A stretch of 64,000 bases of DNA from Mytilus edulis (Eukaryota). The DNA lies in contig NC_092348.1 in assembly GCF_963676685.1 (NCBI RefSeq), forward strand, positions 58,404,001 to 58,468,000. The letters run 5' to 3'. The notes under the pieces were generated by a model. The model worked only from the letters and a program-made list of their open reading frames with translations, made no database searches and was not told the DNA's origin. Shown piece by piece: positions 1 to 64,000 of the stretch (within the stretch, counting starts at the first letter, position 1; every line of letters begins with the position of its first letter). The position numbers were made by a program, and so were the translations under genes.

Positions 1-2928
1 CAAACGAATGGATAACAATGACCGCAAAGTGGAAAGGGATTAATATAAGTTGCAAAACTTGTTTCCCAAATCCACTATAAATATAAATATATTTAAACTA
101 ACAATGAAGGGACTTCTGTTTCACAACAATTCAACTGCCTCTAGATCAAGTATTATCAACGATGCATTTAAAAAGTAAAATCACAAGAATACTGAACTTC
201 GAGAAAAATTCAAAAATGAAAGTCCCTTATTAAATGACAAAATCAATTAAAAGCTCAAACACATCAAACAAATGGATAACAATTTAATGCAGTTTAATAA
301 TCAGTGGTGTGTGTTAATGTTTAAGTTTTTGATTACAGTTATTGATAGATGTATCTATTCTAAACTATACTACTTTTAAAATTAACGAACGCATGTTTTT
401 TGTTTCTGGTAAAGATAGACAAATCTAATGTTTTACATGTATTGATGCATTTATATAATAATATACTAGTAAGTGTACGTACTAACTTGCATAAACTTTT
501 TATAATTAAAGGGCCACTAGCTACGAGATATATGAAAGATATAAAACATGTTTTTTTTCCAGTCATAATTGAAAGTTAAAAATAATAATTACCTTTAAAC
601 AGCCAGTATGGTTTTGTCATAATAAGCGACGCAACAACGATGATGAGTTATTCACTTGCAAGTGAATAATTCGACATCATGGAATCATTATACAGGTGAC
701 CTTCAATTTAACCCCGTAAAGGTTAAAAAAAGAAGTGTGCATGAATTATGCGTGTTCAGTTATTAAAAGGAAAAGAATTTCAACATTGAAAGTGAAACAA
801 AGGTAAATAAATTGATTGTCCCATTCGATCCAAAAAACATTCGTTCTTATGGGTGCAATACCACCACTGACTTTCCCCTATAAGTCTTTGTTAAATTTGC
901 ACTTTTCAAAAAAAAATTCAGAATTTATCTTTGTTTCAATTAAAGAAATACTTGGCATCGAGTAAAATCGGTAAACAAGAGTTTGAGTTTGACAGTCAAT
1001 GTTCCTTTAAATATGTCGAGAATATCCCTACGAATTCTCTACTAACATACTTTCCATCATATTTCTTGATATATTTATGCAATCCGAGCTAAATTTTATG
1101 CAATTATGCTGCACTCGAATGAAAACTGCATGATTAGTATAAAATGGTTACTAGCATACAAATTTCGGGAAAAAAGGCATAAACTATCAAATTCAAGACC
1201 ACCGATTCTAGTATGACGGTCTTCTTTGCTTTGGATACAAAGCCATGTTCTAATTCTAATAAAACATGGGATGCACGTGATTGACGTGACAATTGAAATT
1301 GCAACGTCAGCAGAATTTTAAACAACGCCGGAGAACAAAATGGACATTCTAGTTGGTGTTGCTCGATAGGAAATTAAATAAAAACATTCATAAATTAAGT
1401 TAAAATGTTTCTGTTCTTTTTTTTAAATTGTTGATTTTCTATATCGTTTTAGGTTCATCAAATCAACATGGCGACATTTCGAGTGTGTATTATAGGTCCG
1501 CTTCGAGGTACAAAAGTTCATAATATTCCTATTAGAGGTTGCACTTTGTAAATACAGCTATTTCTCAAAACACGCCTCTTTTGGGGAGTAATTGAATATT
1601 CATAGAAAATTAATTTTGTTTACATACTGGTTCCCAGTTATGCTCTCTGTGTTCCATATCGCAGAGACAGAACTTGGGAATGTTACCAGTAAATAAACAC
1701 GTGCATATTGTTTACATTGAAATCTGTGGTTACCTTTCATTCGAGGTAGGGGTAGTTAAGAAAATTAGTGCAAGTTTAAACTCTGAGAAGTTCAGGGCAT
1801 ATAAACGTTGAATATATGCCGCACAGCCCTATATTTTGACCTTTGAAAAAAATTGTGGTGCATATGAACTTTCTATTCTAGGATAAGATTTTTTTCAAAA
1901 CTTCATAGTAAAAGTGGTAGTTTTAGCCGTAAAAGGAGTTCCTATGGGTAATTGCATTGTCAATATTTACAGAAATGCAACCTAGAATCGATAAAATTCT
2001 ATCATGCCATACTCTATGCTCATTAATTTTTATCATAGGTATGCATATATTTGTAAACATTTAATACCTTGCTATCACTTGGTATTAAGATATTGAAAAC
2101 TATAATGCCTACCCATGTTAAAATGAGCATAGAGAATGGCGTGAAAGAATTATTTCTGAATTTAACCTTAATTTTTGGTATTTGACTCCGAACATACTAA
2201 AACTTAAATCCAAACTAGAATTTTTTATAAAAGAATCAATTAACAATATATTGACTCGTTTCATTGTTTGATCATTTCGTGCATATTTTAGACTAGACGC
2301 TAACTAACAACCGTGATAACGTCAGAATACTGGTGATAAATAGACGGACTTTTCGTACGCATCTTGAGTTTTATGTAATTTTTTAAAAAATATAAATCAC
2401 CGGTAAACCAGTATATGATTGATTTTTCGTGGGCCAAATCAGACACGGATATGGTTTTATTCGTGGCTACCTTTTTCATGCACTTTTCAATGTTGGCAAT
2501 CTTTTCTTTTTGTAACTGAATACTTAAAACATGCGTTACCTATCTATTACTTAATTCAAGTTGAGGGTTATAGAACACGCATTCAAATGAGATTAAAGTA
2601 TTGACCAAATTGAACCAGATTGACTGATTAAAATATTGTTTTAATATTCCGCTTTAATTAATGTTTGAAAAAATAATCGTTTTTTATTTGTTTTGTCTAA
2701 ATTTTAGCTACTGTACCTTTCAATTATTAAAAATTTAAAGTATATATCAACTTCAAGAGATGTCTATTTTGGTAAGGGCTCAGTGTTTTGACGTAATTGC
2801 CTCGTTGTAATCAAGTTTACTTCTATTAAACTATTGTTAATGTAAATGGAACTTTTAAAAACTTGCATTTGAAAGCACTGCGTTTAACTATGTATGTATA
2901 TCCTTTCTATCTTTAGGATTGCGATATA

Positions 2929-3559
2929 TTACCTGGATGTCTTTTCATTGGTACCTGGCGAGGAAAGTTTCCGCTTGATATCGGAAACATGTTCAAAAAG
3001 ATTTGGAGGACAACTTGTTTTTCTCCTTCTGGCTTTACTTTTACTTTTCACTATTTCATTTAAATCTTCATCATCATTTGGGTCAACATGTGCACGTCTC
3101 AGTGGCACGTATTCCTGTGCATAATCAAAGTCTTTTTCAAGTCCTTCCTCAAAGCTTCTCGTTTTTACTGACGATTTCCCTATCGACTTAACAGTAGAAT
3201 TTGAATCATTTGAAGATTTTCTCGAGTCTGTTCTACTGAAAAATTTAATTAAATGTAAAGGAAAACTGACTTTTCTTTTCCTCGACTTTCTGGAATCTGT
3301 ATTAGATCTATCTCTCCCTGTAATTGCAACTCGGGCCAAAGTTCGTTTCGTAAGACTAGAATCAGATGACCATGACTTTCGTTTGGTCATTCTAGGAGCT
3401 CTCAAGTTGGAAGGCTTTTTCAAATCTGTATCTTCATCCATATTACTCATTGTCTCAGGGTTAATACCATTTGGTATTGGTTGGTAATCCATGTATTGTT
3501 TTTCTAGTGGCATATTGTATAAATGATCGTGAGAGTTTGTAGAAAAAACCCGTGGTCGT
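2929..3559 (-). CDS. BEST: Bestrophin last identified exon, Ser/Arg/Lys-rich tail
   Basis: Acceptor at 3560-3561, in frame with the 194-aa ORF 2929-3513. Confidence 0.75.
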
Positions 3560-6500
3560 CTACAATTAAAGAAAAGAAAATATATTCTCTGAAATCAACT
3601 ACATTCAGTCTTCTTTTTTTAAAATAAATTTCGTTCTAAGTATGTATTATACATTTCCAACTGTACGTTCAGTAAACAAACAAAATTGCGGTGACCTATA
3701 GTTGTTAATTTCTGTGTCATTTTGGTCTCTTGTGGAGAGTTGTCTCGTTGGCAATCATACCATATCTTCTTTTTTTATATTTGATCGTCTTTAAAGCTGA
3801 GTTTTACTTTGCGTATTGTCGTTTGTTTTATTTATTCTACATTAGTTAGATGTATAGGGGAGGATTGAGATCTCACAAGACATGTTTAACCACGCAGCAT
3901 TTTTTCGCCTGTCAGGTTCTGGCCGTTGTTCATCGTGTATGCTTTTTTTTCTCTTTAAGTTCATTTATTTGTTTTGGAGTTAAGTTTGACGTTCATTTTC
4001 ACTGAACTAGTATACATTTTTGTTTATGGGTCAGCTGGAGACTGCCTTCAACAATGAGGAAACCCCAAGTCTTACTTACGAATACGATGATCTACCGGTA
4101 ACAATGCTAAGTAACGATCCAGCAGCATTACTTCCAAAAGACATGTGTCTATTGGAGTCTTGGTCCATCACATCACCTAACACTATTCTTGATCCGCGAG
4201 TAGACGGGGACCTACATAAATAAAATAACCAATATGCAACAGTGCAAACAAGACAATAACAAAAGAATTTTTGTATTTACATTATATTTGTAAATTTGAT
4301 GCAACTTGTTTCGTTGTATGCATACTAAAATTAATGTGTGTATTTATTATTGTGAAATACTGATTAATGGTAAAAATGCGAGATGTGAAAATCACTTCTG
4401 AAATTATAAATGCGAATGCTATTGTAGCATTTTTCTCAAGAATATAAATATTGCAATAATTCACCAAATTCTGTGAATCAAAATGAAAGAATTTTAACTG
4501 TGCAAAGTAGCTAAGTAGCGAAATATGGCCTTGTGTGCATCAAAGTTCGGGAGGAATATAAAATAAAACATCTAATAAAGGCAACAGTGGTATACTCGTA
4601 AATCCATGGACAAAAAAACCAAAATCGGGGTAACAAACTAAAACCGAGGGAAACGCATTAAATAAGAGGAGAACAACGACACAACACTAAAAAGGTAACA
4701 CACACAGAAACGGACCAAGCATCAGACAAAATCCCACGAGAATAACAAATATAACATCAAAACCAAATACATTGTTTAACATAAAAAGTCTTATAGACAG
4801 TATAATTAAATATATGCCTATAGTAAACAAGCTCATCATATATACAAGGATTAAAATTTGAACGCCAGAATCAAAAAATTAAAAAGACCAAACAAATTAC
4901 AAATTACGAAGTTGAAAGTAATCGATTCCTAGGGTTAAATAATTGGAAAATTATTCCAGTGTGCTCGACACGTATTTGTTGAATATATCATGTAGTGTCA
5001 TAATTACTAATGTTACTACACACGAAATTACAAAATTTTGTGAAAAACTTTATGTTATATTACTCATTAAAAGGAAGAATTTTTTTTCCAGCAACATTTT
5101 ATTCCACATTCTACTAGAGATTATGATCTAATTGTATCGTTTGAATGTACAATTAAAAATTTCACAAGAACCTTTTTTTCAAGAAAAATTTCGATATAGG
5201 AACGTCGCATGAAAAAACCTAGAAATGAATCATTTATTTAAAAATTAAATTAAAACAGACGTGTCTTACGCCAGGTTGTATGTTGAACCAAGATACATTG
5301 GCCTTTTAGAACCAATTGACGCCTCTGTATATGGTACTTCGGTAAACATGTTTTCAAAATGTAAATCTTTAACAAGAGGAGGACATTGGTCACACATTTG
5401 GTCCACTAAAGCCATAACTACCTGTAAAAAGATTCAAAAGTTTGCGTACCATATGTAACAGAAAAAAATATGGAAAAATTAAACAACTACCAATGCAATT
5501 GATAATACCGTGATGATGGGTCTTATCAATTTACAGAACCTGTCTATTAGATTTATTGGTAATTATTCGCTTTCTTCATGAATATACATTAATCGGCGTT
5601 TAGCATGGATCGCACCAAATGTGATGTACTTATTCTGCCCGGTCGTAGTTGTAAAATAAAATAAATTGAGTATTTATACATTCTTAACAACAAAAAGGAC
5701 ACCTCTCTCAAGCAAGTTTAAAATTTTACCATGACGTTGTCAGACTATTTTCAAAAAAAATTTTGAATCTAACTTCCTTGCGTATCTTTTGTTTCTCTTT
5801 CGTAATGGTTTCTTGCTTTTATCAATACGTTGGTATACAATGGTTGTATAACATGCGTGACCGATGAAAAGCAAGTTGTTTATTTGATTTCTGCTCAGCA
5901 TACAAACCATATATTTCATTAAAAATTCAAGAAGATAATGATTACGTGATTAATCCATTATATAACAAAAAAGTGAGTCGACTTGGAGGAGGGTAGTTAT
6001 TTCAACTGTCACTGAAAAATGCAGAGAAAAAAAAATCCATCTAAACATAAAGTAATAATTACACCAACTATGCAATACAAAACGTCCATGTTTCTAAGCA
6101 ATACAAAACGTTAACTCAAAAGTTTACGGACAACTCTGAAAAGCAAAAATTTATTTGTTAGCCCTTAATAACTATAGTTCATAGATGAAATGAGGAATAG
6201 AAAGTAGGATTACATACAGCAGCATGTCTGTCAATCAACCAGTTTATATCAAAATCATCGTCATCTTCTCCAAACGGATTGATTAACTGTTCTGCTACCT
6301 CGAAAGAAAGAAAGAATAATCTACGAATAATACATATTCATTTTCGAGTGATTTTTATACCGAAGTTCGGTGGTTCTCGCCAGGCACTCCGACTTCCACC
6401 ACAAATAAAAACTGACCGTCACGAAATAGCACAAGTGTTGAAAGTGTCATAAAAAAACAATCAATCAATCAACATTATCAAGTGTGGTCAGATCTACTAC

Positions 6501-9500
6501 ACTTAACACTAAGCATGATACGTAATTCCATATTATGATTGGAAGATACATTTATTCTTAAAGATTATTAATTCAGATTGTAGTTTATTTTGAATAGTCT
6601 TATGTTGTGGCATTCCACAATAACTGCAGGAATTCTGATGTTGACCCAGGACATGTTCTTCCGCCTTTCTTCCTCAGACAATTTAAGGCGTCTTAACCTG
6701 AATCCGTGGCAGGTGTATTGATTGATATTTGAGTCGAGCGCTCGAAAAAAGTTTAATCCCTCCAATTTTAATGTGTCTCTACCTGATCATAAGCCTGAAG
6801 CCCATTGTTGTTGTTAGATAATAACAAAACTTCTGTCATATTTATTTTTCGTTTAATGTATATCAGGTCGCTAGAATTTTCTGTTTTGTTATCCGAAGTT
6901 TTTCTTTTTCTACAAGATATGCATTTTGAATTTTTAAAATCTGATTGGTTTCATAACGGAATATCACTTCAAAACAAATGCATAACTTTTTTTTTTATTT
7001 TGATTTCATAACAAGGTTATAGAAGTTGAATGCTTTTTATTTCGTTTATTAGCTTTCCCCCCCCCCCCCCCCCCCCCCCCTTTTTCATAAAAATTTACTG
7101 GTCAACGTTTTGCAAACAATTTAAAAAATCAATTTCAGTCTTTCTGTTAACTCGGCCTACGCATCACGATTCTAATGACGATAAGCAACACGACGAGTGC
7201 CACATGTGGAGCAGGATCTGCTTACCCTTCCGGAGCACCTGAGATCACACCCGGTTTTTGGCGAGGTTCGTGTTGCTTACTTATGTATTATTATTTGTCT
7301 GTTTATCTTTTAAATTTTAAGTATGGCGTTGTCAGTTTATTTTCAATATACGAGTTTGACTATCCCTCTGGTATCTTTCGTCGCTCTTTTGAGGGGGGAA
7401 GGACCTTTTTCGGGACGTCGGGATTGACCCTTTCGGGATCCGGGATTTCTTTTTTCGTATTTCGGGATGTCGGGATTTAATATTTTTCAGGATCAGGACC
7501 CCTCTCTCTCTTTTGTATAGAAATGAGGTTTTTCGAACTATTTGTTTTTAAACTATGAAATCAAGAAATACAAATGCAATTAAGCAATTGTGTACCTTAA
7601 AACTTATTTAATATATATTTGCATCAAAACTTACCTTGAGCCACCCCATATAGAAGAAAAATTGCAGCAATGTGAATATAGGAATATAAAAATCCATTCC
7701 ATATCCTTTGTAGTTCTTCGAAGGATCAAGGAACTGTTGACTTATTAATGTGGTTGCAAAAAATGTATACACGGCTAATGTTACAACCTAAAAGAGAGCA
7801 ATGATAAATACTAATTACTAAACAGCATACCATCGGAAAATTAATTCCAAAAGAAAATAGTTTATAAGTGTTCCATGAATAATACTTTGTACTTGTGTGT
7901 TTAGTTATTCAGTATACCGTTATGTAAGTGATTTCTGTACTAATTTTCCTTATTTTAACTATTCAAAAGATTAAAGTATTGGAATTAGTTATCAAAGGTA
8001 CCAGGATTATAATTTAATACGCCAGATGCGCGTTCGGTTACATAAGACTGATCAGTGACTCTCAGATCAAAATTGTTATAAAGCCAAATATGTACAAAGT
8101 TGAAAAGCATTGAGGACACAAAATTCAAAAACGTAGGTAGTTTCTGTTTTGTGTATGAACTTATTATAAAGGGTTGTTTTAAAGTGATCTTTTTTGTCCA
8201 TATGAAAGGCATCATTTATGAATGTACATGCTCTCCTTAACAACTTTACAACATCGAATATCTTTAAACATTTTATTCAAGACAATTTCCTTTGCTGAAT
8301 ATAAAAATATAAGTCAGAAGCAATATAAGATGGATAGTTCATTTCATACTTTAAAACAAAAGAAAACCCTTGTGAATAATGAAGGTTTTGAATGTCGGAC
8401 TAACGCTACCTGAGTAATATAGTCACCTGGGTGTATACTAAAGGTATTGTTATCCAGTCGTATACAAAACACTTCGAACAAGTATCCCTAATGTCTGCAA
8501 GAGGCTGAAACAGAAGTTTTACCATAAAAACATCTTAGATTACAATGGTAATATATCATTGCACGAGGTAACGAATTTAAGCCCCTACATAGACTGGACA
8601 TAGATATGGCTTCGTATATACACCACCAAACCAACGCCTTTTAATCACGGGTTTACATTCTTTGTCTGGAACAAGAGTTTTGCAAGGGCCCTTGTGTGTC
8701 TGGACAGCGAGGTTTATTCCCACACATTTATTTAATTAAATTCTCCGAATTCGAGTGTATAAATATATATGTAACAGGTATCAATTTTTCTTGAAAAAGT
8801 CTCAAACGAATGCTCCACGGCAAACATGTTTTGATCACACATCGTTGTCATTTTAATGGAATTTGACCCGACTCATATACAAGTGAGAGGTTCAGCACTT
8901 TAAAACCAGGTTTAATCTATCATTTTCTACTTAAGAATACGCCTGTACCAAGTCAGGAATAATGACAATTGTTATCCATTTTTTTTTGTGAGTTTAAGCT
9001 TTTGATTTTGCCATTTGATGAGACTTGCCATTTTAAATTTTCCACTAAGTTCAGTATTTTTGTGATTTTAATTTTTACTTATTTTGATTAACACAACAGC
9101 TAAAGAAACTCTTAATTTTTAAATTGCATTTACAATGTGCAAAATATTTCAACTGTACTTTCACCCCCAATATACAACAGCTAAAGAAACTCTTAATTTT
9201 TAAATTGCATTTACAATATGCAGGCCATGATATTTCAACAAACTTTCGCCCCCAATATTGTTTCAGTCATAATTCTTTCACGATATTATGTAAAAAAGCG
9301 ATAACGACTAGATTTTCAATAACTATTATGTTTATTTCAGTGAGGAACCATGCTTTTAAAAATTATCATACACTCAAATTTATTAAAGCAAACGCGAGTT
9401 ATTGTACAATTTCTATAGGAACGAGTGAATAATGTACCAGTCATAGTGATAACCATAGTATCATTTAATAGCAATTTTTCAGTTTATAAATGCAATTTGT

Positions 9501-12500
9501 AGTTTTCTTTAATTTTATAATTAATGAATCGCGATTGTGTTTTATTAAAGGGACATCACTCTAAACACAGAAACCACACCTAAATGGTCATTAACATGTA
9601 AAAGTCTGTTGATGACCGGTTTTCTTGTCCGTTTTTCTGTTAAGGACCGATGGATTGATTTTACTATAGAATAAAGAATGTCATGTGTTACCTTGTTATC
9701 CAATAAGAGAAGATAATTCTTGACCGATATGAATTAATAGTATTTTGAGTGGTAAGGATTATCATTACTTATATAATATACCTCTATTATCATTCTGAGA
9801 CCCCATTCAGTTTGTATAAGGCCTTCTTTTCTTGCTGTTACAAGTACACTATTAATCCACATGAAGGGAACCCAAAACTTGTTGTATCTGCAATCGATGT
9901 TTTCATACATCATTGCTTCCTCTTTAGTAATGAATCCTAAAGAGGAAGTAAAAGAATACAGATTGTTGAAGTATAAAGGATACTGTTAACCATTTTGGAG
10001 CAATTTAAATCTTCTTTTTTTTCGGTAAATATATATTTTCCATTGTTCTTAGAACTTATTGTTTACCGCTTATTTATTTTACCTCTTTATATTATCTTCT
10101 TTGTCTTCCTTTATCAATACTCACAGGGTTCGTGTTGCTTAGTCTTTCATTAGTTTTCTGTTAAATGAAAACTTTTACCAACATATTTTTTATCAAATAA
10201 AAGTCACCTTTATTTGATAAATGGCTTGAAAGAAACCATAATGTTCAATGAAATAGTCTACCCAACTATATTTGACTGGTATCTATTTGATTGTCCTTTG
10301 CTTATTGTTTAGTGGCAAATATTTCATGGCAACTAAGGCCGAAACAAAAATTCGCGAATGATTTTGCAAAATACTTCACTACAAAATTGATATATAGTTA
10401 TCAAAGGTACCCGGATTATAATTTAGTACGCCAGACGCGCGTTTCGTCTACATATGACATAAGACTTATCAGTGACGCTCATATCAAAATATTTATAAAG
10501 CCAAACAAGTATTAAGTTGAAGAGCATAATAATATGAAAGTATTTAAAAAAAAAAACTGTAAAATGATCAGAGTCTGTTAGCGTATCAATTTGGTAGCAT
10601 GTGCCATTTAACGTGATCTAATATTGGAACCTGCTATACAAAGATCTAAACATTTTCAATTGTCCAGTGCTAATTATGATTAGGAGTTATCTCTCTGTCA
10701 CCACGTGGAGATGCCCAGAAATAACATATTACTCGTTAGTCAATTACAAGATTGTTCAAAAACTATGTTTTATTCATTAACAAACTGATTTATTCATTTA
10801 TGAATGATATTATTGTACTGCACTAATCAATACAACCCCACGTGCACGATTAGAATAATTAAATATATCTTAATGTATTTCACCATGCACGAACTTCACC
10901 CATTCGTCAATATGAATAACAGCCATGTTATATTCCATGTGATTGTGTGAGATGTATAAATACGCAAACACGTCACGTCGATATTAAACATAAATATTCA
11001 ATCAATGTAAAGTACCATCTAAAATATTTTGTCTTTTGGAAGAAAAAAACTATATGGTAGTTTTTAAGACACCTATTTATTACCTGCTTCCACGATGTGA
11101 TCCAATGTAGGAAATCTTTTCATGACAGCTACACTTATTGAACGAGCTATTAGTATAATTCCAAACATCAGATATCTTGCAACTGTTCTTCTGAGTACCC
11201 GCTTCCTGTCTGTTTGTCCGGGAAGATAACAACACAACATGAATACGGTCCTATAATTGTTTTTCAAAAACTGTTACACATAATTCTTGACCACTTAATA
11301 CTAGTAAAGAGTCTTAAAATATCAAATTAGACGAGAATGAACCAAAGCGGTTTTCCGGATTTTCTCTTTCGTAGTAATCAGTTATATGTATATAAAAAAA
11401 GAAGATGTGGTATGATTGCCAATGAGACAGCTCTCCACAAGAGACCAAAATGACACAGCAATTAACAACTATAGGTCACCGTACGGCCTTCAACAATGAG
11501 CAAAGCCCATACCGCATAGTCAGCTATGAAAGACCCCGAAATGACAACGTAAAACAATTCAAACGAGAAAATTAACGGCCTTATTTATTTTTATAAAATG
11601 AACGAAAAACAAATATGTAACACATAAACAAACGACAACCACTGAATTACAGGCTCCTCAGTCCTCAGTGACTTGGGACAGGCACATAAATACATTGTGT
11701 GGCGGGGTTAAACATGTTAGCGGGATCTCAACCCTCCCCTAACCTGAGACAGTGGTATAACAGTACAACATAAGAACGAACTTAAAAATCAGTTGAAAAA
11801 GCTTAACTCATCAGATGGACAAAAATACAAGTGGACGTGGATGGGTACTTGTACATCCCAACAACAAAAAGATACTAGGAACATATTTGAGAGTATTCGC
11901 AGTTAACTGACAGATAGTTAAAGCCACTAACAACTAATTGAAAAAATCATGCATCTAAAACTAAATTATCAATCCGTACACATCCAATAGATTTAGTGTA
12001 AAGACGCCATAAACAGTCAGAGAAAAACATGACTTTGTGCAATGCCAAGATACAGGTATCGACATCTTGTAGATCCATGAATGTGTATATGTTACAGTAT
12101 ATAACATACTAGTAATATTTGGTTTGCATTTAATTTACTGATAACATAATCAATATTTATACCAATAAAAACAATATGCAATGCTTTTATTACAGTGTTA
12201 AATTGGTAAATTTTTGAAATAAGTTAATTTAAAGTTTACCAGGATCATTTTTGAATTTCCGGGCACGGTTAACAACATTTCCGTAGAAATGATGAAGTGC
12301 TATTCCGTTTGAAATAAGTTTTCTACAGGTACAACCAAAATTCTAAACCAAATCTTTATATCTATGAAAAAATTTAGTAAAGGTTTTAAGTGATATATGG
12401 TAACGATATCCCTGGTTTAATAATTTACCAGTAATACATAGATTACGTTCTTTAAAATAAAAAAACGTCACAACATACACGGGCATAGCGAACGAGCTAT

Positions 12501-15500
12501 ATAAACACCGTAAGATGGTAACAAAGGAACACCGCCATCTAAAATTTGAAAATTAACAATAGGGAACGAAAAATTGTTCCTTTTGTCGTAAATTTTAGTA
12601 TAGAGTTTCCCGTTTAAAACCGAAATATCTAAATCTAGCAAAGGACAGTAATTACCGTTTAAATTTGATTTATTTAAAGTTAGTTCCTTGGGGTCAATTT
12701 CAGCAGTATGTTGATTATTTAACGAAAAATATCATCAAGATTTATAACGGTAAGTGTTGTTGAATTTATCAATTAAATGCAATTTCTACGGTTCTTTACT
12801 GAGTTTAGTCATAAACTATACATATTGAAATGTTAATTCAAGTGTCTGTAACAAGTTTTCTCCAGGTACATCAAAACTTCGAAACAATTAATCTGTAATT
12901 ATGAATTATTGAACTCAGGTTTTTTTAAGAAATTTGTGGAAACGATATCCCGACTAGTTTACCATTGGTTTAGAGTACGTTACCACAGGCAGAGCCTTAT
13001 CGAACGAGTAAAGCATTCTTATCGGCATTCCAATGGGAACAAACTGTGCCCCTCTACTCGCCGACTTGTTTCTTTATTATTATGAGGCTGACTTCATGCA
13101 GGAACTTCTTAGGAAGAAAGATAAGAAGTTAGCAATATCCTTTAACTCTACTTTCCGCTATATAGATGATGTTCTTTCACTAAACAATTCAAAATTTGGT
13201 GACTATGTGGAACGCATCTATCCAATCGAACTAGAGATAAAGGATACTACAGATACAGTTAAGTCGGCTTCATATCTTGACTTACATCTAGAAATTGACA
13301 ATGAGGGTCGGTTGAAAACAAAACTTTACGACAAAAGAGATGATTTCAGCTTTCCAATTGTGAACTTTCCATTTCTAAGTAGCAACATTCCAGCAGCACC
13401 TGCATACGGGGTATATATCTCCCAATTGATACGATATTCCCGTGCTTGCATTTCCTATCATGATTTTCTTGATAGAGGTTTGCTGCTCACAAGGAAGCTA
13501 TTAAACCAAGAGTTCCAAATGGTGAAGTTGAAATCATCCCTTCGTAAATTTTACGGACGCCATCACGAGTTGGTTGACCGTTATGGAATAACCGTTTCAC
13601 AAATGATATCGGATATGTTCCTTACGTCGTAACTACAATCCCCTTCCCTTTCATGAATATGACCTACCGAATTAGACTATTTACCGGATTTGTAATCACT
13701 TAAGCAACACGACGGGTGCCACATGTGGAGCAGGATCTGCTTACCCTTCCGGAGCACCTGAGATCACCCCTAGTTTTTGGTGGGGTTCGTGTTGTTTATT
13801 CTTTAGTTTTCTATGTTGTGTCGTGTGTACTATTGTTTTTCTGTTTGTCTTTTTTATTTTTAGCCATGGCGTTGTCAGTTTGTTTTAGATTTATGAGTTT
13901 GACTGTCCCTTTGGTATCTTTCGTCCCTCTTTTGGATATATAAACATCGTAAGATTGGACCAAAGGAATATCACCATCCCAAAGCAAAATTAACCATAGA
14001 AAACAAAAAAGTCCCTTTTATTGGAAATTGTTTATGTATATATAGCCTTTCATTAAAAATAAAATACAGGAACATTTCTTATAAAGAGGCGCAATTGGTG
14101 CCAATGGGAATACATATAACCTCTAGATACAGTTTTAAGCAGAAACATACCGTGAAATTGGTGTTGTCAAGGAGTAAACAGTACAACATTAATTTAATTC
14201 TCATTACATTTCAAATCAGTTTATTTAGCATATATTCATTTCTTAATTTGGCGTATAAATATTCGCATACGCTTTAATCAGTAATTCGGTTTTCACACAT
14301 ATATATCCAGATTTCGCGCCTTTTCTCTTGTCGAGAAAAAATTACTGATCAGATCGACACGTATATTTTGCATTCATGATATTTAATTGCAGTTATCTCT
14401 TTTTCTGATATAACATTTTTATATATGTAGATTTCCTACCATTTTTCGGAGATCCAGAGACCATGATTTACATGACCAGAGTTATTAAACTGATCAGTAC
14501 AATTTCCCATCCCAAATGGGTTTTTTTTATTTTATGTATTATTAAGACAATTTTTATGTTCGTATGAGTATAGCGAAGAAGAACATAAGAATATGTTATC
14601 AACACTAATACCCATACATCCTATCGATACTCTAGTTTTGGAATTTCACTGACTGATTATGACGTCTTTATACTTAATTCATTGGAGGTATTATGGCTGA
14701 CAGGTAAACTGATTTTTATAGTTTGTTCTTATGTTGTACTGTCACACCACTGTCCTAGGTTAGGGGTGGATGTGTGTCCCGCTAACATAATTAAGCAACA
14801 TGTATGTGTCTGTCCCAAGTCAGGAGCCTGTAATTCAGTGGTTGTCGTTTGTTGATAATATGTGTTGCATATTTATTTTTCGTACATTTTTTGTTCTTTA
14901 ATAGGCCGTTAGTTTTCTCGTTTGAATTGTTCTACATTTTTCATTTCGGGGCCTTTAATAGCCGACTATGCGGTATGGGCTTTGCTCATTGTTGAAGGTT
15001 GTACGGTGACCTATAGTTAATTTTTGTGTCATTTGGTCTCTTATTGATAGTTGTCTCCTTGGCAATTATACCATAAATTCTTTTTATATTTAGTGTTGGA
15101 AGAAATTGTTTCTGAACACAGGCAAGGCCGAAGTTTTTTTCTTTTGAAATGCTTCTCATTTTGTTGTGCGTAAAACTTTCAAATATATAGCTTACTAATT
15201 TGTTTTGTCCTTTAGGGTTTAAGGATAGCTTTATCATTAACAATCAAACCACATCTCGTTAAATATGTATAATGATGCTCAACCATCCCCGATATAAGTT
15301 TTTTAACTATTGTGTCATCAAATTGCATTTATATATTTATCACTTGCAAAATATCCGATATGTTCTTTTTTTTAAGAAAGCAGTAAAAAATAACTTATGT
15401 AATAGAATTACCTGTCTGGCCAAGGAAAATTCTGGAATTGTCTCCACCATCTTGAAACTACCATGGAAACATAAAATCCGAGAACAAATGACAGAGGAAT

Positions 15501-18500
15501 ATAGGAAGTATACTGATTACAAGATATCACGACCTTTTCAAATAATCTGATAAAAAAGAAAAGGAAACATTTTAGTTACTATAGATTTCTGTTCATTATA
15601 TAACATTAGAATGTTTAAAAAACAAAAAAGTAGTGCCGTGAATAGGATTTTACGATAAGTAAAATTTCACTTCTGTAATACTTCTTTTATTACGAGAATA
15701 TGAGAACTTGCTTATACCTTCTTTAACACACGAATTTACACCTTGGACTCTGTGATTTGTTTTGAATTTGATGTTGGTAATGTATGTCTTGTTGCTCTCG
15801 GTCAGAATTTTGTCTATCCTTCCAGGATGTACAAGGATTCTGCCACGTCCGGCTAGAATTGTGACGTTAAATCCGATGCTTCGTATAGTGATAGCGTCAG
15901 GCTCTCTGCATAGTCCAGCCCTGGCCTCAGTGACTTTTCAATTTTTTTTAAATTTTTTTTCAGTGAGTCCAGCTCGCCTTCCATTACCTTCAATGGTGCA
16001 AGCTCCCGGTGTGATTACTTGGGCGCTCTAGTATAGTCCCTATCGTCCCCGGGTAATCTACCCGGGCGCTTGAAACATTGAAGGTAATGGAGGGGGAGCT
16101 GGACTCAGTGACAACAACAAAAATAAATAATTAAAAAAAAAGTCACTGAGCCCAGGGCTGGACTAGCTCTCTGCACTGTTAGAACCCTTCCAAAATCTCT
16201 TCGAGGGAACCGCATATCTGGCCTCTTGCAAGATAAAATTTCTGTCCCTTTTCAAATTACCCTCATTTTCCAGTTGCAGCCAAAACTTCCCTACCATCTA
16301 TGCCGGACGGCCTTTATAACGCAAACTAATGGTGATATGCATTGTTATTTGTTCTCATCTTTAACCTGAACAAAATATTTGCCACTGGACGTAAATCAAC
16401 CACTAATTAATCAATTATGTATATTTTGCAATGAACCCAAGGACATATTTATTTTAAATGGTTCATGATTTTCAGTCTTTTTTTGTCCGTGCAATGTGTT
16501 TGTTTCGTGAACATTTTTTTTTTTTGCCCCCTCTTTACATTTCTATTTCTATTTTATGCTCAAAAGATTTTTCTAAAATTTAAGATTTTTATTTTTATTT
16601 AAAAAAAAAATCATTTTAGCTCCATCCAGATAACGTATTAAAAACTTTACATATTTGAAATATTTCACTAATATACACCATATACTTGCATAAGACTTAC
16701 ACTATAACAGTACAAATCTACTGTATTTACGTATGTTAATAGTAGATGTCAAAATATGAAGTGTATACTAGGTCAGTTAGTTTGACAAGTTATAAATAAA
16801 ACCGACAGTATGTTTTTTTTTATTTACGTATAAATATAACTGACTTAAATATAATGTTAAAAGGATATTTTAGGTAAAATATAAAAGTAGTATACACGTG
16901 TTTAAACATTTCACTAATAAGCTATAAAAATAGACAATGATTGCAAACTTTTAGGTAGTTGCACGAATTCTAAGCTATTGTGTCAACGGCAATAACATTG
17001 AAAACATGTAATAATGTCAGATAGACATATTGAACGTAGACAGTATAAGATATGTTACAAGATTTAGTATATTACGAGTTCAAACCCGGTAATAAGTCTA
17101 ATTCGGTAGGTCACATTGTAAAAAGGGGAAGTGATTTTAGTTACGACATAAAGATCATTTTAGTTACGACATTAAGAACATATCTATCATCTCACATCTG
17201 TGAAACGGATATTCCGAAACGTTCTACCAACTCGTGATGGCGTCCGTAAAATTTACGAAGTTATGATAATTTCATCTTCAGCACTTGGCACTCTTGGATT
17301 TCAACGCAACGAGACGACCGTTTATATGCTGTATCAGCCGAGATGGATAGAAGTCTTTAACTGATCGCAAACGGTACTGTTGCTTCTCAAGAGTGAACTT
17401 GACAATGGGAAAACTAATTATAGTTAATAACTAATCCGAGTTTTGTGGGGTCTTGTTTTTTTTTCCGCTGACAAACCGCGGCTTGATACACTACATGCAC
17501 TTTATGTCAAATTGTCAAAGAATACAGCTAAGGTAATCTATGCCTGAGGTAGAAAAGCCTTAGTATTTCAAAAAATTCAAAAATTTGTAAACAGTAAATT
17601 TATAAATATAATCATATCAATGATAATTCATGTCAGCACAAAAAGTAAGCACCTGAAGTCTCCAATAACAAAACAAACTCAGAGTGCTAAAGTAATATAT
17701 AGTAATATGATGTCTAAAAATCTTAGGTCAGATTTAAAGAATTCCAAATAGCGACAAAGGTCTACAGTGTCAACAAAGAGAACCCAAAGATCCTACTGCA
17801 AACCAGATTTTAAATGGAAAACCCAGTGACAACCCATTAAGAGTTTCCAAATTAACAATAGGTACACAATGATGTGGCGGGGTTTTACATATTGTGTGTA
17901 AACAAGACCTGTACCTTTTATATGGATCAATTTATATGGGGTAGGGTAGGGAAGACAAACGATAAAAAAAGCATAAAACAAAAATAAAAACCTTTCTAAT
18001 AGAGACTGTTCCGTCTAGGGGCGACAATTTATTTGACAAGAGAAGTCGGAGTTCCCCATATGTATAAACAGTTCTATTTATATCACCTAAAAGTATACTG
18101 CATATATTGACATACATATGTACATTGACAACATGGTCGTTTTTGGAAATTAAACATATTTACATTATCCATCCGATTTTTCTCGATTGTTTCCAATACC
18201 GAAAGTATCATCTAATTTATACTTGCCATGAGAAACAATGAGATACTACGAATGGAGCAGGAAATGCTTAACCTCTAGGAGTACATGAGTTCGTCCCTAA
18301 GGTTATGTTGTTAAGGTGTTTGTGTTGCCTTTGTCTTTAGTTTAGTATAATTTACTCCTTAATCTATCAATATCTCCGATGTTTCTGTTGGTATTAGTCT
18401 TCTTGAAATTATTATTCTCATTTAAAATCATCTTCAAATTCTACAAGGTTGATAAAGTACTTACGTTCTCTGGTCTACATTAAGTACCAACCGATATATA

Positions 18501-18643
18501 AGAGCGATACAGGTATAAAGAGCGGAATATATAAGCATTTCTTTATATAGTAATTTGTACACACTACCCCTCCATCTAGCTAACAATTTTGTAAATGTTC
18601 CTAGTCCAGTAGTTGCTACTTTGTATTGATAAATTATTGTCAT
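2929..18643 (-). CDS. BEST: Bestrophin (Ca2+-activated anion channel), 10 coding exons, about 620 aa
   Basis: Exons 18465-18643, 15412-15546, 11084-11250, 9782-9936, 8427-8504, 7635-7787, 6218-6298, 5270-5421, 4080-4211 and 2929-3559 join in frame via GT-AG introns. Motifs: [75 protein letters not shown] (Ca2+ clasp). The terminal AGG TAA at 2929 could instead be a splice donor. Confidence 0.95.
4080..4211 (-). CDS. BEST: Bestrophin coding exon 9 (variable C-tail)
   Basis: Open, phase-compatible 132-bp exon with TAG acceptor and GTAAGT donor. Confidence 0.75.
5270..5421 (-). CDS. BEST: Bestrophin coding exon 8
   Basis: VVMALVDQM...PPLVKD...VPYTEAS...YLGST; 152 bp. Confidence 0.9.
6218..6298 (-). 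CDS. BEST: Bestrophin coding exon 7 (Ca2+ clasp)
   Basis: [27 protein letters not shown]; 81 bp; acceptor is a rare GAG. Confidence 0.93.
6366..6472 (+). repeat. SINE 3' fragment with (AATC)n tail
   Basis: GGTGGTTCTC...CACTCCG.CTTCC.CCAC.AATAAAACTGACC...GTTGAAAGTG...CAATCAATCAATC; other AATC-tailed ends at about 16375-16415, 24440-24492 and 34640-34680. Confidence 0.55.
7635..7787 (-). CDS. BEST: Bestrophin coding exon 6
   Basis: [10 protein letters not shown]...QFLDP...[16 protein letters not shown]; 153 bp. Confidence 0.93.
7986..8132 (-). repeat. Retrozyme fragment with degenerate hammerhead (8019-8061)
   Basis: Same family; core CUGAUCA and GAA. Confidence 0.75.
8427..8504 (-). CDS. 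BEST: Bestrophin coding exon 5
   Basis: [26 protein letters not shown]; 78 bp. Confidence 0.93.
8872..8967 (+). ncRNA. Degenerate twister variant inside a dispersed repeat (about 8830-9080)
   Basis: GUGA-GA-GGU...UUUAA...GCCUGUACCAAGUCAGGA; the repeat's tail recurs inverted at about 171-282 and its 5' part at about 23650-23746. Confidence 0.6.
9782..9936 (-). CDS. BEST: Bestrophin coding exon 4
   Basis: GFITKEE...NKFWVPFMW...[15 protein letters not shown]; 155 bp. Confidence 0.92.
10394..10526 (-). repeat. Retrozyme fragment with mutated hammerhead (CUGAUAA core, 10428-10478)
   Basis: Reverse-complement copy of 56185-56270 with a G8-to-A change and a loop II insertion. Confidence 0.8.
11084..11250 (-). 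CDS. BEST: Bestrophin coding exon 3
   Basis: RRTVARY...[13 protein letters not shown]; AG/GT bounded. Confidence 0.93.
11650..11746 (-). ncRNA. Twister ribozyme, family B (P4 disrupted by an insertion of about 11 nt)
   Basis: CAGGUU-AGGG-GA-GGG...UUUAACCCCGCC...GCCUGUCCCAAGUCA[ins]GGAGCCUG. Confidence 0.65.
11947..12032 (-). promoter_or_regulatory. SECIS homolog in PLE family B (core mutated to AUGG in this copy)
   Basis: AUGG-CGUCUUUACACU-AAA...GUGUACGGAU-UGAU; the copy at 14659 retains AUGA. Confidence 0.65.
13021..13932 (+). mobile_element. 5'-truncated PLE family C (RT fragment 13021-13632 plus structured 3' region)
   Basis: [41 protein letters not shown]. 3' region copies at about 7183-7390 and 45328-45538; minus-strand fragment at about 17040-17262 ([12 protein letters not shown]). 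Confidence 0.88.
14615..15090 (+). mobile_element. Family B PLE 3'-end copy with internal deletions (half SECIS, broken twister, terminal motif)
   Basis: Reverse-complement match to parts of 11391-12065. Confidence 0.8.
15412..15546 (-). CDS. BEST: Bestrophin coding exon 2 (neck residues I76/F80/F84)
   Basis: [44 protein letters not shown]; AG/GT bounded. Confidence 0.93.
15911..16165. mobile_element. Palindromic MITE with TAG termini and 10-bp TSD GCTCTCTGCA (Academ- or MULE-type)
   Basis: TAGTCCAGCCCTGG...CCAGGGCTGGACTA; exact TSD. Confidence 0.85.
18465..18643 (-). CDS. BEST: Bestrophin coding exon 1
   Basis: [10 protein letters not shown]...[12 protein letters not shown]; GTAAGT donor. 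Confidence 0.93.
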
Positions 18644-20389
18644 GGTAACTCAATCTTGTTTAAATCCAGGTATTCCTAGTATATCGATATCCTGTTACTA
18701 GTGACTGTTCAATGTCCGGTAAATTCTCTAAAAAGTAAAACTCAAATGCAAGACGACAATATTGTAAAAGCATATTTAATAATTCCATTTACTTTGTAGT
18801 AACAACTCGAAAATTCGTTTCCCGTATAATTATGTCTACTTAATTATAAAACTCTTTTTTTTTACGAATTAACAAATTATTTGCAGCATTATGGAATCGA
18901 TTTAGATTGGATGATGTGTTGGTCCCATTTGTATTTCAGTGTTTTTTTATTTAGATTATATATCTCCAGGATAAACACGGCATAATTCTATCTCAGATAT
19001 GTGTTCAATCAATAGGGAATGGGTATAATCTAAATCCTCTGAATTTTTTTACTTCCATTGTAAAGACAGAAAACATATTCCGGAAACATTTGTCCAAGTT
19101 CGTTTAATCCATAGATAGAAAGGGGGACTTAAAAATTAGAAGTGCAATAGGAATATAGAAAACAAAAATGTAAATAAAAGATTAAATACTTAGTTGAATT
19201 TTAGGTTATCCTATGAATATACTAAAGCATGATCGTGGAAATGAATACTATATAGTAAAAATGATACAATTAAAAGGCAGTCTTCCTATTTGTAATCTTC
19301 AAAAATGGTAATTTTCCTTTTCGTAGAAAGATTTTATCTCATTTTTTTAAGTAGAAGCCACATATTAGTATATATGATATATCACCAATTACTATGCATA
19401 CTTGCGTTAACTTAAAGTTGACATAGGGGTAGTGTAGAACACATGCGTAGTATTACGTTTCTTAAACTATACAACAATTTGATTCAACAAAACAAAAAAG
19501 TAAAAATGGTTAGAATTTTAATAAGACTTTTAAAACTATCATCTAAAACACTTACCTGTAAAATTTTCCTTTGATAGATCTAGTAATATAACAACAGGTT
19601 GACAAATGGAGCTGTTAAAATATTAACTATGACGCTAGTTGATTTGTCATTTGACAGGAAAAGATTGTAAAACACGTCCTTTACCTGTCCTACGTCTTAA
19701 CTAGTAAGACCCAGTTTTAAAAAATCAACATATATAAAAAGACAATTTTATGAAATATATACTTAAATTTTATTTATATTTTTTTTTTTAGTTGCATTTA
19801 AAGAAGACGTCACAGAGTACAACCTTGTCTTACCGGGCTATGAGATATTTTGCTACATTCCTCTTTTAGCCTAATACAGAAATCATGTGCTTCTGTAATT
19901 TATATAATATATGAATATGATATTATAATCATTGGTTAATGGACTGTCAGTTCTGCCAGTTTTCGTCCAGTAATCAGCGCATGGCATGTGGTTTTATAAT
20001 TTAAAAAGTACCATTCACTTAAGTAGCCATTAAATAACCAGTGCTACGATGGCTAAACGTTAATAACTCAGTTTATATTATATGCCATTTGACTACCTAA
20101 GGCACAATAGTGTTGAAAGTGGCAGTAGACACCCATCATTAATTTTTTAATTTTTCAAATCTTGTAAAGAGCGTACCTAATGAATGCTATCACAGAAAAA
20201 CGTGTCGATTATTATATTTCAATGACCTTGACATTCAGGATACCTCATTAACAAGTTCTTCTAGCTCAAAAGCTTCTTCATGAAACTGACTCTATCACCA
20301 TCTCGCACTAGTTGATTGAAACGATGTGTTCATGTTTTAACTCACTAGATTCATGTTTTCGTGGTCTAATTTGTTTTCCTTAGACAACA

Positions 20390-21100
20390 TAGATAAAGGC
20401 AACAGTAGTATACCGCTGTTCAAAACTCATAAATCCATGGACAAAAAACAAAATCGGGGTAACAAACTAAAACTGAGGAAAACGCATTAAATATAAGAGA
20501 ACAACGACACAACATTAAAATGTAACACAAACAGAAACGGACTAAGTATTAGACAAAAACCTATGAGAATAAAAAATATAACATCAAAACCAAATACATG
20601 AATTTGGGATAGATAAGTACCGTGACACGTCTTATAGTAATGTGAATTCACACTAAAAAAATAAAAGAAAACAAACGACACATCGGAAACACAACGTGAA
20701 AATGTAACACACACAGTAACGAACTATAATATAACAATGGCCATATTCCTGACTTGGTACAGGACATTTTTAAAGTAAAAAATGGTGGGTTGAACCTGGT
20801 TTTGTGGCATGCCAAACCTCTCTCTTCTATGGCCGTGTGAAATATAACATTAAAATGACAACACAACATTACAGGACTACAGTATAAATAAATAGGAGAA
20901 CACAATTAACAAACAAACACACGAATAATAGCTAACAAAAGGCAACAAGTTTAAAACTTTAATACGCCAGAAGTGCATTTTGTCCACACAAGACTTACTC
21001 GTGCCGCCCAGATATAAAAATTTGAAAGCCGAAACAAGTATAAAGTTGAACAGCAGCATCGAGGACCAAAAGTTCAAAAAGGTTGTGCCAAAAACAGCCA
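20390..21100 (-). mobile_element. Non-coding retro-like element carrying a twister (20739-20834) and a degenerate hammerhead (20964-21007)
   Basis: Its left part is repeated at about 4574-4770; its right part matches the hammerhead-containing repeat at 7986-8132 and 10394-10526. Confidence 0.7.
20739..20834 (-). ncRNA. Twister ribozyme variant (ACC/GGU pseudoknot)
   Basis: GGCCAUA...GA-GGU...C^AA-CCC-AC-(CAUUUUU/AAAAAUG)-CCUG-UACCAAGU-CAGG-AA-UAUGGCC. Confidence 0.72.
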
Positions 21101-21489
21101 GTCAACTTGAAATCGAATACTTTTCTTCATTAGGATGACTTTTAAATATAATGTATGTATGAATGCATGAATGTAAACATTTTATAGATTCCGTGTTACC
21201 AAAGCGCCTTTTTTATACGACGTTAGGAAACAAAATTTATTTTTTGACCCAGATTTCGCGGTTTATGCACTGATGGGTTTAAAGTTTTGTTTAAGATAGG
21301 GTTAATTTTTGGTACCATGAAGTTGTAGTCATACTAACTTTAAACTTAGTGCAAATGATTATTATGGTGTGATCTTTTAAAAAATACATGCCGAAATAAT
21401 TTGTAGAGACAGCATTCTCTTTTCACTGAAAAACAATATTATGATTATTGGGGAGCCGAACATGGAGTTCTCAGTTCACGGGGTGTTGC

Positions 21490-22200
21490 TAAACAAAGAT
21501 GATATGCACGCTGATCTACTGTCGAGCACCCGCTTGTTTGACATCGAGCGACCTCCAGATTGAATTCGTCTGAATTACATGCCAGGTCAGTCTCGTATGT
21601 CTCAAATACTTGTGTGAAATTTGTTCGTTGTTTGTATTTCCTATAACACGAGGAAGTAGATACAGCGCACAGAAGCGATTTTCTTATGATATCAAACGCG
21701 ACTCCGGCTACATTATCGTGTGGTATATAAACAAATTGTAATTTTCCAATACTATTTTGTCATGTTTGCAGGGTGAACTGCTCTGGTAGTCTGTCGACCT
21801 CTTTGCTGCGGCATATTTTCAACGATATCGAAGAGTTCGGATTTATCTAATGCCGATTCGTACTTCTAGTTCCAAATAGATTCATCGCTTCGTTCAGCTC
21901 GTAACAACTCAATAACAGTTCTTTCATTCTTTGTAGCCTCCAACAGATCACATTCGATACCTTGCAGGTATTTCGACAGATACACATACTCTTTAAAATA
22001 TGCTCCGAAACAACAAGAGCTAAAACAAATTCACATCTTGTAATAAATGCAAGGTACTGTCCGGCTTTTGTCATCTCCATGATCTCGCAATCGTTCCAAC
22101 GCATAATCCACCACCAGAAACTATGTTTTAAATCTGTAAAGCGCGTCGGCTCGACTCGTCCATCGTGTTTCGCAAAGGGTTCGCAATTTGGTCTGCTTTT
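21490..22200 (-). pseudogene. Decayed hAT-type transposase (ZMYM1/THAP12-like)
   Basis: KAGQYLAFITRCEFVLALVVSEHIL, then after a frameshift LSKYLQGIECDLLEA...RGRQTTRA..PA...YWKI; multiple stops. Confidence 0.6.
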
Positions 22201-25200
22201 CAGAACGTCATGATTTAATTTAAACTTTCATTTTGAAACCAAATGCATTATTTAATGACATTTCATCAAATAAAAAAGCGACAAACACATAATGTGTTTC
22301 CTTTAAACATGTTATTCGTATTGGGTTTTTTTTACCTTTTTTTCAGAATGCAGTTGTTGACGTACACATCCTTGTTGTTTCATGTTTGCAGACCACGAAT
22401 GATTTAATTGTATTTATAAAATATAAAATTCACGCTGCCAAAGTTGACCTTAGACATTTTTCCTTACTCTATTAGGGCCCATTTGATTTTCATGCTTCTA
22501 GTCAAGACTCTTAGTCTCTATGATACGTTCATATATATAGAAATGTGAAGCAACCGCTGCTAGTGAACTGTAAGGCGCTTCCTATCCACCAGTTACCGGG
22601 TTGTTTAGCATAATTTGAATAGTACTTTTGATTTTGAATCGTCAGTCCGACAAATAGTAGTGTATTTTGATTTTCCTTTTATTACTTTTTAGTTTATTTA
22701 GATTTCCAAACTGGTTCGATCTGGGGCTAACTTTCTCAATTGTTAAAAGATGTTTAGAAATATTGTCACCCATGAACTTCCCCTCAGCCGGAGGTAAAAA
22801 TTTTGCTTAAAAGAGGGGGTCCGTTTGTAAAGTGTTGTTTGTATGAATTGTAGAAACTAAATTAGTTTACCAATTATATTTATTCATATCCATGGTGTAT
22901 AAGCAGAATAAACGTTACTTTGCTTTTATACAGGCAAAATATGAAATCACTTTAATTATTTCCTTGCAGAACTAGAGAATTATATAAAAAAAAAAACACC
23001 CACCGCTTTCTCTGCTTTATTTTATACCTCAGTATTTGACACAAGCGGTCATCTCTGTTCCAGAATCTATGACCACCGAAACGGTTTTAATTTTGAAATT
23101 ATCAATTTTCTCACTTAAGAAGCGATATACCAAATTCAGCTGCAAATGGAATATGCTTTTCCCCGAATCAATCTATAGTCAAGACCTACTCAGACTTTGT
23201 AAAACGTCACCAATGTGTGAGCAGAAAGTTGATGAACCAGGGGAATGACAAAGAAAGTCTCGTCCTTTTTTCTCAAAAAGTGTATCGGAAGATACTCAGA
23301 CCTTGTTGATGGGTATTCCCTTTTAACTTCACAAATAATACATAATGGTCTTTAAGTAAAGATTATATGGACTGACGTTGTTAATCATTTGAATAACGTG
23401 TTATAGTATTCTTTTGTTTGTTTTTGTAAATCATTATTTCCACTGTTTAGTCATTTTGGTAATATCCATTTGAAGTGGCTCCTGTCATTGTCTTACGGTT
23501 ATTTTTTGTATTCTTTTCGTTGGTTTTTGCTATATGTCTTTTTGTTTTTCTTTGTTGACATATTTGTTTGTTTTTATCGTGATTAAGATTATTACACAAC
23601 GTTGACTTCTGTACCCCTAATTTTGACATTTGTATCTATTATGGCTGTTTGTTTTGTTCACACATCGTTGTCAAAATACTAGTAATGGAATTTTAAGCGA
23701 ATTTCATACAAGTGAGAGGTTTAGCCAGCTATAAATACAGGTTTAATTTTTGCGAGCAGTTAATCGGCTTTGCACGGACTAATCTAGTACTTGTTTCTTC
23801 ATTTGTTAACTATCAATGTGTGGTTTCGTGAAAAATCGCGCAATTGTATAGTTCACTTGACCGTTGAAAAACTACATTGCTACTTTAAATCAAAAGAAAA
23901 ATGATAACTGAAAATAGAGTTAGCAAATTCATTACACAACAAAATTGATTAAAGTTTTTTTTATTGGGAACGGACAGTCGAATTTGAATCCGAAACGCAA
24001 TAGAAAAATATATTTGATGAACGTATGTTCTTCTTAAAGAGATTTTTAAAATACAAGTCGTTCCAGAATTGATTGTTTTAAGCTTTCGAAAAGTCTAATG
24101 GAATTTTTAAAAGCACATTTAATCCAAAGAGTTGACTAGAGTATTAGAATTTAGTCATCCTTAACCTTGGATATCTACCATCCGAGAGTAAAACTATAAC
24201 GTTTGGTTGCTAATCCACACAACAGGACTAAAGTTAAAGGGGGATGTCAAAGAACGCTTGCAAGAACTATCTGAGGGTAGGTGGCATGTTGCAAGGAAAG
24301 GTTTCTGTTCATTTCCTACCTACCCTCATTTTCCTATGGCTGCTTTATCTTTCCGCTCTTCGTACCAGTCAAACTGCCTTGTAGAACCTACTTTGTATTA
24401 ATTGTTGATTTGTTCTTTTTCTGTAAATGTATAACATACTTGCCACCGGATGTTTAACAATCGACAATCAATCAATTAACCAATCAATCAATAATGCATA
24501 CGAAGGAAAACTTCAAAATAATTAAAATTAGTACATGCATTGCATAACAGAACGTAAGAATTTATTTGTTTTTCTTGATCTGGTTTCTACTAAACGGTCT
24601 GCATGTTCATACTATACTTTTTATTTGTATTTCAAATAGTATATGTTTTTGTAAAGTGTTTTTAGTGGTAACATGCATACAGAGAATCGTTTCTTGTATA
24701 AATGACCATATAACTGATTTTTACTTAAATTACATATGTAAGGAGACCACCTATTATACTTATCTACCCTGACGGGTTGTCGTTTGTTTCTGTTTATCAA
24801 TATTTTTTTTTTCATTTATCGTTTTGTACATTAAGCAGTCCGTTAGTTTTTACGTATGAATTATTTTGCATTTGTCATTTCGGGGCCTTATAGCTTGCCT
24901 TGCGATCGTAGGGAGTTGCCTTATTAGCAAATATACCAAATCTTCTTATTTGTATATTTTTTTCTTTCAATAAACTTGTCTATGCAGTACTTACAACCCT
25001 TTTCTCGTGGAATTTCTAAGTACAACTCAGATGATTTATTTTTCAAAAAAGAAGCTATTATATAACATGATAATCAATTCATGTCATTCATAACTTTTAT
25101 TGATGACATGAAAATTTGCATACATGTACATGTATATCAGTCAATTTTTTTTATTTTGCTTTAACATACAGTTTTAATGTTAAAATTCGTTCCAAATGTT

Positions 25201-26440
25201 ATCCAATATTTATTTTCATAAAATTGACTTTTAACATTTTACAAATATCATACATCTATATTTAATGATATTTTACAAATGAAAATGATGGGTTTTATTC
25301 TGTAACGTTTAAAGACTATCTGTACAATATTACCATAGTTAATGCTTCCCTTTGATGGGCGCCTATAACAGGGGGAATGAATTGATGTACAAGTGTTATA
25401 TTAAAATTTTGTCTTTGCCAATTCATAATTTTGTTTTAGTAAAATTATGAATTATCAAAGACAAAATTTTAATATAACACAAGTAAGAAGATGTGGTATA
25501 TTTGCCAATGAGACAACATAGGCCGAATGACGTAAACGTTAACGACTATAGGTCACCATATGGTCTTCAATGAGTAAACCCATACCACATAGTAAGCTAT
25601 AAAAGGCCCGAAATAACAAATGTAAAAATAATCAATCTAGAAAATATAATTTTTTTCGAGATTCATCTATGAACTTCAGACTTGAACTACATATAAATAC
25701 TGTTTTATTTCTGTTGAAATCCAAATATTTCAATGTTGGTATCATCAATCATAAGGGCACAATTTATATAATGTGTTATGGCACTCACTAAACAACAAAC
25801 TGACAATCATTGTTGAAAGCCGTACGGTGACCTATAGTTGTTAATTGCTGTGTCATTTTGTTCTCTTGTAGAGAGCGGCCCTTTGGAGAGTTGTCTCATT
25901 GACAATCATACCACATCTTCTTTTTTTTAAATATACGTTTATCCTTTCATAATTGCTTGAAAAATCAATGTTCTTATATAGTGTTTTAAAAAATAGTCTA
26001 ATAGGATACTATAATCAGCAATATGACACACAACTACAAAGAAATATCAAATCTGGAGCTGTGGGTAGTAAACGGATGCTTTTCAGTAATAGTTTTGTTC
26101 CAATTTTGTTTTCTTCTATCTTCAAATCAATCTTACCAAAAACATAACAAGAAAAATTACACAACTACGTACTAGTGCTCATCGTTTAAATATAGAACGG
26201 GGGAGATATATTTATCTCTATATTCCAAGAGAAGTCTGCACTGAAGTAATCTGAAGAACCATAATTATTTTTCAGTTTATAAACTTTTAAATTCACACAG
26301 TATTATTGAATATAAATATTTATACAAATAGAAATCTATATTACAGATGAATTTAGAAATAAGAAAAATGTCTTTAAATTATCTGTAGGCCTATAATTAT
26401 ATTATTATATACTACACGTAAAGTTTTGAAATGTTGTTTT

Positions 26441-27347
26441 GGGCGTATGACATTTGCGCCGATTTTTGAAATTTCATTCTTTCATTTGCGCCGATTTCAC
26501 TTTTTCATTTGCGCCGATTTTATAATTGCTCCTAATTGCATTTACAGTTTAACATAGATGTATAAATACTGGCTATACATATAGGAAGGTCAGTGCAAAT
26601 GATAGCGAAAAATGTATACTTATTTTTTCTACACACCTCAATCTTCAATGTCTTTGCAATGATATATCTCCAACATGTATAGATGAAACTTTTAAGTGCA
26701 GCTGTCCGAAATACTTTTTTGATATCAGTTATTTTACTTTACACGGATGTAAAATTGGAAACTGCCGTACCTCTAATTTACGCCCTCTTCCAAGCACAAG
26801 TGTTATGAAGTTGTAGAAAAATAATTTGCGATCTCTGCCGTCAAAAACATCTTTCCTTTGTGGCCGAGGTTATGCAGGCACAGAACTTGTGGAGAAAAAT
26901 CCAGTCTGTTGGGCTGAGCAGAGTATACAGACAAATTATTCATTGTTTTTTTTTTATATAAATAAGGCAGTTAGTTTTCTCAAATGAATTGTTTTACATT
27001 GTCATTTCGGGGCCTTTTATAGCTGACTATGCGGTATAGGCTTTGCTCATTTTTGAAGGCCGTACAGTTACCTATAATTGTTAATTTCTGTGTCATTTTG
27101 GTCTCTTGTGGAGAGTTGTCCCATTGGCAATCATATACCACATCTTCTTTTTTATTGCGTGACATTGGTAAATCGCTATCCGAATTGACTGACAATTCAT
27201 AACATTTGTACAATTGCTAACGGAAGAGGTTTATGATGATACATGAAAAATAGCATTCACCTGAAATTTACCTGGGAAAAAATCGGCGTAATTGAAAAGA
27301 AAAATCGGCGCAAATGAAATGCAGATCGGCGCAAATGCAAAACGCCG
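26441..27347. mobile_element. MITE with GGGCG...CCG ends, subterminal CATTTGCGCCGA repeats and 8-bp TSD (MULE-like)
   Basis: Inverted repeat arrays at both ends; flanks GTTGTTTT / GTTGATTT. Confidence 0.8.
26950..27153 (+). repeat. Family B terminal repeat, one of many SINE-like copies (also about 3688-3778, 24770-24950, 25484-25640, 25808-25928, 32130-32316, 37820-38000, 39570-39785, 41690-41808)
   Basis: Shared GAAGGCCGTACGGTGACCTATAGTTG...GAGAGTTGTCTCATTGGCAATCATACCACATCTTC; this copy is inserted in the MITE at 26441-27347. Confidence 0.85.
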
Positions 27348-29187
27348 GTTGATTTGATTTGTAATGGCTAAGAACACTTATGTACTTTAGTTATCTTAAT
27401 AATAATCTGGATCTTTATAAAAAGCAAAACGGGTAATTAAATTTGCAACATTCATACCGTTAAAATTTTCTTAATATACTAAAGAATAAGAACACATTAA
27501 GAAGTAATGTTTTGGCTTTCAACACGAATAAAAACAGTAATTATATTTCCTTTCATCTTTGCAAAGTTCAACGTGTATTTCATTTACCCATAACTATTGT
27601 ATTTATATAAACCATTAAATGGTCGCAATAAGATTTGTTTGTCTGATTAGCTTTCATTATAGGATTACAAATTTGTGGCACACGCACCGACAAATTGCCA
27701 TCTTTGGAATTGAAATAACGGAAATATGATATTTTCCGTCAAGCTTAACGAGGAGTAAATATCCGCTACGGTAAAATGTTTCTAAATAAAAGAAAGGACA
27801 TTGAAAATCATTTCAGTGAAATCGACCATATGGTCGGCCAAATGTATCATTACTATGAAACTAATTAATAGCTGTAGTTGTGAGAATTAAATGAAACAAG
27901 TGAAAATCTTAAACCAGCTTACTTGGAGATAATTGTTAGTCTTGAGTTTCAGCTTCTTATTAGAATTCGGTTTTATAGTAATACTATAAATTTATATATC
28001 TCAAAACGAACTTCTGTTTGGTTAAATATCACATTTATTTCAACAAGGATTGTCAGAGTAGCATATATAACATACAATATATTACATTGGATTAATCTGA
28101 AATATAATAAAATTGTGAACAAAATAATGGCATAGCTCATAAACGAGGATCTAGACCTCCATTGCTGTAGTCTTTTTTTTAAGCCGTTATCTCTTCTTTG
28201 TGAATTGTGCTGTAATTCACTATTTTTTATTATTTTTTCTTTTTCTTTTTTGTTTATTTTTTGTTGGCCTTTGTTTTCCATTCTCTATATTTTTACTTTT
28301 AATTTTTCACATTTAGTATAAAATTTTCTATACTTTAAACACCATCCAGACCCTCGTAAACATGTAAACATTTGTACAAGACAAGATAACCATTAGGTTG
28401 CCCTACAAATAAGTTGACCGAATTGTATAAACATTAAACTACAAAAACATTATGATTACGCGTCCTCAATTTTGTTTTCGCAATCATGCTATCATTTATG
28501 CATTATTAGTAAACTTCATTTGAAATATTGAGATTCATAAGTAAACGACAAAGAAAGAAAGAAAAACAGTTTAACGTGTAATTAACGCAGCATTTCTTTC
28601 TATTCAAGTTTTACAACGATTAAATCTCAGACTTATATTTCTAAAATGACTAAACCGAGTCCCTTTTCAAAAGAATACAAGAAAAAAATCAAGTTCACTA
28701 AAAAAAACACGAAAATCTGTACTTGGTAAATGAGGTAATAATGCAAGTTAAAGTTTACTATTTACGTAAATAATACGACAAACGAGCGAATTTTCAAATA
28801 AATACAAACAAATTGCTGAATTGTTTTTTTTTCTTAAGGGGGGGGGGGGGGGGGGGGGGTAAACGATTTTAGCTAATTATTTATTCATAAATAATTAATC
28901 TTTTAACTTTATTTCATATAGTGAGGGTTTTGATATTCAATATAGTTACGTGCGCATATTCCAGAATACTGTCGGAAGCTAAATGGTATGGAATATCTAA
29001 ATTAAAAAGATGAGATCTAAACTAAACATTTTATCAAAATCAAATTAAAATAAAACGTTTATGAAGTAACTAACTAAAATTTATAAATAAAAGTTTGTAA
29101 AAAAAGAAAGAATAAATAATATTGTATAACTCATTAATTAACTTTTGACCCCTTCAGGTATATATAGTCCATACATACAAAATTCTT

Positions 29188-29631
29188 TCAACCTAGGTCT
29201 AATACGTGAGTCATATAAGATATATAACAAATAGCTAATCTTAAAATTTCAATTTTTGATAATTTTTTATCTGGAGGTAGTGTTGGTAATAATTTTCGGA
29301 GCTCAGAAAATGCCACATTGAAAGCCTCTACACGAATTCTTTCCCTAGTAGCATGAGCCGTTCTGTATTTTTGTGTTGCCCTTCTCCTGCGTCTGCGCTC
29401 TTCACGGCTTAAACCTTGTTCATGAGAACCGTCGCCATTTTGATCATGACTATCGTGTCCGTCAGTACAACTCGAATTCTTCATGAAACAGAAATCGTCC
29501 ATGCTTTTCTCTTCGGAACTAGGTGTAATACCACAGTCTGATTCGTTGAAATCTGATTTCGGTGATAAGTTGTCAAAATTATGTTCTCTGATATATCCAT
29601 ATTCAAACATTTCTCTTTGGTAGTTCTTCAT
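29188..29631 (-). CDS. NHLH1: NHLH/HEN/NSCL-family neural bHLH transcription factor (HLH4C-like)
   Basis: [60 protein letters not shown] matches the NHLH bHLH. A splice acceptor (TTTTCAG) lies just upstream of the ATG, so an upstream exon is likely. Confidence 0.93.
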
Positions 29632-30633
29632 ATTTTCTGAAAATAAACAACAATTTTGTAATAAACTCTGCTCATCAAAATTTATGATAAAAAGAACTCC
29701 ATAGTATCTACATTTGTTTCCCTAGTTTTAGATTTTTCCAAAATGGTACACCTAAAATGACTTTTGTACAATAGTCGACAAAGGTACTGATACATATATC
29801 TGAAGTCAAATTTATGATCAAATTTGATAAATATGAAAAACTGTTATATCATCAAAACTAACACACCCTTTTGCAAACCAAACACAACAAGTTGGATAGG
29901 AAAAAAATATAGTAAATTTATGGAAACATTGGGATCAAAACTAGTATGCACAAATTGATGACAAAATCTATGCCCAATTTCAAAGATGAGAATTCTTTAT
30001 TCAAATACCTGTGAAGTCTGTGAAGGCATTCAAAAGTTAGATCAGACCTTGCATACAATATATATGTTACAAATTTTTAGTTTTATTATTTTAAATAGCA
30101 CTGACCATCGCGCTGTAGCGTAGGCAATCGCACTTTAGCTTGACCATTGCGTTTTTTTGTCCCAATCGCGTTTAGAGTCGTATAAAATATTTGTTTTACT
30201 CTTTCGGAACGAACAAATGGATATTTTACTTCCACAAGGTCGGAAACCCATAAATCATGATAGTACAATCAGCCTAATAGACAGTACTTCGGTCCTGGCA
30301 GGATTTTGTCAGAAAATTTCAAGGAATAAATAATCGATCAATTGTACAAAAAAAAATAAGGTTGAAAGTTGATTTTGGACGGTTTTAGCTCGTAAATATG
30401 TAAAATTGAGAAAGGAAATGGTGAATATGTCAAAGCGACAACCACCCGACCATAGAGCAAACAACAGCCGAAGGCAACCAATGGGTCTTCAATGTAGCGA
30501 GAATTCCCGCACCCGTAGGTGTCCTTCAGCTGGCCCCTAAAATATGCATAAAAGTACAGTGATAATGGACGTCATACTAAACTCCGAATTATACACAAGA
30601 AACTAAAATTTAAAATCATACAAGACTAACAAA

Positions 30634-30724
30634 GGCCAGAGGCTCCTGACTTGGGACAGGCGCAAAATTGCGGCGGGGTTAAACATGTTTATGAGATCTC
30701 AACCCTCCCCCTATACCTCTAGCC
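30634..30724 (-). ncRNA. Twister ribozyme, P5-type permutation, in PLE 3' region
   Basis: GGGG-GA-GGG...U^AA-CCCC-GC-C-(GCAA/UUGC)-G-CCUG-UCCCAAGU-CAGG-A, closed by a 10-bp P5 GGCUAGAGGU/GCCUCUGGCC. Confidence 0.82.
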
Positions 30725-30908
30725 AATGTAGAAAAGTAAAAGAATAACAATACGCACATTAAAATTCAGTTCAAGAGAAGTCCGAGTCTGATGTCAAAAG
30801 ATGTAACAAAAGAAAATAAACAAAATGACAATAATACATAAATAACAACAGACTACTAGCAGTTAACTGACATGCCAGCTCCAGACCTCAATTAAACTGA
30901 TTGAAAGA

Positions 30909-30997
30909 TTATGTCTTCATCATATGAATATCAGGTACAATCCCTCCCGTTAGGGGTTTAGTATCATACTATCATAAAATATATGAGAAGAACATAA
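30909..30997 (-). promoter_or_regulatory. SECIS element (type 2) in PLE 3' UTR
   Basis: AUGA core, 12 nt, AAA, CCC/GGG apical mini-stem, UGAU; helix II (A)GUAUGAU/AUUGUAC(C); helix I UUAUGU-CUUC-UCAUAU / AUAUGA-GAAG-ACAUAA. Confidence 0.8.
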
Positions 30998-31039
30998 CCC
31001 GTGTCATGCCAACAACTGTTTTTTTAGAAATAAATGTGT

Positions 31040-31807
31040 TTAGTTCCGATGCAAAGACCCTATCAGTGAATCAATGTTAAAGCCAAAATATGCAATCTTT
31101 AATGACCTGACAACAGTATCGTAACTATATCCCCTTTTAATAAGTCTATTTAAAGGTTTTGTTAGTTTCTGAGGAGAATACTGACATTTTTGTGCTTTAT
31201 AAAGAATATTTCCATAAAATTTTGGATGTGAAATACCTGAACGTATAAGATGTCTGCATGTTGAGTTATATTTACGAATTATTTCCTTATACCGGTGATA
31301 AAATTTAGTAAATGTTTTGACCAGTTTGTGATATCGAAAACCCTGGTGTAATAATTTTTCAATAATACATAAATTTCTCTCGCTAAAATCTAATACATTG
31401 TTACATACACGAGCGAATCGTACAAGTTGAGATATATAAACACCATAAGATGGTGACAAGGGAACGTCACCATCTAAAAATGGATAATTAACAATAGGAA
31501 ATGAAAAATCATCTCTTTTATCATAAATTTTTGTATTAAGCTTCCCGTTTATGATATAGATATCAAGATCGAGGAAAGGGCAGTGGTCATTGTTATCATT
31601 AGCTTTATTTAAAGTAAGTTCTACAGGATAAATTTCTTTAGTATACATACTGAAGTCGTCATTATTTAGAGCCAATATATCATCCAAATATCTAAAAGTA
31701 TTGTTAAATTTTTGTATCAAATGTTGTTTTGATGGGTCTTTGCTAATTGTAGTCATAAATTGTAACTCATAACAATACAAAAACAGGTCCGCAATAAGTG
31801 GTAGCAT
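31040..31807 (-). pseudogene. PLE reverse transcriptase fragment (open, 5'-truncated)
   Basis: 255-aa ORF with RT motifs 4-7 and thumb; the ATG comes from the flanking junction. Confidence 0.85.
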
Positions 31808-31905
31808 TTTGGTTTTCCTGAATGTAGTTTCCAGTATATCTGCATAATAAAGGTATTTATCGAGCAGTTTTCATCCACACAGAAATTAGTGTGTCATACT
31901 TTAAG

Positions 31906-31992
31906 CATCTTCGCTAGCCAAGAGTTACGATCCACCCCCGTTCTCTCCACAAGAGAACGGGAGTGGATCGTAACCCTTGGCTAGCGAAGATG
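31906..31992. mobile_element. 87-bp hairpin mini-MITE with 9-bp TSD TACTTTAAG
   Basis: Near-perfect arms of about 41 bp; exact TSD. Confidence 0.88.
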
Positions 31993-33402
31993 TACTTTAA
32001 GTGAAGCAGACGAGAAGGAAAAGACAAATAAATAGCCTGTTCGATCACATTTTAATTTGAAAAAAAAAATCCCTTATCGTCCATTAACTATGATGGAAAA
32101 GAACAGATTTGTTGGTTATTATTTTTTTTCATTTTATTTGTTTTGTCATAAATCAGGCCGTTTGTTTTTTTTTCGTTTGAACTGATCACATTTTGTCATG
32201 TCGTTGACGTTTATATCGGACTGTAATGTTGACGACCGTACGTTTGGTGACCTCTAGTCTCTGACATCATCGTCGTTTAGTGTTGAAGGCTAATAGTCTC
32301 ATTGGAAATCATACCAATATAAGTTCTATGGTTTGCCGATGACCCCGTACCGTGATCCGTTCAGGTCTAGTAAATCTATAGGGGGTCATGCCTGTACCAA
32401 GTTTGATTTAGAATAGGAGTAAATAGAATGTTTAGCACATCTGTGAGCTGGGATTGGATTTATGATTTTTTTGAAACTAAATTAACCACAAAAATTCCAA
32501 TTCTAAATCCTTAAATAGATTTTTTTAATTTTAAATTTAAATGATTTTTCACTTTTGAATCAGGCCGTGTACTCTAAAATAAACCATGCATATATTACCC
32601 GAACTGTAACTTTTATATTATGAAAAGGCAGTTCCTATTAACTTTCGTTGATAATTCGATTTGTGAATTTCAATTTTAAAGCATAGTATATCTAATCTTG
32701 TTTCTCTCCCAGCTGAGCTTTTCCTAGTGATATACTAGAATAGTTTCATTTTTGTTTCCCAATATCTAGTATTTTTTATCATGACATAATTACTAGTAGT
32801 TCCTTAGTCAGGAATTCCTAGATTAAGAAAAGTTGGGAAAGCAAAGGCTCTATAAAAGCCAAAAATTACTTAAAAAGGTCAAACTTTCATGTTTGTACAG
32901 TGCATTTTTATTGTTGTCTCTTTATTCGTCAATACTAATAATAATAACACAAAAAGCTATATAGCACCCTGTTGTCTCAGTCTGTACGAAATTTGCATGC
33001 AATATGTTTTGCGGGAAATTCAGTGGAGTAAAGATAATATAAGGTCAATTAATTGCCACGTGTACATAGTGGTGTAGTATACTATTAAACTCCTATTTGA
33101 TAAGAAGTAATAGATAAAAGATATCGCGGTGAACATCATGGAAAAAAAGATCGACTGGAAAAGTGTCTAAAAAAGGAATATTTTCGAGGCAGAGGTGATG
33201 TCAAGTTAATGTAACAAATCATGACATTCGTACGAACCATGCATGCTTAGTTTGAAGCGAATAACACCAGACAGTTGTTTTAGTTTTTAATGGTGGAAAT
33301 GTAAGCAATTTTGAAGTTCCAGATACATTTTAAAAAGAGGCAAAAAAATAGATAAACGAGGGAGTGGGCGTTTACTGGTCAGTGTTAACATACTTGTCCT
33401 GT

Positions 33403-33710
33403 GTTTATATGCCCTATTTAGGGGCATTATGCTTTTCAGTCTGTGTGTCTGTTCATCTGTGCATCTGTCCTGCTTCATGTTAAATCTTATGGCCGTCAAG
33501 CGCTTCAGTTTATAGTTTTTGGTCAAGGTAGTTATTGATGGAGTTGAAGTCCAATCAACTTGAAACTTAGTACACATGTTCCCTATGATATGATCTTTCG
33601 GAATTGTGATGCCGCAAATATGAGTTTTGACACCCACTTTTAAGGTTCACTGAGCATAGAATATGATAGTGCGAGTTGGTGCATCCGTGTAATATAGACG
33701 GATTCTGTCA
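33403..33710 (+). mobile_element. Diverged copy of the same HINE-like element
   Basis: Collinear with 63104-63397. Confidence 0.7.
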
Positions 33711-34975
33711 ATTTTCTCTTATTTTAATATTTACTAAGAGTTTTTATAAGTTTCATCTTAAGTTTTGTGTGTGTGTGATAAATCCTACATGCATGTAATT
33801 CTAATTTTTAAATCTCTAATGTAATTTGTAACTAGTAAACTATGCCGGCGTTTCGAATAATTAAAAAGTTTTATATTTTACCCTCATATTTCAAATAGAT
33901 GAAATATAAAATGAAGATGACAGCCAGTGTGTGTATAACGAATCTTCATTGTAATTTTATTATTTCATGAGGAACCTACCACGATATAATTCCCTAAATG
34001 AACTCATTTAACTGTAAAAAGACATCATTTTCTGTCTTTTCATCAGGTCTCCTCTATAACTGAAGGAAATAAATTCCTCTATTATTGCGTTAAAGGGAAC
34101 CACTTTGGAAATGTTAGATGTGTTAACGGGGGAATAATTCGATTATTGAAATAGTCATACCCATTAATATCCCTACGCCGACCTCGCGTGTTTATTGAAT
34201 ACGACAGGTCTCGTGAGAATGTACGTTAATTCAATGACAGGCAAAATAATTCCTTAACAAGATGTTAACTGGTTATAGATGTTTAGAGATGAGGGTACTT
34301 TTGCAAATATTTTATTACACTAGACTAAAGGATGTTAATTTTGGTACGATAGGGTTTTGCGACGAAACATATTGTTATATGTCAATAAAAGCGACACAAT
34401 TATTTCCCGTCGCAAATTAAGTTAACTTATTGCGATTGATAACTTTGCAAAGTTTGTGTTTGTATAGGATTTGAGTTAAACCCCTAGAATGTTCCACCGA
34501 AAATTGTTAAACCAACCATGCCGTTCGTTATACATTTCAGGAGCCTCAAATGCACATGTGAAGAGGTCTCTTTCACAGGACTGATGATCTACCTATTGTA
34601 CTTTCTGTTAATTTGTGCCTGTCCTGAACGTGCATGAAATATTCGCCACTGGATGTTAAGCAATCAACAGTTAATCAACTGTTTTCATTGTAGCTTATAT
34701 CTTGCATTAAGATACATATATATTATTTTGGTTTTGTATTTGTACAGTTACTTATAATGACTGTTATTTTTATTAGTATTATTATTAATAATATTAGTTT
34801 AACAAATTGCTGACTTTGGACATGCATATCTATAATTTTAAACATTTTCGAGAGCCTTCAACACTCATCCTTACACGAATTATAAGGAGTCGCAACAAAA
34901 CATGCGAACAAAATGTAAAAAATGCTTTTCATGTAAACTTCAAAATATTAATGCCAAATTAAGGTTGTGACCTAA

Positions 34976-36460
34976 GGTAAGGGCCGATTTTGGTCTCCAT
35001 ATTTCAGGTTCATCTGACGAAAGATTTTGGACACTTTTTAGACACTTTTAAAAGTGTCTATTTCAGTTGATTCAATTAGTGTATGTGAAATATTTTATCT
35101 GATTTAGTCATAAAAAATGCTTCGTTTAAACCTTAAATATGAAAAATCTATCAAATATGCCGAAAAATGTCACTTTTGGGATGGTTTTTGTCAAAATTGA
35201 AAGTGGCCGCATCCGTATTTATCCTCAACCTTTATATATGTTATTTATTAACATCAAAAACAACTTATATTTTAATATTAAGAATGAGCACTTTCATTTT
35301 AGACAGAACCCGTAAAAAATTAAAAACTAAAATGCTAAAATTGTGAAGATTTCAGTAATTTATATGGGCGCACTACGTTTGCGCGCATTTTGGGATAAAA
35401 ATGTTTTACGTTTGCGCGCAGCTTTTGATTACATTTGCGCGCATTCCTTTTACAGGTAAACTAAGATAACAATATAAATAGAAATTAAATTAAATTATAA
35501 TTGACTATATATTTGTTTTATTTTCCAAATAAATATGACTAATAATTACATGTATTAATTTTGAAAATATTTCTTAATTCAAATTATATATTGTTCATAT
35601 TGAATTCTAAAACCAATTATTAAGTGATCATTATCAACTCCTTAGTATAGCTAAAGACATGCATGTAACTTCATTGCATATATTTGATCGTCTTTAAAAT
35701 TAGTAAATAATTTAAGTTAGTTTGTAAAGTTGCACCAAGGCACAAACATGGAGTTTCGGTACATACCGACATGTAATGAATTTACCAATATTTTTACCTT
35801 TAAGATTAGCTATGTTTTTACATTATATTTTTTATCTGTATATGTTTCTAGGGTTTAGTGCGTGTGCATAATAAAACGGACTTATCTTGCTCGAAATCAA
35901 ACTTCCATCTCATCGTTGGTGAGCCGGGGACTATGACTAACAGAATGAGTACTTATACTTATAAATAATTGAACAAATTATAAATAAATAAGTATTTTTA
36001 TGTGTATTTTACCTGAGTTTACCTGTCATAAAATGCGCGCAATTGTAATCAAAAGTTGCGCGCAAACGTAATGATTTTTGCGCGCAAATGTAATGGTAAT
36101 GCGCGCAAACGTAATGCACCGAAATAATTGAACAAATTATAAATAAATAAGTATTTTTATGTGTATTTTACCTGAGTTTACCTGTCATAAAATGCGCGCA
36201 ATTGTAATCAAAAGTTGCGCGCAAACGTAATGATTTTTGCGCGCAAATGTAATGGTAATGCGCGCAAACGTAATGCACCGATTTATATTTATGACTTAAT
36301 GACACTAGTACCCGATATATGTGCATTGTATTGTCAAAACCAGCCCATATTTATGTAGCAGAAACATTCTACTTTCCAGTAAATAACTAAAAGTTTACAT
36401 TTGAACGATTTTGTAAAAGTGTTATATTTTGGGGCCAAAAAGGGGTCTTACTGGACCTAC
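34976..36460. mobile_element. TIR-bearing non-autonomous DNA element hosting the 35366 MITE
   Basis: GGTAAGGGCCGATTTTGG at left versus CCAAAAAGGGGTCTTACTGGACCTAC at right; left tip eroded. Confidence 0.55.
35366..36280. mobile_element. MITE with TTTGCGCGCA subterminal repeats, 8-bp TSD ATTTATAT and a duplicated right end
   Basis: Inverted termini; exact TSD; 159-bp tandem duplication 35963-36121 / 36122-36280. Confidence 0.88.
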
Positions 36461-39400
36461 TACTTTTGTGGTAAGTTCACTGAACATGAAAAATGACAAA
36501 GTGCGATGTTGCCGACATATATTTTGTTCAATTGTATGTTTATGATTGCTATTTATTTACTTACTAAATGCATTTGTTATGAATCTTTATGGTTTTTGGA
36601 TTGCAAAATGTTCAAGTTCTTAAATTATCCTACTTTTTATCTCATTATAAGCAATTTGCGGTATATATATACACGAACACAAACTGATATCAAGATTAAC
36701 TTTAATATTTCAATTAAACTGAAATTATATTTATTTATATATTTACACTTGAGTTATATAAACACAAATTTTAGACAAAAAAGACAATGCAAATGTCGTT
36801 AAAAACTCTAGAGGCTTATCTTACAATCTGATGCAAAGTCTGACAAAATATTAAAAAAAAACTGTACTTAAATTTATATAAAACTAAATAGTTCTTAAGC
36901 ATGCTACCATAACACATTATATTCTCAGTTAATCTCTTATTTCAACAATCCTATTAACTTTTCCTGATATCTGCTTAAACCTTATACCATTGTTTTCAGT
37001 AGCAATTACTGTTCAAATGACCACCAGATATACCGCTTGGAGATATTTAAGGCTCTTGTAAAATTTTTATTTCGTTTATAAGCTGTTTATTCCCCGGGAA
37101 AGAAGAAGATTAAATGGAATTCCAGAATGTCTTGCCTTAAAGCTTTGTTCATTATTAGACATTCTATGCCAAAAGCAGATATAATTTTGAACAAAGCTTC
37201 GTTTTGCTCCTTTGTTTGTCTTTTACAATGAGAATGATACATTAGTTATTAACTGTACATTAAACGACTTATTTAGTGCTTCCAATTTCAAAAGAGTTTA
37301 GTTGTAATAAAGGAAAAGATATAAATCCAGAAAGCTGCATTTTCTTCTATTCTCTAGTTTGTAGAAGAACATTTTAACAAATAATCTTCATGTACTGTTT
37401 GTATAAATATCACTCACTATCAGATATTTTATTTATTCCAGAATTTTTTGTTATTGTAAGAATTAAATTTATATTTTTATTTCTGGATACATGCACTTCA
37501 TTTTCGTAGAATATTAAAAGTATATATAGAAAACGCTCTGAAGACCCATTTCATGTGTTCCAATGTTGCCAAGAAATCATTTTAGGAAATTACTACTGGT
37601 ATTTATATATTCTCTGTAAAATTGGAAACTATTCCGATGAGCTTGGTTATACCCGTAAAAATCTGAATAAATAAACAATACAACGAAATATAACAAGGCC
37701 CTGCATAACACATGTAACAGTACGAAAAGTACTTGCACGATACATACTCCTGTAAAATGTGGCATCATGTAAATGTCAGACTAGTAGACTTTACAGTAAT
37801 TCTACCAAAACTTGAAATAAATATAGGCAACCACAAGACCTTCAATAATGATATAAACCGATATCGTATAGGCTGTTTAAAAAAGCCCGTACATTCAAAA
37901 TATGAAACAATTCAATTGAAACACCTAACGATCTAATTCATTACATAACAATTAAAACAACTATGATAGACATGGACCAATGACAACCACTGAACTACAT
38001 TCTTGTGTGCATGTATTTTATGTGTTATGTTTGACCCTTAGGTGTGTAATTTGTAGTAAAGATTATTATTATTATGTCAAAAGAGCCAATTCCATGTCGT
38101 ATATTACTTTCTGTAATAACGCATGTAATGACTAACCTTTGTGCATAGACTGAAATAATCATGATCCCTTTGACAGTTGTACTGTTTTTTAAAGATAACT
38201 TACAACACATACAACCTTCATAAAAAAAGTTAAAGAGAATGCCCTTACGATGATGTTTCTCTTTACAAATAGGATGTCAACGTAATCGACCATTTGAAAA
38301 AGACGTGTTTCAAGAAATCATAATTGAAATAATCCTTTTAAACTTTTTTCTTGAACGTTTTATAAATGTTTAAGTCTTATATAAATTCAAACTTCATTAA
38401 ATTCCTTAAATTATCAGTAAAATAAAGTCGAAAAACATAAATAACTATTTCTAATAGCATTGTTATATTGCGAAACAATATCTTGGATTATAGATCAGCT
38501 ATCCAGATGGAGACTCTCGTGTACAGAGAAGTGATGAATTAAAGGAGAAAATTGAATTTACAAGGCAAATGAAACATCTAGATCCGTAGGGATAAATCAA
38601 CTTATTAGTCTTGCGATGCCAAAGATCAGCATTAGACGACTTTCTAATTTGCCAACAACCTGACCTGTCAATCTTGATGGGGTATAGCTGATAAAAGACC
38701 ACCACATATTAATTGTTTTATTTTCCATTCATTAACAATATGATGTTTACGTAGAGACATGTGGATGATGTTTGTGTTAGATTTAAATAAAAGGAAATAC
38801 AATTATTTTATTTTATTAGGATAAGGTTGAACAGGGAGTCTATCAAAGGATTGGATCTCCCTAAAAAGTGAAGTGAATGTGTTCCATTCAACCCAGTACT
38901 CAGATTTGTCCTTCCGTGTTAGGACCTTTTTGTCGTTTTTCGTGAATGTTATTTAGCCAAGCACTTAATGGTGCTCTTACACTTAACCTTGCAACTATAT
39001 GGTTTCAACGTAATCTGTCATTTCTTAAAGAAATACGGATTCAAAGATGTCTTATACCTTATAGTAGATGCAGATAAGCATTTTATTGTGTCATAAGAGT
39101 TGTCTTTGTAACAATAGATACTAAAAACGTGTCCCATTGTAAAATAAGTTCAACATGTCTCATGAAATCTGAATCGAAGGATGCATTATGAATTTGAGGC
39201 ATATCCTACATACCATCTGATATAATTATTTGTTTTATAATTTTCTGTTTGGCAATATCTCCAAGATAGGATAATATTACCTTCTGGATAGGGTAATACC
39301 TTTTTGATAGGGCAGTATCTTCTGGATATCACTTTAATATGGAAATTGAATGACGGGTGGCGTAGAATGGGTACCCTACCTGCAACCTATCTATCCAATG

Positions 39401-40110
39401 CAGTATGACATCAACGATTTGAACAATCGTCATGAAGAAGTGTGTCTGTTTATCCTATACACTTCAGGTTGAATTGATGTCTACACTTACACATTTAGTC
39501 GAAATTTTATAGATCCGATTCATTTAGATATGTTTGTTTCTCAAATAAAGCAACCTTTGAAATGTGTATTCGTTTCTCGTTTTTTATATAGACTAGACCG
39601 TTGGTTTTCCCGTTTGAATGGTTTTACACTAGTAATTTTGGGGCCCTTTATAGCTTGTTGTTCGGTTTAAGACAAGGCTCCATGTTGAAGGCCGCACATT
39701 TACCTATACCGGTTTACTTTTATAAAAAAAAATTTGGATGGAGAGTTGTCTCATTGGCACTCACACCACATCTTCCTATATCTATTCAAGCAGGTTATTT
39801 TCTAATGGACATTATGAATTAAATTCACTTTTGCAAATTATGCAATTTTTTTAATATCGTTATTTCAAGTAGTGGTAAGATCAAAATAAACCTTTAAATA
39901 CAAAATTAAAGATGTGTTAATGTATGTGATACGTTGGTGATTTTTTGATGAAGACCTAAATTATATTTTTTTTACAAAACTCCTCATTTTGACGCTAAAA
40001 TATATTTTTAATCAGTAACACTTTTTAATTCTTAATAACTCATTCGTCCGCCGATTCGTCCTTGAATAATGATTTGACAAAACAACTCATTACTTGAAGT
40101 GCTTTAATTA

Positions 40111-40975
40111 CGGCAATGGACATTTGAGCGCATTGACAGGACATTTGAGCGAAAAAAAAAGGACGTTTGAGCGCCAAAGTATAGGACATTTGAGCGCCTA
40201 AATTTTAGGACATTTGAGCGAAAATAAGAATAAGCGTAGGACATTTGAGCGAAAACAAGTCTTGGATAGAGAATTGTCTTATTGGCAATCATACCACATT
40301 TTCTTACGAATATAGTTCATTAAATGAGGAGTTTACCAACAAAAAGATTAAAACATCTTTTAATTGTAAACAAAGCACTAAAAACAAAGCACTGTCATAA
40401 AACATAAAACTCGGCAACGGCATTATTTACAAGTCTGTTCGGGCTTGGAACTTATATCCCAGGCTTCTGACATAAAAATCCCTCGTAATTTCCTGCTGGC
40501 AGTATTTCGAATGCAAATCCCGGAGATTCTGTTCCTTCTCCTTTTCTGTTCGGCTCTGCGGTGCATCAATGTTCAAACTCCGAATTTTTATGTAAGTCAC
40601 AGATTGCAATTTGATAATAGTGTCAAGGAAAGTATAAATTGATGGATGAACAAAGAAAATTTGCATAGCCAATGAATTATAGTAGAATTGATTGGTAAAT
40701 AGAGATCAACTTAGGATTTCACTTACATAAACCAGCCAGAACCGGTCGAATTACTCGGGTGTGAAATAAAATAAAAAATATTTATAACTAAATCTTACTT
40801 TTTTTTCTTACTTTTAAAAAAAAATCTTAATTCGTGTAAAATTATCAGGGAAAATTTCGCTCAAATGTCCTGTCTGAAAACTCAGGTAAGGTTAATATCC
40901 CGGCGCTCAAATGTCCTATGAAGTCGGCGCTCAAATGACCCTATGTGCTTTTTTCTTTTTCGCTCAAATGTCCTA
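40111..40975. mobile_element. Related GGACATTTGAGCG-repeat foldback MITE (right end and TSD unclear)
   Basis: Six direct copies of the motif on the left and four inverted copies on the right. Confidence 0.75.
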
Positions 40976-42574
40976 TGAATTATTAATTTGTTGATTTTTT
41001 TAGTTACAAGGATATCAAAATCAATGCAGGTTTTATTCACGCTGAAAAGATTTAAAAAAAAAAAAGCTACACCTATGCAACTATTTTCGGATCGTTTCTC
41101 CGTCTGTTCATCCGAAGCGAGCAGTACCACAAAAATGGAAAATCAGGGTCTCGGTATAGTAATGACAAAAAGAAGAATTGTAAGAAACCCTTCTTTTGTA
41201 TGAAAAAAAAATGCCTCATAGGATCCCAATCTCGACGTGTTTTTTTTTTAATATATAAATGGGCACATTCCTATTGCGTGCTTTTAGGTGTTATCTGATT
41301 TTTTTTTTTGCGACCAATATTTTATTACATTTGATTTTACATGTAACATAGGTAGATATATAGATCATTCTTAATATATATATGTCGAATTTTAATTTTG
41401 TATTTAAAATGAAATATAAAATGAATTTAACATATAAATCACCATCCTATGATCAATTACATTATCAGGTCCCGGTAGAAACACAATGTATGATATACAA
41501 GCAAGTTTATTTAAAACCATTGAAGAGTGAGTGAATGGTTTTATATTTCTTTATAACTTTATTCAGGACACCCATACTCTTTATCTTCTTTACACAATCT
41601 TGAAAATTTCAAACAACAACATATATCCAATTTATTGAGGTCTTGAAACACCATACTTTGTGAAAAGGAGAAAATGAGTAAACTTGATAGGCTTTGCTCA
41701 TTGTTGAAGGCCGTATATACGGTGACGTATAGTTGTTAATGTCTGTGTCATGTTGGTCTCTTGTGGATAGTTGTCTCATTGGCAATAATACCACATCTTC
41801 TTTTTTATATTGATGGAACAGTTTCGAAAACTTCTAAAATGAATGTGCTCAAATAGGTACAAGAATATGTTGTATGAGTACCAATGAGACAACTCTCCAT
41901 CCAAGTCACAATTTGTAATGTACCGTTAGAAAATAGGATAGGCAGGTTTTCATAAATCTAAACTACTTTTTCTTTTGATATTTTATAATTGAAAATTCAA
42001 AAATTGTTTTCATTTGGATAGTTACTACTTAAGATATGTACTTCTTGTAGTCGACTGAAAAAAAACGCGATAACATGACTAAAAAAGATGTGTTCTAAGG
42101 CGAAGTTCCCTAAAAAAATTAACAACCGCCAAGCGGTAATACAGTAAGGAATTCCATCATAAGATTAGTATTCAGCACGATTTCCAAATTTAGGCGCCGA
42201 TCAAAATCTCATTTGTTTTTCTTTTTTTAGTTTTTGCTTTGCTGATGTGACTAAATTTGTTTCCATTATAAATTAACATTATTTGAATTATTCAGTTTTC
42301 GTATAACATGTTTTTATACATTGTCATTAAAATAATTCCCTTTATTTGTTTGTTTCATTCGAGGTTTTTCAGTTTAATTTCTTAGTTTTTGTATTCTTAG
42401 CCCTTTGACTAAATATCATTCCGACGAAGAACTCTCGTGTGCTTGCTTTTGTCTGATCTCGACGGGTTACCATATCAGTACATTTAGTTTTCCTTAACAC
42501 ATATATATGTTATATGTACTTGTATATTATATAAATTTGACTCGTGCGCATTTACTAAATGAAGTTTTTCTCAG

Positions 42575-43840
42575 AGATATTGATATAAAAGTTATCGTCC
42601 AAAATATGGTGTAAGTGTTGAACTTGGATGTGATGAATACGTATTTACTTTTAATAGGTTTTGCTTCTTTTCCAAAAATAAATTTCAAGTCTTACATATT
42701 GAAATAACCTACCGATAAAAAAGTTAAAGTTAAATTTGCCTAATTGACACAAAGAATAAGTTCCTTTTATTTAACACTGTATAGTAACTGTTAGTTGCCT
42801 GTTGGCTTGTTTTGCTTTAAATGTCAAATTTAAGGTTTCCTGGAGCCGTTACACAGTGTGGTCCTCATAGAACTCTGAAGCATACAAGAAACTATCTAAT
42901 TTTGACCCTTACACATTTACTAAATGATTTTTTCTCCTCATATTTTAATAAAATTCAAAAGAGGTAGTAAGGCCAATTTCCATCTTAACTTTTTTACACC
43001 AGGGACATTTTTAATCTCTCCCTAAATTCACAGTATCACAACCCAATACATTGTGTATATACTTCAAGGCTTAAAAAGTATTTTTGGCTTATTTCTACAT
43101 CTAATTTGAACGACAGATGATAGCCAAAATACGCAATATTTACTAAATCTGTCCAAGTATCAGTAGTTTTCCCCAAAATATGTAAGAAGGAAATCGTTAT
43201 ACAAAACCAAAGGGATGTTGGAAGTGTTGAATTTGTGTCCGATTGTCTTCCGGATATAAATCAATTAAATTTGGTTAGCGGGTCATTCGATATGCAAGAT
43301 TGAAAGAAAAAAAATTGAATTTTGCAGTTTGTATCAAAATGCCTTCTGCTGCTTGAAACTCATTCAGTCTAAATTTAGGGATTAATTTTAAAACTAGAAG
43401 ACAAAATTAAAGCACATCACGGAATTGCCTGCATCGTTTAAAGTACCGTAATTGTTTCCAAGAGTCCTGAACTAATTTAACAATTGTTGCATGTCATTTT
43501 TTAAATAGGAAAAGAAACTGTAGAAATGCATCGTTTGAGAGATATTGATATTAAAAGTTCTCGTCCAAAATATGGTTAAGTGTTCAATACGTATTTTACT
43601 TTACTTCTAATGGGTTTTGGTTCTTTTCAGTAATAAATTTCAAGTCTAACATATTATCATTACTTACCTATAACAAGTCAAAGTTGAGTTTGCCAAAATG
43701 ACATAAAGAATTAGTTCCTTTAAGTAAGCACTTTATATATCGTCGCCTGTTGACTTGTTCTGCCTTAAATGTCAAATTTAAGGTTTCCTGACGCCGTTAC
43801 ACTGTTTGCTCCTCGTAGAACTTTGAGGCATCACAGAAAC
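42575..43840 (+). repeat. Diverged local direct duplication (about 42575-42895 and 43538-43840)
   Basis: GAGATATTGATAT...TCGTCCAAAATATGGT...AAATGTCAAATTTAAGGTTTCCTG occurs twice. Confidence 0.8.
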
Positions 43841-44883
43841 TTTAAAATATCATCGTTAAGTAAGGTTCGAAATATTTTTCCGACTTTTCAATAATTTGCA
43901 GAATATATGATAATAATTGTAATGATAGAGCTGCTGAAACAAAATTTCTTAATTATAGGGGAAAGTTTTTCTATATTTGTCTTGTTCTGATTGGTGCGCC
44001 ATCTGTCAACTCTGTTATTTCTGTGACAATGTCTTTATCGATCTAAAGAAATCTTCCAATCCGGATTCTTCTTCAGAAAAAAAAAAACACTTTTGAAAAA
44101 AGAAATCAAATACAAATACGTAAATATTCATGTCCATAACAGAAAGTTGAATTAAAGAAATAAAGTGATATTTTTTTATATGGAAAATGATGGTAAAAAT
44201 TGAAGACGACAAAAAAACAAAAGAAAATATGAAAAATAAAATAAAATATAGATATTAAAGAGGATATGAATAATTCAAGTTATCATCGTATTTGTATTCT
44301 TCAAAACTAAAGTCTTTAAAGTAAGACTTAACGTAAAATATAGAAAAATATTATAATAATAATATTTGTAAGGGATCGAAATTGATTTTATATATAACTA
44401 TATTATAAGGATATAATTTAAAAGAAAGAATTACATATTATTAAAATAAAAAGTTTAATGAGCAAATCAACTTTACAAATATAACACAGAAGATTTCATT
44501 TTCAACAACCCAGGCACAGAAATATGCATTGTAGGCAAACTCAAAACATAATATTATACAATTTACAAAAAGTAAAAATGTATTAACAAATATTTCGTGT
44601 GCTACAAGATTTCTGTAAAACATATTTCATTTCAGTGAGTTTTTTTCAATTTTTTTATTTTATCAATTCTATGATACCTGTAAGATTTTATTATAGTTTC
44701 ATAGCAGTTTGTCCGCCTTTTGTATTTACCATATTAATATAGTTTTTCAAATCAATGCAATAGGTTTCTACCTACCCTATTACCTACATGCATACGGTCC
44801 TCAACATATGGACGAATAATATAGGTTTCTAGTCATGCGCATATAATTTGCAAAATAGATCTGAGGTTTAATTTTCAATTTAA

Positions 44884-45091
44884 GGAGGTAGACCTAGGTT
44901 AAGGGAAATAACTCTTAAAATCATCAATACGTTTGTGTCAACCATTTTCAAAAATATATTCTAAGCTTCTAGGTTGCATAGATTATTTTCAATCTCTTTA
45001 AGGTAAATGCTTAAATTACATTGATGAACTTGACTTTTACAAACGCTTAACTGATTTAAAGAGTTATCTCCCTGAACCAAGGTCTGCCCCC
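44884..45091. mobile_element. TTAA-flanked MITE (Kolobok-like)
   Basis: Imperfect TIR of about 31 bp, GGAGGTAGACC...; TTAA on both sides. Confidence 0.78.
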
Positions 45092-46008
45092 TTAAGTGTT
45101 TTATTTCTGTTTTCTTCGAAACAACAATGTTGTTAAGCCATAACTTGAAGTGTACAAATGAACGGACAAAGTATAAAAACCCACACACCGAGCCCCCTGG
45201 AATCTAATCAATTTGCCAATTTGAGTCACGTGCAAGACTATAAGAGGGTCAAATGGAACATGCAGAATAGCCAGAAACTTTGCTTGATGAAGTTTTACCC
45301 TTTGTTATACAAGTGCATGATAGTTTACGGGTACCACAGGTGGAGCAGGATTTGCCTACCCTTCCGGGGCATCTGAGATCAACCCAATTTTGGTGGTGTT
45401 CGTGTTCGAGTCTTTTAGTTTTCTATGTTGTGTTTTGTGTGCTGTTGTTTCTCTGTTTGTCTTTTTGTTTGCCATGTTGTCAGTTGATTTTTGACTAATG
45501 GGTTTAAATGTCACTTTGATATCTTTCGCATCTCCTTTATCGGAAACTGCAAATGTATGTTACAGTATCAACATGACCCTATGACAAAGACATAAGCAAA
45601 TTGATAGTGGCTGCTTTGATGGATTGAAGACAAACAACAGAGTAGAACTTATTATCCATAACAGATCTTCCACAGACAATTTACAGTTAAATTACAGCTG
45701 AAATATAAAAAATATAGATTAAATCAAAAATCATTTAAGTAATAGCCAACTTGCTATGGTTGCAATTTGTGCTTAATGATAATTAAAAAAAAAAAACAGA
45801 TAAAGGTCGCTTCCATTAAGCGTAAACATTCCTCGTCTGTAACCATCGGGATAGTTTGGACCAAATATACAACGTCGGTCCAGATAAATGTAACAAAAAT
45901 GTAGAAGTTGCAATTTTGTATCAAAATGCCTTCAACAGTAACACATTTGATGAATAAACTGTTTAACGTTTTAGAAATATCAAAAAATGTGAAACATATT
46001 TTAAGTAC

Positions 46009-46244
46009 TAAAATTGAGAAAGGAAATGGGGAATGTGTCAAAGCGACAACAACCCGACCATAGAGCAGACAACGGCCGAAGGGTCTTCAATGTAGCGAGA
46101 AACTCCCGCATCCGGAGGCGGTCTTCAGCTGGCCCCTTAAAGAATATTTATACTAGTTCAGTGATAATGGACGTCATACAAGACTAACAAAGGCCAGAGA
46201 CTCCTGACTTTGAAAGGCGCAAAATTGCGGCGGGGTTAAACATG
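46009..46244 (-). mobile_element. Short 3'-end copy of PLE family A with the 3' half of the twister
   Basis: Matches 30401-30687 with an internal deletion. Confidence 0.85.
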
Positions 46245-46510
46245 ATATATATATTCCAGTAGGACTTCACATGTCTCAGATTTTCTATTCATGGAGTCAA
46301 AAAAATAAAGGGTAAATAATAAAGTTTATTAATTTCATTCAAACTGTAATATTTCATTATATGTTTTAGCACTTTGCCGCTGTAAATATCTATTCTTATT
46401 TCTTCATTTAATATTTCATTTCAATATAAAAATTTTGTTTATTTAATTCGTGAATACTTTTTCAAAATTATTGATAGATTGGTTTAATCCGTTTAATAGT
46501 TGATTTAAAA

Positions 46511-47299
46511 GGGCGCACTACGTTTGCGCGCATTTGGGGATTAAAATGTTTTACGTTTGCGCGCAGCTTTTGATTACATTTGCGCGCATTCATTTAACAG
46601 GTAAACTCAGGTAAAAATATAAATAAAAATTAAATTAAATTTTAATTGACTATATGTTTTTTTTAATTTTCATAATAAATATGACTATCACTTTTTAATT
46701 TTGAAAGTATTTCTTAATTCAAATTATATATTGTTCATATTGAATTCTAAAATAAATTATAAAGTGATCATTATGAACTCCGTAGTATAGCTTTAAAAGA
46801 CATTCATGTAACTTCATTGCGAATATTTCAGAGTGAAAAGTGTTTCAACGAATAGTGATCGGTTTTAAAATTAGTTTAATAATTTAAGTTGGTTAGTAAA
46901 TTAGACCAAGACACAAACCTGGAGTTTCGGCACGTACCGAAATGTAAAGTAATGAATTTATAAATACTTTTACCTTTAAGATTAGCTATGTTATAGAATT
47001 TCAACATTTTTATCTGTATATATTTCCACGATTTAGTGCTTGTGCATAACAAAACGGACTCACCTTGCTCGAAATCCCACTTCCAACTCATCTTTGGTGA
47101 GCAGGGGACTAAGGGGACTAACGGAATGAGTACTTATACTTGTAAATAATTGAACAAATTATAAATAAATAAGTAGTATAGTATTTTACCTGAGATTACC
47201 TGTCAAAAAAATGCGCGCAATTGTAATCAAAAACTGCGCGCAAACGTAATGATTTTTGCGCGTAAATGTAATGGTAATGCGCGCAAACGTAATGCACCG
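46511..47299. mobile_element. Second copy of the TTTGCGCGCA MITE, 8-bp TSD ATTTAAAA
   Basis: Collinear with 35366-36121; exact TSD. Confidence 0.88.
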
Positions 47300-48149
47300 A
47301 TTTAAAATAATGGAAAATCTATTTAATATTTTAATTCCACTGGGTTCGATAAACTTATTCATACTGACGCTGCGAGGGTAACAATAAAAAGTGGTTACAT
47401 TTTTTTTTCTATAATTGATAATGTAAAGGGCAATAAAAAGTAGAAACTTAAATTGAAGATGTCAAAATGTCTTTTGGTAGAGGCTTATTTAAATCCACGG
47501 TCAAATTACACTCTATTCTTTATACAATAACTTTTAACTTGTCATACAATTAAACGGAATTTCTTGTATCAAATAGATAATCCTAACATAGCGGCTAATT
47601 CTGAAATGGATCAATGTCTTTTGGTCGCGTGACCTTCCGGAGTAATGACCTTTAGCACGTGTCGAGTTTAAGCCATTTATTAATTCTTAACAAGATGTTC
47701 AAATTATTAATCATGACTATTTTCACACAATAACAAAACCATACGGTGACTCCGTCTTGTAATTGTCTGTCGGCTGTATTCAATTTCCATATTTGTAAAA
47801 CGGAAAGCATAACAATTCCATTTTCAATGAAAGGGGCGTGGTATCTTTTGTAAACGAATGGTAACGTCTTTCGCCATAATTAGCGTTGAATTACAAATTA
47901 ATAAGAAGCACAATCTGCCAAGTTTGAGCTATTAGAACATTGATTTACAATTCATTTATTTCACCAAAGAAACGATTTCATATTTAAAATGTGTTTAACT
48001 GTATAATTTCTAAAGATTTGCATAGGGCAGTACATTTGTCATAGATTGGTGGACATTACTTTGGACTCAAATCCTCGAGTTTCTGATACGTCATGATCGT
48101 GCAAAAATATATTTTATTTTGAATGTTTATTAGAATTTTAAGAGTGTTA

Positions 48150-48430
48150 GGGAGCTACCATTCAATTTTTATGGGGGGGGGGGGGCTAGGATGAAATTTG
48201 AAAAAAATAGGCAGGACAGGAGTTTTGAGTAAAAAAACAGGCAGGATGAGACACTTGCAAAAAAAAAGTCAGGACGACAATTTAGGTAAAAAAAGGCAGG
48301 ACCGAACAGAGTGAAAAATAAAAAAGGCAGGACAGAGATTACAGCTAAAAAAAATGCAGGACAAAATTTTTCCTCCTAGCCCCCCCCCCCCCCACCCCCC
48401 CCCCCCCATAAAAATCAAATGGTAGCTCCC
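48150..48430. mobile_element. PIF/Harbinger-type MITE, TTA TSD
   Basis: TIR GGGAGCTACCATT with poly-G/poly-C tracts; internal AAAAGGCAGGAC repeats. Confidence 0.82.
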
Positions 48431-49841
48431 TTAGAATAGAACAAAAATACAACACTCCATTGTATCTGTCTATATTTTTCATAAACCGTTCTACTCTCAT
48501 GATTATGTCATGCAAATGTATCTGTCACTCAATTCAGATTCAGATTGAATATTTTATTTAAGTCTCACCACTCGGCCGAAAACATTCTAATACTTATATA
48601 AAACTTACAATAAAATACCAGTAGCTTAATTACTAAAACATATATACCAGTGCCATTATGTCGAGAATCGGGAGAGACTATTACAGACACTGTACCAAAA
48701 CTAAAAGATTCGATAACGATGTAAACACTTTACAATTTTGAAACAACAATGGATTTGAAATTAAAATATGATGAAACTGTAAGACATGTTCTGTTAAGCA
48801 TTGTGGTCATTGTTTTTAGTTGTCTGGCTAGTATAGTTTTGAAAAATTGACGCAGACTAATGGCTGTTAAACTTTCAGTAGCAAATTAAATTTTTTTTTT
48901 CAGGACAATTATATATTATATAACATGCTTTATTCAAAATGAATATAAACCATGTTTTGTACGGCGGAGGACATTTGATAGGACATTTTAGCGATCGAAA
49001 AAAATATGACGTTTGAGCGCCAAAGTAGAACCCATTTGAGCGCCAGATTTTTAACCCATTTTAGCGAAAATTAAAATTGTCAAAGCCCATTTAAGCGAAA
49101 TATTTTTTAACCCTTTTTACTTTTTACTAAGTTTTAGTAAATAAATAATATATAATAAATTTAAAAAAATGTTTAATAGACTCAAGACAGCACAATATAA
49201 AACAATATAAAACATGTCCATTAAAATACAGCACTAATAGACTCAAGACAGCACAACATAAAACAATATAAAACTTTTCAATTAAAATACAGCACTAAAA
49301 GTCTAAAAGATTAAATCAAATGTTAAAAGTCTGTTCTAGCCTGGAATTTATAACCTAGAGAACGTATATATGTAATGGAGTCTAAATAAACCCCTTGTAC
49401 AATACTGTTCATAGAAATGCATTAAAACTGTTCTTTCTCTTTATCTTGTCTCGATTGTGGTGCACATTTCTCTATGCTTCGTATCTTTATATATGTTGTT
49501 GTTTGTAATTTCATAATAGTATCTAGGAAAACATTAAACCCATATAAATTGCTGTTCATGGAATATATATATATTTATTAATAGTATCGGAAGCACATGA
49601 CTTGTTTGTGTTTGTTTATGTTCAACACGTGTTGATGAGCACATGGTTGCATACCTGGTTTGTTATTGTATGATTTGATTGGCTATTGTATGTCGCAATG
49701 CAGGTATTCTACCCGTTTGTACGAGGGTAGGATCGTGATTCTCGTGCAGAATCTCATTATAAATATAAGATATTTTTATAACCAGTTATTCGAAGTTCTG
49801 CCTTTACAGAGTAGCATACCTTCCGTTTCGTTATACACATA

Positions 49842-50588
49842 ATGACCGAAAACCACTCAGACGACGAGGACACTTTGCTTTTGCACGAGCCACCAGTACA
49901 TTCAGGTGCCAAGTCTAGTTCTGTACCACAGATAAGTGATCAAACTTTTGAACTTTTTACATCTTATTTTGATAGTAAGATTTCTTCTCTGAAGAACGAG
50001 TTAGTCTCCGGGAACGACTCCCTAGCTAAGAAGCTCAAGAAAGAGGTGTCTGTTAAGCTTAAGGGGGAAGGGAATCAGATTCAATACTCCTTCAACTCAG
50101 ATATAGTTTCCGAATTGCAGAAACTTCAGAAGCGTACATCCGCGGAAGATTCCGTTAGCACCAATTTGATATCGGGCCTTATTCTTAAAATCAACAGGAG
50201 GAATAAATTGATTCGAATTGCCGACAAGTCGCCAGCAGGCTGGTCCACAGTCAGAGAATACGAAAGTGATGACCTGGCATCAGATTCAGAAGATGAAAAA
50301 CGCTTACGGCAAGCAGAAAGCAGGGCCCTGAAGACAATCAAAGAAAAGAAAACCCGTGGAAAACCTTACTCAAAACCGTCCGCCACCGTTTCTAGACCTG
50401 CCAACCCTACTGATACTAGTAACAGTTACTATCAGCCTTACAACGCTACTCAGCAGCCCTTTCCGAGGTTCCGTCGCCGCGAGGCGACCCCATACGACAC
50501 CTGTTACGAGTGTCACCAAACTGGCCACTTCAAGAGGAACTGCCCAAAAGCAACAAACAAACCAACCTTTGGAAACTTGTCAAAGTGA
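49842..50588 (+). CDS. gag: Gag-like protein of the DIRS element
   Basis: CYECHQTGHFKRNC CCHC knuckle; RNKLIRIADKSPAGWSTVREYESDDLASDSEDEKR block; starts immediately after repeat A1. Confidence 0.9.
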   Translation: MTENHSDDEDTLLLHEPPVHSGAKSSSVPQISDQTFELFTSYFDSKISSLKNELVSGNDSLAKKLKKEVSVKLKGEGNQIQYSFNSDIVSELQKLQKRTSAEDSVSTNLISGLILKINRRNKLIRIADKSPAGWSTVREYESDDLASDSEDEKRLRQAESRALKTIKEKKTRGKPYSKPSATVSRPANPTDTSNSYYQPYNATQQPFPRFRRREATPYDTCYECHQTGHFKRNCPKATNKPTFGNLSK

Positions 50589-52599
50589 AAAGATACAAGA
50601 TGAGTATATTTCTTTTGTTGACAATTTAATGCTATTTGGTCATAGTAATGTTCTCTTTCAACATGTTAAATATTTTGATAATATAGATTTTTCAAAAATC
50701 GCCAAAGGAGTAAAATCAAGCTTATTTAAACATATAGAGTTTTGGAAACACATTGGGGCCAACAAATTTGTGTTGGACACCATTGAAAAGGGTTATATAA
50801 TTCCATTTATGAAACAACCCCCTCCAATGAAATTTCGGAATAATAAATCTGCTTTAAAAAATAGTTTGTTTGTAAATGAAGCGATAACTGAGCTAATTAG
50901 CAATGGCTGTATTCTAGAAGTACCATTTCAACCATTCGTCGTTAATCCTCTCAGTGTTGCTACACAAAAGACTGGTAAAAAGCGTTTGATTTTAGATTTA
51001 AGTGAATTGAACTTCTATGTTTTGAAAAACAAGGTAAAATTTGAAGATTGGAAAATTGCAATGGAATTCTTCCAAAAAGATCATTTTCTAATTAAATTTG
51101 ATTTAAAATCTGGATATTTTCATTTGGACATCTGTAAAGAACAACAAACATATTTAGGTTTTTCCTGGAATAACAAGTTTTACTGCTTTTCTGTATTAGC
51201 TTTTGGTTTGAGTAGCGCCCCCTATATATTCACTAAATGTTTGAGACCAATGGTAAAGTATTGGCGAGAAAATGGTGTTAATATTGTTCTTTATCTGGAC
51301 GATGGATTAAGCATGGATGAAGGTTATAAAAATTGTAAAGATACTTCTGAATTTGTAAAGTCATCACTTAAACTGGCTGGATTTATTGTCAATGAAGAAA
51401 AATCAATTTTTGAACCGGTTCAGTGTTTAGAATGGTTAGGATTGATTTGGGATTCTAAAGATTTTACTTTAAAGGTGCCAGAGCGCAGAATTAAAGACAC
51501 TAAAAATTCTCTTGATATTATACTAAAATCATTTTCAAATTTGAACGCACGTATGCTGGCTCAATTTGCCGGAAGAATTATATCAATGTCACCAGTTATG
51601 GGTAATGTCACAAATTTAATGACGAGGCATATATATTTCGCGATAGAAAACAGAAAAACGTGGGATTCAAAACTATATTTAGTATATGAAAAATGTGTAT
51701 TAGCTGAATTGAAATTTTGGCAGGAAAACTTGTTGGAGCTTAATGAGAAGCGTTTATTGAATGATTCTTTACCGAGAATTATGATATATTCAGATGCAAG
51801 TAATGTAGCTTTAGGTGCATATACTGTTGAATCAAATGAAAAGATTTTTCATTGTATGTTGAATGAAAATGAGAAAAAATTGAGTTCCACTTGGCGTGAA
51901 CTCAGGGCTATTCAGTTATCGTTGAATTCGTTTGAACACGATCTGAAATGTAAAATAGTTAAATGGCATACAGACAACCAAAATTGTGTAAATATAATCA
52001 ATAAAGGCAGTACAAAGTTGCATTTACAACATTTAGCTTATGATATTTTTAGAACATGTACAAGGTCGGGTATCACGTTGTGTCCTACTTGGATACCTCG
52101 GTGTGAAAATTTCAAAGCTGACTTCATATCTAAAATGGTTGATATTGATGACTGGCAAACCTCGTTTCAGTTTTTTACTTTCATGAATGAAATTTGGGGT
52201 CCTTACACAATCGATAGATTTGCCAATTTTCATAATACTAAACTGAAAAGGTTCAACTCAAAATTTTGGAATCCAGGAAGCACTGCTATTGACGCTTTTG
52301 CTCAAAATTGGACAATGGAAAATAATTGGATGGTTCCTCCGATAAGTTTAGTGGCTAAAAGTATTAAACATCTCATTCTCTGTAGAGCTGAGGGAACATT
52401 GATCGTTCCAAAATGGCCTTCATCGGCATTTTGGTCTTTGATTTTTAATAGAAGATTGGAATTTCAACCTTACGTTATAGAAGTTCTTGATTTTTCATCA
52501 GGTCAGAATATATTTGTTCAAGGACAGAATAAAAACTCCATTTTTGGTAACAAGCATTTTAAGTCTGATATACTGGCAATTAAGATGAAAGCGACTTAA
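50356..52599 (+). CDS. pol: Reverse transcriptase / RNase H / DNA N6-adenine methyltransferase-like polyprotein (start uncertain; first in-frame ATG 50629)
   Basis: RLILDL, KFDLKSGYFH, LAFGLSSAP, YLDD, WLG; RNase H YSDAS/WREL/TDNQ/ADFIS; MT-like IDRFA...FNSKFWNPG..AIDAF...WMVPP...LIVPKWPS. Confidence 0.93.
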   Translation: MENLTQNRPPPFLDLPTLLILVTVTISLTTLLSSPFRGSVAARRPHTTPVTSVTKLATSRGTAQKQQTNQPLETCQSEKIQDEYISFVDNLMLFGHSNVLFQHVKYFDNIDFSKIAKGVKSSLFKHIEFWKHIGANKFVLDTIEKGYIIPFMKQPPPMKFRNNKSALKNSLFVNEAITELISNGCILEVPFQPFVVNPLSVATQKTGKKRLILDLSELNFYVLKNKVKFEDWKIAMEFFQKDHFLIKFDLKSGYFHLDICKEQQTYLGFSWNNKFYCFSVLAFGLSSAPYIFTKCLRPMVKYWRENGVNIVLYLDDGLSMDEGYKNCKDTSEFVKSSLKLAGFIVNEEKSIFEPVQCLEWLGLIWDSKDFTLKVPERRIKDTKNSLDIILKSFSNLNARMLAQFAGRIISMSPVMGNVTNLMTRHIYFAIENRKTWDSKLYLVYEKCVLAELKFWQENLLELNEKRLLNDSLPRIMIYSDASNVALGAYTVESNEKIFHCMLNENEKKLSSTWRELRAIQLSLNSFEHDLKCKIVKWHTDNQNCVNIINKGSTKLHLQHLAYDIFRTCTRSGITLCPTWIPRCENFKADFISKMVDIDDWQTSFQFFTFMNEIWGPYTIDRFANFHNTKLKRFNSKFWNPGSTAIDAFAQNWTMENNWMVPPISLVAKSIKHLILCRAEGTLIVPKWPSSAFWSLIFNRRLEFQPYVIEVLDFSSGQNIFVQGQNKNSIFGNKHFKSDILAIKMKAT

Positions 52600-52828
52600 T
52601 GATGTTCGAGTTTATTTGTACATATTGTTAATTGTTTACAATATGTGAAATTTGCATTGTATTGCAAATTTGGTTCTGACACGGCTATGTATGTTGATAT
52701 AGCAAGAATACATGTAGTAAGATGTATGACACGGCTATATATGTTGATATAGCAAGGTCTAGTGAATAGTACGATGTATATGAGATATATAAAAAAAAAA
52801 AAAAAAAAAAGTTTTATAATATTATTAT

Positions 52829-53869
52829 TTGTTTATTTTATTTATACGTTTTGCAGATGTTTTTAGTACTGGTCGTTGGTCTAAGGATAAAATACCACAG
52901 AATGAAGCTCTTAGCAATCTTGCAAAATGTCTTCCAGATTATTGTTTAAATTCTAGAGCTGATAATACTAGAAAGAAATACAGGTATGCATTTAATAGCT
53001 TTTGTAAATGGTGTAATTTATTTAATATAAAGCCTTTACCGGCATCAGATTACAATGTCTCATTATATTTGATTCACTTACGAAAAAATTATAATTCTTC
53101 TGCAAAGATAGATGAAGCATATTATGCCATTCAATGGACACACAAATTAGCTGGATATGTAAATCCTTGTGATTCTTTTCTTTGTACTTCCGTAAAAGAA
53201 GGTACACAAAGGTCAATCGGTCATCACATTGTAAACAAGAAGGAACCAATAACTCCTCATATTCTTAATCAACTGGTTTTGAAATACGGCAATACAAATA
53301 GTACTTTAAATCATAGAAGAATAGCATGTATGTGTCTCGTTAGCTATGCCGGATTTTTAAGATTTTCAGAATTAGTTAATTTAAAAAGGTCAGATGTTTC
53401 ATTTCATTCATTATATATGTCTTTATTCATCGAAAAAAGCAAAACGGACCAACAAAGAGCAGGAACTCATGTTTTTATTTCCAAAACATATTCGGTTACC
53501 TGTCCAGTTCAAATGTTAGAGACATACTTGAACCAAGCGAACATTAAACACGATTCTGTAGAATTCATATTTAGATCAGTTTTATATCGTAAAAAGACTA
53601 ACACGTACGTGCTAAGGGGTCATGCGCCTTTGTCTTATACAAGAGCCAGAGAAGTACTGTTAGAGGCTTTAGAATCTTTGGGATTAGACAAATCAAAATT
53701 TGGTTTGCATAGTTTAAGAGCAGGTGGAGCAACAGCTGCGGCTGCTGCTGGTATTCAAGATAGAATATTTAAGAAACACGGTAGATGGTCTTCAGATACA
53801 GCAAAAGACGGATATGTGCGTGAAAATATTTCTGAAAAACTACTCGTTACTAAGAATCTTGGCTTGTAA
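52829..53869 (+). CDS. Tyrosine recombinase (integrase) of the DIRS element; true start probably spliced
   Basis: Catalytic R (LRFSEL), K (KSKTDQ), HxxR (HSLRAGG), HGRW and Y (DGY). Confidence 0.92.
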   Translation: MFILFIRFADVFSTGRWSKDKIPQNEALSNLAKCLPDYCLNSRADNTRKKYRYAFNSFCKWCNLFNIKPLPASDYNVSLYLIHLRKNYNSSAKIDEAYYAIQWTHKLAGYVNPCDSFLCTSVKEGTQRSIGHHIVNKKEPITPHILNQLVLKYGNTNSTLNHRRIACMCLVSYAGFLRFSELVNLKRSDVSFHSLYMSLFIEKSKTDQQRAGTHVFISKTYSVTCPVQMLETYLNQANIKHDSVEFIFRSVLYRKKTNTYVLRGHAPLSYTRAREVLLEALESLGLDKSKFGLHSLRAGGATAAAAAGIQDRIFKKHGRWSSDTAKDGYVRENISEKLLVTKNLGL

Positions 53870-56192
53870 TTTTCATACCAGTTTTTTCTTATCTACTTTG
53901 TCATTTCGAAAGTGTGCTACTCACAAGGAGAGCTCATTCCTATTGTATACATGTGTTGAGTTTTATTGACTAAATAATTTATGTTCGGTTAAGCTTGGCG
54001 AATTAGAACATAAATATATTTATTAATAGTATCGGAAGCACATGACTTGTTTGTGTTTGTTTATGTTCAACACGTGTTGATGAGCACATGGTTGCATACC
54101 TGGTTTGTTATTGTATGATTTGATTGGCTATTGTATGTCGCAATGCAGGTATTCTACCCGTTTGTACGAGGGTAGGATCGTGATTCTCGTGCAGAATCTC
54201 ATTATAAATATAAGATATTTTTATAACCAGTTATTCGAAGTTCTGCCTTTACAGAGTAGCATACCTTCCGTTTCGTTATACACATCCCCCACCCACCCCA
54301 CCCATTTTGATAGATTTAAGTTAGACAGTAATGATGTGACAAGATATATTGTAATAATAATGTATTTATTGTGTTTTGTAGATTGTTGTTGATTTTGATT
54401 TTTAGTGGGATGGAGTCCCGATACGGTGTTTTGTTATATTGAGAAAATTGTGTGATTTACTAGGAGTAATTTGATGCAGATGGATGTTTGAATGACAATT
54501 GAAATATGAATATATATGAAATGGTTTGTTGTTTGAAGAAAAATAAAGTTTAAGTGTGCTACTCACAAGGAGAGCTCATTCCTATTGTATACATGTGTTG
54601 AGTTTTATTGACTAAATAATTTATGTTCGGTTAAGCTTGGCGAATTAGAACATAAATAGTAAGGTGAGCATTATTCAACCAGGTAAATTTTCGCTAAAAT
54701 GGGCTAAATACAGGTGAGCGGATTAATCTGGCGCTTAAATGGGCTCTAATGTCGGCGCTCAAATGTCCCCTTGTAGTTTTATTTTTTTTGCTCAAATGTC
54801 CTGCGCCCGTTTTGTATACGTATACTAGACTGACACGGCAAGCTGGATTACTACCAAGCTCGATTATAAGGTGACAGTCATCAGGAAGACACATGTCACA
54901 TTACCCAGATATAATATTTCGACTCCATGTCGACCATGCAGTTGTTTGTTCTAGGAGAATCAGCAAATGCTACTGAATTGATAAGGTTTCGGTTTGACCC
55001 GACTGGAAGTGGCATCAACGCCCTACTACCACTCTACAAAGGAGGTAGTTGTTAACTTAGAACATTGACAACACAATACAAATAATGATAATAATTATCA
55101 AAAATATCAAAAATGGTCTGGCATCAGATTAAAGAAATTTGTAGTTGCAAATGAGACATAAATTAACTCAATTATTCACTATAAAAAAAGAAATAAATAT
55201 AGAAAAAAAAAACTAGAGACGTCTATCGGTTAATGTACAGTATTCAACAATAAACAAGTCAATATATACCATATCAAGCTCTCAGTCTAGAAAGAAATAT
55301 AAGAAACCACAAATCTTACATATGATAAACAACTCATACCAAAATTGAAAAAAAAACTAGACAGCTTTGGATAAATTGCTGATATGTGACTGGCATATGA
55401 CCACATGGCGATGTCAAGATAGTCCTGAGTGTTTTAGTTTTTTGGAGCCCAACCCTCCCTTGTTGATCTATGCATCAATGGAATCAAAAAGTTGTACAGA
55501 AATAATATCAAAACTAAGCCGTATTCAAGAATGCTTGTATTTTTTTTTAAAGAATGCTCAAGTTCTAGCTCTACAATGGACACAAGCACTCTAATGTTGT
55601 AGTAGCTGTAATAGGTATACGTATCACCGTACGCGTACACATAATAACCCAGTTTTAATCAGACTTATAAAATGAAGAAACAAAATTGTTTGAAAACAAA
55701 AATTATCGCTTTTTTCAGGGAAATATTTGTTTAAAATATCAAAGGTGTACGTCAAGATATGAAGCAGACCATCAATAATAAAAACAAATCACGTCTTGGA
55801 TTTTTTTTTTAAAGATTTGTCAAAAACATAAAAGTCTCAGACATGTTTGTTTTTGCAATATAGAACAAATGTAAAAAGAAAATTTATATACTTTATTGTT
55901 GTGAGACTCAGGTGGCTGAACTAGACTTGCTAATGTTCAGAAATACCTTTAATACACAGAACACCTGCGAACGGCTGTCTTTTTCAGATTTCTAGTAACG
56001 AATCAATATTGTATACAAAAACACAGGAATATTTTTCCCTTTTCTAAGAATATGGATATAGAGGACAGTCATGAAATCTATCCGTGTTAGATTTATACAT
56101 TGCGAAATATTTTCGTATTATTTTCATTTTTCGGTCTTGATAGTAGACACAAGTTGTGTGCGGTCATGAAAAATAATGATTTTAAGATATGA

Positions 56193-56236
56193 ACGTCACT
56201 GATGAGTCTTATGTAGACGAAACGCGCGTCTGGCGT
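56193..56236 (+). ncRNA. Minimal type I hammerhead ribozyme (retrozyme/PLE type), intact core
   Basis: ACGUCA-CUGAUGA-GUCU(UAUGU)AGAC-GAAA-CGCGCG-UC^-UGGCGU; palindromic stem III. Confidence 0.92.
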
Positions 56237-56887
56237 ACTAAACTATAATCCTGGTACCTTTGATAACTATTAAGAACGTTTTTTAATGTTATTTTTCTTT
56301 AAATTAAAACGCCAAAAAGATGAAAAATATACCTTGCGGCATCATTTTCGTTCGTAGTATTTTAAGAGGTTGTCAGAGAACGAAATGTCTTCCGAGTCAC
56401 GGATGTTCCTTTTAACATCGGTGCTTTACTAATTAACTCCCCTGAGTGTCTTATAAGGATTAGAGAACCATATGCTACCATCTTTAATGAATTAACAATA
56501 TTCATTGAAGTTATAGCTCGATTTTAATTAGCTAGTTGACAAATTGGGTGTCATTCTTGGTAATCGGAATATCGGAAAAATTGTTACTTTATATTTATAT
56601 TTATTTGTCATGACTATTTGACAACATTGTCTATGTATAAAGGAGACATAATGTTTAAATCATGATTTTTTTTTAGTACATACGTACTGGAAAAGTTTAT
56701 AAGTGTGAAAATACTTAGATATAATTCTGAAAAGTGCAGGTAGACAAGACTTCCTTTCGAGTTCGAGTACGATAGTATAGTTTTGGTGGAAAGTGATAAA
56801 AGAGCATATATATATAGAATTCATCTAGATAATCTTCACGGCTTTTCCTAAACGAGTACCTCGGCAGGAAAATGGAGAGTTTTGTTG

Positions 56888-57058
56888 CAGTGGCAGATCC
56901 AGAAGGGGGGGGGGGGGGGGGGGGTTCCGGGGGTTGGACCCCACCTTTTGTTTTACGATCAGTGCATTTGAATGGGGACATGTAGTTTGAACCGCCCCTT
57001 TATCCTGTGTTGGGACCCCCCCCCCCCCCCTTTTAAAAAATGTCTGGATCTGCCCCTG
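56888..57058. mobile_element. MITE with CAGTGGCAGATCCAG / CTGGATCTGCCCCTG termini
   Basis: 15-bp imperfect TIR with poly-G/poly-C interior; at most a 2-bp TG duplication. Confidence 0.72.
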
Positions 57059-57494
57059 TGGTGATGTATACCGATTTCCTATTGATACCGAAGTTAATTA
57101 ACAACCAGATCTAATGAATGCACTTTTTTATACCACTATTAAAAGGACAACGGACTTTTTACATTACATCACAATGCTATTAATGATTGGAAATTGATGC
57201 CAAATAATTCAAATTGCAACAACAAAAAAATAAACTTTTAAATCTGATGTCAAAGATTTTCTGTTCGAAAAGGAAAGCAACGAACATTTTTTTTAATAGT
57301 TAAATGTTTTAGACAATATTATTGCCATTTACTTTATGAATATAATATTTTCAATAATGCAACATATATAGACCCCATTGTAGAAAAGAAAATGGAAGGC
57401 TTATATAGACTTGTATGGGCAGTCATGGCCAGCCTTTAAGTATCAGCATTTTGTTTTGAATTTTAAGATGTATGACATTATAATGTTGATATTT

Positions 57495-57722
57495 GAGGCC
57501 CCTCATGGGGGGGGGGTCCTAGTAATCACATAATCACCAGTTTTTTGCCAATATAATCACATAATCATTAAATATTTGCTTATCTTTAGTAATCAAATAA
57601 TCATAAACTAAAAATACAGTCCTAGGTAATCAAATAATCATGAAATATTTGGCTTAATAATCAAATAATCATTAAAAAAATGGCCAAGTAATCACATAAT
57701 CAAAAACCCCACGAGGGCCCTC
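57495..57722. mobile_element. MITE with internal TAATCA(C/A)ATAATCA repeats
   Basis: TIR GAGG(C/G)CCCTC(A/G)TGGGG; ATATTT on both flanks. Confidence 0.78.
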
Positions 57723-60170
57723 ATATTTGCTTAAATAAATTTTTCTATCTTTGTCTACAGAAACGCAACACATAATATTCCGAACACCCTTTTTGCCCTT
57801 TTTAAATAAAATAAATAAAAATTCTGTCAATGAATTTCTCAACTGACATTCGGTTTCAATTCTACTTTAACAATTTGGTCTCGTGTCGACTTTTTAATTC
57901 AGACACTTGTGACTTTGTTGTCACAAAGAGTTAACATCAAAATCAAAAATGTTCTTTCAAATGTGACCACAATATGGAATAAGCGCAAATGAAAAGCTGT
58001 GAATCTGCATTATATGCTTTAATGACCAGTGTGTTTCATATATAAATATTGTGGACATTTGCCATCCAAAGTGTAAATTTCTATTTTGTTGTTAAAATGT
58101 CAAACTTATAAGTATGCAAATATGATAAGGCGTCCTTTAAAATCTCAGAATGATTGTCAATTAGAATCCCAAAGAAATGTGGGTTTGAATTTTTTTACAT
58201 GTAGATGAAAACACATGAGCAAGAATTACATTTTTTTTTTGGCATTCAGTTTCCATTACCTTGAGATGTTTCCTTTAGTATTGTGCTCGATTCTGCAGCT
58301 GAATCAAACTCAAAGACTTGGTGTTTGTTGCTTCTCCGATGTGGTATTCTTTAGTGAGTAGGAGCAAAATCTGGTAGGCTCCAAGTCAGGAACTGTGTAT
58401 TGGTAGGATATGTCTTCCTGTAAACAAGCAAGTTAAATACGGTTAGGCGAGTCGGTCTAAAACAAAAAAGGGTTCATAATGAAAATCATCTGGCATTACA
58501 TTGTTCTCATCCAGAATATGCATTAAATCTGCCGCTGGACGTTTAACAGTCATCAATTATCGTCATTTTTAAAACTATGTGCCACCAAATAATTAAAAGT
58601 TTGATACAATTTTTTTTTAAATGAATGTTTCATAATATATATAGAGAGGGTAATAAAGAAAAAAGGGCTATGCACTTGAACTCCAGCAAATAGTTCAAAC
58701 GTACGCGTTGTCGCTTTATTTTTATATAGCAGCAAAGCTCTTTTCTTTCAGTTTAAAGCAATATGTGACTTCTCCCCATAATTTTTAAATGCATGGCGAG
58801 ATACATACAGAGAGTTTTTAATTTGACATGTCAATGCAAGGCATCTCGTCTGTGGAACCTATTTTTAAAATTTAAATTGGAGTTTAAAAAAACGAATATC
58901 TTAAAAAAAGAAAAAAAAAAGAAGATATATACTTACTTCATCATGTTCATTCTCTATCCAGTTTAAAAAAAATAATAATACACCAGTAACGTCAAAAATT
59001 TAACCCTGCACCTTCAAGTAAGGGGAGGATAGACTATGAATTATGTAGTATGATCAGAGACTTATAATTTAATTGTTTTGTAGATACATTTGTAATTACG
59101 TTAATTTTAGTATAATTATTTTAATTCATATAACACCAAAAAAAAACTCGAAAAATTAAAATTAAAAGAAATATGAAAATCCCGGATTTGGGGGGAAATA
59201 AGACGAGCTAACAAAATTTCGCCTGTCCCCAAGTACCTTTGTTTATATATATATATCTTTATTCTGACAAACCTTCGTCAATACAATGGTATACAGAAGT
59301 TACATGTAATCATGGTAATAAATAGCACAGTAATAAAATAGAGAAAACATAATATGTACACTATTTACAGATATAAGTTAGAATAAACAAATCCTTGTAT
59401 GCTTTATGTTCAGACGGTAAGATCTACAGCACGTTAATTTTAACCAATCATCTGTCCGACATTAATGAATATTATGATTATGTTAGATGGGATTGTTTTA
59501 GATTTTTATATTTCATACATGTACCCCCCCCCCCCCCCCACACTCATACCACTAAAAATATAGGAAGTAAACCCCCCGGGCATGTACCCCGTTTTGCGGC
59601 CCCTTTGAACATTAAAGCATTCCCAGATGTTTTATGTTGTCTTCGCACAACTTGTGCAGATCAAGTTCGACGTTTACTTGGTCTTATTTAATTCCATTTT
59701 TAAATTTTAATATGACTTAAATTCTTTTTAAAATTAAGAAAATGTGTTCCCTAAAATATTTTTGTAAATATTTTCTTATTGGTGTTCTTAAAATAGGAAG
59801 CTCATATGAAATATATATTATTGAAAGAAAGCTTACTATAATGAATATATAGATACAACAAGTAATATTAAACAACATTTCACTTGAATTAATAATAAAT
59901 TAGTATCAAAATAATGTATGTCCCAAGGGGAGTAACTCTAGTACAATAAAAAGAAAGAAGAAAAAGGAAAAGCATCATTGATACATAAAAACGAATGAAA
60001 CAAGTGACTCTTCAAGCTGCAAAACGATGTGTTATCTCAGTTAAATAAAAACAAATGCATTGTGATATTTGCACACACACAAAAAAGACTACTAATCAAT
60101 GCACTTCACGGTTGAGCGAATCTAGCAAGTCAGTGCGTGAAAATGGGGAGATAATTTCCGCTAGATGGCA

Positions 60171-60198
60171 GTTCCTTGGCAACAACTGTTTACTTCCG
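60171..60198 (+). promoter_or_regulatory. RSPH1 proximal promoter: RFX X-box, forkhead (FoxJ1-type) and ETS-type motifs
   Basis: GTTCCTTGGCAAC (60171-60183), TGTTTAC (60187-60193) and ACTTCCG (60192-60198), about 80-100 bp upstream of the ATG of a motile-cilia gene. Confidence 0.7.
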
Positions 60199-60274
60199 CT
60201 TTTGCTGCGTTTGGAGAACAACACATTTGTTTGCATTTATTTTACTCTTACACCTTCTTACAGAAACCACCAAG

Positions 60275-62984
60275 ATGTCAGACTTAGGATCAGATGAAAT
60301 GGAAGATGAGCAGCACCCATATATTGGGGTTTGTACATTTCGAATTATGCAAAACTACCACTTGTCCATTAAATTAATCGAAATAGTAGTTTGTACGGAT
60401 CTCCTGTACTTGCTGAAAATTTTATTCAAGTATTGTACACCAAATTTCTGACCCAATACTGTAAATGAAAAAAACAACCTAGTACCATGTAAAGTTTGTT
60501 TATGTGGTTTACATAACTTAACCTACAATTAGAAAAGAGGAATAAAATACGTGTTTACGAATCTAAACATTTTGTTAATAACACGAACAGTGAATCTTAT
60601 TTTTTTGTAAAAACAGTGAGTGAGTGGAACCACCTTGACGATATTTATAAGACTATTTAACTTTTCTTTCAGGAGTACGAGGGAGGACGAAATGAAAATG
60701 ATGAACGTCATGGATTTGGTAAAGCCACTCTGGCAAATCAAGACACATATGAAGGAATGTATGAAAAAGGAAAACGAAATGGACAGGGAACATACAGGTA
60801 ACAGTTATATAATTTCTTTGGAAGTTTTTCCAGGTTAGGAATTGGTACATTTTCTTCGAACTTTTCTGAGATGTAGACACTGCAGAAGGTTTACATATTT
60901 TTAAGTCATTTGTCTATTTTTTTTAATGATTAAATGTTAAACCCTTGGGTTTTTTTTTTTCTTTAATGTTGCTATCTTTTATACATACATGTAAGATTTA
61001 ATATAATAGCAATTTTACTAATTTTAAATAAATTTTTTTAATAATACATTTTTTCATATACTTTGTAATACGTCTTATTGCTATACCCAGCTGACAAGAG
61101 AATCTGTCCTGCTTGAACTATTGAATGATGTCATACAACAATCACTTTTCCATTGTGGCGTCAGATATTTTGTATAATGACATCAAAATTTTACAGAACC
61201 CTGTGTGATGACCAGTAATGGCGGACAGATAGCGATAAGGTGTATTGATTTCTTTCATAATTTGTTTTTTTTTATAAAGCTAGTTGAAAAAAAAATCTAC
61301 TTCATTGTTTTCCAGATTTAGAAATGGTGCAAGATATATTGGTGAATATGCACAGAATCAAAAACATGGCCAGGGAACATTTATTTATCCAGATGGTTCA
61401 AAATATGAAGGTAAGTCAGCATTTTAATTTCTTTAAGTCTTTGCTTAACTTAAGAACTAGTAAAATGGGAGACTTAGATTTTTCAAATAACATCAACACA
61501 CTATTAGTTTTAATAAGGTCAGTTAAAATTGAACCAATAATGGTAACTCAATACTATTTGGTGGGCAGTTTTATTAGCATTTATAAATTACACATCCATG
61601 AGGGATATGAAACATTTTTTTATTGTTGATGTTAAAGTTAGTGCTCAAAGACCAGAAATTTAGAAAGCTTACATACAAAACCTTTTAAGTTTACCAGAAG
61701 ATTAAACTTTTTTAAAATTTCATTTGAAGAAATTTTTATTTTGTGTTGTAATTTGTGATATATATTTCATCATATCATTTATAATTGTCATGCAGGAAAC
61801 TGGGTCAAGGATCAAAGGTGTGGTTTTGGTAAATACACATACGTAAATGCTGATACATACGAAGGAGAATGGCAAGATCATTTACGACATGGTCAAGGAA
61901 CTTACACATATGCTCAAACAGGAACAAAATATGTTGGTCGATGGGTGAGAGGAAAGCGGGAAGGACATGGAGAGCTTATTCATGCAAATCATAAATATGT
62001 TGGAGTGTTTAAAGAAGACAAGGTAAACATACATTTTGTTTACCTGTTTTGGAGCTTGGATAAATGATTAGATTCAATAAATGTTTTTAAATTATGTGTG
62101 AAACATATAAAACTATATTATATTTTATCATCTGACTTTTATTCAGTTAAATCAGACAATGACTTTTTTATGCACTTATTGGGTGAAATAAATGTCCCTA
62201 TTTAAGGTTTTGTGAATATTTTCAGTTGCTACAAAATGTGTTTGTGTAGAACATACATCATTTTTCAATGAATATGAAAATTATAATTTTTACTACTTGA
62301 TTCTTCGTTCAGAAAACAGCATAATTAATAATCATTATTGAAATTTTAATGTCTTTCTGCTATAGCAATTTCACAAAGAAAATATTTTAAAAGTAAATTA
62401 TATTTAATTAATAATCTTTTATTTTGAATTTTAGCCACTAGGAAAAGGAAAATATGTTTTTGATATTGGTTGTGAACAACATGGAGAATACATACACATT
62501 GAACAGGTAATTGTTACTGAGTTATCTCCCATTTAACCTACAATTGTCATCCATAAAAAATGGAAAAAAATAATATCTCCACTGAGAGAAGTCCTGTAAA
62601 AAATATAAATGAATGAGTCCTTTAATTTAATACCTAGAAATAAAAAAAGATATTGAACTGCAGATAAAAGTACTTCATATTTTCAGGTTATAAAAATCAA
62701 TCAATTTAAACTAGGTGTTGCTATGGTTTACACATGATTAATTTAACTGTTGGACTATTTTGAAAAATTGTATACTGTACATGTGTATATTTCATCTAAG
62801 AGTTTCAGTAAATAACTTAAAAATCAATTTACAATGTTTTTTTCTTTTTTCCAGGAGAAAGAAGACAAGGCAGCTGATGACGAGGAGGCATCACCTAATG
62901 TTACACCTAAATGGAATGCTGGTCAGGTGACAGCTATCCATCTACAGACAGAGGAGGAAGAGAGAGCTGAGGAAGAATCACAAG
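60275..62984 (+). CDS. RSPH1: Radial spoke head component 1 homolog (MORN repeats), 5' part; gene continues downstream
   Basis: Exons 60275-60328, 60673-60797, 61316-61410, 61796-62022, 62435-62506 and 62855-62984 join in frame: [36 protein letters not shown]...YEG.W....R.G.G.Y repeats, then [15 protein letters not shown]. Confidence 0.93.
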
Positions 62985-63103
62985 GTAATAACTTAGTAAA
63001 CCAGACTTGGTTATTAAGTGTATACTAAAGTCAAACAAAATAAATCTTAAGCTTCTCGGACCAACTTTAACAAAATATTGATATTGAATTGGATAGAATT
63101 GTG

Positions 63104-63397
63104 TTTTTATGCCCCACCTACGATAGTAGAGGGGCATTATGTTTTCTGGTCTGTGCGTCCGTTCGTCCATTCGTTTGTTCGTCCGTCTGTCCCGCTTCAG
63201 GTTAAAGTTTTTGGTCAAGGTAGTTTTTGATAAAGTTGAAGTTCAATCGACTTCAAACTTGGTACACATGTTCCCTATGATATGATCTTTCTCATTTTAA
63301 TGCCAAATTAGAGATTTTACCCCAATTTCACGGTCCACTGAACATAGAAAATGATAGTGCGAGTGGGGCATTCGTGTACTGAGGACACATTCTTGTT
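63104..63397 (+). mobile_element. Helentron-associated (DINE-1/HINE-like) non-autonomous element in an RSPH1 intron
   Basis: 5' ATGCCCCAC with a nearby inverted GGGGCAT, a GTCC/GTTC microsatellite, 3' GTGGGGCAT plus GTGT/ACAC hairpin, T-rich flanks. Confidence 0.75.
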
Positions 63398-64000
63398 TTA
63401 TTTTCTTACACAATTGAGTAAAAAAAAGTTGACCTAGTTCTCAATAAACCATTTTTTATTTTGAGTTTTATATGAAAGATTTATTAGACAGGTTATCATT
63501 AGATGTGCTAAGTCTTGAGAAGCTTATTATTTAATTTTTGTTTTTTTACTAGATTTAATAACAAATAGTACTAGATAAAAATTACCTATTAATTTTAGTG
63601 ATTATGAAACTTTCAATATTCAAAATTCAAACTAATGAAAGAGATTGATCAATAGCTTTCTCGATAATGCATGCAAGATTCATGAGAAGACATCTTTGTG
63701 AAAATTATTGATAAAAACACTGTCTTTGATGATATTGATATCTTAACAAAATACAAGATAATACATGTAGCCATAAAAATATTTTTGCACATGTACATAT
63801 TTATATAATTTAATCTCTATCCTTACTAAAATTGAAAAATATTTTCTTTTCAATAATCTTTATTGAAAACTTTATGAAATGATTGCATACGATGTACATT
63901 GTTTGTAAATTACATAAATTAATGAGAAAATCTACCCAATGGCAACATTAAAAAATATTAAGAAATCTACAGCATGTTTTTTGTTGTTGTCAACCTATAA

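Follow-up and report, generated by a model that had tools for sequence, protein, structure and literature searches.

A conserved RNA fold with two palindromes and a pseudoknot in Naiad Penelope-like retroelements, a candidate self-cleaving ribozyme

The window analysed here is a stretch of 64,000 nucleotides of the Mytilus edulis genome (NC_092348.1, forward-strand positions 58,404,001 to 58,468,000). It contains a copy of a Naiad Penelope-like element (PLE) with a structured RNA motif, older copies of this motif, and twister-like motifs that belong to other Naiad families.

13021..13933, forward strand: 5'-truncated copy of a very young Naiad PLE (RT end and 3' UTR/pLTR), ends mapped
7182..7391, forward strand: older short copy, starting about 2 nt upstream of stem P0 of the motif
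45327..45528, forward strand: older short copy, starting about 2 nt upstream of stem P1, core mutated
18242..18341, forward strand: degenerate copy without P1 and palindrome A
11648-11714, 30645-30745 and 20748-20830 (reverse strand) and 8880-8957 (forward strand): twister-like motifs of other Naiad families

The older copies are matched by nhmmer at 7181-7282 (E 3e-25), 45326-45408 (E 3e-15) and 18242-18341 (E 8e-7). An earlier note on this DNA had stated that copies near 7183, 45328 and 18250 keep the motif. All three were found, but the copy near 18250 is degenerate, with both P1 and palindrome A gone.

The host element carries the marks of Naiad PLEs: a GIY-YIG-type N-terminus, CxC, DKA and RT (definition, including CxC and DKA, from the available part of section 6 of PMC8557442). 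In full copies (L032/L038), a 1,000-aa frame contains a GIY-YIG-type motif recognised by eye (VVYG..VYVG near residue 135-152, with CxxxxCxxC ahead of VVYG), CTC at about 432-434, ADKA at about 557-560 and RVT_1 at 645-854, and stops after the RT. Pfam gave no GIY-YIG call for this frame. The unit measures 3,370 bp and is present in exact tandem arrays as well as in 5'-truncated copies, as for the partial tandems and pLTRs of Naiads. Three motif copies at G000:C1:408158-414925 (L231-L233), exactly 3,370 bp apart, belong to the young family and make up a full-length tandem array. All 40 genome matches listed are 100% identical to the window copy across 374-376 nt, and a 28-mer from the motif is matched exactly 5,680 times in the genome. 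A pattern leaving out this main family gave 607 genome matches, mostly from one second family in which the sequences of palindrome A and the pseudoknot differ; the same genome also has a Naiad_Mgal-like family. The motif lies 83 nt past the stop of the RT fragment, 221 nt upstream of the 3' end of the element and about 300 nt upstream of the first ATG of the next unit.

Other features of the window include a type I hammerhead at 56193-56236 on the forward strand (Rfam, 36.1 bits), located in a short repeat with copies near 7986-8110, 10394-10527 and 20938-21083, which is likely the known mussel retrozyme. An element at 49561-54658 contains a zinc knuckle and an RT/RNase H/Dam-like frame, with frames that look intact. 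It has split repeats (49561-49840 = 54006-54285; 53910-54016 = 54552-54658) and is DIRS-like in architecture. An exon coding for a helix-loop-helix domain is located at 29188-29721 on the reverse strand (Pfam E 4.5e-20).

In the young copy, the motif consists of the following parts, all on the forward strand, with the basis of each assignment in brackets.

13703..13712: 5' strand of the outer stem P0, partner 13787-13796 (pairing sum)
13713..13718: invariant C, then P1 5' strand GGGUG, with G13714 pairing to U13759 (search pattern, consensuses)
13719..13728: palindrome A, loop-less, immediately 3' of the P1 5' strand (covariation)
13729..13733: linker with invariant CAG at 13731-33 (CAG in 12/12 published consensuses)
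13734..13738: pseudoknot 5' strand (pairs with 13761-65)
13739..13745: invariant GCUYAC-Y (GCUYAC in 12/12 published consensuses)
13747..13754: palindrome B, loop-less, its end flush with or 1 nt short of the P1 3' strand (covariation)
13755..13760: P1 3' strand CACCU and invariant G13760 (representatives, consensuses)
13761..13765: pseudoknot 3' strand (covariation)
13766..13786: P4 hairpin, variable in length (formed when the window copy is folded)
13787..13796: P0 3' strand (pairing sum, folding)

The motif also occurs beyond the Mytilus genome. A pattern in which only the invariant letters were fixed gave at least 121 metagenome matches. With two copies from the own genome these make at least 123 matches, which fall into 48 clusters; in at least 34 of the matches the end of a Naiad RT is found within the preceding 400 nt. 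RT identity among the motif-bearing metagenome contigs goes down to 34%. Of the 54 Naiad consensuses in File S5 of PMC8557442, as far as available, term searches found at least 12 that carry the motif. Two of these lie in the Clytia block, five are from bivalves, four from hemichordates and one from a fish, some of the names being inferred from file order. CAG and GCUYAC are present in all 12, though the search terms did not demand them, and by eye the pseudoknot has 5/5 pairs in ten and 4/5 in two. The P1 5' letters, set by the search pattern in the metagenome and genome sets, are seen unconstrained in consensuses found by other terms. The first P1 pair is G-U in 37/37 representatives, where the pattern fixes it, and G-C in 1/12 consensuses, where C replaces U13759. 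A search for prokaryote and phage versions with real loops yielded none, as a full pseudoknot is present in 0/13 and 0/125 of the pattern matches listed. A letter-free descriptor, run on pattern-selected DNA, returned only the known hits and one TA repeat. One well-formed motif (L120:1148-1261, reverse strand) lies antisense to a GIY-YIG-like frame in a locus with no Naiad RT match, and may mark another host element.

The fold was assessed in 37 representatives, comprising 35 cluster medoids from loci below 50% GC and the two own-genome copies; 13 GC-rich medoids were kept apart as chance-hit controls. The copies are related, so that shuffle values are not probabilities. The 5-bp pseudoknot forms 158 of 185 pairs in the low-GC set (shuffled mean 100, maximum 126) and, among the 15 RT-linked representatives, 70 of 75 (shuffled mean 46, maximum 60), and is absent from the 13 GC-rich controls (28 of 65 pairs, shuffled mean 29). 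P0 has a pairing sum of 180 in 35 representatives, compared with a shuffled mean of 151.9 and maximum of 169. Palindrome A occurs as 21 different perfect sequences of at least 8 nt, reaches at least 6 nt in 15/15 RT-linked representatives and lies directly 3' of P1 in 28/29 cases; all five of its pairs change on both sides. Palindrome B occurs as 11 different perfect sequences, reaches at least 6 nt in 13/15 and is flush with P1 or one base off in 26/27. A mild excess of palindrome A is also seen in the GC-rich controls (5/13).

Alignment A1 is 89.8% paired under this structure, against 71.0% when shuffled and 32-47% when slid, and 13 of its 22 pairs are altered on both sides; P1 is invariant there because the search pattern fixes it. 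The P4 hairpin passed a strict automatic test in only 5/14 RT-linked representatives, with more recognised by eye; a possible 3-bp stem RGC/GCU has zero two-sided changes and is broken in 7/37; G13730, a possible partner of C13740, is not G in 7/37. Within the palindromes, G-U pairs outnumber A-C (26 vs 8), as expected of a sense-strand RNA, while in the pseudoknot G-U is not above A-C (8 vs 9).

Judged by sequence comparison, P0, both palindromes and the pseudoknot covary across families, and the conserved parts are the pseudoknot, two self-complementary palindromes that change in sequence, and the invariant C-GGGUG/CACCU-G, CAG and GCUYAC. The motif is a real and ancient RNA fold, apparently undescribed. 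The same data make it very improbable that the palindromes act as DNA, as promoter or endonuclease sites with an incidental RNA fold: PLE promoters do sit in pLTRs (available text of PMC6765202), but the palindromes are free to change in sequence (21 and 11 variants), G-U is tolerated and the pseudoknot covaries.

This fold differs from the one originally drawn. All the stretches named in the earlier note are present at their positions, and the covariation it had called for exists. The first five pairs of its GGGUGC/GCACCU stem stand, while the sixth is broken in 13/37 representatives. Its AGCAG/CUGCU hairpin is not conserved, with the innermost pair broken in 22/37, and 85 of 500 shuffles match the pairing of its fold as a whole. 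It had overlooked the pseudoknot of 13734-38 with 13761-65, as well as the second palindrome, CUUCCGGAG. The hairpin was misread because single-strand folding predicts it here and cannot show the pseudoknot.

Being loop-less, the palindromes cannot close on themselves. As hairpins they are predicted to contribute 0 to -2.3 kcal/mol, and as duplexes -5 to -19 kcal/mol. In co-folding, dimers are predicted to be 5-17 kcal/mol more stable in 15/15 representatives, and pairing between molecules involves one or both palindromes in 13/15; the program cannot combine both palindromes with the pseudoknot. If both palindromes are paired, the middle strand would be swapped between the copies. PLE hammerheads also work as dimers, through one palindromic stem (available parts of PMC4209133 and PMC6765202).

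Among 11 published bivalve Naiad consensuses, in the available file, five carry the new motif (CGi, Sglo, Olur, Tgra, Pmar) and five a twister-like motif (Mgal, Bpla, Mphi, Scon, Mmer); Mcor, the remaining one, appears to end upstream of the motif position, and none was seen with both. The exchange also occurs inside the window, where another Naiad family (RT at 31244-31801, reverse strand) has a twister-core motif 583 nt past the RT. A related copy has a weak match to Rfam twister-P1 (E 0.19), with the core conserved. The twister-like motifs hold two adjacent loop-less palindromes that stand in place of P1, making them candidates for a dimeric twister variant; in the five bivalve consensuses the motif apparently has not been reported in the published text available. 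Naiads are described as lacking canonical hammerheads, and their authors' search covered only hammerheads and SECIS (available parts of PMC8557442). Since the new motif occupies the seat where sister families carry the twister-like motif, it is likely a new self-cutting RNA. The RT tree is too weak for counting the swaps. A further Naiad family (L064:1190-1890, reverse strand; L059:3675-4375, forward strand) has neither motif in the first 700 nt after the RT; L064 was inspected to 1,300 nt past the RT, where the 3' end of the family is not yet reached.

The same observations bear on the main competing explanation, in which a non-catalytic dimerisation or packaging element joins two element RNAs to serve the Naiad protein or template switching. 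It would account for the tandem copies and pLTRs, the exact 3,370-bp arrays, the two conserved palindromes and the invariant P1, whose near-invariant sequence fits protein recognition as well. A PLE protein is predicted to dimerise, and insertion in vitro does not require its hammerhead (PMC11167929, available text). We nevertheless consider this explanation rather unlikely. It is at odds with the substitution of a twister-core motif in sister families, and the pseudoknot and about ten invariant unpaired bases exceed what dimerisation needs. The 5' hairpin region, common to both kinds of Naiad family, is also the better candidate for recognition: by analogy with the system described in the available text of PMC11167929, it is the likelier RT recognition signal.

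Traces of cleavage were sought in genomic ends and RNA reads. Of 100 copies, 9 were removed by eye as internal indels, and 14 of the other 91 end in 13707-13751, a density of 0.0036 per nt compared with 0.0017 upstream (p 0.008) and 0.0028-0.0030 in two bins further upstream. Copy 5' ends are about twofold denser across the motif, broadly. Whole-genome starts, some of them indel artefacts, show no spike at the candidate sites 13714 (17) and 13743 (26), with 20 at the control position 13730. Position 13721, two bases into palindrome A, has about twice the copy starts of the other tested positions (43 vs 17-26). The twister control likewise lacks a spike (15 starts where its cut is predicted, against 25 at a control position, counted without denominators), which makes the 5'-end test uninformative. 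The argument from the 7183 and 45328 insertions fares accordingly: they do begin near the motif, but belong to a broad twofold excess of short copies with no fixed site, and lend the ribozyme no support. The RNA-read check suggested earlier gave no start or end site in four raw runs, where strands are about equal and reads mostly run through. An active PLE hammerhead gave the same blank in RNA-seq and needed its own protein for cleavage (PMC11167929, available text). With this hammerhead and the twister control equally blank, these results carry little weight.

A translation or stability element, IRES-like or a nuclease-blocking pseudoknot serving the next ORF in tandem transcripts, would fit the compact pseudoknot about 300 nt ahead of the next ATG, and the roughly doubled 5' ends inside the motif could stem from RT pausing at a stable fold. 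This leaves two loop-less palindromes and the twister-like swap unexplained, and we regard it as improbable.

Taken together, the comparative data suggest that the motif is probably a self-cleaving ribozyme with an undescribed fold and a dimer as its predicted active form. The earlier ideas of a ribozyme slot and of dimerisation find strong comparative support in the covarying loop-less palindromes and the swap with the twister-like motif. The weak match of the putative twister partner (E 0.19), the G-U to A-C ratio in the pseudoknot and the palindrome A excess in the controls count against the ribozyme. In tandem or multimeric transcripts, two copies would pair via both palindromes, and the junction around P1 in each copy would be completed by its partner's middle strand (CAG, pseudoknot strand, GCUYAC). 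Cutting by the dimer would leave RNA of unit length, possibly circles, for copying by the RT. If cleavage occurs, our best guess for the site, which we hold with less than even confidence, is the step C13713^G13714, next to the G-U pair, and C13740 would be a candidate general acid by analogy with HDV; GCUY^AC (13742/13743) would be the second choice.

Twelve classes of small self-cleaving ribozymes are known according to the available text of PMC10761166. It is conceivable, if somewhat doubtful, that the motif represents a new class: an obligate strand-swapped dimer, held together by two palindromes and the pseudoknot. Genomes from cnidarians to fish would each contain thousands of copies of it, and in Naiads it could be exchanged for a dimeric twister. 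Naiads would then not be ribozyme-free, overturning the view of ribozyme-independent proliferation, and a single slot would be filled by three unrelated motifs that share one dimer logic, a finding relevant to the purpose of PLE ribozymes. Even without cleavage, the RNA fold is conserved over four animal phyla and missing from Rfam, and its cross-phylum alignment is ready for use.

Rfam 15 has no match to the motif at E up to 10, in agreement with the earlier expectation, and none in the full 3,370-bp unit; none falls on the motif in 16 metagenome loci. No description of it was found in the full-text literature searched, including that on permuted HDV-like ribozymes, a scope that excludes subscription journals, Repbase and theses. 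The GCUYA segment resembles the long strand of the catalytic loop of twister-sister and TS-like ribozymes, G7-C8-U9-C10^A11 (PMC11620745, available part), but the 5+6 nt internal loop between two stems with its C^A site is absent and the partner strand is mismatched. With pistol (PMC8495972, available part) the motif shares a possible short stem with its loop engaged in a 5-6 bp pseudoknot, and an inter-helix linker as a possible cut site; it has no three-adenosine loop 1 and no invariant G (G40) after the pseudoknot (A in 23, G in 10 of 37).

The motif also has traits of HDV-like ribozymes (10.1101/2022.09.22.508989 and PMC8495972, as far as available). Shared features are the G-U (once G-C) first pair of P1, the invariant G after the P1 3' strand with a helix below it, and a G then a C right after the other strand of that helix, comparable to G74-C75. 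In the motif this invariant G-C follows the pseudoknot strand, and in HDV-like ribozymes the catalytic C directly follows the P4 3' strand. Unlike them, the motif lacks P2, P3/L3 and the nested double pseudoknot, has a changed strand order and a P1 of 5 bp of fixed sequence, and pairs the sequence 5' of P1 in P0. A palindrome stands at the place of P3/L3; a 3-bp pairing there is possible in 9/15, most of them of a single sequence type and with loops of 7-9 nt, but cannot form in 6/15, and no P2 was seen by eye. HDV-like P1 needs at least 6 bp (PMC8495972, available part), and the sixth pair is the broken one. That an HDV fold could not be completed, as first noted, is borne out by these gaps.

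The absence of twister and hammerhead from the host family, also noted at first, holds for the full 3,370-bp unit, in which no twister loop and no hammerhead core was found (CUGAnGA and GAAA, the descriptor used in the available text of PMC8557442). The twister L1/L4 core with two pseudoknots was not detected in the motif by a scan that does flag the sister motif. PLE type I hammerheads (PMC4209133, PMC6765202 and PMC11167929, in their available parts) share with the motif the pLTR position, the palindrome-driven dimer and the tandem context; unlike them, it lacks the hammerhead core, has two palindromes and a pseudoknot, and is found in a clade reported as hammerhead-free. The twister-like sister motif shares the Naiad 3' UTR, two adjacent loop-less palindromes and the rule of one motif per family, while core sequence and topology are not common to the two. 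What would be new is the fold, and the role proposed for it would be of a known kind.

Follow-up and report, generated by a model that had tools for sequence, protein, structure and literature searches.

Canonical Penelope-like elements (PLEs) carry hammerhead ribozymes in their pseudo-LTRs (Cervera and de la Pena 2014; Lunse et al. 2017, cited in PMC6765202). Naiads, which rank with the most common repeats in bivalves and in many other invertebrates, had been singled out as ribozyme-less PLEs; they were reported to be without canonical hammerheads, and twister was not mentioned (Craig et al., PMC8557442). A repeat on the minus strand of the window, the 64,000-nucleotide stretch of Mytilus edulis DNA analysed here, raises the question of whether such an element may have a self-cleaving RNA of another class in the hammerhead slot. 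From the letters alone, the original prediction had read this repeat as a selenium-dependent PLE in which the RT stop is followed by a SECIS element, a type-P5 twister, and a structured terminus. We followed each of these modules through the host genome and through related elements in metagenome contigs.

The repeat is a truncated copy of a recently amplified Naiad

The window repeat derives from a Naiad that was amplified recently, a PLE whose GIY-YIG endonuclease is N-terminal. BLAST comparison of the window copy with tandem arrays showed that 31806-30401 (minus strand) is a 5'-truncated Naiad copy (family A). In three 10-kb stretches of the same genome, head-to-tail copies with a period of 4030/4031 bp were 99-100% identical to it, and Naiad tandems are spread across the 1.37-Gb host genome, which has at least 14 chromosome-size contigs. 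About sixty further loci held copies of all truncation lengths, with scattered starts and with nearly all ends at unit position 4030, which equals window position 30401 and is the common 3' end of insertions. The window copy keeps the last 254 codons of the frame (31043-31806, minus strand; unit positions ~2629-3388) and the entire 639-nt 3' UTR. Both the ORF list and the full-unit frame placed the true stop, TAA, at 31042-31040 (minus strand), where the end of the RT frame had been expected, and this stop codon was TAA in 31 of 31 sampled copies.

One natural full unit (L052:4125-8161) contains one long frame of ~1000 codons that closes in TAA and includes DKA, CxC, and GIY-YIG motifs; DKA and CxC are Naiad marks according to Craig et al. 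2021 (PMC8557442). A homolog search yielded >25,000 clusters, the full-length ones with an N-terminal GIY-YIG. Alignment of 22 full-length homologs revealed the order GIY-YIG, CxC linker, and RT with DKA, and the Pfam GIY-YIG domain was located upstream of the RT. The unit frame, the homolog alignment, and the Pfam domain all confirmed the N-terminal endonuclease foreseen for full-length copies. Further features of Naiads were partial tandems (pseudo-LTRs), strong 5' truncation, a unit within 3.4-4.4 kb, and the lack of a canonical hammerhead: Rfam returned no hammerhead match in the element or in 15 related loci.

Four in-frame UGA codons and a SECIS element

All four in-frame stops within the long frame of the full unit are TGA. 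Each of them aligns to a column in which every aligned relative among the 22 full-length ones has Cys. One is the second Cys of the upstream CxxC finger and another the Cys that precedes GIY-YIG; the remaining two are the first Cys of CCHH and the one located eight residues past DKA. At these four sites, TGA was kept in 6/6, 6/6, 6/6, and 16/16 sampled copies, respectively. This arrangement points to a single frame that would be read through four UGA codons as selenocysteine, requiring a SECIS after the true stop.

A SECIS element was located at 30909-30997 (minus strand), 55 nt past the true stop and at the position originally predicted. Rfam SECIS_1 matched its core at 30985-30921 (minus strand) with 30.9 bits (E=0.0011 in a 1.6-kb search), which is below the cut-off of 35; the alignment displayed the AUGA/GA quartet and the apical A's, and the folding z-score was -2.7. 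The same slot was filled in seven further lineages from metagenome contigs, with sub-threshold SECIS_1 scores of 26.6-31.9 bits. With all four stops being TGA at invariant Cys, their retention in sampled copies, and a SECIS behind the frame, the selenium-dependent PLE and the in-frame UGA at conserved Cys of full-length copies were both upheld at the level of sequence.

Selenoprotein Naiads were described in two clams and two spiders by Craig et al. 2021 (PMC8557442). They share with the mussel element UGA codons at three sites (the Cys ahead of GIY-YIG, the first CCHH Cys, and the Cys of DKA+8), as well as a SECIS directly after the stop, whereas the mussel element has a fourth UGA at the second Cys of the upstream CxxC finger. 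That paper describes no ribozyme; in the mussel element a twister fold is present, as set out below. In marine-metagenome contigs (L084-L163), the codon eight residues after DKA was TGA in 29 of 52 foreign loci and TGT/TGC in 23 of 52, and selenocysteine-coding Naiads seem to exceed the four published families by far. At this codon, some close relatives (80%, 68-61% identity) encode Cys, which either reverted or never changed.

A type-P5 twister fold follows the SECIS

A type-P5 twister fold was found at 30634-30724 (minus strand), ~320 nt past the stop. When the region was parsed by hand against the published twister module table, all modules were present in the P5-open order: a P5 arm (30716-30724), a short L2 strand, the P2 3' strand (30708-30711), a five-base L1 3' strand (30703-30707), 21 nt, the N|AA site, the P2 5' strand (30675-30678), two L2 pseudoknot bases, the P3 hairpin (30661-30672), P4 (30657-30660/30645-30648) with an eight-base L4 (30649-30656), and the other P5 arm (30634-30643), all on the minus strand. 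The catalytic and conserved loop residues of that table were all present. The N|AA site consists of U30681, A30680 (A+1, the general acid), and A30679 (A+2); both A's are kept in all lineages, and position -1 is U or C across lineages. The L1 3' strand (30707-30703) opens with the general-base G, followed by the purines of the 3-bp pseudoknot with L4. The 2-bp pseudoknot between L2 and the L4 end comprises G.U plus C-G in the window copy, and the helices P2 and P4 enclose the conserved L4 loop.

Twister-P5 (RF02684, clan CL00120) was the best Rfam family at this site and aligned over the full model length at 30711-30645 (minus strand), in the same register as the hand parse (23.4 bits, E=0.0042, 201 nt searched). 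The P3 insert and the unpaired P1 cost bits, and the score lies under the gathering cut-off of 37.6, which is an operational threshold. Rfam gave no twister match at gathering level on the window, nor at E-value level on 1.6 kb and 60 kb of loci. The Infernal check with Rfam models that had been proposed was therefore passed in one respect, in that SECIS_1 and Twister-P5 were both matched at the right sites, but not in the other, as the scores stayed under the curated cut-offs. A strict motif pattern had 11,461 matches in the genome compared with 0 for the reversed pattern, which excludes chance. The minimum-free-energy fold favours an alternative helix that buries the cleavage site. With the Rfam match, the model and pair counts of the following section, and the energies of the P5 arms, the predicted twister, including its outer P5 helix, was recovered at 30724-30634 (minus strand), in the place where canonical PLEs have a hammerhead.

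The remainder of the element is a 3' terminal region that extends from 30633 to the insertion end at 30401 (minus strand), the shared end at unit position 4030. The sequence of its last ~130 nt is conserved among A-like subfamilies. The structured terminus predicted at ~30500-30401 thus stood as a conserved terminus but not as a structure, the consensus fold being weak (-6.8 kcal/mol) and without covariation gain; the single-sequence folding z-score was -2.4.

The twister fold shows compensatory changes across Naiad lineages

An alignment of RT relatives was scanned against metagenome contigs, which gave 80 loci whose RT identity ranged over 36-100%. In these loci, a strict descriptor picked out 20 motifs, all on the RT strand and most of them 307-384 nt past the estimated frame end, compared with 0 when reversed and ~0.2 per shuffle. 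A covariance model (R1) was built from eight foreign Naiad lineages only (50-58% RT identity); it contains nested helices only, and the pseudoknots are not in the model. On the whole 64-kb window, R1 matched the family A copy at 30645-30711 (minus strand) with 41.7 bits and E=2.6e-7, so that the covariance-model support looked for was obtained, and the family B copy (11669-11739, minus strand) with 29.1 bits. In the 80 foreign loci there were 35 matches at E<=0.1, every one on the RT strand, and 31 marine-metagenome Naiad contigs had the twister fold, again on the RT strand, at RT identities as low as 40%.

In the R1 alignment of 32 distinct sequences, 89.6% of cells were paired, compared with 68.8% for shuffled partners and 28-46% for slid ones, and 0 of 500 shuffles reached the observed value. 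Fourteen of the 19 pairs change on both sides, both pseudoknots among them, and every helix and both pseudoknots show compensatory changes. P2 and P4 were paired in 84% and 97%, both with two-sided changes. The 3-bp pseudoknot was paired in 83% across the 32 rows (types G-C, A-U, U-A, and U.G), and the 2-bp pseudoknot in 92% (types C-G, G.U, A-U, and U.G); since the pseudoknots are absent from R1, their pairing could not have been fitted to the model. An anchor-based tally on 15 lineages agreed with the pair counts. That the twister fold is kept by selection in Naiads at large is well supported by these comparisons. It was found in Sec-coding and Cys-coding Naiad lineages alike, and the ribozyme is therefore not confined to the selenium-dependent branch. 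Genome-internal variation at the first P2 position resembled neutral copy decay, showed no compensation, and was excluded as evidence.

Related folds were also observed in other positions. A second repeat family with a related twister fold is present in the window at 8883-8957 (plus strand) and 20748-20824 (minus strand) and in a metagenome contig (L132:1293-1369). R1 scored 45.1 and 39.1 bits in this family, L4 and L1 differ in a compensating manner, and the base at position -1 is U at 8883 but C at 20748 and in L132. In a metagenome contig, a nearly identical copy precedes a Cys-coding Naiad RT (43% identity) on the RT strand, and these seemingly non-coding repeats are probably the tails or pseudo-LTRs of another Naiad lineage. 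Two foreign contigs have a twister both before and after the frame, L108 (19-90 and 5647-5718, spacing 5628 nt) and L092 (3-81 and 4184-4262, spacing 4181 nt), and in L114 (685-763) a twister is found ~400 nt before the inferred start. The pseudo-LTR with an upstream ribozyme thus recurs outside this genome.

Two palindromes occupy the place of P1

A search for a conventional P1 beside the cleavage site gave none. A palindrome scan revealed that the 21 nt in its place (30681-30701, minus strand) are filled by two adjacent perfect 10-nt palindromes (30692-30701 and 30681-30690). P1 is dispensable in the literature, and its absence is therefore no bar to membership of the twister class. Among the lineages, 20-23 nt separate the L1 3' strand from the cut, the palindromes measure 8-10 nt, and the second extends up to the base that precedes the cut. 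At least one perfect 8-nt palindrome was present in 14 of 15 lineages, compared with 7.6% of shuffles, and two were present in ten lineages. The palindrome sequences vary between lineages, so that it is the self-complementarity itself that is conserved; two near-identical contigs differ at two central bases of the first box, and the palindrome is preserved.

Palindromes with a two-base centre cannot form hairpins, and in cofolding calculations homodimers were favoured by 5-17 kcal/mol. Taken with the analogy to the dimeric Penelope hammerheads, the palindromes suggest that two copies would have to pair before efficient cutting.

Predicted cleavage site and copy boundaries

The Rfam and R1 alignments and the published cleavage-site rule place the predicted scissile bond, and hence the putative self-cleavage, between U30681 and A30680 (minus strand). 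In the bulk assay reported by McKinley et al. 2024 (PMC11662667), ~94% of natural twister candidates were active, and P1 defects, any base at -1, and G.U in the 2-bp pseudoknot were tolerated; the residues that proved essential in that assay are all present in the mussel twister. Because of this high proportion, the tolerated features, and the presence of the essential residues, the predicted twister is expected to be active in vitro with a likelihood of roughly two in three.

The boundaries of RNAs and copies were compared with this site. In one RNA-seq run with the same organism label, ~6% of which was read, there was no excess of molecule ends at 30680/30681, the depth had no dip across the cut site, and both strands were covered about equally. 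In such a read-out, a resealed or circular product would look like uncut RNA. Genomic copies end 280 nt downstream of the predicted cut. With a genome pattern needing unrelated sequence before +1, homology was seen to stop precisely at the cut in 10 of >11,000 copies, most of which look like internal deletions. Because copies neither start nor end at the cut, a 5'-end definition of the R2/Perere-3 kind is ruled out. A twister that sets the ends of inserted copies, as HDV-like ribozymes or the Schistosoma twister variants do, was considered and is contradicted by the copy boundaries. The proposal that the transcript ends are processed by the twister was not supported by the same observations, namely copy ends 280 nt past the cut, essentially no starts at it, and no pile-up of RNA ends.

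Eight RNA reads with five start points contained a 34-nt tandem duplication over the cleavage site and P3 (30652-30685, minus strand), which is probably a variant copy.

A proposed role in tandem transcripts and a reading without catalysis

We consider it likely that the mussel sequence is the tail of a selenoprotein Naiad with a selected, P5-open, twister-class fold that would cleave itself in place of the pseudo-LTR hammerhead of PLEs. The twister may then take over the job of that hammerhead in other PLEs, the cutting of tandem or read-through transcripts, a role assigned by analogy. Both in this genome and in foreign contigs, full units are preceded by partial copies that include the twister. 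A read-through transcript would be cut ~660 nt ahead of the start codon and a second time past the SECIS. In all eight lineages with a detected SECIS, this element is 5' of the predicted cut, so that cleavage would never part it from the frame and it would stay on the ORF-bearing piece. The cut RNA might be resealed into circles, which would leave no trace in ordinary RNA-seq; this last step is speculation.

A more specific version is conceivable, though we hold it to be doubtful. The Naiad clade may have swapped the Penelope hammerhead for a dimer-dependent twister that needs the encounter of two copies to fire, as would occur within tandem transcripts or between paired RNAs, freeing a unit-length RNA that could be resealed into circles for rolling-circle reverse transcription. 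If true, a dimer-dependent twister would explain the head-to-tail arrays, the finding that no copy ends at the cut, and the uncut bulk RNA.

The lack of RNA ends and of genomic boundaries at the site is also consistent with a fold that is selected without catalysis. The compact pseudoknotted handle and its dimerisation boxes would then be recognised by the RT or another protein, or would pair RNAs like a retroviral dimer-initiation site, and cleavage in vivo would be negligible. The conserved GC-rich palindromes, the favourable homodimer energies, and the alternative fold that competes with the active one are in line with such a scaffold. However, conservation across lineages falls exactly on the catalytic residues of twister (A+1, A+2, and the first G of the L1 3' strand), which a scaffold does not need, and the high proportion of active molecules among bulk-tested natural candidates also argues for catalysis. 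We judge this scaffold unlikely and prefer the self-cleaving twister.

Family B and the unity of the cassette

A decayed copy of the diverged family B, whose RT protein is 56-63% identical, was identified by tblastn and blastn at 11391-12817 (minus strand). In this copy, the SECIS quartet is mutated and P4 contains an 11-nt duplication. A better family B copy (L081) scored 18.9 bits with SECIS_1 and 20.4 bits with Twister-P5, in the same order. The original prediction had family B carry the same modules in the same order; the order holds, also in L081, but the window copy is decayed. When the 3' UTRs of families A and B were compared, the sole alignable block was the one holding the twister. 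The P5 arms of A and B pair with -22 and -15 kcal/mol within each family and poorly across families.

These comparisons bear on whether the cassette is a unit. The number of motifs in the genome is far above the number of full-length elements, a related motif also occurs in non-coding repeats of the window, and a third window copy (~14745-14840) is a separate B-type fragment beside an unrelated RT piece, all of which would fit a mosaic cassette in which the twister is part of a short non-autonomous element of its own that became inserted in, or joined to, the Naiad tail. Such an origin is very improbable: every full-length tandem unit has the twister at the same position, 5' truncation with a common 3' end explains the motif excess, and in the foreign lineages the spacing to the ORF end is constant and the strand is always that of the RT. 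Chance resemblance, or a dead and neutrally drifting relic, might be read from the Rfam scores under gathering thresholds, yet the likelihood of either is next to nil given the pairing that no shuffle matched, the compensatory changes in most pairs, the twister block as the only 3' UTR part alignable between A and B at their level of RT identity, and the R1 matches in the window and the foreign loci.

Relation to known ribozymes of retroelements

The predicted self-cleaving twister resembles the PLE hammerheads (cited in PMC6765202) in being a small self-cleaving motif in the 3' part or pseudo-LTR of a partially tandem PLE, and in having a stunted, self-complementary helix beside the cut, by which the hammerheads act as dimers. 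It differs in ribozyme class, being a predicted P5-open twister known from its sequence. Twister variants have been described at the 5' end of Perere-3 (RTE) in Schistosoma mansoni (Liu et al. 2021, PMC8501958), and a 2020 review notes truncated twisters in RTE elements, again at the 5' end. The Perere-3 and mussel sequences both have a twister core with a weak or absent P1 within a retrotransposon, and their modules match almost letter for letter. In Perere-3, the cut defines the 5' end and the target-site duplication supplies P1 (PMC8501958), whereas in the mussel Naiad the motif is P5-permuted and sits 280 nt short of the 3' end, and the cut is not where copies begin.

Bivalves are among the taxa with predicted twisters in McKinley et al. 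2024 (PMC11662667), where 1129 species were added; no context is given for them. In their text, the bulk twister surveys (Roth 2014; McKinley et al. 2024, PMC11662667) link twister to no Naiad, SECIS, or pseudo-LTR. A full-text search, with subscription papers and supplements outside its scope, found no paper that places a twister in a Naiad. Selenoprotein Naiads, PLE hammerheads, and RTE twisters are already published kinds; to our knowledge, a twister in the Naiad tail, with a palindromic P1 substitute and a wide distribution, is undescribed.

A conserved twister in the hammerhead slot would show self-cleavage, whatever the fold, to be a requirement of the whole retroelement class. It would also give twister a second and far larger natural role, its only function tested so far being that in the Schistosoma Perere-3, and would provide a natural system in which to test dimer gating of a twister. 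From the constant order of stop, SECIS, and twister, it can be seen how a single 3' UTR may accommodate both a recoding signal and a cleavage site.

Other features of the window

Two older A-like tail fragments (~73-75% identity) are located at 3797-4040 (plus strand) and 46009-46244 (minus strand). One of them is without L4, and the other starts just six bases before the cleavage site, beside a TA-rich stretch. An RT fragment of a third Naiad family lies at 13033-13632 (plus strand) and 13633-13930; its tail gave no twister match by pattern or by R1, and a reversed RT piece is situated between it and the twister-like motif of the separate B-type fragment.

A Type I hammerhead at 56193-56236 (plus strand) scored 36.1 bits, above the Rfam cut-off of 34. 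In the contig L080, Type I hammerheads at 2246-2289 and 1898-1941 scored 32.5 and 26.0 bits, below that cut-off, and the two copies are 350 nt apart, as in retrozyme-like tandems. Finally, an ORF of 147 codons at 29188-29631 (minus strand) has a basic helix-loop-helix domain at its end, which we take to resemble the NHLH/HEN type. It is likely a host exon, ~770 nt from the end of the element.
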